Virus record (IMG/VR): IMGVR_UViG_3300045988_031537
DNA from: a virus
Taxonomy: Duplodnaviria; Heunggongvirae; Uroviricota; Caudoviricetes
Length of the DNA stretch: 44,853 nucleotides
Strand: one strand, 5' to 3'
The position numbers and the translations under genes are program-made. Below, piece by piece: positions 1 to 44,853 of the stretch (within the stretch, counting starts at the first letter, position 1; each line of letters opens with the position of its first letter). The notes below the pieces were generated by a model. That model was given only the letters and a program-made list of their open reading frames with translations, did no database searches and was not told where the DNA came from.

Positions 1-55
1 TACGGACTCACATCGGTGCATTCATACATATCTTTCATCCCAGCATCTCCGGTGA
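1..55. repeat. 55-bp terminal duplication, identical to 44799-44853 (circular or terminally redundant genome, or assembly overlap)
   Basis: Exact identity of the first and last 55 bases of the window. Confidence 0.9.
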
Positions 56-1165
56 AATAGTTAAACGTGCGACCTCGCCATATTCGGCGCTATAAGTAAT
101 TACATTCGCGCTACGGCCTGACATCCACCCGCCGCGCGAGGCGTAGGCGTCTTTAGCCGCTAAGGTTCGATGTTGCTCAACAATCATGTTACGGCTTTCT
201 ACAATCTTCTGATGGTGCAGGTGTCCTACATGGGCGTAGCTGTAAACACTCTCACCGAACGCTTTACGGAACTTGGCGATCATAACAGGCTCAATAGCGT
301 CGAAGCGTGCTTTATGCCCGTGGTGGAAGAACAGCGTCGTTTTGCCGTGTTGCACCATCTTGTAAACATCCGGCGACGTATCCACGATCACTCGGCTGTC
401 GTTTGAGTATAAAACCGTGAACATTTCGGCGAGCCATACGGAGCCGACGGGGTCGTGATTTCCTTGCACGATAAGCAAGCGAACATTTTTGTGCTTAACA
501 AGAGCCATATCAACAACACGACGCACCATACGAATCATGTAGCGAACTAGTTTCTGATAGCGAGTATCGGCGTCTAACACATGACGCGACTCAGGCGTAA
601 CGGCGTCCAGGCTATCGAAGTGCGCGAAGTCGCCAAGCAGGTTAATAACTCCAGTTCCTGCATCCGGCGCTTTCTGGAATGCCGCATCGAACCAGCGAGA
701 AAACAGGTCTTCCGCAATCTTCATATCCCAGTCGTCGCCACTCTCGTCGGCCCAGGCCAGCATACCAAGATGGAAATCAGATACAGTGTAAAGATTGAGT
801 AGTTTATCGTCACGTTTGGTGCGAACGGCTTTAACTGGTACAACGGGAGTAATCTCCGACTTCATGCCTTCGATTACGGCTTTCATCAACTCGACCTGAC
901 GTTCAGCGTCAGTGTCTGTCTTAACCCATTGCAACTTAGTGTTGCCGAACTCGTCCACAAGCGACGACGTTCCTTTAATCTTGTAGCCGTCAGGCACAAG
1001 GTGACTAACGTCGCGACCGTGGCCTACACCTTTCTTAGCCAGCTTCGCTTTACGGATACGGATAACGCGGTCTGAGATTCCGTATTTACGGGATATGTCG
1101 ATAATCTTTGTTCCGGCGTTCAATTCTTCCTGTAACTGTTCGTCGGTTATTTTAATCTGGGCCAT
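35..1165 (-). CDS. Calcineurin-like metallophosphoesterase (Mre11/SbcD-type motifs) with an N-terminal HTH-like domain
   Basis: Ordered motifs SDFHLG, GDFAHFD, GNHD, HHGH, GHLH; N-terminal ~100 aa looks like a DNA-binding HTH. Stop overlaps the start of ORF 44636-44836 across the junction (ATGA). Confidence 0.6.
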   Translation of the reverse strand: MAQIKITDEQLQEELNAGTKIIDISRKYGISDRVIRIRKAKLAKKGVGHGRDVSHLVPDGYKIKGTSSLVDEFGNTKLQWVKTDTDAERQVELMKAVIEGMKSEITPVVPVKAVRTKRDDKLLNLYTVSDFHLGMLAWADESGDDWDMKIAEDLFSRWFDAAFQKAPDAGTGVINLLGDFAHFDSLDAVTPESRHVLDADTRYQKLVRYMIRMVRRVVDMALVKHKNVRLLIVQGNHDPVGSVWLAEMFTVLYSNDSRVIVDTSPDVYKMVQHGKTTLFFHHGHKARFDAIEPVMIAKFRKAFGESVYSYAHVGHLHHQKIVESRNMIVEQHRTLAAKDAYASRGGWMSGRSANVITYSAEYGEVARLTISPEMLG

Positions 1166-1204
1166 GCTTTACTTCCTCGTGTTTAGGATTTGTCCTATAC
1201 TAGC

Positions 1205-1396
1205 TCACTTCTCTTTGACATTCGAGTTGCAAGCCCAGATTAAAATAAATACCCACGGCAGCAGAACCCAGCCAAGAAACAGATTGGCCATGAATATCGC
1301 TAATTTCGCTTTATGACCCCGCATATGGGCCACTAAAAACGGGATAAAATAAACTAAAACGATAATGATTAAGAAGAACATAGTAATACCTGTCAT
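1205..1396 (-). CDS. Small membrane protein resembling the superinfection immunity (Imm-like) family
   Basis: Internal ATG at 1396 preceded by AGGAG; product has ...YFIPFLVAHMRGHKAKLAIFMANLFLGWVLLPWVFILIWA, matching the YF.P..AH.RGH....NLFLGW..GW...IWA pattern of that family as I recall it. Upstream part of the track ORF is not protein-like. Confidence 0.5.
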   Translation of the reverse strand: MTGITMFFLIIIVLVYFIPFLVAHMRGHKAKLAIFMANLFLGWVLLPWVFILIWACNSNVKEK

Positions 1397-1438
1397 GGTG
1401 TAGCTCCTGTTTGAGTTAACATTGTTGGTGTAAGTGAA

Positions 1439-1467
1439 TAGTATCCTATTATGTTGGGGTGCGCAAG
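1439..1467 (-). promoter_or_regulatory. Sigma70-like promoter, TTGCGC-N17-TACTAT, reading leftward into the accessory island
   Basis: Reverse complement gives TTGCGC, 17-bp spacer, TACTAT; about 30 bp nearly identical to the promoter at 24103-24131. Confidence 0.45.
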
Positions 1468-1574
1468 TAATGTGATAGAATAATTTTGCGCCTAGTGTCG
1501 CACACGAAAAGCGGGTGGTTCCCGTCTGGCGCATTTACCATTAACCTGTAACCTCTTAACCAAAGGATTAAAGA

Positions 1575-1991
1575 ATGAAACTTTCTGATTTTTATTACGA
1601 AGCTGAGGCAGAAAAAGGCGCCCGTATGCCGATACCACTGAAAGACGGCACCGATTCAGGGGAATGGCTGAACGTTGTTTCACCGGAGGCAGACGTTGCC
1701 GTTAAAGCTATGAGGGCGTTTACACTTGCGTACCGCGCGGCATTAGGTAAATTGAAACCGCTTCGTGATAAATGCGAGGAACTGAAAGATTTCTCGGAAT
1801 ACAACATCAAGATGGAAGACGCCGCAACGGACCTTAACCGCCAGTTAGCGCTTGAACTGGTTAACGGTTGGAGTCTCGACGATGAATTTAATAAAGAGAA
1901 CCTGAATACTCTTTTCTCACAATATAAACGACTCGCTGAACACGTTGTTGTTTTCCACAATGAACAGCTTCACCAATTGCAGGAAAAGTAG
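1575..1991 (+). CDS. Tail assembly chaperone (lambda G-like), inferred from position
   Basis: 138-aa ORF immediately upstream of the tape measure gene; ends GAA AAG TAG. Confidence 0.5.
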   Translation: MKLSDFYYEAEAEKGARMPIPLKDGTDSGEWLNVVSPEADVAVKAMRAFTLAYRAALGKLKPLRDKCEELKDFSEYNIKMEDAATDLNRQLALELVNGWSLDDEFNKENLNTLFSQYKRLAEHVVVFHNEQLHQLQEK

Positions 1992-1996
1992 ACGCG

Positions 1997-2356
1997 TTGC
2001 TCCAGTTTGCCCGTTGGAACTTCATAACCCGCCACAAACGGCGGGAGTTTGACAGTATCGCCGACGGGCATAAAGCCGCGCTAATTGCTATGGGGGTTAT
2101 GCAAGACGCGCCGGAAGCAACGCAGGACACAGGGCCGGAATGCCCCCCTGAGCTATTAACCACCTTCGAGAAGTACAGGGAAATCAAATTCACCCGCCGA
2201 GTGGACGATGATGGCATCAAGATGTACCCGCGCGAACAGTTAAGATGGTCGGATTTAGTGGCATACAGCACCGTTTCAGGCCAGAATATATGCATGTTTG
2301 AATCTGACATCATCATGAGCTTAGACGCTATTTTCGAGGGTAGAAACGATGGCTGA
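1997..2356 (+). CDS. Probable -1 frameshift extension of the tail chaperone (lambda G-T-like)
   Basis: ORF in the -1 frame relative to 1575-1991, open from 1964, no ATG start with RBS, ends overlapping the tape measure start. Start coordinate is the track's TTG, not a claimed initiation site. Confidence 0.4.
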   Translation: MLQFARWNFITRHKRREFDSIADGHKAALIAMGVMQDAPEATQDTGPECPPELLTTFEKYREIKFTRRVDDDGIKMYPREQLRWSDLVAYSTVSGQNICMFESDIIMSLDAIFEGRNDG

Positions 2357-4688
2357 TGTAGCTAGTTTAGTTGTAAAGGTATCAGAGCAAGGCGCGAAAG
2401 CTACATCGGACCGTCTTGATAATCTCTCCAAGTCGGCAAAAGTAGCGGGGGCAGCCGTAGCTGGACTCGCTTCAATTGTCGCCGCGACAGCGTACAAGGC
2501 CGCACAGGAACTGGTAGACTCCCAACGGCAACTGGACAAGATGTCCGCCAGCCTGAAAACACTAACCGGAAGCACGCAGGGGGCAAGACAGGCGTTAAGC
2601 ATCCTGCAAGACTTCGCGCGCGACACTCCGTATGGCCTTGAACAGGCGGTAGAGGGATTCCGTAAACTGGTGGCTCTCGGCCTTACCCCCTCAGAAGAAG
2701 CGTTGCGCTCCTATGGCAACACTGCCGCTGCTATGGGTAAAGACCTTAATCAGATGATTGAGGCCGTTGCGGACGCCAGTACATTTGAATTTGAGCGCCT
2801 TAAAGAATTCGGCATCAAGGCCAAGCAAAACAAAGACGATGTTGAATTTACATTCCAGGGCACCACTACGGTAGTTAAGAAGAGCGCTGCCGACATCGAG
2901 CAATACCTGCTCAACATTGGTAACGTAAACTTCGCGGGGGCTATGGCGGACCAGGCCAACACACTTAACGGCGCCATCGCCAGTGCCAGCGACTCATGGT
3001 CGCAGTTAAAAATGACACTGGCTACCAGCCTTGATGTTGGCGCTCTTGCGGAGCCTATCCGGTACATCGATGATTTAATCCAGGAACTTAACGCACAGGT
3101 TGCATCCGGTGAACTTGCCGCGGAGATGCGTATGTGGGGTGACATCGCGTCGGAAGTAGGAAGCGCGATAGAGATGTCGTTCGACGCGGCATTTGGTTTT
3201 GTAGGTGACGCGATAAATGGACTGAATGAACTTTGGGATTTTAGCAGTAAAAGTATCACCGACAGCGGCGAACAAACGGCGACAACCATCGCGGAATCAG
3301 CTGCCGATGCGCTCGATTTCATCGCAGAAGAATTTACCGCGATGGAGCGCTTCTTTGAAGATATGGTTAAAGGGGCACAGGACGCTGGCCGGTTGGTGAA
3401 AGCTGCCTTCACACCAGGGGAATCTGTAGACGTAGCAAAAAACATTAACTTCCAGCTAGGGATGGCACTGGATACTCAGCGCGATGTTGCGGACCTGACC
3501 CGTAAAAGTTTCCGCGAACAGGTGGAGGCTCAGCAAAATATTGTCGCGCTTAAACGCGCAGCGTATGACATCGACAAAGAAGCCGCTAAGGAAGAAGGGC
3601 TTAGTAAATTTAAGGTAACTGGTACTGGTGGCGGGCCCGAAGATGATAATGCTGGTGCAAAAGCCTCCAAGAAAGCGGCGGACGCGTTCGAGCGCCAGAA
3701 GAAAGCCGCTGAGGATTTCTACTACCAGTCGATTCATCTCAATGATGACGTATTCCAGAAAATAGAAGCCAACCAGGAACAGCAGCTAACCAAGCTACAG
3801 GAGTTCTATGGTAATCAGCTTCTTAGCGACCAGCAGTACGAAAACGCTAAAACTCAGATTATGCTGGAGGCTGACACCGCACGTCAGGAAGAACTCGCCA
3901 AGCGGGAGAAAGAACGGCAGGAGAAGAACCAGAAAGGCGAGGACTTCATGGCTCAGATTATGGGCCAGAATGCTGCCGAGCTTGAGCTTCTGGAGATTCA
4001 GGAACAACAAAAACTGGACGTTGCTGATAGATACCGTGAACAGAATCTGATTAACGAGGAGCAGTACCAGGCAGCGGTTAACGCGATAAACGACCAGTAC
4101 GCATTGAAACGTGCCAACGCTACCGGTAACGCTTTTGGCATGATGGCGGACAACATTAAGTCATCGCTAGGCGAGGCGTCCTCCGCGTATAAAGCATTCG
4201 CTATCGCTCAGGCCACAATAGCCACATACACATCCGCCATCGAGGCTTATAAATCTGCGTCCGCGATTCCTATTGTTGGTTGGGTGCTTGGTCCTGTGGC
4301 CGCGGCAGCAGCAGTAGCAGCAGGTCTGGCTAACATCGGCAAGATTCGTTCGGCCCGTGAACAGGGTGGTCAGTTATCTGCGGGGCAGGCTTCCACCATC
4401 GCCGAACGCGGTAAACCAGAAGTTATCATGCCTGCTGGTGCATCGCGCGTACGAACTGCGCAGCAGATGAAAGAAATTATGGGGCAAAATGGGTCTTCTT
4501 CTGGCCCATCTAATGTTACCATTGTAAATAACACATCGAGTCAGATTGGCAACGTATCCACTGAGCAAGATGATGAAGGCCGTTTGCGTATCATCATCGA
4601 GGAGCAAGTAGCTGCGTCTTTGCAGAACAGCAACAGTAAGATTAGCAAGGCCCGCAAGGCCACAAGAAACGCGCCTGGTTTCAAGTAA
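2349..4688 (+). CDS. Tail tape measure protein
   Basis: 779 aa, Ala/Gln-rich and predicted helical, C-terminal hydrophobic segment, located between chaperone and distal tail genes. Confidence 0.85.
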   Translation: MADVASLVVKVSEQGAKATSDRLDNLSKSAKVAGAAVAGLASIVAATAYKAAQELVDSQRQLDKMSASLKTLTGSTQGARQALSILQDFARDTPYGLEQAVEGFRKLVALGLTPSEEALRSYGNTAAAMGKDLNQMIEAVADASTFEFERLKEFGIKAKQNKDDVEFTFQGTTTVVKKSAADIEQYLLNIGNVNFAGAMADQANTLNGAIASASDSWSQLKMTLATSLDVGALAEPIRYIDDLIQELNAQVASGELAAEMRMWGDIASEVGSAIEMSFDAAFGFVGDAINGLNELWDFSSKSITDSGEQTATTIAESAADALDFIAEEFTAMERFFEDMVKGAQDAGRLVKAAFTPGESVDVAKNINFQLGMALDTQRDVADLTRKSFREQVEAQQNIVALKRAAYDIDKEAAKEEGLSKFKVTGTGGGPEDDNAGAKASKKAADAFERQKKAAEDFYYQSIHLNDDVFQKIEANQEQQLTKLQEFYGNQLLSDQQYENAKTQIMLEADTARQEELAKREKERQEKNQKGEDFMAQIMGQNAAELELLEIQEQQKLDVADRYREQNLINEEQYQAAVNAINDQYALKRANATGNAFGMMADNIKSSLGEASSAYKAFAIAQATIATYTSAIEAYKSASAIPIVGWVLGPVAAAAAVAAGLANIGKIRSAREQGGQLSAGQASTIAERGKPEVIMPAGASRVRTAQQMKEIMGQNGSSSGPSNVTIVNNTSSQIGNVSTEQDDEGRLRIIIEEQVAASLQNSNSKISKARKATRNAPGFK

Positions 4689-4691
4689 TAA

Positions 4692-4710
4692 TATGGCCCT
4701 TTCGGGCCAT
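4692..4710. terminator. Hairpin between convergent genes (candidate bidirectional terminator)
   Basis: ATGGCCC-TTTCG-GGCCAT inverted repeat just after the tape measure stop. Confidence 0.4.
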
Positions 4711-4713
4711 AAC

Positions 4714-5460
4714 TTACTCGCTGCGTACTTTTCCGTTACATAGCTCCGTGAACTCAGCTATTATCTCGCTGTTGGCCACCATCCACTCACTGGCCCCATC
4801 AAAGTTGCTTAGCTCCGCCGATACGTGTGTGCGGTGAAAGTATCGCTCTAACATACGGCAACGAGCACCATTAGCGTCTTGGTATACACTAAGCACATGG
4901 AACTCAAACGGAGTGGAGCGCTCCAGTTGAGCAAGTCGTTGTTTTAACTTGTTAGTAATACCTATTTTAAGGTATTTACCACATGCAGAAAGAAGTCCGT
5001 AAATGTACCCTGGTTTGTTAGAGTCGTAGCCGTGTCTGGCGCACGACGGACAACCATGCCTGTGCACTAAAATATTATTAACCCCTGTAGCAAACACCCC
5101 GTGGTCATTACATGCGCGTATCGCTTTGGAGATTTTGTTTAGGTACGCGCCTCCTTCAAAACCCACGAACGTATATCGAACATCCGCGGATTTTATTTGC
5201 TCAATAACGGCATCTGTATTCTTGCGGTAGGCAGCCGCCGCGGCTTCTCGACTGCATTTCATACACCCGTGTCCTCCAGAGATGCTACGGGCTATAGCTG
5301 AAAATTCACCGTGGGACGGGCAAATAAGTCTAATCTTGCTAGTCGAGTCAATGTACTCACTACCGTCATAACTTGCGGATATTGTGTACTTCCCGCCGTG
5401 TTTCTTTAAATCTAACTCGACCATTTTCTTCCGTTCTTCCCAACCAATTTTAACGCTCAT
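4714..5460 (-). CDS. Putative homing endonuclease with T5orf172/GIY-YIG-like C-terminal domain and two N-terminal Cys/His repeats
   Basis: C-terminal PGYIYGLL...GKYLKIGITNKLKQRLAQL; N-terminal repeats CPSHGEF...CMKC and CNDHGVF...CPSC; AAGGAGGAG RBS before the start. Antisense to the surrounding tail genes. Confidence 0.55.
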   Translation of the reverse strand: MSVKIGWEERKKMVELDLKKHGGKYTISASYDGSEYIDSTSKIRLICPSHGEFSAIARSISGGHGCMKCSREAAAAAYRKNTDAVIEQIKSADVRYTFVGFEGGAYLNKISKAIRACNDHGVFATGVNNILVHRHGCPSCARHGYDSNKPGYIYGLLSACGKYLKIGITNKLKQRLAQLERSTPFEFHVLSVYQDANGARCRMLERYFHRTHVSAELSNFDGASEWMVANSEIIAEFTELCNGKVRSE

Positions 5461-5593
5461 ACCTACCTCGCTCCTCCTTGTTGTAGTAGCATGCTATTCG
5501 ACGACGCCCTGTTTGGCAACTTAAACGCGGTGACGCTATGCTTCTCACCATGGTAACATTGACCTTAACATCCAATCTATCGAGGTTCTAATA

Positions 5594-6094
5594 ATGGGTG
5601 ACTTATACTTCCCACGTAGCCTTAAGCCAATTGTATCGAAAGGCTACTCGATGACCAGACGTAACAACGTCTGGAGCGTTGATTTAGCCGGTGGCGGGGT
5701 GCGCCAGGGCCGTGACACGTATTACGACGTGTTCCCGATAAGCGTAACCCTGATTACCTCAGCACTAGGGCGGCAGGCGTTTCTGTCGTTCCTTGAGAAA
5801 GTCGATGGTGGTGCTTCAAGTTTCTGGATGGCGCATGACTTCGGCATGGGTATCGAGGATTATCAGGTAACTATCACGTCAACCATCGCAGAGTCCACAG
5901 AAGATGGCATTAACTGGACGATTACTTTCACGGCAACCGCTGAGAAATCGCCGTTCCAGGATGAGGATAACCAGTGCCTTGTCAACAATCTGCCTGATTT
6001 GTATGGCTGCTATGGTGACAGGCTGGGATGTTTCCTTAAAGCCTACGGAACTGCACAATCAACGTTTCCACGAATTTGGGACCCGATGCAATGA
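5594..6094 (+). CDS. Minor tail protein (distal tail, lambda M-like position)
   Basis: First gene after the tape measure region in the tail module; assignment by position only. Confidence 0.45.
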   Translation: MGDLYFPRSLKPIVSKGYSMTRRNNVWSVDLAGGGVRQGRDTYYDVFPISVTLITSALGRQAFLSFLEKVDGGASSFWMAHDFGMGIEDYQVTITSTIAESTEDGINWTITFTATAEKSPFQDEDNQCLVNNLPDLYGCYGDRLGCFLKAYGTAQSTFPRIWDPMQ

Positions 6095-6606
6095 GCCAGG
6101 AATCAGTAGAAGCCGCCTATCGCCGTAAGCTGGCCTCAAATCCCGACGGCGAGATGGACTACATCACGTTGCAAATCAGCCACCCGTTGCTGTCGAAGAC
6201 GTACTATCTTGTTCGAGGGCTACAGGAACTTACGGCAACACTGGAGACAGGCGAAACAATCACGTTCGAGCCAACACCGATGGAAGCGTCGGGAGCCGCT
6301 AACAATAACGACATGGACCAGACGACGACGTTTACACTTCCTGACGTCGGAAATTTACTGGACGATGAACTGGATAATATTCCGATGGATAGTACTGAGT
6401 TGCCGAAGTTCATATTTCGCCGTTATGTCAGCACCGACCTGTCTTACCCGGCAGACGGCCCTGTGGCATACGAGGCGCAGACCATAGCTCAGGACAAGGG
6501 GCGATTCTCCGCTAATTTAGGGACACCTATGCTTAACCAACGAAGCACTGGTATACTCATGACACCTAAAGAGATACCTTTATTACGCGGCCTGTTAATA
6601 ACATGA
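6091..6606 (+). CDS. Minor tail protein (lambda L-like position)
   Basis: ATG at 6091 overlaps the upstream stop (ATGA); synteny only. Confidence 0.45.
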   Translation: MSQESVEAAYRRKLASNPDGEMDYITLQISHPLLSKTYYLVRGLQELTATLETGETITFEPTPMEASGAANNNDMDQTTTFTLPDVGNLLDDELDNIPMDSTELPKFIFRRYVSTDLSYPADGPVAYEAQTIAQDKGRFSANLGTPMLNQRSTGILMTPKEIPLLRGLLIT

Positions 6607-6968
6607 ACATTAACGACTACACGGGAATTCCTTACGACTTTCGCAAACGCAATTGCTGGCATCACGTGCGTATTGTCCGTGCGGATGCCGGGTTAGCCAC
6701 ACCGGCGTTCGACGCTACAAGCCCAACGGCAATTAACGACGCGTTTGACGAAGGGCATCGCAACACGAAGGGGCTTACGAAAATTGATAAGCCTGAGAAC
6801 TTGTGCGCGGTTCTTATGGGTAGGCGTCGCGGCGGCAGAATCGTGTGGCACGCCGGGGTCTACTTTGACGGAATGGTGAGTCATTGCGAGATGGCCTCCC
6901 GTCAGGTACGGCTAGACCGGCTTGTTGACCTGAGCGACCTGTACACGGAGATTGAATTTTGGCGATAA
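6603..6968 (+). CDS. Tail assembly protein with NlpC/P60-like Cys/His motifs (lambda K-like)
   Basis: NCWHH...HAGVY...SHCE pattern; start overlaps the previous stop. Confidence 0.5.
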   Translation: MNINDYTGIPYDFRKRNCWHHVRIVRADAGLATPAFDATSPTAINDAFDEGHRNTKGLTKIDKPENLCAVLMGRRRGGRIVWHAGVYFDGMVSHCEMASRQVRLDRLVDLSDLYTEIEFWR

Positions 6969-9505
6969 TCCTGCACTACACGCGAAATGCCAACGGTGTT
7001 TTCGACCGCACAAAACACGTCGGGATGCCGATGGAGTTTGTCGTTAACCGTATTCCTGACGGCGTGCCTGTGCGCGTCTACCTCGGCGAAATTGGTGATG
7101 ATACAGACGTAACGGACGACTTCGAAGCGCTTAAAGACGAAGACGCGGTGTATCACATAGTAGAAGGAGCTGGTGGGGGTGCGCTTGTAGTAGGTGCGCT
7201 TGTTGCGTTGGTCGTCGTCGCGGCTACGGTTTTACTAACTAAGAAACCGAATCTGGCGGTAACAGCGACAAATAACCAAGCAAAATCCGCTAATAACAGC
7301 CTTACTGACCGCTCCAACAAGCCGCGTCCTTACGAGCGCTCCTATGACATCTGCGGGACTGTGCAGACAATCCCTAATGACCTGATGCAGACGTATAAGG
7401 CGTTCGACAATATCGGGAATTTACTAGAATACTCGTACTATGACGCCGGGCGGGGGCATCTACATATTGAGGCTGATGGGGTCACAGAGGGCGATACCCT
7501 GATAAGTGACATCACAGGCTCCTCTGTTGCCGTGTATGCGCCATATACCTCCCCGAACAACACCACATCTCCGCAGCTACAAATCGGGGACGTCATTGAC
7601 CAGAAACTCTATGTGACATACTCCAACGACGACGTTGACGGTATTGTACTGAAAGCGCCAAACGACATCGGGGCTAACCCAAGCGCCGATGGCACCGCGA
7701 AACGTATTTCAAACACCGGCTACATCTATGACCCGTCGGGTGACTCCGCTTTTTCTGAGTTTCTTAGCGTCGGTGATGTCGCGGTGCTGAGCAACTTTGA
7801 CGTTGCAGGCGTCACTAACCTTAACGGCTCGTTTGAGGTTTTATATGTCGATGACTTCGAAGTAAGACTGGCGGTGAATGGTGCTTCTAATTGGGACGCG
7901 TTAACCAGTGGGCAGACGTATACCTTAACAGAGCGTTCTGATACTTTCATTGGTCCGAGAGACACCTACGACGTATCCCTGACCGACTGGTATTACATGG
8001 TGCGCGGAGAAGTTGACCGGGTGCTTGCTAACGTTTCCGGGCAGAACGGCCTCTACAAATACGACGGTGGTTATAGCCGAGCCAATGTAACCGTAGAACT
8101 CCAGTACCAGATGATCGATTCTCAGCGTAACCCGATTGGTGATATCTACACCGTACAAGGCACCGTTACCGGTAATAGCACGGATTACGTTGGCACGTCT
8201 ATCTACGGGCAATTGCCTACTGCATCGCGTTTCCGCGCCCGTATGCGTCGTATAACGAATTTTGATAAGGACTACGACGGTACCGTAAGCGATGAGATAA
8301 CATTCATCAACCTGTACGGGCAGTCTCTGGACACAACCCCGCACTACGGCAACCGGACAACAGTACATTGCACCCGTAAACAGACACCGCGGGCCGCTAG
8401 TATTGACAACCCTGAACTGCGCATGATTGCGACTGAGATGTGTTACAAATACCTCGGAAATGGGGTATTCGATACGGTAATGACACCTAATACGCAGGCG
8501 GTGCAATCACTAATTCGACTGGCCCGCGACCCGGCGGTAGGTAACTTAGAACTGACAACCGCAAACATGGACAAGTTACTTGCCGTGCAGGAAGAGATTG
8601 AATCCTATTTTGGCAGCGAATTAGCGGGACAATTCTGCTACACGTTCGACGACTACGACACCACGATGCAGGACATCGTTCAGACTATAGCCGAAGCCGT
8701 GTTTTGTACTGCGTACCGTAAAGGTGCAGACATTATGCTGCGTTTCGACCGTCCGGTTGCAGGGCCTGAAATGGTGTTCACCCACCGCAGTAAAACTACC
8801 GGTACAGAGAAATGGACGCGCACATTCAACGATTCTACTACCTACGATAGCCTGTCGTTCTCGTACATCGACCCGGATACAAACGTACAGGAAACTATTT
8901 ATATCCCGGAAGAACTCGGTGCAAACACTGAGGAATACGAATCGAAAGGCGTGCGCAACTATCAGCAGGCGTACTGGCTGGCGTGGCGTCGCTATCAGCG
9001 CAATGCGTTAAGTAAAGTTGTCGTAGAGTTCGAAGCTACCGAAGAGGGGGCACTCGCTACACCGGGCGGCGTAATCAGTGTCGTTAAAGGCTCGCGTATC
9101 GCGCCGCAGGATGGCTATGTTGTTGCCGTTAATGGTCTTACGCTGACACTGTCACAGCCGGTTACGTTTACCCCCGGCGATGACCACTCCATCATCCTCA
9201 AGAAGCGCGATGGCTCCGTGCAGAGTATTTCTGTTATCAAAGGAAACCACGACCGCGAAGTGATTATGCTCTCCGCGCCGGAGGAAGCAATATACACGGG
9301 GAATAGCGCACTAAAAACTGAGTTTTCATTCGGCAACGAAGCAAGGCATAATGCACAGAAGATAGTTGTTTCTTCAATCGACCCGGGCGACGACCGCACG
9401 GTCAAGATTACAGGCTACAACTATGACGACGGATTCTATAAATACGACGGCGTCGCTCCATACGGTAGCGGTTTCTCCGACGGATTCAGCAATGGTTTTA
9501 ATTAA
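6959..9505 (+). CDS. Tail tip / central fibre protein (lambda J-like) with an N-terminal lambda I-like segment
   Basis: 848 aa; FRARMRRITNF resembles the lambda J IRMRRMT motif; N-terminal ~100 aa has a hydrophobic Gly/Ala/Val stretch like lambda gpI. Track start is TTG; the true start may be ATG 7025 or 7031. Confidence 0.65.
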   Translation: MAIILHYTRNANGVFDRTKHVGMPMEFVVNRIPDGVPVRVYLGEIGDDTDVTDDFEALKDEDAVYHIVEGAGGGALVVGALVALVVVAATVLLTKKPNLAVTATNNQAKSANNSLTDRSNKPRPYERSYDICGTVQTIPNDLMQTYKAFDNIGNLLEYSYYDAGRGHLHIEADGVTEGDTLISDITGSSVAVYAPYTSPNNTTSPQLQIGDVIDQKLYVTYSNDDVDGIVLKAPNDIGANPSADGTAKRISNTGYIYDPSGDSAFSEFLSVGDVAVLSNFDVAGVTNLNGSFEVLYVDDFEVRLAVNGASNWDALTSGQTYTLTERSDTFIGPRDTYDVSLTDWYYMVRGEVDRVLANVSGQNGLYKYDGGYSRANVTVELQYQMIDSQRNPIGDIYTVQGTVTGNSTDYVGTSIYGQLPTASRFRARMRRITNFDKDYDGTVSDEITFINLYGQSLDTTPHYGNRTTVHCTRKQTPRAASIDNPELRMIATEMCYKYLGNGVFDTVMTPNTQAVQSLIRLARDPAVGNLELTTANMDKLLAVQEEIESYFGSELAGQFCYTFDDYDTTMQDIVQTIAEAVFCTAYRKGADIMLRFDRPVAGPEMVFTHRSKTTGTEKWTRTFNDSTTYDSLSFSYIDPDTNVQETIYIPEELGANTEEYESKGVRNYQQAYWLAWRRYQRNALSKVVVEFEATEEGALATPGGVISVVKGSRIAPQDGYVVAVNGLTLTLSQPVTFTPGDDHSIILKKRDGSVQSISVIKGNHDREVIMLSAPEEAIYTGNSALKTEFSFGNEARHNAQKIVVSSIDPGDDRTVKITGYNYDDGFYKYDGVAPYGSGFSDGFSNGFN

Positions 9506-9517
9506 AGAGGACTCTAT

Positions 9518-11854
9518 ATGTCAAGCGGATGCGGTGACGTTTTAAGCCTGGCGGATTTACAGACCGCCAAGAAACACCAGATTTTCGAAGCCGAGGTTAT
9601 CACCGGCAAATCCGGCGGTGTTGCAGGTGGCGCCGATATTGATTACGCGACAAATGCCGTTACAGGGCAGACCCAAAAGACGTTACCAGCCGTGTTGCGT
9701 GACGCTGGTTTTTCTCCGGTGTCATGGGACTTTTCCACTGGTGGTACGTTAACCGCTAATGACCGCGACAAAGTGGTGTATGACCCTGTAAGCAAGACGT
9801 GGTACTCGTATACCGGGACTCTGCCGGTTGTTGTCCCCGCATCGTTTAACCCGGTTGGTAACGCTAACTGGAAGCCGCAGACTGACCCGGATTTGCGCAA
9901 TGATTTATCCAGCACAGACAATGCGACATTAGGTGATGCCATGGTCGGCGTCCGACAACCATTTACCGACGCTGTCGGCAGGACGCAACACGATAAAAAT
10001 AGAGAAGTAGTTTCCGTTCTGGACTTCTATTTAGGTACTGACCCTGATTACACAAACGCCCTTAACCGAGCGCTTACAGCTAGTAACGGGGTGCTTGTAC
10101 CGCAAGGGGAGTATAGTACGTCGCTACTCTCCCACCCGACATGCTCTCTATTCGGAACAGGGGGTGGGGTTTTAAAACAATCAAACGATTCTGGAAACCA
10201 CTTAATCTTTGATAAACCTGCAGGAGGGCTACTTAGCACCCTGAGTATTGTAGGAAATAAGGCAACGGACTCCACACAGGGTCAGCAGGTTTCCTTCGCC
10301 GGTGGGCGGGACGTTACTATTAAAGGTATTGATTTTAAAAATGCAAAGGGAACTGGATTTAGTTTAATAGCATACCCTAGTGATGGGGGTCCGTCTGGAT
10401 ACATTGTAAGCGGCATACGGGGCGACTACTCCGGGTATGCTACAAATAAAAAAGCGGGGTGCGTGCTGTTTGAGTCCGCAAGTAATACTATAATCAACGA
10501 TGTTATCGCCCGAAACTACCCCCAATTCGGGGCGGTTGAGTTGAAAACAGATGCTAAATGTAATGTTGTTAGTGGCGTCATTGGGCAAAGCTGTCAGCAC
10601 GTTGTTTATAATGGCACCGAGACGACCAATGCCCCTAGCAGTAATATTATCAGTAATGTTGTTGCTAATAACGCTAAGTATGCCGCTGTGGCCGCCGGCA
10701 AGGGTTCAGGTAATCTGGTGACAAATGTTGTAGCTGATTACTCCTCCTCCGAGGCCACGCAAGCACACGGCGTTACATTACAAGGCAACTATAATGCCGC
10801 TGATAATATTCTAATGGTTGGGTGCAGCGGAACTAATAGTTTAGGGCAAACGCAAACCGCGACTTCTATTAGGTTTTTAGACAGAGCTAGTAATAACTAC
10901 GCATCGGTTTTCCCTATGTATAGTGCTTCCGGGGTTGTTACACTAGAGACAGGGACTACCCGTAACTTTGTGGAAGTAAAGCACCCTGGACCCAAGAACA
11001 GTCTTCTTAGTTCACTATCTACTATAACCGGGGTCTCTAGCATTGATGGTACTACCACCAGTAACGTGGTACACGCCCCCGCTATAGGACAATACATAGG
11101 GTCCATGTCCGGTAGGTTTGAGTGGTTCACTAAGTATATAGATACTTCTGCATTGCCTTTTGTGACAGCTGATAAATTCAGACTAATTTCCGATGGGGCT
11201 ACATCTTTGGCTATTGGTGGAGGTACGACCTCTCAGATAAAATTACTCACATCTGATGGTACTTATCGAACTATTGCTCTGGTTGAGGGTAATTTACGCT
11301 TAGCCTCTGACGCATCGGCGTATATTCAAATAGCCCCGACGGCTATTACACCATCCAGTGCAAACACCGTCGCTATCGGGTCGGCAAGTCGCGCTTTGTC
11401 CGGCGGATTCACTCAAACAGCGTTTACGGTTACGTCTGACGAGAGAACCAAGACACTACCCCTGGAATTAACTGACGCTATGTTAGACGCTTGGGCTGAA
11501 GTTAATTTAGTTCAATATAAGTACCTGGATAGGGTTGCAGAGAAGGGGGAGGATGCAGCTAGGTGGCACTTTGGAGTAGTAGCCCAACGAGCAATTGAGG
11601 CGTTTACCCGGCACGGGTTGGACGCGACTAAGTACGGTTTCCTGTGCTACGATAAGTGGGAAGCGTCTCCGGAAATTATTGATGAGGAATCTGGGGAAGT
11701 ATTAACAAAAGCTACGGCGGCAGGGGAGCGGTATGGTATTCGTTATGATGAGGTATTGATATTAGAGGCTGCGTTACAGCGACGTAAAGCAGCTCAGTTA
11801 GAGAAAAGGATTATAGCGCTTGAGACATTAGTGGCTACCCTGACAAACAGTTAA
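9518..11854 (+). CDS. Tailspike / tail fibre with beta-helix-like middle and C-terminal intramolecular chaperone-like domain
   Basis: AAGAGGA RBS; Gly/Asn/Thr/Ser-rich central repeats typical of pectate-lyase-like depolymerases; C-terminus (...WHFGVVAQRAIEAF...YGIRYDEVLILEA...) resembles the self-cleaving chaperone domain of endosialidase-type spikes. Confidence 0.7.
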   Translation: MSSGCGDVLSLADLQTAKKHQIFEAEVITGKSGGVAGGADIDYATNAVTGQTQKTLPAVLRDAGFSPVSWDFSTGGTLTANDRDKVVYDPVSKTWYSYTGTLPVVVPASFNPVGNANWKPQTDPDLRNDLSSTDNATLGDAMVGVRQPFTDAVGRTQHDKNREVVSVLDFYLGTDPDYTNALNRALTASNGVLVPQGEYSTSLLSHPTCSLFGTGGGVLKQSNDSGNHLIFDKPAGGLLSTLSIVGNKATDSTQGQQVSFAGGRDVTIKGIDFKNAKGTGFSLIAYPSDGGPSGYIVSGIRGDYSGYATNKKAGCVLFESASNTIINDVIARNYPQFGAVELKTDAKCNVVSGVIGQSCQHVVYNGTETTNAPSSNIISNVVANNAKYAAVAAGKGSGNLVTNVVADYSSSEATQAHGVTLQGNYNAADNILMVGCSGTNSLGQTQTATSIRFLDRASNNYASVFPMYSASGVVTLETGTTRNFVEVKHPGPKNSLLSSLSTITGVSSIDGTTTSNVVHAPAIGQYIGSMSGRFEWFTKYIDTSALPFVTADKFRLISDGATSLAIGGGTTSQIKLLTSDGTYRTIALVEGNLRLASDASAYIQIAPTAITPSSANTVAIGSASRALSGGFTQTAFTVTSDERTKTLPLELTDAMLDAWAEVNLVQYKYLDRVAEKGEDAARWHFGVVAQRAIEAFTRHGLDATKYGFLCYDKWEASPEIIDEESGEVLTKATAAGERYGIRYDEVLILEAALQRRKAAQLEKRIIALETLVATLTNS

Positions 11855-11860
11855 ATAAAC

Positions 11861-11888
11861 AAGGCCCCAAACGGGGCCTTTTCTCTAC
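11861..11888 (+). terminator. Rho-independent terminator
   Basis: AAGGCCCC-AAAC-GGGGCCTT followed by TTCTCT. Confidence 0.6.
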
Positions 11889-12022
11889 TCTTCTGATAGC
11901 TTCTCCAGAACAAACGCCAGTTGCGCATTAGCTGCGTCTCTTTGCTGCCGTAGTCGTAGAACCTCTTCTTCAAGTTCCTTGATACGTTTTTGCAATGCTG
12001 GAATCGGGGCTATGATGTTCAT
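11885..12022 (-). CDS. Small hypothetical coiled-coil protein (45 aa)
   Basis: ATG overlaps the upstream stop (ATGA); product MNIIAPIPALQKRIKELEEEVLRLRQQRDAANAQLAFVLEKLSEE. Below the track length cut-off. Confidence 0.3.
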   Translation of the reverse strand: MNIIAPIPALQKRIKELEEEVLRLRQQRDAANAQLAFVLEKLSEE

Positions 12023-12204
12023 TTCTTACCTTCGCTTTTCTTGAAACTGCGCTTTATATCCGGCAGAGTGTAGCATCGTGACTTTTCGTATTTACCGTCC
12101 GAGCTTACCAAAACAAAGCTGTTGCCGTCTTTTGATATGTACTCGATGGTGAAAGTATTGAATGAGTGTATGCTGTATATTTCATCGCCAACATTAAGTT
12201 TCAT
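12019..12204 (-). CDS. Hypothetical protein
   Basis: 61-aa ORF coupled to the upstream helicase gene. Confidence 0.4.
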   Translation of the reverse strand: MKLNVGDEIYSIHSFNTFTIEYISKDGNSFVLVSSDGKYEKSRCYTLPDIKRSFKKSEGKK

Positions 12205-13631
12205 TTCTTACCTCGTCTCTTCATGTAATTAAGCAATTCTTCCTGTACAGATTTCTTCTCGTCGGTGCGCGCGGCAACAACCTCATCCAGCGTGTCTTTA
12301 GCGACGATGTGATAGAGGAACACCGGGCGCTCGTGTCCAGCCTGTTTCTGACGAACAGGGCCTATGCGCTCGACAACCTGCAAATAGTGCTCGAGGTTCC
12401 ACCCCTGACTTATAAACGCCAGATGATGCCCTCCATCCTGTAAATTCAAACCATGCCCGGCTGACGCGGGGTGCACGCATAAGATTTCGATTTCACCGCG
12501 GTTCCACGCTTCCATCTGCTTATTGCCCTTCGCACCTTTGGCGAACGCCTGTGCCTGAGGGAATCGCTTAAGGATACGCTCAAGTTCGTGCTTAAACTGA
12601 TAGGCCACTAGTAACGGTGCACCCTGTAGCTCCTCCACAATCGACTCTAGCGCATCCAGTTTCGTGTCGTGCACTTTCTCCCAGTCTTTGGTTGCTTCGC
12701 CGTCCGGTCCTGATACATACACAGCACCAGATGCAATCTGTAAACACTTCGACGTCTTTGCTGCCGCGTTAGCCGCTTCGACTTCTCCGCTCTCCAGCTC
12801 AGCGAATAACTTCTCCTCCATATCGATGTACGCCTGACGCGCTTTCTTCGGCAGGTCGATTTCAACCGGCACAATAATCGGCGCTTCACAACCGAACCAC
12901 TCGGCAGGGTCGATGGTCAGGCTGATGTCTTTCATCTTCTGATGAATTTCATTATCTGCACCCGGTCGCGCATGATATTCACGCACCATAGCCGACTTAC
13001 CTTTCTGTACCGAGTTAAACCAGCGGTCTGTGAATGCCGTATACGAAGAGCCGAGGCGCTCGCCAGCGTCGATAAACCAGTTCTGACCCCACAAGTCTTT
13101 GAGGCCGTTTGGTGACGGTGTGCCTGTCAGGTTGATGAAACGCTTAACCTTTCCGAACGCAACCTTGCTGAGCGCCTTTGCCCGCTTGCTACCACCCGAA
13201 CGGCTGCGGAACGATTTAAGCTTCGTGCTTTCATCGGCAACGATAACCGTAAAAGGCCAGTCGTCTTTGCCGTAGTAGTCAATTAGCCACTCGATAACTT
13301 CGTAGTTAGTGCACACCACGTTAGCATCTGACTCCAGCGCCGCGATGCGGCGCTTCTCCGAACCAGTTGCATCTACGACACGCAGACAAGGGAATTGCCA
13401 TTTCTCTTGTTCAGCGGGCCACGTACCGGACGCAACACGTAACGGGGCAAGGATTAACACGCGGTCCTCTTCCGTAAGCTGCCCGTTGCGGAACAGGCGG
13501 TTGAGCACCCACATAGTGGAGGAGGTTTTACCTCCCCCCATTCCGCACCAGATATTACAGCGCGGGTGTTGCAGCATGAACGAAGTCATGAGCTTCTGGT
13601 ACCCTCGACGGATAAATTTAGACATGTTCAA
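12201..13631 (-). CDS. SNF2/DEAD-like superfamily 2 helicase
   Basis: Walker A GMGGGKTSS, DExx box VADESTKLK and C-terminal helicase motifs. Confidence 0.75.
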   Translation of the reverse strand: MNMSKFIRRGYQKLMTSFMLQHPRCNIWCGMGGGKTSSTMWVLNRLFRNGQLTEEDRVLILAPLRVASGTWPAEQEKWQFPCLRVVDATGSEKRRIAALESDANVVCTNYEVIEWLIDYYGKDDWPFTVIVADESTKLKSFRSRSGGSKRAKALSKVAFGKVKRFINLTGTPSPNGLKDLWGQNWFIDAGERLGSSYTAFTDRWFNSVQKGKSAMVREYHARPGADNEIHQKMKDISLTIDPAEWFGCEAPIIVPVEIDLPKKARQAYIDMEEKLFAELESGEVEAANAAAKTSKCLQIASGAVYVSGPDGEATKDWEKVHDTKLDALESIVEELQGAPLLVAYQFKHELERILKRFPQAQAFAKGAKGNKQMEAWNRGEIEILCVHPASAGHGLNLQDGGHHLAFISQGWNLEHYLQVVERIGPVRQKQAGHERPVFLYHIVAKDTLDEVVAARTDEKKSVQEELLNYMKRRGKK

Positions 13632-13822
13632 TCCTTAACGTAGAGTACCAGCTCTTTACGCCCGAACGCGGTAACGTTGCCTGTTACATCTTCGATAACC
13701 AGTTTACCGTTTGACTCGACGAACACAGTATCAACGGCAACAGGCTGGCGGGTCTTAACGTTGAAAATCATGTCGCCAGGTACGATGTCACGTGCTGGCT
13801 TGCGGTCATATTCGTGTTTCAT
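13628..13822 (-). CDS. Hypothetical protein
   Basis: 64-aa ORF, stop overlaps the helicase start. Confidence 0.45.
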   Translation of the reverse strand: MKHEYDRKPARDIVPGDMIFNVKTRQPVAVDTVFVESNGKLVIEDVTGNVTAFGRKELVLYVKD

Positions 13823-13852
13823 TTCTCAATTCCTTATATTGTTGGTGTATGG

Positions 13853-14140
13853 CTAACTATAATAGTTTGCTATTAGGTCGTCAACCTGTTTAAACGAACC
13901 AACGACAAAAACATTTGCACCGCGTTTACGCATCCGCTCATGCTCACGTAACTGGTGCGGGTCAGGCTTCGTGTTTTCGTCTTTCTTAACCTCGACGAAC
14001 CAGACGATGCCGCCGGGGAGAATTACCAGCAGGTCAGGGGCGCCGGAGCGCCCCTCGTACGAAAGTTTACGAACGAGGCCCCCCAGGGCCTCGAATCGCT
14101 CTTTTGCGTATTTCTGCACACGCCCCTCAGGCGTACTCAT
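13853..14140 (-). CDS. VRR-NUC domain nuclease
   Basis: GAPDLLVILPGG...VEVKK matches the VRR-NUC PD-(D/E)XK core. Confidence 0.7.
   Translation of the reverse strand: MSTPEGRVQKYAKERFEALGGLVRKLSYEGRSGAPDLLVILPGGIVWFVEVKKDENTKPDPHQLREHERMRKRGANVFVVGSFKQVDDLIANYYS
13856..13884 (-). promoter_or_regulatory. Sigma70-like promoter, TTGACG-N17-TATAGT
   Basis: Reverse complement reads TTGACG, 17-bp spacer, TATAGT; shares the CTAACTATAATAGT block with the 20647 promoter. Confidence 0.4.
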
Positions 14141-14225
14141 CTACGCACCCCTCACGTTTCGTATGCTCAATCCCGCAGCGCGGACAGATTCGGCAGTCTT
14201 CTTCGTAGAACCAGTAAATTTTCAT
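14127..14225 (-). CDS. Small zinc-ribbon-like protein (32 aa)
   Basis: MKIYWFYEEDCRICPRCGIEHTKREGCVDEYA; start and stop overlap neighbouring genes. Below the track cut-off. Confidence 0.3.
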   Translation of the reverse strand: MKIYWFYEEDCRICPRCGIEHTKREGCVDEYA

Positions 14226-14353
14226 TCCGGCACCCACAGATAAATTGCGATGAACATACCCAATACGGCTACCATCATGCCGTATTGCCCCTCGTGACAG
14301 TAGACACCGGCGGCGAATCCCGCCAGTACCGCGATAATCAGTTTACTTAGCAT
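14222..14353 (-). CDS. Small hydrophobic peptide (43 aa)
   Basis: MLSKLIIAVLAGFAAGVYCHEGQYGMMVAVLGMFIAIYLWVPE; ATG overlaps the 3' end of the polymerase gene. Confidence 0.3.
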   Translation of the reverse strand: MLSKLIIAVLAGFAAGVYCHEGQYGMMVAVLGMFIAIYLWVPE

Positions 14354-17300
14354 AGCGCTTCATCTCCGCACCTTCCGCTACAAGAGGGAACCCCCCCGCC
14401 CACTCTGGCAACGCACACATTAATTTTTCCAGTTCAGGCACCGTGTAATCCGGCGTATCTGGAGTTTCACATACCAGTTCATCGTGTACCGAAAGCACGA
14501 TGGGATACCCGCCACCCTCAACATTAATCATCGCATATGCGAGTAAATCACGGCACAGCGCCTGAACAATGTTTTCGCAGGCTTTGCCGCCGTGTGTGTA
14601 CAGGGTAGTCCATTGGCGGGTTAACTGGTTTTCACCTTGGTACTTGATTCGCACATTCGTGTTTACCCGTCCGTCTTCGTCTGTTTCTTTTGTCACGCTA
14701 ACGCCGATTCCTGGATACGAGAGGATACGGCCCGACGGCAACTCCATACACAACCACCAACCGGGAACCTTCCTACCGGATGAATCGGTTTCTACTGTTC
14801 TCCAGATTCGGATAGCGCGCTCGCCATTCTTGCGCAGATGCGCCCCCGCCCAAAATTCACGACCCGGATTTCTTACAGCGGCTAAAATACCGTCTTTGAG
14901 GTCGCGCCAGAACGCTACTGTTTCCGGGTGTGACTCGCGCCACATACGCTTGATTGCATCGCAGGTGCGCCACACTTTCTTGTCCAGAATATACGACGGT
15001 CGGTCGTCCTTTTCACCTGGATGCGGGGGGTGCTTGGCTTCCTGGATGCGCGCCCACTCGTACCCGCGTGCAGTGGCCGACCAGATATGGTCCGGGAATG
15101 TACCGTCCATTGTTTTTGCCATCTCAATAAGGTCAAGACCTAGGTTTTTAGCAAACGTAACGAACGCTCCAACGCCGCCCTCGTAGCCGAGGCCAAGCTC
15201 GCAGTTATGCGCCACAAGAAAGCCAGAGTCTGAGGCTATAAGAAAACGGTTGCCGTCTTCCACATCAATCAGGTCGTACACCGGCTCGCAGTAGGTTAAT
15301 TTCCCGCTCAAGTTCAGCAATGCGGGCAACGGCTGCATCATACTTTCGTTGAAGCTCGGGTATTTGCCGTCTGTTTCGGCAGTTTTCAGAACGGCTGACA
15401 AACCGAATGTTTCCAGGTTCGTAGTTACCGTCTGTGTCGATTCTATCCATTTCGAGGTTCGGGTCATCCCAGCCTTCCAGAGTTTGAACATATCTAAGAA
15501 AAGACCTTTTATCAGTCCTCCACTGGTCGAATACCGTGATGCCTCTTGCCCCATAGTTTTTATAACCCTTATCCCTGGGGCTTGTTGTTCGCGTGATCGC
15601 CGCTGACAGCCGGTTGAGTAATCGCGTTCTGTGTGCATCATCCGGCATTGCGTCTTCGTAGCAGAAATACTGTTTACGATATTTTTTTGTTGCTTCAAGG
15701 GCGCAGCGGTTGCATTGAGTGGTTTTACCCGCTCTGACGTTGTCATAATAGACCCGCCCCGGCATCTCTCCGCAATCACATTGGACGAGTAGTTGTCTTT
15801 GGCCTTGTCGTTTTGGCAACTCGCGCAGGATAACCAAGCGTCCATACCTCTCTCCAGGGCTAGGCCCATCATATATCTGTTTGAAGCGAGTTGCTTTGCC
15901 TGCTTCCAGGAATGCGCCAAGATTTTGTGATCTTCGGTCATTAGCACCCCGTCCACATTTATTACCGGTTTCCACCCCATAAGGTGCGCGCCTTTTGTAT
16001 TCACCCATTTTTCACCGCTCCATACTTTATCTGTTGATGTAACCGCCATAATATCCTTAAATCCGCCATCGGTCAAAACCTGGGTATGACGGTGAAGGCA
16101 CGCTTTACCAATCTGGCGCAAGTCTTTACGTTCTTTCTTAATGTCATCAGGGTCCATACCGAACATCTTGCCTGCGGTTACACAGTAAATATCCAGTCCG
16201 GCGCGGAACGTATCGAGCGCGGTTTCTTCACCTGCCAGCCACGCAAGCCCGCGGCCTTCAACGTTAGAGTAATCGGCGACGACAAACTTATGCCCGGCTT
16301 CCGGTATTATGCAGCTACGCACAGTAGATGCCGTTAGTTTGGCTACATCAAAACGGCGATGGGCGCGGCCCTTAAGTAACGCTGAAATGCCTTTATCCAG
16401 CTCATCATCATGATAGTAACCGCGTGCCAGGTTCTGCGGCTGGAAGCCTTTACCTGCCCATCGCAGAGTACGTTTTGCCCCACCGTACTGCAAGCAACCG
16501 CGACGGCGGTCGTCCGAAGAGCGGCCCCGCAGCAGCGGGTTATATTTCGTGGACGCCGTGGACGCGGCCCCGAGGCGCATTTCGATAATCGTGCGTGCGT
16601 CGTCCGGTAAATCATCGTCGGCCAGCAGGTCATTCAGCGTTGACTTCTGCACGTTGTGGATTCGGTGCGCAGGGGCAAGTTCGCGCAGAATCGGCAGAAA
16701 GTCTTTACCAGTAAGCGAGCCGCCGTATTTGCGTTGGGCCTCTTCCTGTAACTGCGCTTTGTGTTTCTCCACGGCTTCAATCGCGGCTTCTGCCAGTGCC
16801 ACGTCAACCTTAAACCCGCGGTCGTTGATTAACTGGTCCAGTTCCAGTACACGGTCCTCGAACTCCGAGTTACCCCAACGTGGCAGCTTATGGAATACCT
16901 CACGCATCGCGGTAATATCGCTCACGGCGTACTTGATGAACAACGCCCATTCATCAGGGTGCGTCTCGGCGGTGTAGCGTCTGATTTTGTAGTTCTTCGG
17001 TGTCGGTTTAGAGAAACGCTGAATCAGCGCCTTGCCACGCTTATCCTTCGCATTGTCAGCAGACACGCCCAGCACTTCGCACAATGAGTCAAGTGAACCC
17101 GGCAATGCATGACGAAACGCCCAAATCATCGTATCAATGGTGTTGCGTACCGGAATATCAAAGCCCCAGCAGTGCTTCATTATGAGCCTGTCGAACATTG
17201 AGCCGTTGTGCCACACCATCTTAATGCGACTGTTAGGCTTAACCAGACGACGTAACGCGCGGTGCAAATCGCCCGGCATGTCACTGCCGTCGGTGCAATC

Positions 17301-17441
17301 CCACACCTGCACAGGCTCGTCGTCAAAAGCGTATGTACAGATAAGCACTTCGGTAGTTGGATGCTCGGCGTAAGCGTAGGAGCCGACTTTCTTTAAATCG
17401 GCTTCGGAGAATGTTTCAAAGTCTAAGAACAGGTAACTCAT
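14343..17441 (-). CDS. Family A DNA polymerase (3'-5' exonuclease plus polymerase domains) interrupted by an intein
   Basis: Exo motif DFETFS; polymerase motif A ADYSNVEGR, motif B RQIGKA/CELGLGYEGG split by the intein, motif C VHDELV. Confidence 0.85.
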   Translation of the reverse strand: MSYLFLDFETFSEADLKKVGSYAYAEHPTTEVLICTYAFDDEPVQVWDCTDGSDMPGDLHRALRRLVKPNSRIKMVWHNGSMFDRLIMKHCWGFDIPVRNTIDTMIWAFRHALPGSLDSLCEVLGVSADNAKDKRGKALIQRFSKPTPKNYKIRRYTAETHPDEWALFIKYAVSDITAMREVFHKLPRWGNSEFEDRVLELDQLINDRGFKVDVALAEAAIEAVEKHKAQLQEEAQRKYGGSLTGKDFLPILRELAPAHRIHNVQKSTLNDLLADDDLPDDARTIIEMRLGAASTASTKYNPLLRGRSSDDRRRGCLQYGGAKRTLRWAGKGFQPQNLARGYYHDDELDKGISALLKGRAHRRFDVAKLTASTVRSCIIPEAGHKFVVADYSNVEGRGLAWLAGEETALDTFRAGLDIYCVTAGKMFGMDPDDIKKERKDLRQIGKACLHRHTQVLTDGGFKDIMAVTSTDKVWSGEKWVNTKGAHLMGWKPVINVDGVLMTEDHKILAHSWKQAKQLASNRYMMGLALERGMDAWLSCASCQNDKAKDNYSSNVIAERCRGGSIMTTSERVKPLNATAAPLKQQKNIVNSISATKTQCRMMHTERDYSTGCQRRSREQQAPGIRVIKTMGQEASRYSTSGGLIKGLFLDMFKLWKAGMTRTSKWIESTQTVTTNLETFGLSAVLKTAETDGKYPSFNESMMQPLPALLNLSGKLTYCEPVYDLIDVEDGNRFLIASDSGFLVAHNCELGLGYEGGVGAFVTFAKNLGLDLIEMAKTMDGTFPDHIWSATARGYEWARIQEAKHPPHPGEKDDRPSYILDKKVWRTCDAIKRMWRESHPETVAFWRDLKDGILAAVRNPGREFWAGAHLRKNGERAIRIWRTVETDSSGRKVPGWWLCMELPSGRILSYPGIGVSVTKETDEDGRVNTNVRIKYQGENQLTRQWTTLYTHGGKACENIVQALCRDLLAYAMINVEGGGYPIVLSVHDELVCETPDTPDYTVPELEKLMCALPEWAGGFPLVAEGAEMKRYAK
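15204..16100 (-). mobile_element. Intein (299 aa) inserted in polymerase motif B
   Basis: Starts CLHRHTQVLTDGG (block A), has TEDHKILA (block B, TxxH), VYDLIDVEDGNRFLIA (block F) and ends LVAHN followed by Cys+1; codons checked at both junctions. Confidence 0.7.
15265..16008 (-). CDS. HNH-family homing endonuclease encoded inside the intein in a different reading frame
   Basis: Cys cluster CDCG...CNRC, AP2-like GYKNYGARGITVFDQW, HNH-like MDRIDTDGNYEPGNIRFVSRSENCRN; frame is -1 relative to the polymerase. Confidence 0.6.
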   Translation of the reverse strand: MGEYKRRAPYGVETGNKCGRGANDRRSQNLGAFLEAGKATRFKQIYDGPSPGERYGRLVILRELPKRQGQRQLLVQCDCGEMPGRVYYDNVRAGKTTQCNRCALEATKKYRKQYFCYEDAMPDDAHRTRLLNRLSAAITRTTSPRDKGYKNYGARGITVFDQWRTDKRSFLRYVQTLEGWDDPNLEMDRIDTDGNYEPGNIRFVSRSENCRNRRQIPELQRKYDAAVARIAELEREINLLRAGVRPD

Positions 17442-17500
17442 TATTTTCGACCCTTAGTAAAAAGGCCCAATGAAGGGCCTTAGTTAAATTGATTCAGAGA

Positions 17501-18127
17501 TTAACGGCGACGACGTTCGCGGCGCGGTGCTTCATCTTCTTCGTCGTCTTCCAGGTCACTAACACTTGCAGCAACTTTAGAACCACCAAACGCTTTACCT
17601 TCGCCGACGTATTTAATTGCCAGCAGGTTAACACCGAGGACTTTATATTTCTGGCTGAACCAGATTTCTACGCTTACGTTAGCAACGCAGCCACTGTAAA
17701 CCTGTTCACCTTCAATCTGTTCGCCGTCTACATTGAAGTCCTGCTCTACCTGAGTTTCGCCTTTTTTAGAGGTTACAATCAGCGGCTGTTTTTGTGCTTT
17801 CGCTTTGAAGTAGAAGCCTTCCGGGAAGTCTTCAAATGGATTGTCTCGCTCGGCAATGTCTTTAATCGCGCATTTATCCATGTGCTTACCTTCGCCGTAG
17901 TTTGACTTCATCCACTTCTCGGCAGCGGCTGCACCTAACGCTTCTTCAACCACAGCGTAAACAGTATCGTATAGCGCATCGATTTGAGCATGGTCAGACG
18001 GCAGGATTATAGTCGCGCTGTACTGGCCTTTAGTGATGGAGCCATCGTCGTTTTCACGGTCTTTTTCGCGTTCGAATACGTTAACCCAGGCAGTGTTTAC
18101 TTTACGCAGATTCAGCTTAATACCCAT
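17501..18127 (-). CDS. Putative ssDNA-binding protein (DUF2815-like) with acidic C-terminal tail
   Basis: Position and composition within the polymerase/nuclease module; acidic tail DLEDDEEDE. Confidence 0.5.
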   Translation of the reverse strand: MGIKLNLRKVNTAWVNVFEREKDRENDDGSITKGQYSATIILPSDHAQIDALYDTVYAVVEEALGAAAAEKWMKSNYGEGKHMDKCAIKDIAERDNPFEDFPEGFYFKAKAQKQPLIVTSKKGETQVEQDFNVDGEQIEGEQVYSGCVANVSVEIWFSQKYKVLGVNLLAIKYVGEGKAFGGSKVAASVSDLEDDEEDEAPRRERRRR

Positions 18128-18182
18128 ATCTCGATTCCTCAGTTTTTAGTTTACTCCGGGAAGCTGCCCGGCCAGTGATTAG

Positions 18183-18211
18183 AACTATAATAGCCAACTA
18201 TTCAGGTGTCA
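18183..18211 (-). promoter_or_regulatory. Sigma70-like promoter, TTGACA-N17-TATAGT
   Basis: Reverse complement reads TTGACA, 17-bp spacer, TATAGT; upstream of the SSB-like gene. Confidence 0.45.
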
Positions 18212-18216
18212 ACACT

Positions 18217-19458
18217 TTATTCCAAATCTTCTTCACTAACCTGATTCCACTCAGGCCGTTTGTCGTCTGCCGTTGTGATGCATGGGGCACCTGGTTTACG
18301 TGTGATGAAGTCTTTCAGTTCTTCTTCCGGCACAACTTTAACCGCTTCGGTCGGCGTCATGAGCACTTCTTTAGTCAGCTTGTCGCCGTAGAGTTCTGTT
18401 ACTTTCTCCGCGTCTTTCCACGCACGATTGCCCATCTTACCTTCAACCAGCTTGTACCCAGGAACTTTCTTACCGGAATGCAACGCGGCAGCCATAGCTT
18501 TCTCAACCTTGTCGATGTGCTGGCGCAACAACGGCAACTTCTCGTACTCAGCTACGAGTTCCTCCGGCGTAAGTTCCAGCGCAAAGTCGTCCTCCAGTTC
18601 TTCCGCCAGCACCGCGTTGACGGTTTTTGTACGCGCGGCGCACTGCTCTGAGAAACGGCACCATTGGCAACCGTCGACAGACGGCCTGAAGTCCGACGCT
18701 TTCAGGTTCTTTTTACCACGGAAATACGCATCAAGAGCTAACAGCGCCCGTTTCTGCGCAAACTTAGCGAACAGTTCCAGACCTTCAACCGAGATGTCCC
18801 ACTCCGACGCGCCGCCAGCGTATGGCTGAAAGATGACCAGACGAACGGTTGTTATGTTATAACGTCTCTTGAGTCGGCGATAAACACCTAGAGCGTAGAG
18901 CATAAGCTGCTTGTTTTCTTTCGCTTCTACACGATGCCGCCCGGTTTTCAGGTCGCCAATAATCAGCATGTGCTCGTCGGTGTTAGCCAGTTCCTGAACG
19001 GCAACAAGGTCAGCGGTTCCGAACGTCTCAACGCCTTCGTAACCAGGATGCAACACCTCAGTAAGATTTACCCGCATCTCGAGCTTGGCATAAGTCGCTA
19101 CGTCTATAATCGCTTTGCAGTAGTCGGTGTACTTTCGCACCTGCTCAATCATGTCCGCCGTAATCAGTACCGCGCCTTTCATCGGGCTGATTAGCGCCTT
19201 AATCTGGCCTTTACCCTCATCCAGCACGTAAGCGCCAACTTCACGCTCTAACGGCAACGCAGTGCCGCGGATATAGGCGTTGAGATGGACTTCAGCTATG
19301 GTGTGGCACGCTGTCCCCGTAACGGCGGATTTACCCGACGTGTTAGGAATATCTTTTTCACAGGCCAGTGATGCAGCGCATGACAGCCATTTTTTAGCAC
19401 CTGACGGCGAAAGTAAGGCGTGAACATCGTTATTGCCGCCGCGTTCTTTTAGAATCAT
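18217..19458 (-). CDS. PD-(D/E)XK exonuclease with C-terminal cysteine cluster (Cas4/RecB-like)
   Basis: GTADLVA...IIGDLKTG...QLMLYA nuclease motifs and CQWCRFSEQC cluster. Confidence 0.65.
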   Translation of the reverse strand: MILKERGGNNDVHALLSPSGAKKWLSCAASLACEKDIPNTSGKSAVTGTACHTIAEVHLNAYIRGTALPLEREVGAYVLDEGKGQIKALISPMKGAVLITADMIEQVRKYTDYCKAIIDVATYAKLEMRVNLTEVLHPGYEGVETFGTADLVAVQELANTDEHMLIIGDLKTGRHRVEAKENKQLMLYALGVYRRLKRRYNITTVRLVIFQPYAGGASEWDISVEGLELFAKFAQKRALLALDAYFRGKKNLKASDFRPSVDGCQWCRFSEQCAARTKTVNAVLAEELEDDFALELTPEELVAEYEKLPLLRQHIDKVEKAMAAALHSGKKVPGYKLVEGKMGNRAWKDAEKVTELYGDKLTKEVLMTPTEAVKVVPEEELKDFITRKPGAPCITTADDKRPEWNQVSEEDLE

Positions 19459-19802
19459 CGTAAACTCTCCAAATACAAGTTTAATGCCTGTAGCTGTTCT
19501 TCTGAGGGGGTGAAAGAATCATCGCGATGTAAGTCGCTTAACTGTTGCAACATTCCTGCGAACTGACGTCTTGCGTCAACAGCGGCCATGTGATGCTTTT
19601 CACTTTTGTATATTAATGTTTTCGGGTAATCCTCAAGCCTACCAGAAGATTTATTCACGCGGAGCGCCCGGGCTTCATGCGCAATGTGGATGTACTTTTT
19701 GCCGTTTTGTAACACAGTAGCTACGCCGCTGTTCTTTCTGCGGTCACCGACGGTGTAAACCTTGTCACCGCTGCGCAAATTAAGCCACCATTTATCCGTC
19801 AT
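19455..19802 (-). CDS. Hypothetical protein
   Basis: ATG at 19802 overlaps the upstream stop (ATGA); track start 19817 is also possible. Confidence 0.4.
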   Translation of the reverse strand: MTDKWWLNLRSGDKVYTVGDRRKNSGVATVLQNGKKYIHIAHEARALRVNKSSGRLEDYPKTLIYKSEKHHMAAVDARRQFAGMLQQLSDLHRDDSFTPSEEQLQALNLYLESLR

Positions 19803-20071
19803 ACCCTGCTCTCCCACTGGTCAATTAAATGTCTGGTCTGGTGCTGGCAATGCATGGCCCATCCATACATCGACTCGAAGACATAAAAGTCAGGCTTGGC
19901 AAAAGTCGTGCGCTTAATCTGCGACACATGACGGCCTATATCTTTAGCCCGCGGTACTTTGCCTAAGTACGCCATCTCTTCCATCTGGTGCGCACCTGAC
20001 GGCGCACGCAACAGCCACAACGCCTCTGTGTTATCCCGCCTGTCAACGGCGCGGTAGAGTTGGTAAATCAT
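19799..20071 (-). CDS. Hypothetical protein
   Basis: 90-aa ORF in the operon. Confidence 0.4.
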   Translation of the reverse strand: MIYQLYRAVDRRDNTEALWLLRAPSGAHQMEEMAYLGKVPRAKDIGRHVSQIKRTTFAKPDFYVFESMYGWAMHCQHQTRHLIDQWESRV

Positions 20072-20114
20072 AATTACGACCCTCAGTTAAAGCGGCCCGA
20101 AGGCCGCGAGATAA

Positions 20115-20615
20115 TTATTCTTCTTCGAAATACTTGTTCTTGATTGCTGTCAGGCGTTCCAGGTACTCGGCCAGGTCTTCGTCTTTAATCGCGGCAATCT
20201 TCATCTTCTTACCGGTGAACTCTTCCAGCAGTTCATCAGAATCGTCGCACGCGGCATCGCTCGGACCTTCGTTAATTGCATCGTCGATAGCCTGAATATG
20301 GTCACGAAGAGACTGGTAATCGACTTCTTCTTTCTCTTCTTCTGGTTCTGGCGTCGACTCCTCTACTTTAGCTTTACGCGGCTTACGTTTTGGCTTCTCT
20401 TCTTCTGCCGGTTTAGTGTCGACGATGTCTTCACCTTCAACCGGGATTTCTTTTGTTTCTTCTTTAATACTTTCAGAGAACTGCTCAATTTTATGAGCGG
20501 CTACTGCGGCAGCCTCTTTGGCAGTAGTTGGCGCGAACTGTTTCGCACTATTCGCAGCAATCAGTTCATGTGCAACTACGAAACGTTCCAGTAATACTAA
20601 GAATTTCTCTAACAT
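20115..20615 (-). CDS. Hypothetical strongly acidic protein
   Basis: 166 aa with long Glu/Asp-rich stretches; first gene after the 20647 promoter. Confidence 0.5.
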   Translation of the reverse strand: MLEKFLVLLERFVVAHELIAANSAKQFAPTTAKEAAAVAAHKIEQFSESIKEETKEIPVEGEDIVDTKPAEEEKPKRKPRKAKVEESTPEPEEEKEEVDYQSLRDHIQAIDDAINEGPSDAACDDSDELLEEFTGKKMKIAAIKDEDLAEYLERLTAIKNKYFEEE

Positions 20616-20646
20616 TTGTTTCTCTCCTCTCGTTTGGTATGGGCTA

Positions 20647-20675
20647 ACTATAATAGTGAACTATTCACATGTCAA
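20647..20675 (-). promoter_or_regulatory. Sigma70-like promoter, TTGACA-N17-TATAGT
   Basis: Reverse complement reads TTGACA, 17-bp spacer, TATAGT. Confidence 0.45.
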
Positions 20676-20719
20676 TGGGCTTTTCTAAAATAATTAATAT
20701 GATACTATTCACATATCAA
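20660..20719. promoter_or_regulatory. Two 16-bp direct repeats ACTATTCACAT(G/A)TCAA (candidate operators) in the divergent promoter region
   Basis: Copies at 20660-20675 and 20704-20719 overlap the leftward promoter and the TACTAT -10 of the rightward promoter for the HTH gene. Confidence 0.45.
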
Positions 20720-20739
20720 CTAACTAAGGAGTAATTGTC

Positions 20740-20955
20740 ATGCAACCATCTGAACTAGGCATCCGTGTAGAAAAACGCCGTAAAGAACTCGGCATCTCCC
20801 AGCGCCGTCTGGCGGTGCTGACCGGGGTTTCCCAGGGCGCAATTAACCAGCTGGCACTTGGGGTAACCCAGGACGTCCGCCCGGCAACGCTGTTTAAACT
20901 GGCGGAAGTGCTGGAGGTAGACGCCAAGTGGCTGGCGCTAGGTGAAGGGGCTTAA
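20740..20955 (+). CDS. XRE-family (Cro/CI-like) HTH transcriptional regulator
   Basis: LGISQRRLAVLTGVSQGAINQL helix-turn-helix; AAGGAG RBS; the only plus-strand gene inside the replication block. Confidence 0.7.
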   Translation: MQPSELGIRVEKRRKELGISQRRLAVLTGVSQGAINQLALGVTQDVRPATLFKLAEVLEVDAKWLALGEGA

Positions 20956-20969
20956 TGCCCCTTTCTTTT
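20946..20969 (+). terminator. Rho-independent terminator
   Basis: GGGGC-TTAAT-GCCCC followed by TTTCTTTTT. Confidence 0.6.
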
Positions 20970-20972
20970 TAC

Positions 20973-23213
20973 CTACTCCAAATCCTCCTCTGTCACCACC
21001 AGCATTTCATTCGGTTCGTATATTGTCTTCGGTCTTAATCTGTCGCCCATCTTTTCCGGTATCCTGTATGTGCCCGGTATAACTTCACCGTTAACATCAC
21101 ATCCAAGCATCAACTCACCGTCTTTCAGCATCTTCTCGAGATGGTGGTTGGTGATAGCGTGGTCGCCAGAGTTCGCCACTATCTGCCGTTGGGTAAAACC
21201 GCGTCCGGTGTCGTCGGCCTGCTGCAGGTCTTCCAGCGCGGCGAGTATTGATTCCTTACGCCCTTCATCCTTCCCGCGTTTTACAGCATTCTTTACGTTT
21301 TCTTTACCTTCTTTCGTCAGCCCTTCTTCCCGCTCTTTCTCCTCGTCAGTTTTGAACGGCTCGAAGCCCCACGGCATCAGCACAAGTGCCTTATGTGGTT
21401 CTGGCAGGTCGAGGTTTACGATTGTGCCGTATTCCTCTGTGCTACCCAGGAACTCAACAGCACGGTACTCTTTCGGCGGTGGCGCTTCGCGGAACTGTAC
21501 CGACTCCAGCACCATGCCAACCGTTTTCTGTTGGGGCCCGTGCTTAAATTTAGAGTGGTATACGTTTATCTGACGGTCGGTCGCGCGTTCAATTGTCAGT
21601 TCCACGTCGACGCCAGCATACAGCGCACCACTGCCGCGGGCTTTCTTTCCACCTTTCGGCGTATGGTGGACAACGCCTACTGCGGCTTTAGTCACGTCAC
21701 GTACTTCTTTCAGGATGGCAATGACTTTACCCATGCCGATTGCCGTCGATGAACTGTTCTCGTCGAACTTATCAATCGTCAAAGCCAGGGTCTGGTTTAG
21801 GGTGTCGAAGGCAACCATGCCGATGGGTTCGTCACCCGCAGTTTCACGCATCAACTTAATAAGGCTTTTCAGTTTTCCGACTTCGCCCATGTCGATGACA
21901 TGTACATAATCTTTACCTTCCTCACCATATTTAGCCGCTAGTGCGTCAATACGTGTGCGTGTAGCCGCGCCACCCTCACCGTCGATATAGAAGTGATGGC
22001 AACGCTGGGTGTCCGCCCCGGCGAACCGGTATCCGGCGGCGCTCAGGTACATCATCCCCAGCGTATAGAATGATTTGTACGTGCCGGATTCCCCGACAAT
22101 ATCCCAGATGCAATCTGACGGCATATACCCTTCTACGACGAAATCAGCCTTTACCGGTTCCGGTAGCTCGTCCTCCTCGGGGTCCTCGTCGTCTTCCAGG
22201 TCGTCGAGGCTGCATGAAACAGATTCACGTGCGCCCCAGCCGATAGCCTCAGCGACTTCACTGAACGGGAGACCAGTCGCATCACACGCATATTTCCACA
22301 CCTCTTTCGGCGACATGCCTTCGGTTGCCGTAATGTCAGTGTCGTGGATCATGGTTACGTTCGGCGCTTCGTAGCCCTCGCGCGGGAAGCACAGCAGGAA
22401 GTCGTCCGGGCGCGGCGTAGGGTCGCTGTAATTTTCTGCATGTTCCGGCGTAGCTGGCATCTTAAGGCCGCGGGGCGTCATAACACCGCCGTACTCAAAC
22501 GCCAGCGCCTCAAACGCATCAGTAAACGCGGTACGCAGTTCTTCTGGTATCTGGTAGTCAGATGCGCTGCTCACCTCGTAATCCGGGATGCCTTCCAGTA
22601 ACTCTTCCGGGTCAATCAGGTCGTTTCGGCGCGACCAGATAACGGTAGAGCCAACCGGCGGCAGGTACATAGGCTGCGACAGAGTGAAACCGCTGCGGTC
22701 CGCGCCCATGCCTTTGAAGAAGTGTTCCAGCAATCCATGGCGAACACGGATGATGTCTCCACCTTCAACCGGGCGGCCCAGCGGCATGACGACGCGAAAG
22801 CGTGGTGACTCATCGGTATGGGATGCCGTGGTGTAGAGGCACATAGCCAGGCGGCTGCGCTTAACCAGGCGCACAGCTTCCTGATACTCTTCCGGTGTTG
22901 CACCGTCGAAGTCCAGATAAGCGAGCGACGATTTGCTTACAGACGCGTCACAGCGATAGAAGAAGCCTTTACGCGCCCGCTTAAAGTCTCCTGTTTCCGG
23001 GTCTTTTACGGTGCTGTGTGTAGAGTCGCACGCAGCGGTGATATACCCGGGCGCGGTCTTAGGGTTAATCCCATCACGAACGGCATCGAGTGGCTGGATT
23101 AGCTCTTTCAGGTCGTCCAGTGTTGCCGTGTGGGTGGTTCTGACGTTTATATCCTTTTTCTCTGCCGGCGCGTTGCGACGAGACCACGAGTAGGATAAAA
23201 TTACATCGGACAT
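20973..23213 (-). CDS. Primase-polymerase / RecA-like helicase replication protein
   Basis: N-terminal prim-pol-like region (LDFDG) and C-terminal P-loop GESGTYKS. Confidence 0.7.
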   Translation of the reverse strand: MSDVILSYSWSRRNAPAEKKDINVRTTHTATLDDLKELIQPLDAVRDGINPKTAPGYITAACDSTHSTVKDPETGDFKRARKGFFYRCDASVSKSSLAYLDFDGATPEEYQEAVRLVKRSRLAMCLYTTASHTDESPRFRVVMPLGRPVEGGDIIRVRHGLLEHFFKGMGADRSGFTLSQPMYLPPVGSTVIWSRRNDLIDPEELLEGIPDYEVSSASDYQIPEELRTAFTDAFEALAFEYGGVMTPRGLKMPATPEHAENYSDPTPRPDDFLLCFPREGYEAPNVTMIHDTDITATEGMSPKEVWKYACDATGLPFSEVAEAIGWGARESVSCSLDDLEDDEDPEEDELPEPVKADFVVEGYMPSDCIWDIVGESGTYKSFYTLGMMYLSAAGYRFAGADTQRCHHFYIDGEGGAATRTRIDALAAKYGEEGKDYVHVIDMGEVGKLKSLIKLMRETAGDEPIGMVAFDTLNQTLALTIDKFDENSSSTAIGMGKVIAILKEVRDVTKAAVGVVHHTPKGGKKARGSGALYAGVDVELTIERATDRQINVYHSKFKHGPQQKTVGMVLESVQFREAPPPKEYRAVEFLGSTEEYGTIVNLDLPEPHKALVLMPWGFEPFKTDEEKEREEGLTKEGKENVKNAVKRGKDEGRKESILAALEDLQQADDTGRGFTQRQIVANSGDHAITNHHLEKMLKDGELMLGCDVNGEVIPGTYRIPEKMGDRLRPKTIYEPNEMLVVTEEDLE

Positions 23214-23270
23214 GTTGTATTTCCTTCAGCAAGTAATTTGGCCTCGGCGCTCTAACGTCGGGGCTTTCTT

Positions 23271-23504
23271 TTATTCCAGGTCTTCTAAAGTAGCAGCCAT
23301 TCCGCGAACTTCAGCAACAGCACCATATTTCCCACCAACGTTTTTCACGACACCCGATTTAACCAGTACCTTCAACGACCCTTCAATAATGGCGGAACTA
23401 TAGTACTTAAAATAACTACGGCGCAAGTCCATAACGCTGCACGACCCTTTTTTGCGGGTTAACGAAACGACCGCCGTAAATACGCGTGACTGGAACTCGG
23501 TCAT
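23271..23504 (-). CDS. Hypothetical protein
   Basis: 77-aa ORF between the HTH gene and the primase. Confidence 0.4.
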   Translation of the reverse strand: MTEFQSRVFTAVVSLTRKKGSCSVMDLRRSYFKYYSSAIIEGSLKVLVKSGVVKNVGGKYGAVAEVRGMAATLEDLE

Positions 23505-23671
23505 TTAACGTTCTCCTTAATCCACGCTTCCACTTTCTCTGGGTCAAACGTACCGGGCTGGCGGCGGCCCATAATGCGGATACAACAATCCGGGAACTTC
23601 CCACTCTTTAACCAGTTATTAAGCGTGCGGCGAGTAACCCCAATACGCTCAGCTACCTCATTCTGTGTCAT
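23501..23671 (-). CDS. Small HTH DNA-binding protein (AlpA/excisionase-like)
   Basis: ATG at 23671 with GAGGG RBS; MTQNEVAERIGVTRRTLNNWLKSGKFP. Confidence 0.5.
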   Translation of the reverse strand: MTQNEVAERIGVTRRTLNNWLKSGKFPDCCIRIMGRRQPGTFDPEKVEAWIKENVK

Positions 23672-23703
23672 TCTCAAACCCTCATTATCAGTCAACGAAA
23701 CCA

Positions 23704-23776
23704 AGTATACATTGCGAATAATGGGAAATCAAACATAATCGCACCTATTGACATTATGGAAATCTTCGTTTAAGGT
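23704..23776. promoter_or_regulatory. Divergent early promoter pair: leftward TTGATT-N17-TATACT, rightward TTGACA-N17-TAAGGT
   Basis: Hexamers with 17-bp spacing on both strands, between the leftward HTH gene and a noncoding stretch. Confidence 0.4.
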
Positions 23777-24011
23777 GCTTCTATATCTTAGTTACTTTTA
23801 TTCTTGTTCACCTTGTAAGAATGTTTAACCCGTGCGTCAAGCAAAGGGTTAAACACAGGCTTACTGAACATTAGAATTATTGTAACTTTCCTTCCTTAGT
23901 ATCTCCGGTTGCCCTGGGCAAGCTCTATTCTCATCGGCAGCATATCTCTTAAGTATCTGATTTTCTTAATGTGCCGTAGATTCGCAACCGTAAAAATGTA
24001 ACGATTAGTGG

Positions 24012-24035
24012 GCAGGCTTAGGGCCTGCCCTTTAG
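24012..24035 (+). terminator. Rho-independent terminator-like hairpin
   Basis: GGGCAGGC-TTAGG-GCCTGCCC followed by TTT. Confidence 0.5.
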
Positions 24036-24102
24036 TTACCAAGTAATAAGAATAAAGGCACAACCCTACCTGAAGAATCACAACGGCAACGTAACTATTT
24101 TC

Positions 24103-24131
24103 TTGCACACCCCAACATAATAGGATACTAT
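24103..24131 (+). promoter_or_regulatory. Sigma70-like promoter, TTGCAC-N17-TACTAT
   Basis: Consensus-like hexamers; about 30 bp nearly identical to the promoter at 1439-1467. Confidence 0.5.
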
Positions 24132-24165
24132 TCACTTATCGAAACGAGACAGATGAGTGAGGGTT

Positions 24166-24357
24166 ATGTTTAGGAAGGGTCAGTTGGTGAAAACGATGTA
24201 CGGTAGCTTAGGTATTATTGAAAAGAAATCGACAGTGTACCGAAGTTCTTATGTCGTTAGCTTACTCAGGGAGCACGGGTTAAGTTCCACGGCGTATTAC
24301 CGAGAGTATGAAATGAAGCTCATAGGCAACAATTTTAAATTCAAAGGGGCGAAGTGA
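24166..24357 (+). CDS. Hypothetical early protein
   Basis: ATG at 24166 after GAGGG. Confidence 0.45.
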   Translation: MFRKGQLVKTMYGSLGIIEKKSTVYRSSYVVSLLREHGLSSTAYYREYEMKLIGNNFKFKGAK

Positions 24358-24611
24358 TGGAAGAATTAATTTGTATTGAGTCTAAAGCAGAAATGGGCGG
24401 TTGGTTTATAAAAGGCAACGAGTATTCGTTGAAAGTACACTACGACGGTCGTCTCTACGTTTTAGACGAGGAAGGTGATGAGTGGGATTTAGAGCAATCA
24501 CATGGTGAAGCCTTTACCGTGAATGTCCTGGGCACACCAGCGGTAACATTCAGAACGGCATCGAATCATGATGCTCGTGCCGACGACTCTGAGGGAGGTT
24601 GCCGTGAATAA
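24357..24611 (+). CDS. Hypothetical early protein
   Basis: ORF start overlaps the previous stop. Confidence 0.45.
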   Translation: MEELICIESKAEMGGWFIKGNEYSLKVHYDGRLYVLDEEGDEWDLEQSHGEAFTVNVLGTPAVTFRTASNHDARADDSEGGCRE

Positions 24612-24675
24612 CTATCCGTTTATTTTAATTGTCAGCGCCGTTTATGCGGTGCACGCGTTGTGGGGGTTGGTATGA
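24604..24675 (+). CDS. Possible 23-aa hydrophobic peptide
   Basis: GTG start after GAGGGAGG; VNNYPFILIVSAVYAVHALWGLV. Confidence 0.2.
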   Translation: MNNYPFILIVSAVYAVHALWGLV

Positions 24676-24827
24676 GAATTCGAATAACTGACCGCGGGCT
24701 TATCGATTTCGGTATCTCGGTAGGTGATGTTTTTATGGCGTTCAGCAGCAACCATTATGGTTTTATGATTGAGTACAAAGGGTCATTATTGTTCGTGTAT
24801 CGGGACGAATGCGAGGTTCTGGAATGA
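24672..24827 (+). CDS. Small hypothetical protein (51 aa)
   Basis: Start and stop overlap neighbours; below the track cut-off. Confidence 0.3.
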   Translation: MRIRITDRGLIDFGISVGDVFMAFSSNHYGFMIEYKGSLLFVYRDECEVLE

Positions 24828-24985
24828 GAGAAGCATTCGAACGGTGGGCCGTCGTCGAGGGTCTGCCCGTTAATAAGGGTTCAAAGAAAGAGTACCTGAA
24901 CGTTAAGACGCGTCTCGCGTGGCGGGCGTGGAAAGCTGGTGCGAATGTAATGGCTGGTGCATTCGAAAAGAGAGGTGATTTATGA
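24824..24985 (+). CDS. Small hypothetical protein (53 aa)
   Basis: Start and stop overlap neighbours. Confidence 0.3.
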   Translation: MREAFERWAVVEGLPVNKGSKKEYLNVKTRLAWRAWKAGANVMAGAFEKRGDL

Positions 24986-25182
24986 GCGAGTGGATTAAGT
25001 GTAGTGAGATGCTACCAGGTAACGGAAGTACTGATAAAGAGTTTCTGGTGTATGAAACGTTGAATAACGCAGTTCAGCACGACTATTACATCGTTCCTGA
25101 TGACGGGAGAAAGCCGTTCTGGAATCACTATGATAAGTACGTGACACACTGGATGCCGTTACCAGAGCCGTCAGAAGTGTGA
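24982..25182 (+). CDS. DUF551-like phage protein
   Basis: C-terminal VTHWMPLPEP motif. Confidence 0.5.
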   Translation: MSEWIKCSEMLPGNGSTDKEFLVYETLNNAVQHDYYIVPDDGRKPFWNHYDKYVTHWMPLPEPSEV

Positions 25183-25216
25183 TGTTCAATAGTTTGGGAT
25201 TTTACTGAGTGACTTA

Positions 25217-25250
25217 CGCTGCTACACAGCAGCGTATCATTTTTCTCATT
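25217..25250 (+). terminator. Rho-independent terminator
   Basis: ACGCTGCT-ACAC-AGCAGCGT followed by a T-rich run. Confidence 0.55.
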
Positions 25251-25329
25251 TTTGTTCTATTTCACCAAACGCAACAATCGAAGCGACTATTGCAGGAGAT
25301 GCAACAATACAAACACCAATAAAATTTAC

Positions 25330-25358
25330 TTGCACGCTAGGATAGAATAGGTTACTAT
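25330..25358 (+). promoter_or_regulatory. Sigma70-like promoter, TTGCAC-N17-TACTAT
   Basis: Consensus-like hexamers with 17-bp spacing. Confidence 0.5.
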
Positions 25359-25387
25359 TCATTTACACAAACGAGAGGAGAGAGAAG

Positions 25388-25537
25388 ATGGTTACTTTGA
25401 TGATTATGGAGTTCGAAAACAGCGCTGCAACATATCGTGAGATGACTATGACGCAGGCGTACCACCTGGCCTCAAACGGCAACTTCTACAAGGCTCAAAT
25501 CATCAATGAGTTCGGGGTAATTGACTATGAATTTTAG
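25388..25537 (+). CDS. Small hypothetical protein (49 aa)
   Basis: ATG after GAGAGGAGAGAGAAG. Confidence 0.35.
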   Translation: MVTLMIMEFENSAATYREMTMTQAYHLASNGNFYKAQIINEFGVIDYEF

Positions 25538-25799
25538 CAGCTACACCGTGACCGTTGATTTTGAGGGGCTGGAGTTGCCCCTCCCTAACAACTACCGGTA
25601 TATAACTCGCGACCGTTTCGGGTTTATTCAGGGGTGGCGGGACAAACCGACGGACACTGAGTTCGGGATGTCAGGAGGAGAAGAGCTGCCGATCACGTTC
25701 GGGCATCAGAGTAGTAATGAAGAACTTAAAACTGTGATTCGTAAGTATCGTCGCCGCGATAACACCGGGCTTATCGCAATAACAGGCGCTGTTGAATAA
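25527..25799 (+). CDS. Hypothetical protein
   Basis: ATG 25527 overlaps the previous ORF end. Confidence 0.4.
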   Translation: MNFSSYTVTVDFEGLELPLPNNYRYITRDRFGFIQGWRDKPTDTEFGMSGGEELPITFGHQSSNEELKTVIRKYRRRDNTGLIAITGAVE

Positions 25800-25818
25800 G
25801 CGAGAGGAGAGACAGAAG

Positions 25819-26310
25819 ATGAGTAACAAAAACGAAGTATTCGAGTGGCTGATTGACCAACTACGGCAGCAGGTAAATAGCAACCCGTACAAGCAACAGT
25901 GCGAAGACCTGGCGTACGAGGTGTTGTCACTCAAGAATCAGTTACGTGATGCGTCAGAACATATTAAGGGGTTGCATAAGGCGTTGGCTACAGCTACAGG
26001 TGACGTAGGCGCTTATATAGCAGCAGAGCAATCTGGTTGCCGTAAGGAAGATACTCAGTACAACGCCTGGAGGCCTCATTATGGTGCACGACAACCTGTG
26101 CCGGATGGGACTATGGTATTTATCCGGTATCGCAACGGGGAGGAGCCGAAACACAGTGTAGCAGCAGAAAAGCGGTCGTGGATTTGGGATGGAACATACG
26201 CAGACATAGTGGAATACAAGATTGACACACAGGAATGTGAACATGACTATCGTTTGGTTCTGTGGTGTAGCGACTTACAGCAGTGCTCTAAATGCGGGGT
26301 GATCAAATGA
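25819..26310 (+). CDS. Hypothetical protein
   Basis: ATG at 25819 after GAGAGGAGAGACAGAAG. Confidence 0.45.
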   Translation: MSNKNEVFEWLIDQLRQQVNSNPYKQQCEDLAYEVLSLKNQLRDASEHIKGLHKALATATGDVGAYIAAEQSGCRKEDTQYNAWRPHYGARQPVPDGTMVFIRYRNGEEPKHSVAAEKRSWIWDGTYADIVEYKIDTQECEHDYRLVLWCSDLQQCSKCGVIK

Positions 26311-26510
26311 CCAGCATATTATTTATCTGGGTATTGTCCGCAGGCCAGATGCAGCTAGCGGCATCAGAAACGTTTTATTCGATGGAGGCGTGCCAGTCAG
26401 CGGCACGCGCCGCAGAGAACGCGCACTTTCTGTTTCAGGGTGACAAGCCCAACGACTCAGAGGTACGCGCTATCTGCTCACCTAAGCGACTTGGTAAACA
26501 GGAGAAGTGA
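26307..26510 (+). CDS. Small protein with N-terminal signal-peptide-like segment
   Basis: MTSILFIWVLSAGQMQLAASE...; ATGA overlap with upstream gene. Confidence 0.4.
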   Translation: MTSILFIWVLSAGQMQLAASETFYSMEACQSAARAAENAHFLFQGDKPNDSEVRAICSPKRLGKQEK

Positions 26511-26512
26511 TT

Positions 26513-26716
26513 ATGGTACAGAGATACTCTAAGTATGGGTCTGACAACCATTTCGGGGACCGTCACGGGGCGTGGGTTAAGTTTGAGGACTACCAGAATC
26601 TTGACCACAAGCTGTTGGAAGTTGAAGCCGAGTTACAGAAATACAAAGACCAGTTCCCTGATTACGTCGAGTGCGCGAACTGTGGGTCAGTTACACATTT
26701 GGAAGGGGTGGAGTGA
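26513..26716 (+). CDS. Hypothetical protein (MVQRY paralogue 1)
   Basis: Begins MVQRYSKYG... Confidence 0.4.
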   Translation: MVQRYSKYGSDNHFGDRHGAWVKFEDYQNLDHKLLEVEAELQKYKDQFPDYVECANCGSVTHLEGVE

Positions 26717-26910
26717 TGGTACAGAGGTATGAGGTAAAAGCGTGGGGCCTGCCAGAGCCTGAGATGGCTGAGTACGCATACGGCGATTATGTAGAATACG
26801 ACGCTTATCTTAAACTGGAAGCAAAGTTACGTGAATTCGCTGAACAGGTAATGTACGAACCTTGTTCGAAAGTTACAGAAGAAATGGCCCGCGAGATTCT
26901 CGGAATATGA
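26716..26910 (+). CDS. Hypothetical protein (MVQRY paralogue 2)
   Basis: Begins MVQRYEVKAWG...; adjacent to paralogue 1. Confidence 0.4.
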   Translation: MVQRYEVKAWGLPEPEMAEYAYGDYVEYDAYLKLEAKLREFAEQVMYEPCSKVTEEMAREILGI

Positions 26911-27200
26911 GCCTTGCAACTGACATCCTGAAACGAAGCGGCCTTGCGCCGCTGTCACCGAGAACGAACACCCGAATATACAAGCGCCGCCGTAACGCGC
27001 TGTACCCTGAGATTCAAGCCAGACGCAAAGCAGTCCGCGCCTGCGGGTTCCAGAACGGGAAGGCCGTTAACCTGGGTGAGTTTAAAACACAGGAACGCGC
27101 AGCAATCGCAAATAGGTTATTTAATTACTGGAAATCGCTGGGGTACGATGATATTCCGACGAAGCCACAGAGACGACAATACATCTGGAGACACAAATAA
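26907..27200 (+). CDS. Small protein with AP2-like DNA-binding signature
   Basis: GFQNGKAVNLGEFKTQERAAIANRLF resembles the AP2 domain of HNH endonucleases. Confidence 0.35.
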   Translation: MSLATDILKRSGLAPLSPRTNTRIYKRRRNALYPEIQARRKAVRACGFQNGKAVNLGEFKTQERAAIANRLFNYWKSLGYDDIPTKPQRRQYIWRHK

Positions 27201-27275
27201 ACCGTTATTAAGATAATTCCTACCCGTGGTATCCTCCAGTTACTGCATACTTAATACGCACCTGGAGGATTCATC

Positions 27276-27584
27276 TTGGATAAATTTACTGAAACAGTGA
27301 CAGGCTGGCTTCTCGCTGCCGCGCTAGCCGGAGGGGTAATCGGACTAAGGCAACATAAGTCCGTTATTTCTGGCCCCATCGATGGCTTCTGCTTTATCGC
27401 TACCGGCTTCACTTGCGCCGTATTTGGCGCACCTCTCGCGGCTCAATGGTTCGGCATTACCGGCGAGAGCGAGATAGCTGGCCTCGGATTCATCATTGCC
27501 ATTCTCTGGATGCCTATCTATTCCCGCCTTTCTGGCATCGTCGCCGGAGAATACATCGCACGTCGAGGAGGCCCGGATGAATGA
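27276..27584 (+). CDS. Holin (three predicted transmembrane segments)
   Basis: TTG start 7 nt after GGAGGA; hydrophobic segments; immediately upstream of the lysis genes. Confidence 0.55.
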   Translation: MDKFTETVTGWLLAAALAGGVIGLRQHKSVISGPIDGFCFIATGFTCAVFGAPLAAQWFGITGESEIAGLGFIIAILWMPIYSRLSGIVAGEYIARRGGPDE

Positions 27585-27849
27585 GTTATTCTGGTTCGGC
27601 GGTATGCTGGCAATCGGAGGCACATCGCTGTTTAATGTGTATCACCCCAGCGTTGACGACGGGCTATTTGGTCGGGTGCTCTATATCCTGACCGCTATTG
27701 TCTGCGCTGCCGGGGGCATTCACCTGTTACAGGGCAGCATGTCGCCCACGTTGCCTGAGACATTAATCACATTAGTTGCGCTGCGTCAGATTCGACAGGC
27801 GTGGCTGTCATACGGAGGACATAAGCGTGTCTCGAAACATTTCAGATAA
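27577..27849 (+). CDS. Membrane protein (second holin or antiholin candidate)
   Basis: ATG overlaps holin stop; two hydrophobic segments. Confidence 0.4.
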   Translation: MNELFWFGGMLAIGGTSLFNVYHPSVDDGLFGRVLYILTAIVCAAGGIHLLQGSMSPTLPETLITLVALRQIRQAWLSYGGHKRVSKHFR

Positions 27850-28342
27850 TGAACTTAGCCGTGACTATGTTCGTAGCGTTTTAGATTACAACCCTGACAC
27901 GGGGTTATTCACGTGGCTTAAGACGGTTAGTTCAAAAGCCCCTAAAGGGACTGTGCCAGACGGGAGAGACCCGGACGGGTATAAAGTAATCATGCTCAAA
28001 GGTAAATACCTACGGCAACACAGGCTTGCATGGTTCTATATAACAGGAGAGTGGCCCAGCGGGCAGATAGACCACAGGAACGGGGTAAGAGACGATAATA
28101 GGTTTTGTAACCTGAGAGAATGTGACTCGCAGGACAACAACCGCAACCGTGGGTTATCGCGCAACAACACCAGCGGAGTATCAGGCGTCCATAGACAGCA
28201 AGGGAAATGGATGGTGAGAATCCGTTTGCAAAAAGGTGTGCGCAAGTTTTTCGGTTACTTCGATGACCTTGAGTTCGCTGAGTTAGTAGCTAGCGAAGCC
28301 CGAGATAAATACCACAAGGAGTTCTCTTTATGCGCTCGATGA
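27827..28342 (+). CDS. HNH-AP2 homing endonuclease
   Basis: GTG start after GGAGGA; IDHRNGVRDDNRFCNLRECDSQDN HNH motif plus AP2-like GVSGVHRQQGKWMVRIRLQKGVRKFFGYFD. Confidence 0.65.
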   Translation: MSRNISDNELSRDYVRSVLDYNPDTGLFTWLKTVSSKAPKGTVPDGRDPDGYKVIMLKGKYLRQHRLAWFYITGEWPSGQIDHRNGVRDDNRFCNLRECDSQDNNRNRGLSRNNTSGVSGVHRQQGKWMVRIRLQKGVRKFFGYFDDLEFAELVASEARDKYHKEFSLCAR

Positions 28343-28815
28343 GTGACAACGGCCTCAAGTTTACTGCGGCTTGGGAAGATTTCCGCGGGACCGCCTACCG
28401 CGCGACACCTTCGGAAAAATACTTAACCATAGGCTACGGAAGCTATGGCCCTCATGTGTATGAAGGTAAGACCATCACCCCTGGCCAAGGCCTCCTGTTA
28501 CTGAATCGCGATATGGCTAAGGCCGTAGCTGCGGTTGATGCGGCAGCACACCACTCCCTGACACAGGCGCAGTTCGACGCTGTGTGTGACCTGGTCTATA
28601 ACGCGGGTGCCGGTGTGATTGCGGCTACTACCGGAACCGGTAAGGCTCTGCGTTCTGGTGATATTGCGACACTGCGGGCTAAGCTGGCGCTGTTCATCAA
28701 CCAGAACGGCAAACCATTACTCGGTCTGCGTCGCCGTACCGCCGGGCGTCTTGCGCTGTTCGACGGTAAGCCGTGGCAGGAGGCGGAGGCTATCGGGCGC
28801 GCGGTGAAAGGTTGA
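28330..28815 (+). CDS. Endolysin, phage lysozyme (glycoside hydrolase family 24-like)
   Basis: AAWEDFRGTAYRATP...LTIGYG catalytic region typical of lambda R / T4 E lysozymes. Confidence 0.75.
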   Translation: MRSMSDNGLKFTAAWEDFRGTAYRATPSEKYLTIGYGSYGPHVYEGKTITPGQGLLLLNRDMAKAVAAVDAAAHHSLTQAQFDAVCDLVYNAGAGVIAATTGTGKALRSGDIATLRAKLALFINQNGKPLLGLRRRTAGRLALFDGKPWQEAEAIGRAVKG

Positions 28816-28869
28816 CACCTGAGACTAATCCTACGATACTTAAATCACCTCCTGCTTCATCCCTCTACT

Positions 28870-28904
28870 CTCCAGTTTTATCCCGGCCCTGACCCAGCCG
28901 GGAT
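28870..28904 (+). terminator. Rho-independent terminator
   Basis: ATCCCGGC-loop-GCCGGGAT followed by a 10-T run. Confidence 0.7.
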
Positions 28905-28935
28905 TTTTTTTTTATCTATTTTCCGTAATGACTAG

Positions 28936-28964
28936 TTGACTATTATCCTAGACCCTATTATATT
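28936..28964 (+). promoter_or_regulatory. Sigma70-like promoter, TTGACT-N17-TATATT
   Basis: Hexamers with 17-bp spacing upstream of the 28999 gene cluster. Confidence 0.45.
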
Positions 28965-28998
28965 TACTCCATCAACAACGAGAACGGAGTAGAGAGAA

Positions 28999-29187
28999 AT
29001 GATGACTAAGATTAAGCATACAGATAACTGGGGGGATTACATGGAGATAGAGAAGTGCCGGGACGGGACATTATCTATAACTTGTACCGACGGTGCTAGC
29101 GACGAATCAGTTAGTGTTAACGTGAGTATGGATGATTTTATTATCATTGTTGGACAAGTGGCGGCTTTTTACGGAGATGATAAATGA
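28999..29187 (+). CDS. Hypothetical protein
   Basis: 62-aa ORF with RBS. Confidence 0.45.
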   Translation: MMTKIKHTDNWGDYMEIEKCRDGTLSITCTDGASDESVSVNVSMDDFIIIVGQVAAFYGDDK

Positions 29188-29333
29188 AAATCACAGATAT
29201 CGAAGCATTCAAAGACGCACAATTGATGGCACATATCGCTGTCAGTAACCTGAGCAACAGCATCCAGGCGGACGCGTTCTGGTTCGCCGCTATGCAGACA
29301 CTGAAAGCAGCCTATGCAGGAGAGAAGAAATGA
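29184..29333 (+). CDS. Small hypothetical protein (49 aa)
   Basis: ATGA overlaps on both sides. Confidence 0.3.
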   Translation: MKITDIEAFKDAQLMAHIAVSNLSNSIQADAFWFAAMQTLKAAYAGEKK

Positions 29334-29527
29334 AAGTTAAAGCCGCTAAAATTCTCTGGTTAGCCGCCCTTGACTATGTGACAGAGGGTAAAGTGTATGA
29401 TGTATACAACCCGACAGCTACTGGTTTCGGTTATATAGTCTCCGACGACGACTGCGATATTTTCATAGACTTTGGTAACGATGAAGGTGATGGCTTCCAC
29501 GGCGTTAAATGGGAGATTGTAAAATGA
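29330..29527 (+). CDS. Hypothetical protein
   Basis: 65-aa ORF, coupled. Confidence 0.45.
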   Translation: MKVKAAKILWLAALDYVTEGKVYDVYNPTATGFGYIVSDDDCDIFIDFGNDEGDGFHGVKWEIVK

Positions 29528-29682
29528 GCGAACAAGGTCCAGTAAGCCAGCCATTACGGGTAGGCCGTAAAGTCAGTCACACCCCGTTCCCGACACGCGA
29601 GGAACTGATGAAACGAAACAGTTTCCCGGGGCCGGACAAGAACAAGTATCTCAATCGCATGTGGGGAGAGCGTAAAGAATGA
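29524..29682 (+). CDS. Small hypothetical protein (52 aa)
   Basis: ATGA overlaps on both sides. Confidence 0.3.
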   Translation: MSEQGPVSQPLRVGRKVSHTPFPTREELMKRNSFPGPDKNKYLNRMWGERKE

Positions 29683-29915
29683 CTGACCGTGAATACGAAA
29701 AGATGATGGTAGAGGCCGTTAACGGCGGCGTAGACGTAAGCCACGTGATGCACGTTCTGAATACTAAAATCGCAGTAGCGGAGCAAATGGTAGAGTCGCT
29801 TTACGAGACTCGCCGTGAACTGATTAACCGCTTCAACCTGAACAAGGGGTGCGCTATTTCTGACGATTTCGATGGGGATTACCGAAATGGAGATTTTTAT
29901 GAGGGGGCCGAATAA
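29679..29915 (+). CDS. Hypothetical protein
   Basis: 78-aa ORF. Confidence 0.45.
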   Translation: MTDREYEKMMVEAVNGGVDVSHVMHVLNTKIAVAEQMVESLYETRRELINRFNLNKGCAISDDFDGDYRNGDFYEGAE

Positions 29916-30154
29916 TGCCTAAAATCACAATCGCGTCACTCGAGCGCCGTATTCTGGTGCTTGAGTCGGAGAAACAGACGTTAAGCGGGCAACTGTCGAT
30001 TAACGGTGAGTTTCAACTGGAGGCATTTAAGTTGTTGCTTGATAAGTTGAAAGAGGGTGAAAAGCCTTGTGCGCATGACTACTACTTACATGTGGTTGGC
30101 GGGTTACATCGAGCCACGTGCATTAAATGTGGTGAAGCGTATGGAGTCGCCTAA
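29915..30154 (+). CDS. Hypothetical protein with C-terminal Cys/His cluster
   Basis: CAHDYYLHVVGGLHRATCIKCGE. Confidence 0.45.
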   Translation: MPKITIASLERRILVLESEKQTLSGQLSINGEFQLEAFKLLLDKLKEGEKPCAHDYYLHVVGGLHRATCIKCGEAYGVA

Positions 30155-30323
30155 GCCAGTAGTAATTGATGGCGTCCTGTGGAAACCCTACTCGGTTAAC
30201 CACATCGACGCCGACGGGAAGAAGTTTAGCTTCTACATTTTTGCAATTAGCCGTGAGCACGCCGCTTGTGTGGTCGATGATATACGAGAAACGGCGTGGC
30301 TTGGCGATGAGGTAGTGGGGTGA
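30141..30323 (+). CDS. Hypothetical protein
   Basis: Start uncertain (ATG 30141 or 30075). Confidence 0.35.
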   Translation: MESPKPVVIDGVLWKPYSVNHIDADGKKFSFYIFAISREHAACVVDDIRETAWLGDEVVG

Positions 30324-30325
30324 TT

Positions 30326-30496
30326 ATGTTCAGTGACATCAACGCAGCAATCGAAGAAGCAATATGGCGGCGCTATAACGGCGAGCAACAGCGGCACTTT
30401 TGCCTCGTGCAACGCGGTAACATGATTGCCGTAGTGCAGGACCGGGATAACAAATATCCGAATGCGATGTGGTCAACGAGGAATTTCTTAGGATGA
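30326..30496 (+). CDS. Small hypothetical protein (56 aa)
   Basis: ATG after GGGGTGA; below the track cut-off. Confidence 0.3.
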   Translation: MFSDINAAIEEAIWRRYNGEQQRHFCLVQRGNMIAVVQDRDNKYPNAMWSTRNFLG

Positions 30497-30729
30497 TTAC
30501 CAGCATTCCTAACCTGATTAAAGAATTCGGCACGATGGCGGAGACATGCCGACAAACTGGCCTCAACGAAATGACGATTGCGAAGTACAGTAAAGACGTG
30601 AACTGCGAGCGCCACGTAATTTATAACAATCGTCTCATGACGCACGTTAAGACAAGCCCGGTGCTATTCACGCGCCGTGGTATCACTAAAACAGAGCAAC
30701 GTATCGCACGAGAGGAGGGTGATGTATGA
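30493..30729 (+). CDS. Small HTH-like protein
   Basis: TMAETCRQTGLNEMTIAKY. Confidence 0.4.
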   Translation: MITSIPNLIKEFGTMAETCRQTGLNEMTIAKYSKDVNCERHVIYNNRLMTHVKTSPVLFTRRGITKTEQRIAREEGDV

Positions 30730-30881
30730 AAAAGTTAACGGTGTACTGGAAGACAGGCGCTACATCAGAACTTGATGTTTTCAACGTAACGCAATGTGAG
30801 AAGTTCTGGTACGCCGAAACATTCAACGGTGAAGTGAGAATCCCGTTAGCACTGGTAGACGGCGGCGATATAACCGAATAG
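30726..30881 (+). CDS. Small hypothetical protein (51 aa)
   Basis: ATGA overlap with the upstream gene. Confidence 0.3.
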   Translation: MKKLTVYWKTGATSELDVFNVTQCEKFWYAETFNGEVRIPLALVDGGDITE

Positions 30882-30890
30882 TCACACCAC

Positions 30891-30916
30891 AAGCCCTCTA
30901 CGGAGGGCTTTTCTGT
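30891..30916 (+). terminator. Rho-independent terminator
   Basis: AAGCCCTC-TACG-GAGGGCTT followed by TTCTGT. Confidence 0.55.
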
Positions 30917-31008
30917 ACATCCTGCCTAATCCCCTTATATAATCCCTTTAGACGCGTAGGGCGCGTCTGGTGCGCTCTGATGGTCAGACGCATATGCAAG
31001 GGGATTCT

Positions 31009-31554
31009 ATGAAGCTGAAACTCAAGCAGCCATCGCCAGAGGTGGTGCAAGCTGCACATGAAGAAGCTGTTAGCGCAAACCGTCGCCGTAAACGACCGCG
31101 CGGTAAACAGAGCCTTTATCAATCGTCCCGTAATTCCGCCGCGTTGTGGGACCCGGACTATTGCGACGCGTTAATCGAGTTCTTCGACCGCACGTCATGG
31201 GAACTTGCGCCCACGTCTAAGGGTGACGAACGCCCGCTGATTCAGGATAAGCCACCGTCACTGGCCCGCTTCGCCCTACACATCGGCGTCACTATCCCGA
31301 TTATTAAGCTGTGGCTGCGTGAGATTCCCGCATTTGCCGAAGCCTATGAGACAGCACAGGCATTGGAAGAGGCATACTTCACTGAGACAGGGGCTGCAGG
31401 TATCTCTGCTACGTTTGCCGCTGCGAAACTTGGCCTTGGCAAAGAGAAACCAGTTGAATCCGCCGAAGAAACGGCACCGACTGAGATTATTTTCAGTGTT
31501 GCGGAGCCTGTAGGTAAAATTGTAACAACGAACATGGGTGAGGTAGAGGAATGA
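31009..31554 (+). CDS. Terminase small subunit
   Basis: Position directly upstream of the large terminase; basic N-terminus; stop overlaps the TerL start. Confidence 0.6.
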   Translation: MKLKLKQPSPEVVQAAHEEAVSANRRRKRPRGKQSLYQSSRNSAALWDPDYCDALIEFFDRTSWELAPTSKGDERPLIQDKPPSLARFALHIGVTIPIIKLWLREIPAFAEAYETAQALEEAYFTETGAAGISATFAAAKLGLGKEKPVESAEETAPTEIIFSVAEPVGKIVTTNMGEVEE

Positions 31555-32801
31555 GTATTCAGCTATCCGCGCCGCAGGCACTGTTCCTGAATTGTGACAA
31601 CAAATACAAGGCCTACGTAGGCGGCTTCGGTAGTGGCAAGACGTTTGTCGGCTGCCTTGACCTGCTTACGTTTATGCTCAAGCACCCTGGTACACGCCTG
31701 GGCTACTTCGGCCCTACCTATCCCGCCATCCGTGACATCTTCTACCCGACATTCGAGGAAGCGGCTAACCTGCTCGGCCTTGATGTGCTGGTTAAATCCG
31801 GAGACAAAGAGGTCGTGGTTACTCGCGGTAAGACGGTGCTCGGAACGGTTATCTGTCGTTCTATGGATAACCCCGGTTCGATTGTGGGTTTCAAAATCGC
31901 CGCCGCGGTCGTGGATGAACTGGACGTACTGAGCCGAGAAAAAGCTGAACTGGCATGGAACAAAATCGTCGCCCGTATGCGTCTGGTTATCCCTGGTGTA
32001 ACCAACCACATCTCCGTCACCACGACGCCGGAAGGGTTCAAGTTCGTCTACGCCAAGTTCAAAGAGAACCCGACACCGAGTTACTCAATGGTGCAGGCTT
32101 CCACCCACGAGAACGCGCGATTCCTGCCGCCTGACTACATTAGCTCGCTGACCGAGACTTACCCAGCGCAACTGATTAACGCGTATCTGAATGGGGAGTT
32201 CGTTAACCTGACATCCGGCAGCGTCTACTACGCCTACGACCGACGTAAGCATCGCAGCAAAGAGACAATCCAACCGGGCGACACGCTGTACATCGGGCAG
32301 GACTTCAACGTTACGAAGAACGCCAGCGCCGTGTATGTGCAACGTAAAGACGGCTGGCACGCGGTAGCAGAACTGAAGGGCCTGTTCGATACGCCAGATA
32401 CCGTGCGTGTGATTACCGAGAAGTGGAAGTCGCAAGGCCACCGCATCGTCGTTTACCCGGACGCCAGCGGCAAGAACCGCAAAACCAACTCGGCGTCAAT
32501 CTCCGATATCGCCTTACTACAGCAGGCCGGTTTTGATGTTCGCGCTAAATCCGCCAACCCACCGGTTAAAGACCGTGTTTTAGCCGTGAATACCGCGCTG
32601 GAAAAAGGTAAGCTGTGGGTTAACGACCACTTATGCCCTGAGATAGCGAAGACACTGGAGCAGCAGGCATATGATGATAACGGAGAGCCTGCTAAAGACG
32701 GCGTCATTGACCATATGGCGGATGCTCTCGGCTATCCTGTAGTTTATGAGATGCCGGTGGTTAAGCCAGTAATCAACATCCCGGTGACTTTCGCACTTTA
32801 A
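31551..32801 (+). CDS. Terminase large subunit
   Basis: Walker A-like VGGFGSGKT, ATPase then nuclease-type region. Confidence 0.8.
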   Translation: MSIQLSAPQALFLNCDNKYKAYVGGFGSGKTFVGCLDLLTFMLKHPGTRLGYFGPTYPAIRDIFYPTFEEAANLLGLDVLVKSGDKEVVVTRGKTVLGTVICRSMDNPGSIVGFKIAAAVVDELDVLSREKAELAWNKIVARMRLVIPGVTNHISVTTTPEGFKFVYAKFKENPTPSYSMVQASTHENARFLPPDYISSLTETYPAQLINAYLNGEFVNLTSGSVYYAYDRRKHRSKETIQPGDTLYIGQDFNVTKNASAVYVQRKDGWHAVAELKGLFDTPDTVRVITEKWKSQGHRIVVYPDASGKNRKTNSASISDIALLQQAGFDVRAKSANPPVKDRVLAVNTALEKGKLWVNDHLCPEIAKTLEQQAYDDNGEPAKDGVIDHMADALGYPVVYEMPVVKPVINIPVTFAL

Positions 32802-32813
32802 GAGGATTATTCA

Positions 32814-34298
32814 ATGTTAACTATGAACGGTCAGAATCAGGGTGTTAAGACAAAACACCGGGAATGGCTGCATCACTTCAATAAATGGCAGAAGGTGCGC
32901 CACGCGCTGGAAGGCGACCTCATCCGTTACCTGCGCAATGTCGGGAAGAACGAGCCTGACCCGACCTATGCGGCACAGCGCCAGGAAGAATACGAGAACG
33001 GCGCTATCTGCTACAACTTCACTAAACGTACCCTGGCGGGGATGGTCGGCAGTGTTATGCGTAAAGACCCTGAGCAGATTATCCCGCCTGAACTTGAGTA
33101 CCTGTTACGCAACGCTGACGGTTCAGGTGTCGGGCTATGGCAGCACGCGCAGGATACTTTGATGGAAATTGACTCGGTAGGTCGTGGCGGGTTGCTGGTT
33201 GATGCACCAGAGACCGCCGCAGCAACGGCAGCCGAACAGAACGCAGGATTATTAAACCCGGTCATCGCATTCTACACCGCGGAGAACATCATCAACTGGA
33301 GACTGACCCGCGTTGGTTCAGTTAACCGCGTGACAATGGTCGTGTTGCGCGAAGTATGGGAATACTCTGAACCCGGTGCAGAGTTCGAAACAAAGTTCGG
33401 CGAGCAATACCGCGTCCTTGACCTGATTGATGGGCGCTACCGCCAGCGCATTTACCGCTTCGATGCCGAAGGTGGCGCTCAGGATGAAGTAATCGAAATA
33501 TTCCCGGAACTTGGCGAACAGTTGCGCGGCAAAATCCCGTTCACGTTTATTGGCGCAAGCAATAACGACGCGACCATTGACGATGCGCCTTTGCTGCCGT
33601 TGGCCGAGCTTAATATCGGGCATTTCCGCAACAGCGCAGACAATGAGGAATCCAGCTTCGTTGTAGGTCAGCCAACTCTGTTCATCGCCCCGGGTGAGAA
33701 CATGAGCATGGAACAGTGGAAAGAGGCTAACCCACACGGTGTGCGCATGGGGTCGCGTTCAGGTCATAACATCGGCTACGGCGGCAATGCGTTTCTGGTC
33801 CAGGCCGGAGAGAATAACCTGGCCAAGCAGAACATGCTGGATAAAGAGAATCAGGCCATCCGGATTGGTGCGCAGCTTATCACCCCGACGCAGCAAATCA
33901 CTGCGGAATCAGCCCGTCTACAACGCAGCGCCGATACGTCCGTTATGGCGACAATCGCGTGTAACGTAAGCATGGCGTATACCGATGCGTTGCGCTGGGC
34001 GGCTGCCATGCTTGGGTTGCGTGATGACACAGAAATTGAGTTCAAGCTAAACATGGAGTTCTTCCTGCAACCGATGACCGCGCAGGACCGAGCGCAGTGG
34101 ATGGCGGACATTAACGCGGGCCTGTTACCGGCTACTGCCTATTACTCGGCATTGCGTAAGGCAGGCGTAACCGACTGGACGGACGAAGACATCCAGAACG
34201 CTATTGAGGACGCGCCGCTGCCGTTAGGCGCGGTTACTCAGGTAGCAGGAGAGATTCCGCAGTCGGCGCAGCAACAACAAGACACCGCTCAGCAGTAA
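32814..34298 (+). CDS. Portal protein
   Basis: 494 aa directly after TerL; acidic C-terminus. Confidence 0.75.
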   Translation: MLTMNGQNQGVKTKHREWLHHFNKWQKVRHALEGDLIRYLRNVGKNEPDPTYAAQRQEEYENGAICYNFTKRTLAGMVGSVMRKDPEQIIPPELEYLLRNADGSGVGLWQHAQDTLMEIDSVGRGGLLVDAPETAAATAAEQNAGLLNPVIAFYTAENIINWRLTRVGSVNRVTMVVLREVWEYSEPGAEFETKFGEQYRVLDLIDGRYRQRIYRFDAEGGAQDEVIEIFPELGEQLRGKIPFTFIGASNNDATIDDAPLLPLAELNIGHFRNSADNEESSFVVGQPTLFIAPGENMSMEQWKEANPHGVRMGSRSGHNIGYGGNAFLVQAGENNLAKQNMLDKENQAIRIGAQLITPTQQITAESARLQRSADTSVMATIACNVSMAYTDALRWAAAMLGLRDDTEIEFKLNMEFFLQPMTAQDRAQWMADINAGLLPATAYYSALRKAGVTDWTDEDIQNAIEDAPLPLGAVTQVAGEIPQSAQQQQDTAQQ

Positions 34299-34308
34299 GT
34301 TCACATAT

Positions 34309-34330
34309 AGCCCCGAAAGGGGCTTTCTTA
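34309..34330 (+). terminator. Terminator-like hairpin
   Basis: AGCCCC-GAAA-GGGGCT followed by TTCTTAT. Confidence 0.5.
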
Positions 34331-34334
34331 TAGT

Positions 34335-35411
34335 ATGCTATTAACTTTAGCACCACAGGGTTTAGCTATGAGCTTACTTACATCTCTAATCAGCCACCAG
34401 ATATGGCTGCAACGCACCGCATCCGGTGAAGTGAAAGACCTCGCACCGTTCCTTCAGGAGATGCGGGACGAAATCAAACGGCAGGTGCTGTTATTCGGCG
34501 ACGACGGGCGGAGCACCGCGCGGCTGAATAAATTGTTACGCGACCTCGAAGAAGCATTAACAGGACTTACAGGCGGCTGGCAGACGAAGCTGACAGAAGA
34601 CCTTAAGGAACTGGCAGCATATGAAGCGGAGTGGAACGTAAAGACACTGACCGCCAACGTAGACGCGGAATTTGTTACGCCTACCGCTGAACAGGTGTGG
34701 GCCGCTGCCGAGTTTCAGCCGCTCTCATTAAGCGACAAGCCTGTCGACTTCACTAAGCTGATGAATGGTTGGGGCGAAACAGAAGTAGCGCGCCTGGTAA
34801 CTGGCGTTAAGATGGGTTTCGTACAAGGCCAGACCACACGGCAGATTGTTAAGAATGTCGTAGGCGCGGGTGGGCTGGCTGACATCTCTGAGCGAAACGC
34901 AACTACTGTAATTCGCACCGCGCTTTCCCACGTATCCAACGAAGCCCGCAACGAGACGTACCGCCAGAACGACGACATCATCGAGAAGTACGAGTGGGTA
35001 TCAACACTGGACAGCCGTACCAGTACGATTTGCAGAGCCAGAGACGGAATGACGTGGGAAATTGGTAAGGGGCCGATGCCCCCCGCCCATCCGAATTGTC
35101 GAAGTACCACTGCACCGGTAATCAGTTCGGAGTTCGACTTCCTAGATAAAGGTGCAAAACGCGCGGCTAAGGGTGCGGACGGCGGTATGCAGGTAAGCGC
35201 AGACACCACCTATTACGAGTTCCTGAAACAGCAACCGGCATGGTTCGTGGATGAAGCACTCGGACCTACCCGCGGTGCTATATTCAGGAATAGTGGGATA
35301 TCCCCAGAGGAATTCCGGGTAATATCCGTCGACGCTTTTGGTAGACCTTTAACCTTGAAGGAGATGGCGGCGTTAGATAACAGGGTTGCTGAATATCTTA
35401 GGTCGGTATAA
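34335..35411 (+). CDS. Head morphogenesis protein (Mu F / SPP1 gp7-like)
   Basis: PPAHPNCRS motif; position after portal. Start may be ATG 34368. Confidence 0.7.
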   Translation: MLLTLAPQGLAMSLLTSLISHQIWLQRTASGEVKDLAPFLQEMRDEIKRQVLLFGDDGRSTARLNKLLRDLEEALTGLTGGWQTKLTEDLKELAAYEAEWNVKTLTANVDAEFVTPTAEQVWAAAEFQPLSLSDKPVDFTKLMNGWGETEVARLVTGVKMGFVQGQTTRQIVKNVVGAGGLADISERNATTVIRTALSHVSNEARNETYRQNDDIIEKYEWVSTLDSRTSTICRARDGMTWEIGKGPMPPAHPNCRSTTAPVISSEFDFLDKGAKRAAKGADGGMQVSADTTYYEFLKQQPAWFVDEALGPTRGAIFRNSGISPEEFRVISVDAFGRPLTLKEMAALDNRVAEYLRSV

Positions 35412-35535
35412 AGTATATCTAGTAGCTAGCTTTGGTCGGTGAACTACTAAAAATAGAGAAAGAATATAACCCCATGAAGGTATGCCTATCTCTGGCATCG
35501 ACCAATCTTCATGGGGTTTTCTTATAGGGTTTAAT

Positions 35536-36105
35536 ATGGGAATTGTTTTTGGTGTGGGTATTAACGATGTTTCACCAATAAGTTGCGGAGGGGTGCATAT
35601 AGCGTCCTACGCCGTATGGAAGAACATGTTAAAGAGGTGCTACGACAAGAAATGGCAGCAAAGAAACAGAACTTATATAGGTTGCCGCGTGTCGGACGAT
35701 TGGTTGGTGTTCAGTAATTTCAAGGTCTGGTTTGATGATTTTTATGTACCTGGGTGGCAGATAGATAAGGATTTACTTAACCCGGGAAATAAGGTTTACG
35801 ATGCTTCTAACTGTGTTTTCATCCCTAAATCCCTCAATACTTTCCTAACAGCCCACGACGCTCTTCGAGGCGAACACCCACTCGGCGTACATTTCCATAA
35901 ACAAAAGAAAAGATTCATCGCTCAAGTATCCGTGGATGGCGTATCTGAACAAATAGGCGCTTACGAAACCGCTCAAGAGGCACACGTAGCATGGTTTCAT
36001 AGAAAAATTGAATTAGCATATGAATACAAAGGTCTTTGCGATAGCATAGACCCACGCCTTTTCGAAGGCGTCTTACGTAAGATTAACTCAATGAAAGAGG
36101 TTTAG
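35536..36105 (+). CDS. HNH-AP2-like homing endonuclease, possibly degenerate
   Basis: AP2-like GVHFHKQKKRFIAQVSVDGVSEQIGAYETAQEAHVAW; HNH-like GWQIDKDLLNPGNKVYDASNCVFIPKSLN with Lys where His is expected; preceded by a 12-bp-stem hairpin at 35468-35517. Confidence 0.5.
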   Translation: MGIVFGVGINDVSPISCGGVHIASYAVWKNMLKRCYDKKWQQRNRTYIGCRVSDDWLVFSNFKVWFDDFYVPGWQIDKDLLNPGNKVYDASNCVFIPKSLNTFLTAHDALRGEHPLGVHFHKQKKRFIAQVSVDGVSEQIGAYETAQEAHVAWFHRKIELAYEYKGLCDSIDPRLFEGVLRKINSMKEV

Positions 36106-36167
36106 TTTATGGGCTTTTTTTTAAAGTAACTGATGTACCTGCGCGCCGCGTAGTCCAGTACGCCCGT

Positions 36168-36569
36168 GTGTCTGGCTCTGGTGAGAACGTGGTGTTTATT
36201 GAAGACGAAAGTGTACTAGGTACACCGGTAGATGATATGCCGTTTGCAGATAAAACCGGTATCGCACTCCCTGCGGCGGGTATGCTTTACGAGGTTCCGT
36301 ATCTGGCTGACGCTGGAGATGTGTATTTCTCTGTACAACCGCAGGGCGCTGAACTGGCGGACGGAAGTGCGACTATCACTGTCGAGGTTAAGGCGGGTAA
36401 AGCGCCGTATGTACTGACCTGGTACAAAGACGGGAAGGAAGTGGTGAACGCCCCGGAAGAGGCTCTGTCTCTGACTGTTAATGCGGCGGGTGAATACTTC
36501 GTTAAAGTTACTGATGCCGATGGCGTAGAGACGGTTAGCAAGGCGGCGAAGGTTACTAAGCCAGAATGA
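36168..36569 (+). CDS. Ig-like domain protein
   Basis: PYVLTWYKDGKEV...AGEYFVKVTDADG resembles Ig/Big-type domains. Confidence 0.45.
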   Translation: MSGSGENVVFIEDESVLGTPVDDMPFADKTGIALPAAGMLYEVPYLADAGDVYFSVQPQGAELADGSATITVEVKAGKAPYVLTWYKDGKEVVNAPEEALSLTVNAAGEYFVKVTDADGVETVSKAAKVTKPE

Positions 36570-36571
36570 TA

Positions 36572-36597
36572 AAAGGCCCCATAATGGGGCCTTAGTT
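36572..36597. terminator. Bidirectional terminator hairpin
   Basis: AAGGCCCCAT-AA-TGGGGCCTT between convergent genes. Confidence 0.55.
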
Positions 36598-37119
36598 TTA
36601 TTTAAATCGCGCAGGCATTAACACCATAAAGGCCGTGTTTGAAAATTGTATTTTGCATCCTCTGGTTTGGTCCTGGAAATCAAAACGAGCAATTTCATTT
36701 TTGTATGCCTTAGAAATCTTGTACGCGTCTGCCAAATAACGCAGGGTGAACCCTATACTATCGACAACACCCGGTGTGATGTGCGCCACGCGTCTCCAGT
36801 CAGGAAAGTTTCCTTCTACAACATCTACCGGAAGTGTACATATAAGCGCACGATTATCGTCATAGAAAGATACACTGCCGTTGTCGTGGTTTACCTCCGC
36901 GTAGTTAAATTTAGAAGGCTCTCTCCCTTTGATGTCTATGAGAGTCCCTTTCTCAACGTTGGTCTTCACATTGTCGCAGAACAATCTATGACCGTCCGTA
37001 GACACTATCAATCCTTCAGGGTCTATGTAAAAAGCGTTCAAATAGTAGCGAACATCATTTTTAGCCCTGCATATTTTCGCCCCTACATACGCAGGGAAAG
37101 TAATTACTGTAGTAACCAT
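36598..37119 (-). CDS. Truncated DNA polymerase III beta sliding clamp (DnaN)-like protein
   Basis: NDVRYYLNAFYIDPEGLIVSTDGHRLF and EGNFPDWRRV match E. coli DnaN domain II (QDVRYYLNG...VATDGHRLA; DGRFPDYRRV); C-terminus AFMVLMPARF resembles YVVMPMRL. Only 173 aa versus about 366 for DnaN. Confidence 0.6.
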   Translation of the reverse strand: MVTTVITFPAYVGAKICRAKNDVRYYLNAFYIDPEGLIVSTDGHRLFCDNVKTNVEKGTLIDIKGREPSKFNYAEVNHDNGSVSFYDDNRALICTLPVDVVEGNFPDWRRVAHITPGVVDSIGFTLRYLADAYKISKAYKNEIARFDFQDQTRGCKIQFSNTAFMVLMPARFK

Positions 37120-37146
37120 TTCTCATCTCCTGTTTAAGTTAACTGA

Positions 37147-37175
37147 ATAGTACCCTATTATGTTGGTGCGCGCAA
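37147..37175 (-). promoter_or_regulatory. Sigma70-like promoter, TTGCGC-N17-TACTAT, for the clamp-like gene
   Basis: Same family as the promoters at 1439 and 24103. Confidence 0.45.
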
Positions 37176-37448
37176 ACTATTTATTTACGTATTCCAGTTA
37201 TTCCACTCAATTGTAAATGTTGGAATAAACTATTCGAATATTTGACTTTTCACTAAAAATATGATAAGCTCCACCTGAGCTTGTGAAGTATGAGCAAGCG
37301 ACCGCGGCGCGGCAGGTAACGGAGCTGGACGTAAGTCCTGAGTGTAGTTACGCTGACGCGTTCGGAAGGGCCATACTCTATTGCTTGTGTAAAAAGTAAC
37401 TGGTTTACTGAGATTACGCCGTTTCTATGTTTAAATGATAAGGACTAG

Positions 37449-37475
37449 CGCCCCGCTTTAAGGCGGGGCTTTACT
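37449..37475 (+). terminator. Terminator-like hairpin
   Basis: GCCCCGC-TTTAAG-GCGGGGC followed by TTTACTTAT. Confidence 0.45.
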
Positions 37476-37493
37476 TATCGAGAAAGGGGAAAC

Positions 37494-37880
37494 ATGAATC
37501 TTAAAGCAACTGTCGTAGCCGGAGCATGTTTCGTCGTCCTAGCCTACGCACACGGCATCTATCAATACCGCAGCGGCTGGGGTGAAGGCCGTGCTAATCT
37601 CGTTTCGCAGCAACAGCAGAAAGCACAGGCTGAGCTGACGAAGAAAACACAACGGCAGCAGCAGGATGAATCAAAGGCCGCCGCCGCTGACAACGAAGGC
37701 AAGACGAAATCAGAGGTGATTACCCGTGAAGTCGTTAAGTACATTAAAACGCCTGGCCGCAGCGTGTGCACTTTCGACGATGCTCGCGTCCTGCTCAAGT
37801 CCCACGCCGTTGCCAACGCCAATTCCATCCCCGGATACGACGATGATGCAGCCGCCGTGCAAACTGGCACCGCCAAGTAG
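37494..37880 (+). CDS. i-spanin (Rz-like)
   Basis: N-terminal transmembrane segment, Gln-rich coiled coil, embedded o-spanin ORF. Confidence 0.6.
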   Translation: MNLKATVVAGACFVVLAYAHGIYQYRSGWGEGRANLVSQQQQKAQAELTKKTQRQQQDESKAAAADNEGKTKSEVITREVVKYIKTPGRSVCTFDDARVLLKSHAVANANSIPGYDDDAAAVQTGTAK

Positions 37881-37989
37881 CGACGCTGACGAGGATTTAG
37901 CTATCGACGTTCAGAACGCCGAATGTGTACGGCAACTGAGACTGAAAGTGTTCATGTTGCAGGATTACGTGAGGAATATTCTGGAATAG
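37726..37989 (+). CDS. o-spanin (Rz1-like lipoprotein), overlapping and extending past the Rz gene
   Basis: GTG start after GAGGTG; lipobox LASC; proline-rich mature region. Confidence 0.55.
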   Translation: MKSLSTLKRLAAACALSTMLASCSSPTPLPTPIPSPDTTMMQPPCKLAPPSSDADEDLAIDVQNAECVRQLRLKVFMLQDYVRNILE

Positions 37990-38071
37990 TTGCCTTGTAT
38001 GTTGGAATAATTTATTCTTGACATGTAAATCCGGGAGGCCCGGATTCCAACGTCCAGGGGACATACTGACT

Positions 38072-38773
38072 ATGAATCGTTTTTTACACTATCCGTTCCA
38101 GGAAGAAGCTGGGGCAGAAGATAAATCTGGCGGTGGCGACGCTCCAAAAATGTTCACAGCCGAAGAAGTTCAGGCGCTGATTGAGAAAGAAGTTGCCGGA
38201 CTTAAGGCCAATCAGGAAGCATTGCTGGCGGAGAAGAAAGAAGCCGCCCGTAAAGCAAAAGAGGCCGAAGAGGAACGTCAGCGCGCGCACCAGGAGGCGC
38301 TAAAAGCCGCCGGTAAGATGGACGAGTTCGAAAAGACGATTCGTAGCCAGTATGACCCGGTGTTAGCCGAGAAAGATGGTCGCATCTCCAAAATGGCTGA
38401 GCGCATCCTCGGCAGCGAACGTAAAGCGGTGTTAGGCTCTTTCGCAGGTGACTTTATTACCCCGGAAGCAGTAGACATTCTTGCTCCGTTCGTTAAGACT
38501 GAGTTCGAAGGTGATGATGTGGTTACTAAGTTTGTTGGGCCAGACGGCGGTGTAATCACGACTGACCCTGAACAGTTCCGCAAATACCTGCGCGAACACA
38601 AAGCGTTTTCGCATTTGATTAAAGCAAATGCAGCTTCCGGCGGCGGGGCTTCCGGTGGCAAAGGCGGCGGGGCCGCACCAGCGTTTAAAGACATGAGTGA
38701 AGCGGAGCGTTTAGCTCTGTATAAATCGAACCCTGCCGAATTTGAACGGCAACTTAAAGCCCTGAGGAAATAA
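38072..38773 (+). CDS. Scaffolding protein
   Basis: Highly charged, predicted helical (...EALLAEKKEAARKAKEAEEERQRAHQEALKAAG...); directly upstream of the major capsid gene. Confidence 0.6.
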   Translation: MNRFLHYPFQEEAGAEDKSGGGDAPKMFTAEEVQALIEKEVAGLKANQEALLAEKKEAARKAKEAEEERQRAHQEALKAAGKMDEFEKTIRSQYDPVLAEKDGRISKMAERILGSERKAVLGSFAGDFITPEAVDILAPFVKTEFEGDDVVTKFVGPDGGVITTDPEQFRKYLREHKAFSHLIKANAASGGGASGGKGGGAAPAFKDMSEAERLALYKSNPAEFERQLKALRK

Positions 38774-38775
38774 TA

Positions 38776-39825
38776 ATGGCAATTACCACTATCGGCGATA
38801 TCGTAACTGGCAACATCCCGGTCCTGGCGTCTTATATGACCGAGGACCCGGTAGAAAAAACCGCGTTCTTCCAGTCCGGTATTCTTACCCCTACTCCGTA
38901 CGCCGCCGAGATTGCCCGCGGCCCGTCCAACGTCGCTAACATTCCTTTCTGGAAAGCGATTGATACTTCTATCGAGCCTAACTACTCGAACGACGTATAC
39001 CAGGACATCGCTACCCCGCGTAACGTGCAAACCGGCGAGATGATGGCGCGCGTTGCATACCTGAACGAAGGTTTTGGCCAGGCGGACCTGACTGTCGAAC
39101 TGACCAGCCAGAACCCGCTGCAATCCGTAGCGTCCCGTCTGGATAACTTCTGGCAGCGCCAGGCGCAACGCCGTCTGATCGCTACCGCGCTCGGTCTGTA
39201 CAATGACAACGTAGCCGCTACCGACGCATACCACGAGCAGAATGACATGGTTGTAGACGTGTCTGCTACTCTGGGCTTCGACGCAGGTGCGTTCATCGAC
39301 GCCACCCAGACTATGGGTGATGCGCTGATGGGCAACGGCGGAGAAGTGCTGGGTGCTATCGCGATGCACAGCTTCGTTTATGCGCAGGCCCGTAAGCAGC
39401 AGCTTATTGACTTCATCAAAGACGCCGACAACGACACACTGTTCGCCACCTACCAGGGTTACCGCGTGATTGTTGACGACAGCATGACCGTAGTCAACAC
39501 CGGCTCTAGCCGTAAGTTCATCTCCATTATCTTCGGTAACGGCGCTATCGGTTACGGTGAAGGTTCTCCGTCCAACCCGTTGGAATACGAGCGCGAAGCG
39601 TCTCGCGGCAACGGCGGTGGGGTAGAAACCCTGTGGACCCGTAAGACCTGGTTGCTGCACCCACTGGGCTACAGCTTTACCAGCGCAGTAATCACCGGTA
39701 ACGGCACCGAGACCGTCGCACGTTCTGCTTCATGGCAGGACCTGGCGAACGCCTCCAACTGGAACCGCGTTGTTGAGCGTAAGCATGTACCGATTGCCTT
39801 CCTGGTAACTGGTGTCGGTGCTTAA
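38776..39825 (+). CDS. Major capsid protein
   Basis: 349 aa after the scaffold gene, followed by a strong terminator. Confidence 0.75.
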   Translation: MAITTIGDIVTGNIPVLASYMTEDPVEKTAFFQSGILTPTPYAAEIARGPSNVANIPFWKAIDTSIEPNYSNDVYQDIATPRNVQTGEMMARVAYLNEGFGQADLTVELTSQNPLQSVASRLDNFWQRQAQRRLIATALGLYNDNVAATDAYHEQNDMVVDVSATLGFDAGAFIDATQTMGDALMGNGGEVLGAIAMHSFVYAQARKQQLIDFIKDADNDTLFATYQGYRVIVDDSMTVVNTGSSRKFISIIFGNGAIGYGEGSPSNPLEYEREASRGNGGGVETLWTRKTWLLHPLGYSFTSAVITGNGTETVARSASWQDLANASNWNRVVERKHVPIAFLVTGVGA

Positions 39826-39840
39826 GGTTAAGCTATAATC

Positions 39841-39866
39841 GAGAGGGACTTCGGTCCCTCTTTTCA
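39841..39866 (+). terminator. Rho-independent terminator
   Basis: GAGAGGGAC-TTCG-GTCCCTCTT followed by TTTCATTT. Confidence 0.6.
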
Positions 39867-39884
39867 TTTACTAAGAGGTAAATT

Positions 39885-40256
39885 ATGGCTAAGACTGGAA
39901 AAGGCTTGCCGCGCAGCCTTCAGAATGTCGACTTCGGCGACCTGGACATCAGCGTAGGCTAGGGAGAAGTAACAGGTAAACCGGCGGTAATCGCGGCGGG
40001 GGCGACCCAAGAGGCGGCACGTACCGCTATTGGTGCAGGTACGTCAAGCCTTGCGATCGGAACAACTTCGACTACCGCAATGGCGGGAAATAAGTTCGTT
40101 CAGGGTGCTGCGGTTACAGACGTCGGCACGCAGACCGTTACGGGTGAAGAGGCTGCCGCGGTTGCTACGTCCGCACAGACTGCGGTTAACGCGGTAGGCA
40201 CTCAACTTAACGCCTTACTGGCACAACTTCGTGCCGCTAAAATCATCGCATCCTGA
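39885..40256 (+). CDS. Ala/Thr/Gly-rich protein (possible head decoration or fibre) interrupted by an in-frame TAG at 39960-39962
   Basis: ATG 39885 with AAGAGG RBS; 25 codons, TAG, then 98 further in-frame codons with no internal start and no RBS before ATG 40080. Confidence 0.4.
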
Positions 40257-40267
40257 GGAGCTTAAAA

Positions 40268-40609
40268 ATGGTTGATGTAATTAAACGTCGTATTACTGGT
40301 GTGTCCGCCGATACCGTGGGTGCTAAAATCGATATGGCAAATATCTCGCCAGCGTCTTTCTCTTCCGCGCTGGCGGCTACTACCTCCGTTACCACAGGTG
40401 GAACCATGACACTGACCGTAACCGTAACGGGCGGTCTGGAGCCGTATTCCTACCAGTGGTACAAGAACAACAACGCTATCGCCGGGGCGAACGCTGTTCC
40501 CTATGTGAAGGCGTCCACTACTACCGCAGATTCCGGTACGTATAAAGTGGTTGTTCGCGATGTGTATGGTAATATTATCTCCAGCAACACTGTAGCAACT
40601 GTGTCTTAA
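40268..40609 (+). CDS. Ig-like domain protein
   Basis: PYSYQWYKNNNAIAGA...SGTYKVVVRD. Confidence 0.5.
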   Translation: MVDVIKRRITGVSADTVGAKIDMANISPASFSSALAATTSVTTGGTMTLTVTVTGGLEPYSYQWYKNNNAIAGANAVPYVKASTTTADSGTYKVVVRDVYGNIISSNTVATVS

Positions 40610-40828
40610 TGCGACGGCCCTTCGGGGCCGTAATAAGGAAAGGTCATGGCAGATAATTATGTAATCCGCGAAAAATACACCCACGTTGATGTTGTTGACG
40701 GTCAGGTAATGCCGGTTCGCGGTGTTGTAGAAGCGGATGAACTGGTTGCGGCTCAACCGGACAACGAAGAAGCGCACAACAACGGCGGTGGTACTAAGCG
40801 TCGTCGCCGTAAGTCAGAGGAATAATTT

Positions 40829-41341
40829 ATGCCGCTAATGGTGGAAACTGGGGTGATCGTCCCAAATGCCGACAGTTACATTAGTCTGGCTGACGCCCGC
40901 GCGTTAGCAGCTAATTATGGCCTTGAGCTGCCGGAAGACGATACCGCAGCAGAGGTGGCCTTACGCAACGGTGCTACTTATGTAGGGCTTGCAGAACCGC
41001 AGATGTGCGGTCGTCGAGTATCCGCCGAACAGTCTCTTGCATACCCCCGCACCGGCGTTACGTTAAACGGGTTCCCGGTGGCCAACAACGCCATTCCGAA
41101 ACAGGTGATTCTTGCGCAGGTAATCGCTGCCGCTACATATGGCGAGGGCACCGAAGTCCGGGCTAACTCAGACGGCCGCGCCGTGCAGACTGAGCGTGTC
41201 GAGGGTGCGGTAACAGTGACCTACTTCAACAATGGCAACAGTGGCGCTACGACCGCGATTACCGCTGCTGACGACGCTTTACGCCCGTTATTGTGTGGTG
41301 GTCTTAACAATGGTTTCTCGTTTAACGTGTACCGGGGTTAA
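40829..41341 (+). CDS. Putative head-tail connector/adaptor protein
   Basis: Position between capsid and tail genes; N-terminal ...YISLADARAL... resembles adaptor proteins. Confidence 0.4.
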   Translation: MPLMVETGVIVPNADSYISLADARALAANYGLELPEDDTAAEVALRNGATYVGLAEPQMCGRRVSAEQSLAYPRTGVTLNGFPVANNAIPKQVILAQVIAAATYGEGTEVRANSDGRAVQTERVEGAVTVTYFNNGNSGATTAITAADDALRPLLCGGLNNGFSFNVYRG

Positions 41342-41343
41342 AA

Positions 41344-41958
41344 ATGGCGAAGACTAAATCAGAGATATTCACGCTAATCGGTTCCGAGCTACCGGACAAC
41401 ACGACCGGACTTATTACGCCTGCGAAGTTGCGCGGGGTATTAACCCAGATGGCTGACTCACCTATTTACGCCACTCCGGGTGTTAAAGAGGTTGAAGTTC
41501 TCCGCGCTGCGTCGACAGTAGCGCAAGCGCCTACCGCAGTAGATACGGCGTTGCAGGTATCGTTCGGCTCTGCTCAGGGTAGTGCATCTGACCCGGTAAT
41601 GATTAATGCTGCGGGGTCGGTTACGTTCAACACCGCGGGTAACTACGCCGTTCGCATCAAGTTACAGGCAGGCCGCACTGGTGCTAGCGGAACCTCTATC
41701 TTGCTATCGCGTATTCTGGTTAATGGCGCACAATACGGCTCGCCAGCCGCTACGAAACTGGTAAGCGCGGATACTACAATTCCTATTGAGTCTCGTGTTG
41801 CTATTAACCCGACCGCAGGCCAGACGTTTGCCGTTCAGATTATGCGGGATAGCGCCGGGGGTAACTTCGGCGGCGTATACCCACAAGCCGCTACCGTAAC
41901 TGCATGGGGTACAGCGCCGTCCGCGCTATTGGTTATTTCGAGACTGGAGGCCGCCTGA
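41344..41958 (+). CDS. Putative structural (neck) protein
   Basis: Synteny only. Confidence 0.35.
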   Translation: MAKTKSEIFTLIGSELPDNTTGLITPAKLRGVLTQMADSPIYATPGVKEVEVLRAASTVAQAPTAVDTALQVSFGSAQGSASDPVMINAAGSVTFNTAGNYAVRIKLQAGRTGASGTSILLSRILVNGAQYGSPAATKLVSADTTIPIESRVAINPTAGQTFAVQIMRDSAGGNFGGVYPQAATVTAWGTAPSALLVISRLEAA

Positions 41959-42056
41959 TGAATAAGTTCACATGTGGTGTAGTTTTTGGTTTTCTTACCG
42001 CGGTAGCCTTGCACAGTTACGGTGTTCTTTTGACGCTGCAAGAGGTGCTAAAATGA
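41958..42056 (+). CDS. Possible 32-aa hydrophobic peptide
   Basis: MNKFTCGVVFGFLTAVALHSYGVLLTLQEVLK with ATGA overlaps on both sides. Confidence 0.2.
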   Translation: MNKFTCGVVFGFLTAVALHSYGVLLTLQEVLK

Positions 42057-42412
42057 GCACCGCTTTCAGTAAACGTATGCAAGGCGTCGGTACACGCCTG
42101 CTAACCAAATTCGGTAGCACGGTATCTCTTGTTCGCGCTGGCTCGAAAGTGTGGGATGAAGTTCTCGGGGAGTATGTCCGGTCCGCGGATGAAGTGCTGC
42201 CGTTGAAAGCTGTTCCGGTTCCTGTTAACGCAGGACTGGTGAACGGTACGACGATTCAGGCGGGAGACGTGATTGTTAAAGCCGATTGCAGCGTCGTACC
42301 GAAGATGGAAGACAAGGTACAATTCGGCGGCGAGCAATGGTCTGTCGTAGGTATCGAGAAGAAGATGGTTAACGATGATGTCGTGGCGTATTTTATTCAG
42401 GTGAGAAAATGA
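42053..42412 (+). CDS. Putative head-closure / neck protein
   Basis: ATG at 42053 after AGAGGTG; synteny. Confidence 0.4.
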   Translation: MSTAFSKRMQGVGTRLLTKFGSTVSLVRAGSKVWDEVLGEYVRSADEVLPLKAVPVPVNAGLVNGTTIQAGDVIVKADCSVVPKMEDKVQFGGEQWSVVGIEKKMVNDDVVAYFIQVRK

Positions 42413-42804
42413 GTTTCGCGCTTGATGTCTCTAAGTTCGTGGAAAAGGCGAAGAAGAATCCTGAGAAGGTGATGCGTCAGGTGTCTATTAAGCTGTTTTC
42501 CGCTATCATAAAGGCGAGTCCGGTAGATACAGGCCGCTTTCGTATGAACTGGATGGCATCTGGCGGTACTCCTGCTTCCGGGGTTACAGATGCTACGGAT
42601 AAATCAGGAAACACGGCAACCGGAAACGCTACAAGTTTCGTACTGAAAGCCGCAGACTGGCACGAGTTCACGCTGACAAATAATCTGCCGTATGCACAAC
42701 GGCTGGAGTATGGCTGGTCGCAGCAAGCGCCACAAGGATTTGTCCGGGTGAATGTGTCCCGCTTCCAGCAACTCATTAACGAAGAAGCCAACAAGGTGAA
42801 ATGA
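42409..42804 (+). CDS. Putative tail completion protein
   Basis: Synteny, coupled to neighbours. Confidence 0.4.
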   Translation: MSFALDVSKFVEKAKKNPEKVMRQVSIKLFSAIIKASPVDTGRFRMNWMASGGTPASGVTDATDKSGNTATGNATSFVLKAADWHEFTLTNNLPYAQRLEYGWSQQAPQGFVRVNVSRFQQLINEEANKVK

Positions 42805-43217
42805 TGGGCTACTTTGAGGACTTAACCAAAGCATTTGATGCGCCGCTGGTAGCCTTCGGAACAACCAACGGCATCAAGGTCTCGCTTGAAAACATCGACG
42901 CGCCGACGTCAACCGATACGCCGTATCTGGCAAGTTACATGTTACTTGCGGATACAGAACAGGCGGATTTGTTCTTCACAGAACAACGCTCAGGTGTTTA
43001 TCAGGTCGACATTAACTACGCATCGGTGAAAGGTAGCGCGCCAATCAATAAAATGGCAGACTTACTTAACACGGCATTTAAAGCAGGTAAGTCATTTTCA
43101 CGTAACGACATCTGCGCCGAGGTTCAATCGGTAAGCCTGGGGCCGCTGATTGTAGAAAACGGATGGGCCAAACGACCATTGTCAATTAACTTTATTGCAT
43201 TCACCAAGAGGCTGTAA
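42801..43217 (+). CDS. Putative tail terminator protein
   Basis: Immediately upstream of the major tail protein gene. Confidence 0.4.
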   Translation: MMGYFEDLTKAFDAPLVAFGTTNGIKVSLENIDAPTSTDTPYLASYMLLADTEQADLFFTEQRSGVYQVDINYASVKGSAPINKMADLLNTAFKAGKSFSRNDICAEVQSVSLGPLIVENGWAKRPLSINFIAFTKRL

Positions 43218-43219
43218 AT

Positions 43220-44386
43220 ATGGCTACAACTCCTTTTAAGGGCGCGAATACAGCGCAATTCTATGTGGCGGAAGTGACCCCGGGCGTAACACCTGATAAC
43301 CCGGTCTGGTCGCCGTTGCGTAACACGGGTGGCGTTCCTGCCATTACCCGTGACACACTGACCTCCAACGAACTGGATGGCAGTCGTGAAACTACGTCCA
43401 TCCGCACCGGTAACAAACAGGTTAGTGGAGAATACGCCATCGAGCTTAGTTCGAAAAGTCAGGACGACTGGTTGGCTGGTGCCTTAGGCTCTACGTGGCA
43501 ATCCGGTGTTTCTCTGTCCGGGCTGTCTATTACCGTCGCCCCGGCGGGAAAGACGTTCACCCGTGCTGATGGCAGCTTTATTACCGACGGCGTTGAAGTG
43601 GGCGACCTGATTGCGTTTACCGACTTAACAGGTGATAACGCCAAACCGTTTATCGTAACCGAGGTAAGTGCGACTGTTGTCACCGGTGCTGGTATCCAAC
43701 ATACGCTGACCACCGAGACCGCCACTACTGCGGCTAAAACTGGCGATAAGCTGGAAACCGGTAGCCAGTGTAAGACGTTCTCTATTCTCACATGGTACAA
43801 AGGCCAGTGTGGTGGGGCTGACGCGTACACGCTGACCAAAGGCGTGGAAGTTTCTGGCTTCACTATTGAGCAGGCCGTTAACGCTATGGTAACTGGCAGC
43901 TTCCCGTTCATCGGTCGCAGTCAGGAGATTCTCGCCACGCGGCCGTCTGGTTCTGATTTCTCTAAGGTGACTTTCACTGATGAGCCGTTCTCTTCGGTTG
44001 ACGTTTCTGTGTTCGACGGTTCCACGCCGTTGCGTTGCGATAGTCTGACCATTACCAACGATAACAGCGCGTCAGCACAGTTCGAACTCGGCAATACTAA
44101 TGTGGCGTTTGTGGAGCGTAGCCGCGCGGCTAACACCTTCTCCATCTCCGGCAAGCTGTACGACATGGCTATGATTCAGAAGTTTATCAACGAACAGCAG
44201 GTAGAGATTAACTCTATTCTGGCGGGGGTGAACGGGGCTATGTCTTTCAGTTTGAAACGTGCCGAGTTGACCGCAGTTACGCCAGAGATTGGCGGGCCTG
44301 AGTCAATCACTCAGAGCATAGAAGGACAGTCCACAGGCAACCAGTACCAGTCGTCTATTGTTATCCAGCGTATCACCTACGCATAA
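43220..44386 (+). CDS. Major tail protein
   Basis: 388 aa, Thr/Ser/Gly-rich, last gene of the neck series, followed by a strong terminator. Confidence 0.65.
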   Translation: MATTPFKGANTAQFYVAEVTPGVTPDNPVWSPLRNTGGVPAITRDTLTSNELDGSRETTSIRTGNKQVSGEYAIELSSKSQDDWLAGALGSTWQSGVSLSGLSITVAPAGKTFTRADGSFITDGVEVGDLIAFTDLTGDNAKPFIVTEVSATVVTGAGIQHTLTTETATTAAKTGDKLETGSQCKTFSILTWYKGQCGGADAYTLTKGVEVSGFTIEQAVNAMVTGSFPFIGRSQEILATRPSGSDFSKVTFTDEPFSSVDVSVFDGSTPLRCDSLTITNDNSASAQFELGNTNVAFVERSRAANTFSISGKLYDMAMIQKFINEQQVEINSILAGVNGAMSFSLKRAELTAVTPEIGGPESITQSIEGQSTGNQYQSSIVIQRITYA

Positions 44387-44388
44387 AA

Positions 44389-44415
44389 CTAAGGCCCCTT
44401 TCGGGGCCTTTTTCT
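44389..44415. terminator. Bidirectional terminator hairpin
   Basis: AAGGCCCC-TTTC-GGGGCCTT flanked by A/T runs, between convergent genes. Confidence 0.6.
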
Positions 44416-44646
44416 TTACTCATCAATATTATCCCTGTACTCCCGTAACTTCTCCAGGCTTTCAATTGCTTCTGCCAAGTCTGTTCCGGTGTCTTTGTGC
44501 CCGCGCAAGCCCATACACAAAAGTTTCTTTAATGCGTGCTGTAGTGCCGGGTCCCGGATATCGAAGGCGCGGAGCACATCATAAACGTCTACAGTCATGG
44601 TGCTGCCGTGGGTGTTTGTCATTGTGCGGTTGTACTTATTTGTCAC
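44416..44646 (-). CDS. Hypothetical protein (accessory island)
   Basis: 76-aa ORF, last gene of the leftward island. Confidence 0.4.
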   Translation of the reverse strand: MTNKYNRTMTNTHGSTMTVDVYDVLRAFDIRDPALQHALKKLLCMGLRGHKDTGTDLAEAIESLEKLREYRDNIDE

Positions 44647-44836
44647 GGTTAACTCTCTTAAATCGGGCTATGCCTGACTCGTTAATGCTGCCTATTTCAA
44701 AGAAGCTGCGATATTTAGGCGAATACATTCTTACGTCGCCGTTCTCTAGGGTTACCCCTTCATATACAGCGCCTACTTCGAATCCATTTTTCTCCGCGTA
44801 CGGACTCACATCGGTGCATTCATACATATCTTTCAT
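44636..44836 (-). CDS. Hypothetical protein (accessory island)
   Basis: 66-aa ORF; start lies in the terminal duplication and overlaps the stop of the phosphoesterase gene across the junction. Confidence 0.4.
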   Translation of the reverse strand: MKDMYECTDVSPYAEKNGFEVGAVYEGVTLENGDVRMYSPKYRSFFEIGSINESGIARFKRVNRDK

Positions 44837-44853
44837 CCCAGCATCTCCGGTGA
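44799..44853. repeat. 55-bp terminal duplication, identical to 1-55
   Basis: Exact identity with the window start. Confidence 0.9.

Follow-up and report, generated by a model that had tools for sequence, protein, structure and literature searches.

Intronless homing by free-standing endonucleases of phages, such as the Seg and Mob proteins of T4, is established behaviour, and in T4-like phages it was reportedly described by Liu and co-workers in 2003. According to two reports (PMC2988022; PMC2790892), genes of the SegF, SegG and MobE type spread by break repair with co-conversion of the flanking sequence, and differences in the target protect the carriers. In the Xanthomonas oryzae phages Xp10, OP1 and Xop411, HNN-AP2 enzymes are encoded by dispersed free-standing genes that were gained and then decay, and the boxes HRLAW, WP, D/H, DNR and NLRE were defined for such phage enzymes in the same study (Lee et al., 2007, PMC2248197). 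For Jerseyvirus, homing endonucleases are mentioned in general terms as accessory genes in PMC8425127.

The stretch of DNA analysed here (44,853 nt, IMG/VR record IMGVR_UViG_3300045988_031537; hereafter the window) is a Kagunavirus-like (Guernseyvirinae) coliphage genome; it showed about 90% identity across about 78% when compared with the nearest records. Positions 27827–28342 very probably hold a free-standing HNH(HNN)-AP2 homing endonuclease gene that has homed into the 5′ end of an endolysin gene. Genes were assigned as ORF calls with strong family matches (Pfam and PHROG), for which a chance test was unneeded. The lysis cassette was shown to contain:

27276–27584, plus strand: holin of 102 aa with a TTG start (phrog_2359, 1.2e-28)
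27577–27849, plus strand: second holin-family membrane protein of 90 aa with an ATG start (phrog_2508, 4.3e-32)
27827–28342, plus strand: HNH(HNN)-AP2 gene encoding 171 aa, with a GTG start (PF13392, phrog_99)
28330–28815, plus strand: GH24 (T4/P22-type) endolysin of 161 aa with an ATG start (PF00959, 85.3 bits)

A sequence-only reading of this DNA had described the 27276 holin and the 27577 membrane-protein gene as set apart from the 28330 endolysin by an HNH gene overlapping both neighbours, and all of these coordinates were confirmed: the HNH GTG is located 23 nt within the second holin gene, and the HNH stop codon TGA (28340–28342) lies 13 nt into the endolysin ORF in a different frame. 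Because translation of the HNH gene begins within the 3′ end of the second holin gene, its product is predicted to be made late, together with the lysis genes. The holin contains at least two hydrophobic segments, and the context of its TTG start and GGAGGA ribosome-binding site was identical in relatives L001–L004. The second membrane protein has a hydrophobic segment at residues 30–48 and its gene ends with TAA at 27847–27849; in relatives it is annotated as class I/II holin-like protein or antiholin. The endolysin is of the soluble type, a hydrophobic N-terminal segment being absent. Scans for promoters and terminators gave weak consensus matches, and a clear lysis-cassette promoter was not found.

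Homology of the 27827 ORF to endonucleases, which the same reading had assumed, was borne out by a match to HNH_3 (PF13392) at residues 65–106 (47.9 bits compared to a cutoff of 24.8), by a match to phrog_99 at 1.4e-62 and by similarity to I-HmuI (PDB 1u3e), detected at E = 0.0075 with the single sequence and at 7.7e-9 with the family profile. In an alignment of 57 homologues, D82, H83, N91 and N95 were invariant and N104 and N107 nearly invariant. The boxes HRLAW, WP, DNR and NLRE are present in the 171-aa protein (QHRLAWFY...WP...IDHRNGVRDDNRFCNLRE), and CX2C dyads are absent. The AP2 part of the label found support as well. The Pfam AP2 model gave no match to the single protein or to its C-terminal 58 residues, even at E = 10; many full-length homologues carry PF00847, and positions 109–166 of the family profile matched the AP2 domains of WRI1, TEM1 and AtERF1 (3.8e-9 to 2.5e-3). 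Besides, the C-terminal domain of an AF2 model of the protein (pLDDT 91) consists of strands 121–124, 127–133 and 139–145 followed by a helix at 148–166, and it superposes on the AP2 domain of AtERF1 (1gcc) at 1.2 Å with a probability of 1.00 (Foldseek). The first 10 residues of the model are placed outside the fold because their mean pLDDT is 59. A tblastn search for paralogues of this HNH elsewhere in the window gave nothing significant; a second HNH, of an unrelated family, is present elsewhere in the window.

The dN/dS of the HNH core was 0.04–0.06, which suggests that the function of the HNH protein has been retained. Such strong purifying selection (about 0.05) could also be read as a mark of domestication, the protein having become, instead of a selfish nuclease, a DNA-binding or lysis-timing regulator acting through AP2, or a translational coupler for the endolysin. 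This reading is also favoured by the translational overlap with both neighbour genes and by the finding that, in several phage groups, the gene is always associated with an endolysin gene. However, more than 90% of the close relatives lyse their hosts without the gene, the catalytic D-H...N...N residues are intact, and an actively homing element is also expected to be under purifying selection. We consider domestication to be very improbable.

Alignments to the empty-site sequences of Ro145c2, VIPECOMC04, sidste and VT223 showed a net insertion of 500 nt (27856–28355, plus strand) after approximately codon 10 of the ancestral endolysin ORF. The insertion is bounded by an imperfect direct repeat (27842–27856 and 28342–28356) encoding S-D-N-G/E-L, and the locus has two translation starts:

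27814–27855, plus strand: ancestral endolysin start, now that of the HNH gene (GGAGG at 27814–27818, GTG at 27827, about 10 codons, VSRNISDN-E-L)
28316–28332, plus strand: new endolysin start in the 3′ end of the HNH gene (AAGGAG at 28316–28321, 8-nt spacer, ATG at 28330)

In HNH-free relatives the endolysin begins at exactly the same GTG, with VSRNISDNGLHFTAA. As read from this arrangement, the HNH gene now uses the ribosome-binding site and GTG of the endolysin for its translation. The sequence-only reading of the HNH gene as an insertion in the lysis cassette is supported and can be refined: rather than simply separating two genes, the HNH gene lies within the 5′ part of the original endolysin ORF, whose start it has taken over. 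In its last 27 nt the element provides a fresh ribosome-binding site and ATG, with codons (MRSMSDNGL) that duplicate the lost ones in diverged form, and the N-terminus of the endolysin in the window has been replaced, reading MRSMSDNGLK. Because the element supplies a replacement start and codons, the endolysin stays intact and neither an intron nor an intein is needed. The overlap ...EFSLCAR(stop) / ATGCGCnCGATnAG is kept in 65–77% identical homologues located in other phage backgrounds.

An Rfam search of 27000–29100 revealed no family, introns included, that reached the threshold. A group I intron around the HNH gene was rejected, as there was no Rfam intron match and the endolysin ORF runs uninterrupted from an ATG of its own. 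Two sub-threshold sRNA matches at 28867–28912 were taken as chance. A literature search on the junction yielded only general mentions of homing endonucleases, and none of the papers found described start capture.

The HNH gene was found in 2 of 172 Kagunavirus-like and 14 of 354 Jerseyvirus-like records. The endonuclease-free holin-endolysin junctions that the earlier reading had proposed to look for are present in the remaining records, about 500, where the endolysin begins at the same GTG/ATG and the empty sites align base for base on both sides of the insertion. The carriers are the Escherichia phages vB_EcoM_SHAK7858 (OR594183) and vB_Ec_DUEC01 (PQ799475) and, in 14 records, Salmonella Jerseyvirus phages (S102–S142, vB_StyS-sam and dunkel), which have the same junction; the HNH proteins of both groups showed 93–96% aa identity to that of the window. 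In these relatives the same gene has already been annotated as HNH or homing endonuclease. In addition, a second HNH lineage (49% aa identity) occupies the same site in 18 records from both genera, and the overall occupancy of the site is about 7% of approximately 520 records.

This distribution also bears on a role in packaging, in which the protein would help the terminase in the manner of HK97 gp74. That it is an HNH protein of a siphophage and that the terminase genes (30970–32801) begin 2.6 kb downstream would fit such a role. However, its neighbours are a holin and an endolysin rather than terminase or portal genes, its HNH subfamily is another one (HNH_3 with AP2), and it is missing from more than 90% of the relatives, including most of those with the same packaging genes; a packaging function is hardly credible.

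For the sequence shared between the genera, the following two regions were distinguished:

27911–28455, plus strand: cross-genus module of about 545 nt, comprising the HNH core and the endolysin 5′ end (95–98% nucleotide identity)
28356–28460, plus strand: HNH-linked co-conversion tract in the endolysin 5′ end, encoding ...KFTAAWEDFRGTAYRATPSEKYLTIGYGSYGPHVYEG (the first approximately 126 nt of the endolysin are in the module)

Pairwise comparison of the window with Salmonella phage dunkel showed 53% identity for the second holin gene, 95.2% for the HNH core, 98.4% for the endolysin 5′ end and 75.6% for the rest of the endolysin, and the N-terminal approximately 25 codons of the HNH gene, themselves mosaic, showed 66% identity. 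The dS of the module was 0.19–0.30 compared to 0.8–1.2 for the rest of the endolysin. For the linked endolysin tract alone dS was 0.04–0.13, compared to 0.19–0.30 for the HNH gene, a suggestive difference that rests on one to three substitutions. The second holin gene of the window is closer to that of HNH-free Ro145c2 (94%) than to that of HNH-positive SHAK7858 (88%). The tract at 28356–28460 showed 98.4% identity to Salmonella phages dunkel and sam and 61–77% to the empty-site alleles of both genera, and it was at least 95% identical in all 18 type-1 HNH-positive records. The right end of the linked tract differs in all three Kagunavirus carriers, namely the window, SHAK7858 and DUEC01. This pattern is a signature of homing with co-conversion, from which we infer cleavage activity and a target site.

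The patchy presence of the HNH gene could in principle reflect loss, the gene being ancestral to the lysis cassette and deleted in most relatives. Recombination across the short imperfect repeat of SDNGL codons that flanks the insert would delete the HNH gene precisely, the HNH-free VT223 and LSPA1 with the linked endolysin allele resemble deletion products, and the presence of two HNH lineages with a common site and architecture suggests a single old insertion. However, the module is 95–98% identical between genera, where the flanking genes are 53–76% identical, and its dS is 3–5 times below that of the adjacent endolysin, which vertical descent and loss cannot give; only about 7% of roughly 520 records are occupied. 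Losses probably also happen, as in the usual gain-loss cycle, but they do not explain the copy in the window, and ancestral presence followed by deletion is considered very unlikely.

Judged by the established behaviour of free-standing phage endonucleases such as the T4 Seg and Mob proteins, the homing of the HNH gene into the endolysin gene probably proceeds as follows. In a mixed infection, the enzyme would nick or cut the DNA of an endonuclease-free relative within or near the first approximately 130 nt of the endolysin gene. Repair off the carrier genome would then transfer the HNH gene along with adjoining endolysin sequence of variable length, and this flanking allele, with its many, mostly synonymous, differences, would make the carrier immune to cleavage. 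The tract at 28356–28460 is a candidate region for both the target site and the immunity to cleavage. The immunity determinant is only a candidate because four HNH-free genomes (VT223, LSPA1, BUCT823 and phiWAO78-1) carry all or part of the linked endolysin allele, and the HNH-positive lineage L016/L017 lacks it and keeps a GHYG-type allele. A single determinant common to both HNH lineages, the GYG-S-YGP-H-V codons at 28432–28458, could not be made firm, and it was weakened by these same four HNH-free genomes and the one HNH-positive lineage.

Homologues of the HNH protein at 63–77% identity were found in three further phage backgrounds, in each case with a PF00959 gene immediately downstream. 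Tentatively, we propose that this HNH-AP2 lineage might specialize in parasitizing GH24 endolysin genes in several unrelated phage groups, which is possible rather than probable. It would enter the coding sequence, with no need of an intron or intein, by what we call start capture and replacement: the element would be fused to the ribosome-binding site, start codon and first codons of its victim, and its 3′ end would supply that victim with a portable ribosome-binding site, an ATG and copies of the N-terminal codons. Should start capture prove general, homing endonuclease genes would have a third means of residing within essential ORFs, and the lysis cassette would be a recurrent recombination hotspot linking phages of Salmonella and E. 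coli.

The spanin genes were found outside the lysis cassette, 8.7 kb from the endolysin stop:

37450–37469, plus strand: terminator-like GC hairpin just upstream of the spanin pair
37494–37880, plus strand: Rz-like i-spanin of 128 aa (phrog_2536, 2.1e-54)
37726–37989, plus strand: Rz1-like o-spanin of 87 aa with a GTG start (phrog_5672, 4.7e-30; phrog_1267, 2.3e-18)

As expected of the Rz type, the i-spanin contains a single N-terminal transmembrane segment (hydrophobic residues 1–19) and a periplasmic domain, and the o-spanin a lipobox, LASC (Cys23), followed by a proline-rich mature part of 65 aa with 10 Pro and 3 Cys. Reading in another frame, the o-spanin gene begins within the i-spanin gene and continues beyond it, so that the pair is a normal two-component spanin of overlapped architecture. 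Coordinates and phrog matches agreed with the earlier description of an overlapped Rz/Rz1-like pair at 37494–37989, and the pair does lie, as described, between a clamp-like gene (36598–37119, minus strand) and the scaffold gene (38018–38773; phrog_206, 8e-55). No spanin adjacent to the endolysin was found, the 1.7 kb downstream of it containing no lipobox ORF. The spanin genes point in the same direction as the scaffold and capsid genes downstream of them and are presumably expressed with the late structural genes. The same overlapped pair is annotated as i-spanin/o-spanin in Snoke and Ivi, and spanins apart from holin and endolysin have been stated for phage Schulenberg (PMC6763661). The remote position is a conserved layout of the Guernseyvirinae that is unrelated to the endonuclease, the pair being located upstream of the scaffold gene in every member of the subfamily. 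Like the window, Snoke, Schulenberg, Ivi and K1ind2 have an i-spanin with a transmembrane segment and a proline-rich o-spanin upstream of the scaffold gene. The spanin genes of lambda adjoin the holin and endolysin genes, whereas those of the window and the Guernseyvirinae do not.

These results are of practical use chiefly for annotating and engineering phages. For annotation, carriers have their true endolysin start at the ATG within the 3′ end of the HNH gene, and non-carriers at the GTG/ATG overlapping the holin gene. Some public records were found to mis-call the endolysin start, which is extended upstream in Ro145c2 and truncated in phiWAO78-1. Kagunaviruses are in use as small chassis phages, and for engineering the 500-nt element is dispensable and its clean removal probable. 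The understanding of lysis and of homing endonucleases is unchanged. The HNH gene is a selfish, mobile element and an ordinary kind of phage parasite. The locus is a compact natural case in which phages of Salmonella and E. coli have undergone gene conversion: its co-conversion tracts are graded, some alleles are empty but converted, and two endonuclease lineages compete for one site. It could serve as a simple system for measuring homing in siphophages.

Among the known systems, SegF, SegG and MobE of T4-like phages resemble the HNH gene of the window in being located outside any intron or intein and in being present or absent between collinear phages. They differ in that the T4-like genes are normally intergenic with starts of their own, whereas the HNH gene of the window is fused to the start of its target and brings a substitute. 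The Seg proteins are GIY-YIG enzymes, in contrast to the HNH enzyme of the window; MobE is an HNH enzyme but is not known to carry an AP2 domain. Among solved structures, I-HmuI, an HNH nicking enzyme of Bacillus phage SPO1, is the closest in sequence to the catalytic half, but it is encoded in a group I intron and differs in its C-terminal DNA-binding region, while the HNH gene of the window has no intron. The HNN-AP2 enzymes of Xp10, OP1 and Xop411 share the two-domain architecture and the boxes and likewise lack CX2C zinc dyads, with Xp10 p50 matching the HNH protein at 46% aa identity; they are located in different phages at different insertion sites, and a link to an endolysin start is not reported for them in PMC2248197. 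The closest counterparts are the elements in SHAK7858, DUEC01 and the Jerseyvirus carriers, which show the same 23-nt overlap with the second holin gene, the same 13-nt overlap with the endolysin and the linked endolysin 5′ allele. They differ from the window in the backbone phage and in the right end of the co-converted tract, and the captured start of the Jerseyvirus elements reads ATG-SNRNISDNGL compared to GTG-SRNISDN in the window.

Four mutually overlapping genes, all on the forward strand, were found in the lysis region, and a spanin pair was found elsewhere in the window:

27276-27584 (+): holin, TTG start, 102 aa (phrog_2359, 1e-28)
27577-27849 (+): second holin, ATG start, 90 aa (phrog_2508, 4e-32)
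27827-28342 (+): HNH gene, GTG start, 171 aa (HNH_3 PF13392, 47.9 bits against a cutoff of 24.8; phrog_99, 1e-62)
28330-28815 (+): endolysin, ATG start, 161 aa (Phage_lysozyme PF00959, 85 bits)
37494-37880 (+): Rz-like spanin (i-spanin), N-terminal hydrophobic segment (phrog_2536, 2e-54)
37726-37989 (+): Rz1-like spanin (o-spanin), lipobox LASC and proline-rich mature part (phrog_5672, 5e-30)

The HNH gene overlaps the second holin gene by 23 nt at its GTG start and the endolysin ORF by 13 nt at its stop. The spanin pair is flanked by the minus-strand clamp-like gene and the scaffold gene (phrog_206, 8e-55), and no lipobox-bearing ORF was found within 1.7 kb downstream of the endolysin. The sequence-only reading had placed an endonuclease homologue between the holins and the endolysin, overlapping both, and the spanins between the clamp-like and scaffold genes; since gene calls, family matches, overlaps and spanin place all agree, every element of this observation was confirmed, and its interpretation is correct. 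The remote spanin location is an already known family norm with no connection to the endonuclease, and has been published for phage Schulenberg (PMC6763661). The 2.5-kb clamp-spanin-scaffold region matched 485 phage records, for the most part Jerseyvirus and Kagunavirus, and the curated records of Snoke and Ivi contain the same two overlapping ORFs at the same place, labelled i-spanin and o-spanin.

The clamp-like gene (36598-37119, -) carries the PHROG label 'RusA-like Holliday junction resolvase' (phrog_3007, 4e-36), also found, as a copied label, in several GenBank records. In the curated Snoke record this gene showed an HHpred probability of 99.88 to the E. coli Pol III beta clamp, Pfam gave only a weak DNA_pol3_beta_2 match (E = 0.006), and the PHROG label looks wrong. 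A bidirectional terminator-like hairpin (36573-36593) lies between the decoration and clamp-like genes, where Snoke has an annotated terminator, and a GC-rich hairpin with a T-tract (37450-37469) is found 25 nt before the start of the i-spanin gene. Another HNH endonuclease gene (35482-36105, +; phrog_953, 3e-79; 207 aa), whose family is unrelated to that of the lysis-cassette gene, is flanked by a head-morphogenesis gene (34335-35411) and an Ig-like decoration gene (36168-36569), so the genome contains at least two endonuclease genes. An extra ~570-nt HNH homing endonuclease gene is present in the clamp-spanin-scaffold region of fEg-Eco19 (OL539727) and VIPECOMC04 (PQ423993) and absent from the window (region matching 36400-38900). 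Besides, an HslV-family peptidase gene was located directly upstream of the first holin gene in VIPECOMC04, RP180, SETP13 and VT223 (loci L004, 1698-2138, and L006, 430-864), where the window has just a 75-nt spacer (27201-27275); this position is another variable slot at the lysis-cassette edge.

By megablast, the window belongs to the K1G-like E. coli siphophages, genus Kagunavirus, in Guernseyvirinae. The closest public entries showed ~90% identity across ~78% of the 25 kb tested; the phage duplicates no deposited genome and forms a separate member of Kagunavirus. The HNH gene was present in only two of the 172 records matching window 27000-29000, SHAK7858 and DUEC01, both copies already being annotated as HNH/homing endonuclease; the remaining records have endonuclease-free junctions, with alignments spanning a gap of ~500 nt at the HNH position. 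The SHAK7858 record (OR594183.1, vB_EcoM_SHAK7858) carries the taxonomy line Autographiviridae; Kayfunavirus and a myovirus 'M' in its name; its sequence is collinear with Kagunavirus siphophages, so this labelling is probably a deposit error. By tblastn, the same HNH protein (93% identity) was found in Salmonella Jerseyvirus phages (14 records: S102-S142, vB_StyS-sam, dunkel), where its gene likewise separates the second holin gene from the endolysin; a Jerseyvirus (dunkel) lysis-region query matched 354 records, of which only 14 carry it. In 18 records from both genera, this exact site is filled by a second HNH lineage with 49% identity (carriers SETP13, SETP7, AG11, SB3, STP03, pink, ZCEC5 and BUCT825). 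Counted as records, RefSeq/GenBank duplicates included, site occupancy is roughly 7%, and public databases already contain labelled, near-identical copies from this site. With the gene missing from more than 90% of relatives, the HNH protein is unlikely to have been domesticated to regulate lysis, and a packaging role does not fit its patchy distribution or its neighbours, the terminase genes being at 30970-32801.

Comparison with empty sites showed how the gene is inserted. The Kagunavirus endolysin of empty sites starts at the same GTG as the window HNH ORF and reads VSRNISDNGLHFTAA..., with a GGAGG ribosome-binding site 8 nt upstream common to empty sites and window. From this GTG, the window ORF encodes VSRNISDNEL and then HNH sequence (SRDYVRSVLDYNPDTG...); the Jerseyvirus carriers do likewise from their own start (MSNRNISDNGL-). 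The carrier endolysin begins at a new ATG (28330) and reads MRSMSDNGLKFTAAW..., with AAGGAG upstream at 28316-28321, both lying inside the last HNH codons (...KEFSLCAR*). The net insertion is 500 nt (27856-28355), its ends marked by an imperfect direct repeat encoding SDNGL. The HNH gene thus lies inside the endolysin ORF and has taken the endolysin start. The structure model was poorly ordered only at its two ends, over the first ten residues (mean pLDDT 59) and a few at the C-terminus (47), which fits a captured leader and an overlap tail outside the enzyme proper. No intron-like RNA was detected around the gene. Endolysin starts are called inconsistently in public records: in Ro145c2YLVW (locus L003, 2277-2816) the ORF is annotated 51 nt upstream past the conserved GTG, and in phiWAO78-1 (locus L013, 1054-1353) just the last 99 codons are annotated.

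DNA identity between the window and dunkel was 53% in the second holin gene, 66% in the first ~50 nt of HNH-specific sequence, 95.2% in the HNH core (27911-28329), 98.4% in the first 126 nt of the endolysin and 75.6% in its remainder. Among HNH copies dS was 0.19-0.30, within and between genera alike, and that of the endolysin 3′ part between genera was 0.8-1.2. An ancestral HNH gene that was widely lost fails as an explanation, contradicted by the cross-genus identity of the module and by the low dS. The second holin gene of the window showed 94% identity to an HNH-free phage versus 88% to other Kagunavirus carriers, and the three Kagunavirus carriers each return to local endolysin sequence at a different place (YEG|K, YEGQ|T and YEGQKITKGQG|). 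This pattern of identity, dS and breakpoints is what would be expected of repeated gene conversion with co-conversion of flanking tracts. The HNH dN/dS of 0.04-0.06 indicates strong purifying selection, and the gene therefore codes for a functional protein. The N-terminal ~18 codons of HNH-specific sequence (27858-27910) are mosaic: Kagunavirus copies read SHDYVRSVLEYNPDTG, as in the metagenomic homologue P0002, and Jerseyvirus copies of this lineage read TADKLREVLHYDPDTG, identical to the second lineage, which suggests recombination between the two lineages at their shared site.

The 128 nt after the insert showed at least 95% identity across all 18 carriers of this lineage and ~75-77% in most other matched records, many differences being synonymous (e.g. 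EKYLT, GAGAAGTACCTGACG versus GAAAAATACTTAACC). A few HNH-free genomes have this linked allele whole or in part with nested left ends, starting at the junction in VT223 and LSPA1, at FTAAW in BUCT823 and at TPSEKY in phiWAO78-1; such genomes may have lost the gene across the flanking repeat, may have undergone conversion without acquiring it, or may be related to the original home allele. The two HNH lineages are each linked to GGCTACGGAAGCTAYGGCCCTCATGTG (28432-28458, GYGSYGPHV), where empty sites read GGNTAYGGNCACTAYGG... (GYGHYG-). Since this segment differs between carriers and empty sites, it and the conserved TTCACCGCCGCG and AACGAGAAGTAC stretches of empty alleles form a candidate recognition or cleavage site, but one HNH-positive metagenomic lineage retains GHYG. 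Among carriers, dS at 28342-28455 was 0.04-0.13 versus 0.19-0.30 in the HNH core, a difference that lacks significance, with only 1-3 substitutions behind it, and that might point to constraint at the nucleotide level on a putative immunity tract.

The closest non-identical HNH homologues from a large protein collection come from contigs representing three other phage backgrounds, and in all of them the gene lies directly upstream of a PF00959 lysozyme gene. P0002 (77% identity; contig L014) starts with a local endolysin-like leader, MPRNI-, and its conserved ...SLCAR*/ATGCGCACGAT overlap gives MRTMS-; P0007 (65%; L016) starts with MRQISD-, and the same ...SLCAR* overlap gives MRTIS-. P0012 (63%; L019) has its own start and a stop 1 nt before an untouched endolysin ATG (MPRNISDNGLHF...), and therefore represents a plain intergenic state. 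In one metagenomic phage lineage an IS200/IS605-type element directly follows the HNH-endolysin pair, with Y1 transposase and TnpB in one contig (L017, 2117-3963) and TnpB only in another (L018, 1102-2205); these TnpBs match OrfB_IS605 and Cas12f1-like_TNB, and in the sister contig L016 that place is taken by a DUF2570 Rz-like gene.

D82, H83, N91 and N95 were invariant in a 57-sequence alignment. The HRLAW, WP, DNR and NLRE boxes are present and CX2C dyads absent, as in the HNN-AP2 endonucleases of Xanthomonas phages (PMC2248197); p50 of Xanthomonas phage Xp10 showed a 46% match. The family profile matched I-HmuI (7.7e-9, positions 34-122) and plant AP2/ERF domains (3.8e-9 to 2.5e-3, positions 109-166). 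In the AlphaFold model (pLDDT 91.1), the C-terminus forms three strands and a helix and superposes on AtERF1, TEM1 and ERF96 at 1.0-1.8 A (Foldseek probability ~1.00). Profile and model thus bear out the AP2 label first given to the gene, a domain that the Pfam AP2 model alone did not detect in the single sequence. The analogy with I-HmuI raises the possibility that the enzyme nicks DNA instead of cutting both strands.

Taken together, 27827-28342 is very probably an active free-standing homing endonuclease gene. It would be expressed late from the lysis transcript via the captured endolysin start; in mixed infection, the enzyme would cut or nick endonuclease-free endolysin alleles, and repair would copy the gene in along with its protective flanking tract. 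No account was found in the literature of start capture with a portable replacement start, nor of a consistent link between this HNH lineage and GH24 endolysin genes; both are refinements within a known mechanism. The element behaves like the free-standing Seg/Mob endonucleases of T4 (PMC2988022, PMC2790892), it fits the picture of phage nuclease genes marking recombination boundaries (PMC10448857), and homing endonucleases are included among Jerseyvirus accessory genes (PMC8425127).

Follow-up and report, generated by a model that had tools for sequence, protein, structure and literature searches.

An Escherichia coli siphophage encodes, antisense within its head module, a 173-aa truncated relative of the bacterial sliding clamp (here called mini-beta; 36598..37119, minus strand) in which the pocket that receives clamp-binding motifs has been retained and the interface through which the clamp ring is closed has been lost. 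Reading from sequence and predicted structure, I would give a probability of roughly 0.4 to the view that this protein is a pocket module working off the ring, where it would bind clamp-binding motifs and, most likely, act as a decoy for proteins with which the host replicates and repairs its DNA. Replication and repair in bacteria both have the beta clamp as their central hub, and this same pocket makes it an antibiotic target. Should the reading be right, mini-beta would be a minimal monomeric pocket of 173 aa, useful as a reagent for screening and structural work, and it would stand for a phage strategy that was not found in the literature, namely competing for the clients of the hub instead of inhibiting the hub.

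The window, meaning the whole 44,853-nt stretch of DNA that was analysed, holds the entire genome of a Kagunavirus (a K1G-like E. coli siphophage of the Guernseyvirinae) and is 96.8% identical to vB_EcoS_fPoEco01 over the 2 kb tested. The perfect 55-bp direct repeat at its ends (1-55 = 44799-44853) indicates that the genome is whole, with an overlap that is either terminal or due to assembly. Upstream of the mini-beta locus come the terminase, portal, head-morphogenesis and HNH genes; the locus itself is flanked by a Hoc-like head-decoration gene (36168-36569, plus strand) on one side and by the spanin, scaffold and major capsid genes (from 37494, plus strand) on the other, and the preliminary description of this DNA had both the position within the structural module and the antisense orientation right. 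The ATG is preceded, at a distance of 7 nt, by the Shine-Dalgarno sequence AGGAG (37127..37131, minus strand). A 207-aa ORF (35482-36105, plus strand), called a 'putative HNH endonuclease' in the closest relatives, separates the head-morphogenesis gene from the Hoc-like gene, and as it is missing in phage Ivi it confirms this part of the head module as an insertion hot spot. On the other side of mini-beta, about 230 nt of non-coding DNA (37240-37470, plus strand) separate its cassette from the spanin gene, are kept in phage K1ind3 and end with a strong hairpin-plus-T terminator (37450-37469); this stretch could be a small RNA or a leader, and Rfam returned no match for it and nothing meaningful around the cassette.

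A clamp fragment that keeps its pocket

Curated profiles barely register this protein. The Pfam model PF02767 scores 17.2 bits where the cut-off is 27, the DnaN N-terminal and C-terminal domain models of Pfam give no match, and TIGR00663 reaches 20.3 bits, far under its family threshold of 137.65, and mini-beta is therefore not a DnaN in the sense of a three-domain protein of about 366 aa scoring above curated cut-offs. The preliminary description had nevertheless taken the product for a truncated DnaN and had proposed profile searches, structure searches and structure prediction as checks, and this identification holds up: although the profile scores stay under cut-off, a phmmer search of PDB chains retrieves E. 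coli beta (E = 3.7e-5), aligning mini-beta 16-116 with beta 144-252 and 117-171 with beta 312-365 and reproducing all of the motifs that had been aligned by eye. An AlphaFold2 model of mini-beta alone, built with 53 homologs, is very confident (pLDDT 95.1, pTM 0.91) and shows the repeated beta-alpha-beta-beta-beta motifs of the clamp fold, superposable on beta. Foldseek places it among beta clamps: each of the best 50 hits in the PDB is a bacterial clamp of this kind, with E. coli supplying nearly all of them (E 4e-8; TM 0.65-0.69 on the query), in alignments of about 255 columns that imply a gap of about 80 residues. Mini-beta is a truncated relative of the bacterial sliding clamp, with a calculated pI of 8.3 against 5.25 for E. 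coli beta.

E. coli beta has 366 aa, and in a global alignment mini-beta begins at beta 128, the start of domain II, runs to 247 and picks up again at about 312-366, so that it comprises domain II and, from domain III, the second of the beta-alpha-beta-beta-beta motifs. As the preliminary description had it, domain I is absent; that description had also counted most of domain III as lost, of which the first half (beta 253-311) is missing and the second half is kept. In the beta dimer, I78 and F106 pack on I272 and L273, and K74, R96, R103 and R105 form ion pairs with E298-E304 (PMC11139829); every one of these interface residues falls in beta 1-127 or 253-311 and has no counterpart in mini-beta. 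A further loss lies inside domain II, where the model has no helix between strands 59-63 and 73-77, the expected place of the second helix, one of three channel-side helices. This helix is present in a 191-aa relative (P0042, residues 67-76; model pLDDT 91) and in family members of 190-220 aa generally, and is missing from the Kagunavirus version, which is among the shortest, suggesting that the channel lining is being shed while the pocket stays. As far as the models go, the lost helix and the lost interface argue against a closed, DNA-encircling ring of mini-beta; as the helix is missing along with domain I and the first half of domain III, the protein should be able neither to encircle DNA nor to join a ring of beta.

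What remains is the site through which clamp partners dock. In E. coli beta, subsite I of this pocket comprises R152, L155, T172, G174, H175, R176, L177, P242, R246, V247, V360 and M362, and subsite II comprises H175, N320, Y323, V344, M362, P363, M364 and R365 (PMC11139829). Mini-beta is identical to beta at 15 of these 18 pocket positions (T41, V111, M168 and P169, for instance, are the equivalents of T172, V247, M362 and P363) as compared with 40 of the 136 other aligned residues (29%; Fisher p = 1.5e-5). The same columns stand out within the family, with a mean consensus frequency among 53 members of 0.81 for the pocket and 0.42 for the rest (Mann-Whitney p = 3.5e-7), and pocket residues account for 13 of the 25 most conserved columns; pocket residues are the most conserved in DnaN too, so part of this signal is inherited. 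The three substitutions (N320 to T125, V344 to T152 and M364 to A170), together with an invariant W at the place of beta Y244, mean that ligand specificity may have shifted. Judging from known clamp architecture, three elements would form the pocket, namely the 242-247 linker and one motif each from domain II (its first) and domain III (its last), in which case the surviving part of the clamp is the pocket and its immediate scaffold. Among the roles that the preliminary description had floated, engagement of clamp-binding proteins is thus the one that these sequence comparisons favour.

A side observation concerns longer homologs (P0044, P0053, P0059 and P0069), in which a C-terminal extension follows directly after the pocket-lining MPxR strand (alignment columns ~255-292) and carries a conserved L-P-x-W motif; this could fold back into the pocket as a tail, or serve as a motif for binding a partner.

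A mobile cassette with an early-type promoter

Comparison with phages that lack or relocate it shows that mini-beta travels as a promoter-gene-terminator cassette, or moron, of about 600 bp (36591..37189, minus strand). K1ind3 has 17 bp in place of the cassette and no mini-beta homolog anywhere in its genome, and yet it shares the replication module. In fBC-Eco01 a 97% identical cassette sits between the portal and head-morphogenesis genes, a slot that is also used in phage 26 (cassettes in this slot are 88-98% identical) and, judged by match position, in Sciku, Shashou, SHAK7693 and NRG857CP3. The whole cassette is found in 24 of the 118 records matching any part of it, while in the other listed records the match is limited to about 75 bp covering the promoter and 5' leader (37111-37187), with different cargo behind it; elsewhere the cargo in the cassette slot is an N6_N4 DNA methylase (Jerseyvirus S100), a 67-aa protein (Bas75) or two small ORFs (fBC-Eco01). 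The GC content of the cassette is 42.9%, compared with 50.7% for the window.

Morons are promoter-gene-terminator insertions, defined for HK97 and HK022, and the classical ones are expressed from prophages. The mini-beta cassette resembles them in being an autonomous opposite-strand unit between two conserved late genes, with its own predicted promoter and terminator, a lower GC content and presence or absence among close relatives; it differs from them in residing in a virulent-type Kagunavirus and in having a promoter that appears to lie within the early regulon of the phage itself.

The predicted promoter (37147..37175, minus strand) has a -35 box TTGCGC (37175-37170), a 17-nt spacer and a -10 box TACTAT (37152-37147), and is a weak sigma-70 match that a generic scan missed. 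It belongs to a recognizable class, since it has a second copy with 3 mismatches at 1466-1438 on the minus strand (0 expected by chance), where the wider 36-nt element recurs at 1466-1431, promoters of the same class occur at 24118 and 25345 on the plus strand, and a PHIRE 'phage promoter' is annotated on the homologous sequence of fBC-Eco01. Overlapping its spacer and -10 box is a palindromic, operator-like motif, TAATAGGGTACTATTC (37145..37160), whose core, TAATAG-N4-CTATTC, recurs at about 12 sites in the window (1436, 5484, 13860, 18188, 20651, 20695, 24118, 25345, 28930, 34328, 37145 and 37984), giving 17 strand matches where 1.28 are expected. The palindrome usually lies within the spacer or -10 box of sigma-70-like promoters, and at 13860, 18188 and 20651 it occupies the spacers of near-consensus promoters (TTGACA, 17 nt, TATAGT) facing the helicase, SSB-polymerase and exonuclease operons. 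By virtue of this common motif, mini-beta would share an operator-type promoter with the early and replication genes, which agrees with the early-type promoter proposed in the preliminary description. A phage regulator, of which the 71-aa HTH protein encoded at 20740-20952 may be a candidate, probably uses the palindrome as its operator. The terminator that had likewise been proposed was located by a terminator scan at 36573..36593; it is intrinsic and bidirectional, with a 9-bp stem containing 6 GC pairs and T-runs on both strands, and would serve both mini-beta and the Hoc-like gene.

The window holds a second antisense island, in the tail module (35-1399, minus strand), encoding a putative superinfection-immunity protein and a DNA-repair exonuclease and apparently driven by the same 36-nt promoter-like element.

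Family, selection and replication neighbourhood

Mini-beta fits a short phage family of beta-like proteins, phrog_3007, which it matches over the full profile length (E 3.6e-36, residues 13-172) and with which it shares a 170-220-aa architecture. By tblastn, homologs occur in 223 phage records from Kagunavirus, Cornellvirus, Dhillonvirus, Roufvirus, Skarprettervirus, the Burkholderia Naesvirus and other phages of Salmonella, Klebsiella and Proteus. Homologs measure 168-234 aa, and the short 'DNA polymerase III beta' family is also found in Pantoea, Serratia and Gordonia phages and includes gp15 of Bcep43/Bcep781. Searched against 1.84 billion representatives, the family profile recovers 304 clusters (50% identity) at E <= 1e-30, the best 150 of which measure 141-254 aa and nearly all cover almost the whole profile, and in BFVD many phage proteins of 160-240 aa share the fold (TM-scores 0.81-0.87). 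The dN/dS of the gene is 0.19 against XY2 and 0.13 against phage 26, and in comparison with Ivi and fBC-Eco01 there are 0 nonsynonymous changes alongside about 4.5% synonymous differences, a pattern by which the gene is under purifying selection.

The homology to clamps is itself already in the databases and the existence of the gene is not new, which makes the novelty less than the preliminary description implied: GenBank names run from 'DNA Pol III b subunit fragment' (Bcep43 gp15, the first) to 'DNA polymerase III sliding clamp' and 'beta clamp domain-containing protein', and one genome paper calls the fBC-Eco01 homolog 'the' sliding clamp that tethers the polymerase. What was not found in the literature is the anatomy of a kept pocket and a lost ring, the cassette behaviour, the early-type promoter bearing an operator, and the decoy or adaptor hypothesis; a search for functional studies of short phage beta proteins likewise returned none.

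A lone antisense gene in the head module is also the arrangement in Dhillonvirus TheodorHerzl, in Cornellvirus and in the Burkholderia myophage Bcep43. In Skarpretter, the homolog shares an operon with primase-helicase, Band_7, dUTPase and Dam genes, and in Roufvirus it comes after a ParB-like gene. Temperate prophages of Klebsiella, Salmonella and Citrobacter carry a homolog (42% identity) as the first gene after a CI-like repressor, followed in the operon by a DUF2800/PD-(D/E)XK exonuclease, an Enc34-type SSB, Band_7 and a family-A polymerase, with cro and a Prim-Pol/VapE gene in the divergent operon; this prophage version had no DNA match across 5,426 complete E. coli genomes. Three distant metagenomic homologs are surrounded by small early genes and adjoin Prim-Pol, DUF5906/VapE, DNA_pol_A and DUF2800 genes in varying combinations. 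Set beside such relatives, the Kagunavirus gene is a mobile head-module cassette and not a replication-operon gene, and all of the phage contexts examined encode parts of their own replication module, most including a family-A polymerase.

These polymerases are related end to end: compared with the polymerase of Ivi, that of the prophage has 39% identity (E 4e-164) and Bcep43 gp61 27% (E 2e-43), and two metagenomic polymerases match it at E-values of 2e-38 and 5e-24. The Bcep1-like viruses form a separate group of family-A polymerases (Kazlauskas and Venclovas, 2011), to which the mini-beta-linked clade would correspond. The link runs one way, in that a related polymerase is present in 1,270 phage records and mini-beta in 223 (about one sixth).

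The polymerase of the window (14343-17441, minus strand) has 1032 aa as opposed to 746 aa in Ivi, owing to an in-frame insertion of about 300 aa (~15165-16100) that starts with C-L-H, ends with VAHN|C and is intein-like; related Salmonella phage genes are named 'intein-containing DNA polymerase precursor', and in a distant metagenomic polymerase (L017) this site is likewise occupied by an insertion.

Clamp-binding motifs were searched for in all window ORFs of at least 50 aa, with the strict pentamer allowed anywhere and looser forms at the termini, and replication proteins, both those of the window and those of one prophage, were also screened with the consensus forms given in a review. The replication proteins of neither the window phage nor its prophage relative contain a canonical motif under these searches, and the sole match among window ORFs, an internal QADLF in the tail terminator, is taken as chance. 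What the replication proteins do share is an acidic C-terminal tail, V[ST]EEDLE, on the exonuclease (18217-19458, minus strand) and the helicase-primase (20973-23213, minus strand), with DLEDDEEDE near the end of the SSB (17501-18127, minus strand) and matching D/E-L-I tails on the exonuclease and SSB of the prophage relatives, which suggests one common docking partner in the replisome. The tails were considered as ligands of mini-beta and rejected, being unaltered in K1ind3, where there is no mini-beta.

A proposed decoy for clamp partners and its rivals

The mechanism I favour would start from mini-beta as the smallest piece of a clamp that may still form the hydrophobic pocket for peptides of the QL[S/D]LF type, made from its own operator-controlled promoter alongside the early and replication genes and binding clamp-binding motifs away from the clamp. 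The likeliest consequence would be competitive sequestration of host clamp partners, the candidates being clamp-loader delta, Pol III alpha and epsilon, Hda, Pol II/IV/V, MutS/MutL, ligase and Pol I, so that host replication and repair would be damped while the phage would copy its DNA with proteins of its own (a clamp-independent family-A polymerase, a helicase-primase, an SSB and an exonuclease). What makes delta attractive as a target is that its binding to monomeric beta is about 50-fold tighter than to the ring (PMC11139829). With no canonical motif in the phage replication proteins, a canonical ligand of mini-beta would have to be a host protein, and it is this, together with a pocket nearly identical to that of the host and an accessory cassette that shares its slot with a methylase, that makes a decoy the most likely role; moreover, phages that encode parts of their own replication module can afford to disturb host clamp traffic. 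The accessory behaviour of the gene, absent from K1ind3 and placed in a hypervariable slot with a DNA methylase as alternative cargo, belongs to the same picture. Against the decoy count, besides the inherited part of the conservation signal and the altered pocket positions, two further points: a replisome subunit would explain just as well why the gene is so often linked to the family-A polymerase, DUF2800 exonuclease and VapE primase-helicase, and stoichiometric titration requires high expression, but the promoter is a weak sigma-70 match. I would advance only tentatively the more specific proposal that a soluble, ring-less copy of the pocket is deployed early to pull clamp-binding proteins off the host clamp, and with similar reserve the corollary that such a decoy amounts to host takeover or anti-repair through mimicry of the hub and not through its blocking. 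Two copies might also associate through the exposed half-domain, giving a dimer with two pockets.

Phage inhibition of the host clamp has a precedent in Twort Gp168, which plugs the DNA channel of beta (PMC8565349). Under the decoy reading both phage proteins would be aimed at host clamp function, but Gp168 is unrelated in sequence, and mini-beta would imitate the docking site and compete for the partners of the clamp.

The alternative that survives best, although I consider it somewhat unlikely, is that mini-beta is an accessory subunit or adaptor of the phage replisome, whether by binding the polymerase, helicase-primase, exonuclease or SSB through a non-canonical motif, by serving, in the manner of herpesvirus UL42, as a tether or processivity factor that forms no ring, or by recruiting ligase, Pol I or other clamp partners of the host to the Okazaki fragments of the phage. 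The synteny with family-A polymerases in other lineages, the operator common to mini-beta and the replication genes, and the basic pI all speak for it. Yet the gene is dispensable, being missing from close relatives with the same replication genes and from about five of every six records with a related polymerase; the phage replication proteins have no canonical clamp-binding motif, their V[ST]EEDLE tails persist unaltered in K1ind3, and one of the three channel-side helices is gone. The comparison with UL42/UL44 cuts both ways as well. On the model, mini-beta is like them in having a clamp fold without a closed ring, a raised pI and no clamp loader in the genome; those proteins, however, have two full domains and are essential polymerase subunits, whereas mini-beta has 1.5 domains, is dispensable, stands closer to beta than to PCNA and has no polymerase tail motif that could be found. 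Knowing the correct function would also throw light on the interplay between the host and family-A polymerase replisomes that have no clamp.

A role linked to defence, in which the pocket neutralizes clamp-directed toxins or effectors, or blocks recruitment of MutHLS/RecBCD on unmethylated phage DNA, seems improbable to me. It would make mini-beta the anti-defence equivalent of the methylase found in the same slot, behind the same promoter, in Jerseyvirus S100, and the neighbouring Dam and ParB-like genes of Skarpretter and Roufvirus and the accessory-gene distribution point the same way; but this is an argument from location, PADLOC defence models gave 0 families at E <= 1 for mini-beta, and support in the literature was not found.

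The preliminary description had further speculated that a half-clamp could heterodimerise with the host clamp, and a poison of this kind, pairing with monomers of host beta or capping an open ring and so blocking closure or loading, is very improbable. Homology to beta and the retained beta-sheet edges, which could in principle pair with other sheets, leave it some room, but both halves of the interface are deleted (I78/F106 with domain I; I272/L273 and E298-E304 with the first half of domain III), and the faces exposed as a result would not, going by known clamp architecture, be the complementary ones of the ring. Finally, the phrog_3007 label 'RusA-like Holliday junction resolvase', which has spread as a product name to many GenBank records (e.g., PQ429079.1 and NC_048112.1), can be set aside together with a decaying, non-functional fragment (the untranscribed remnant that the preliminary description had allowed for), because no RusA Pfam model matches at E <= 10, the fold is that of a beta clamp, Bcep43 has a separate true Rus protein, gp22, besides its gp15, and a dN/dS of 0.13-0.19 and a large intact family of 304 clusters argue against decay. 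A correct function would clean up many of these annotations.

Natural truncation of a clamp from its N-terminal side is not peculiar to phages. Skaliter, Paz-Elizur and Livneh reportedly described in 1996 a UV-inducible, internal-start product of dnaN, beta*, comprising domains II-III and said to form a ring-like oligomer that supports Pol III. Mini-beta, like beta*, begins at about domain II, but unlike beta*, with its whole domain III, it lacks half of that domain, and it belongs to a separate, anciently diverged gene family. On plasmids, homologs are either full-length beta-like genes or partial matches beneath hypothetical proteins; one of them (L022; plasmid NZ_AP018396.1, 146118-147395) is a 425-aa full-length, divergent beta-clamp homolog adjoining dinG, and such plasmids, which are large, conjugative, of the MOBH type and found in Enterobacteriaceae, have rdgC and Dam methylase genes near the clamp homolog.

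Follow-up and report, generated by a model that had tools for sequence, protein, structure and literature searches.

The closest described counterpart of the locus studied here is gp8.5 (PF11133; PDB 3QC7, 6QVK), the head fiber of the Bacillus phage phi29, whose gene lies directly after that of the major capsid protein. The head fibers of phi29 are dispensable, with no effect on stability or infectivity (review PMC7602432). In the 44,853-nucleotide stretch of viral DNA analyzed here, which we call the window, the gene directly after the major capsid gene likewise specifies a fiber-like product, rich in Ala, Thr, and Gly and with a C-terminal helix. Its close homologs pass the PF11133 gathering score over the C-terminal fiber tip, and the dispensability of the phi29 fiber is matched by natural null alleles of the window-type gene. 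The two systems differ in that phi29 is a Bacillus podophage, whereas the window belongs to an E. coli siphophage, and in that the window protein comprises 123 aa as compared with the 277 positions of the Pfam model and falls below the Pfam threshold even after its interrupted codon is restored. A second parallel is offered by the hoc and soc null mutants of T4, in which loss of an accessory capsid-surface protein leaves infectious phage; the neighboring gene in the window, at 40268-40609, is itself Hoc-like. Unlike those cases, the fiber gene has no sequence relationship to Hoc or Soc, and its dispensability is read from natural nulls rather than from the constructed mutants available for T4.

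The lesion that interrupts the fiber gene resembles those of classical phage amber mutants, in that a G-to-A change in a Trp codon creates UAG. Classical ambers were obtained in essential genes by laboratory selection on suppressor hosts (supE/supF), whereas the window amber lies in a non-essential gene of a metagenome-derived genome, where it would persist without a suppressor. An in-frame stop followed by a protein-like extension is also the arrangement seen in Q-beta A1, MuLV gag-pol, and TAG-recoded gut phages. Unlike those systems, however, the window locus has a stop that is not conserved, lacks both a stimulatory context or structure and a suppressor tRNA, and shows no genome-wide pattern. 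We consider it very probable that the locus carries a natural null allele of recent origin, created by the change of TGG to TAG at 39961, in a phi29-like head-fiber gene that is normally maintained but dispensable. The features of the locus, in window coordinates, are as follows.

38776-39825, + strand: major capsid protein gene (ORF of 349 aa, annotated at the same position in relatives), directly upstream of the fiber gene
39841-39862, + strand: strong, terminator-like GC-rich hairpin with a T-run; a 9-pair stem, GAGAGGGAC-TTCG-GTCCCTCTT, then TTCATTT
39873-39878, + strand: Shine-Dalgarno sequence AAGAGG, invariant in all aligned relatives and in 21 IMG/VR loci
39885-40256, + strand: head-fiber (virion structural protein) gene of 123 codons and a stop, with the interruption at codon 26
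39885-39950, + strand: N-terminal module MAKTGKGLPRSLQNVDFGDLDI, codons 1-22, common to two otherwise unrelated allele types
39960-39962, + strand: amber codon TAG, a G-to-A change at 39961 relative to the TGG (Trp26) of all intact relatives
39963-40253, + strand: fiber module, codons 27-123, downstream of the stop and presumably untranslated
39998-40002, + strand: run of five G residues (G5), intact in the window, with one G missing and the frame shifted in three other lineages
40080-40256, + strand: residual 58-aa ORF, starting at the first ATG past the TAG, with no Shine-Dalgarno sequence; a gene-caller by-product
40268-40609, + strand: gene for an Ig-like (Hoc-like) capsid decoration protein, directly downstream of the fiber gene and with an RBS of its own (Ig_3 and Ig_2 above cutoff; phrog_4069, E 3.3e-47)

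The reading frame opens with ATG at 39885-39887 and runs for 25 sense codons (MAKTGKGLPRSLQNVDFGDLDISVG) to TAG at 39960-39962, after which 97 sense codons follow in the same frame before TGA at 40254-40256. The first-pass annotation of this DNA had described an ORF with a good RBS that ends after 25 codons at an in-frame TAG, and both the sequence and its translation confirm that description. Some of its particulars require amendment. The Shine-Dalgarno sequence AAGAGG is present, but the spacer is 6 nt (taaatt) rather than 7 nt; the frame does continue after the TAG, but the 98 codons reported for the continuation include the terminal TGA; and there is indeed no internal RBS, although the internal start that was said to be missing exists as an in-frame ATG at 40080, which lacks a Shine-Dalgarno sequence. 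The 58-aa residual ORF that begins at this ATG has been called as a gene in nine public contigs, each of which has a lesion upstream of it. Re-initiation past the TAG was considered as a functional route and rejected, since the first in-frame start is this ATG and the product would lack the N-terminal module.

Megablast searches with the locus and with the whole right half of the window matched Kagunavirus-like E. coli siphophages of the Guernseyvirinae at ~90-97% identity, and no GenBank record identical to the window region was found by megablast. The order of the locus is major capsid gene, hairpin, fiber gene, Ig-like decoration gene, and then the head-tail connector genes, and the placement of the fiber gene between the major capsid and Ig-like genes is the same in the window, in four GenBank phages, and in nine metagenome contigs. 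The Ig-like gene is preceded by the RBS GAGGAG ahead of its ATG at 40268. The hairpin occupies the interval between the 3′ side of the major capsid gene and the RBS of the fiber gene and is invariant in the four aligned relatives; the annotations of phages Snoke and Schulenburg have a terminator at the corresponding position. The hairpin probably acts as a partial terminator, by which expression of the decoration and connector genes would be lowered relative to that of the capsid protein.

Phages ORH_001, fFiEco02, and phiWAO78-1 have an uninterrupted 372-nt ORF at the homologous place, annotated variously as a virion structural protein, a head fiber protein, or a tail fiber protein. Restoring Trp at codon 26 of the window gene yields a protein that matches phrog_1954 (virion structural protein, head and packaging) over residues 2-123 with an E value of 2.8e-46 and phrog_5711 (head fiber protein) with an E value of 9e-7. 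A protein database search returned 454 homologs, the closest of which has 123 aa and 98% identity, and the names given to these homologs include “head fiber protein.” Judged by its full-length profile match and conserved position, 39885-40256 is the Guernseyvirinae head-fiber gene (PHROG 1954). In place of the uninterrupted frame of this family, the window copy has TAG for TGG at codon 26, and it is a pseudogene or null allele of the PHROG 1954 family.

The likeness to the phi29 fiber is confined to one end of the protein. The Trp-restored window protein has no PF11133 match at E<=1 in Pfam; the gathering cutoff of 24.6 bits is exceeded by the homologs P0039 (72% identical; 35.8 bits) and P0042 (67% identical; 33.5 bits), and the homolog from phage Jersey scores 15 bits. 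The matches of P0039 and P0042 involve only profile positions 211-277 of 277 and the C-terminal ~80 residues of these proteins. Because the match is restricted to the end of the profile, the fiber protein appears related to the distal portion of the phi29 fiber, without its beta-tulip base. A family profile searched against the PDB gave a weak match to the crystal structure of the phi29 fiber (3qc7, E 0.098), and a phmmer search of the PDB with the Trp-restored protein gave a chance match only.

The same family profile also weakly matched PDB entry 9d82_J (“B2 Dec Gp45”), a solved capsid decoration protein of 99 aa, with an E value of 0.018, and the C-terminal motif of the fiber, NALLAQLRAAKIIAS, resembles the C-terminus of 9d82, LNALITKLKAAGIMA. 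This likeness may reflect a trimerization tip shared among small phage decoration proteins. An AF2 monomer model, built with the 98%-identical P0003 as the first row, has a mean pLDDT of 62.5; a helix at residues 88-117 is its sole confident element, and the N-terminal half has no strands and is of low confidence. In the homolog P0099, the repeat W-x-x-[IV]-T-G-K-P-A-V-I...A-A-R-T-A-I-G-A is present three times, an arrangement that is consistent with a repeat fiber but does not prove one. The Guernseyvirinae were described in 2026 as structurally uncharacterized (PMC13243795), with no capsid structure for the group, and a literature search for Kagunavirus together with head fiber found nothing.

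Residues 1-22 form a separate module. Across 21 IMG/VR loci (L006-L026, at about 1501-1800), the sequence MAKTGKGLPRSLQNVDFGDxDI heads two unrelated bodies. Type A, the form found in the window, has 123 aa and a W..TGKP fiber body, and type B has 99 aa and a body that reads PVTPATTSVVGGVKK... and contains a C-terminal helix. Type B is the commoner of the two in IMG/VR, with 17 of the 21 loci to the four of type A. Both allele types are headed by an identical RBS, and the point at which they are swapped lies three codons ahead of the amber codon. In Klebsiella-phage homologs, the type A fiber body, beginning at the Trp, follows a different N-terminus. The head-fiber gene is a mosaic, and residues 1-22 are a putative capsid anchor.

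The codon that has been lost is conserved. The four close relatives that we aligned have TGG at codon 26 and otherwise align with the window gene at 98% identity. The IMG/VR loci of type A all have Trp at this codon (4/4), and the protein of one of them, L006, is 100% identical to the Trp-restored window protein. Most members of the wider family have Trp here, phage Jersey and one other have Tyr, and Trp26 opens the conserved motif W-x-x-[IV]-T-G-K-P. Two synonymous changes and the TAG are the sole DNA differences between the window gene and the intact allele of L006. Given TGG in every intact relative and a restored protein identical to that of L006, the lesion is a single G-to-A transition at 39961. 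Deamination at a Dcm hotspot (CCWGG) was considered as the cause of this transition and rejected, as GGCTGGGGA has no CCWGG on either strand.

Pairwise dN/dS values between intact alleles range from 0.05 to 0.37, which indicates that the fiber gene is normally under purifying selection. Since the remainder of the window gene shows no decay, the nonsense lesion appears to be recent. The unchanged sequence 3′ of the TAG is equally compatible with continued selection acting through low-level readthrough.

From these data, we infer that translation terminates at the TAG and that the virion lacks fibers. In the present phage lineage, TGG (Trp26) became the amber codon TAG through the G-to-A change at 39961. 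In an ordinary E. coli host, as expected from standard E. coli translation, RF1 would then terminate at the UAG, and the released product would be a 25-residue peptide consisting of the anchor module and three further residues. The fiber part, codons 27-123, would be absent save for trace amounts from near-cognate readthrough. The downstream Ig-like gene would still be translated from its own RBS; that the untranslated stretch of ~300 nt might bring about some Rho-dependent polarity is speculation. The resulting virion would be fiber-less yet infectious, and the null allele would persist because head fibers of this kind are accessory.

The window is not the only genome in which this gene is disrupted. 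One G has been lost from the G5 run in fEg-Eco19 (L027), in ERZ22666005 (L032), and in an HMPC19 scaffold of 44,730 nt (L036), and these three losses stand in three different sequence backgrounds. These losses may mark a slippage hot spot or a site of the contingency type, and homopolymer sequencing error may account for some of them. In three ERR141168xx runs (L028, L034, and L035), a G has been lost at codon 24, giving ATC AGC TAG. The fEg-Eco19 record annotates only the 58-aa remnant of the gene, and fEg-Eco19 is a cultured lytic phage (PMC9038960); further null alleles reside in full-length metagenomic genomes. On the strength of the frameshifted copy in this cultured phage and the independent null alleles in other lineages, we infer that the head fiber is dispensable for infectivity. 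Together with TGG in the homologs and the assignment to a head-fiber family, these independent nulls bear out one of the explanations offered in the first-pass annotation, namely a nonsense mutation in a dispensable decoration or fiber gene.

The fiber gene is intact and under purifying selection in most relatives, so loss of the fiber is probably costly for fitness in nature. A tblastn search of GenBank phages gave 63 records with the type A gene and a visible split in just two of them, the record of fEg-Eco19 and its RefSeq copy; this search covered residues 1-80, with residues 81-123 removed by low-complexity filtering, and would not flag a nonsense codon. Variants of other kinds were also encountered. 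P0036 (107 aa) and P0087 (77 aa) have in-frame deletions inside the fiber body, and in P0040 and P0093 the N-terminal part of the fiber is fused to the C-terminus of the downstream Ig-like protein. These four come from short Logan contigs and may be minor or real variants or assembly artifacts.

Full-length fiber would still be made if the amber codon were functionally suppressed, either in a suppressor-tRNA host (supE/supF-like) or through a useful level of near-cognate readthrough, and we regard this as quite unlikely. The sequence past the TAG is intact and protein-identical to a functional allele, as suppression would lead one to expect, but recent mutation accounts equally well for undecayed sequence. 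Purifying selection on the intact alleles similarly suggests that complete loss might come at a cost, yet the frameshift nulls in relatives, including cultured fEg-Eco19, show that the fiber is not needed. Natural E. coli rarely have suppressor alleles, and readthrough of an unsuppressed UAG is ~0.1-1% or less; both points weigh against suppression. The window, moreover, has no tRNA, and a suppressor would extend eight other TAG-ended genes. Propagation on a laboratory amber-suppressor host, which had been raised in the first-pass annotation, is improbable as well, as the matching contigs are metagenome assemblies with no laboratory-propagated isolates among them.

A different reading of the same lesions is that truncation is itself selected, with an “anchor-only” allele advantageous in some environments and with the lesions and G5 slippage serving as a fiber on/off switch. 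The codon 24 −1 lesion, the codon 26 TAG, and the G5 run (codons 38-40) all lie between the anchor and the fiber body, the in-frame deletion and fusion variants retain the anchor, and a homopolymer run is a plausible contingency site. We nevertheless find selected truncation decidedly unlikely. It draws on only three lesion sites in ~5 lineages, and because look-up of the 58-aa residual ORF could detect lesions in codons 1-65 only, the chance under uniform placement of lesions that all three sites would fall past codon 22 is ~(43/65)^3 = 0.29, which is not significant. Most relatives have an intact gene, and some of the G-run deletions could be sequencing errors. Extended to Kagunavirus-like gut coliphages as a group, a recurrent and perhaps adaptive switch-off of the head fiber by lesions just past the 22-residue anchor is quite unlikely. 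If it did occur, virions would keep the anchor peptide and lose the exposed fiber, which could provide an escape from antibody, mucus, or host-surface interaction in the gut.

That the true base at 39961 is G and that the TAG is a sequencing or assembly error is highly improbable, although a single-base difference from relatives is the form such an error would take. The TAG is present in five ENA assemblies (loci L029, L030, L031, L033, and L038) that match the window DNA with 100% identity across 1.2-2.8 kb, and these were produced with different assemblers and naming schemes. Four of them (ERZ1689157, ERZ1690027, ERZ1690229, and ERZ1689913) contribute contigs of 1.2-2.8 kb at ~2x coverage and were found by exact look-up of the 58-aa residual ORF, which returned nine public contigs. 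The fifth, ERZ28663344, was found by look-up of the neighboring Ig-like protein and contributes a 44,858-nt scaffold, ZELL14-1_SAMEA2467018_METAG-scaffold_399, that matches the window without a difference across 2.3 kb, TAG included. The four low-coverage assemblies may be separate runs of a single sample, so the replication rules out an error in a single assembly but does not show spread between hosts. The window also has no other in-frame stop, which argues against a generally error-prone assembly. The base-call error proposed in the first-pass annotation is therefore very unlikely.

Recoding was examined across the genome as well as at the codon. Among ~65 ORH_001 CDS with a counterpart in the window, the fiber gene alone has an in-frame stop; this survey used annotated ORH_001 CDS, as taking all stop-to-stop ORFs gave hundreds of spurious stops. 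TAG is the terminator of 8 of the 58 other window genes, whereas stop-reassigned phages have many TAG-interrupted genes and avoid TAG as a terminator. ARAGORN found no tRNA in the 44,853-nt window, and hence no phage-encoded suppressor tRNA. The RNA past the TAG is no more stably folded than shuffled sequences (z = 0.38), Rfam gave no significant match to it (the single match had E = 0.77), and a search for the exact pattern of the TAG allele gave no match in IMG/VR or in JGI metagenome contigs. In homologs, the stop is replaced by TGG (Trp) or, in two relatives, by Tyr. We reject programmed readthrough, which the first-pass annotation had listed, and code reassignment, because the stop is not conserved and no supporting machinery is present, be it a stimulatory RNA structure, an Rfam element, a suppressor tRNA, or a second interrupted gene. 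A bare in-frame TAG followed by protein-like sequence is all that programmed readthrough, TAG reassignment, or two abutting genes can call upon, and with the last of these contradicted by homologs that form one continuous ORF (the earlier suggestion that two separate genes might meet here does not hold) and by the lack of any start or RBS after the TAG until the Shine-Dalgarno-less ATG 40 codons on, all three are barely conceivable.

Under the preferred reading of a recent null allele, the locus should be annotated as a disrupted head-fiber gene (a pseudogene or null allele); two genes, a 58-aa “hypothetical protein,” and evidence of recoding would each be a wrong annotation. A natural amber null in an accessory capsid-fiber gene is a new instance of a well-known type of event, akin to fiber-less phi29 and to the hoc and soc nulls of T4; as a natural case from a metagenome, it contributes to the evidence that head fibers of the phi29-like kind are accessory. 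The amber, frameshift, and deletion alleles taken together suggest that fiber-less Guernseyvirinae variants arise repeatedly. The TAG and TGG alleles provide a ready isogenic contrast for head-fiber function in a structurally uncharacterized phage group.

Several observations concern other parts of the window. A tblastn search with the HNH endonucleases of ORH_001 gave two matches in the window, at 27875-28318 and 35545-36096, with only ~39% identity; one sits in the holin/endolysin interval and the other in the head-morphogenesis/Hoc-like gene interval. These matches look like free-standing homing-endonuclease insertions at sites unlike those in ORH_001.

A 460-aa ORF at 38278-39660 on the − strand overlaps the scaffold and major capsid genes in antisense orientation. 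Its ORH_001 counterpart, an antisense ORF of 551 aa (22885-24540), is annotated as a CDS and the capsid gene of ORH_001 is left unannotated, which looks like a mis-annotation. The stops in the window copy relative to the ORH_001 copy argue that the 460-aa ORF is not a gene.

A partly embedded spanin pair lies at 37494-37989. It consists of an Rz-like gene at 37494-37880 and a lipoprotein-like ORF at 37726-37989 that overlaps it in a different frame; the Rz1-like gene annotated in ORH_001 is shorter and corresponds to 37846-37986 of the window.
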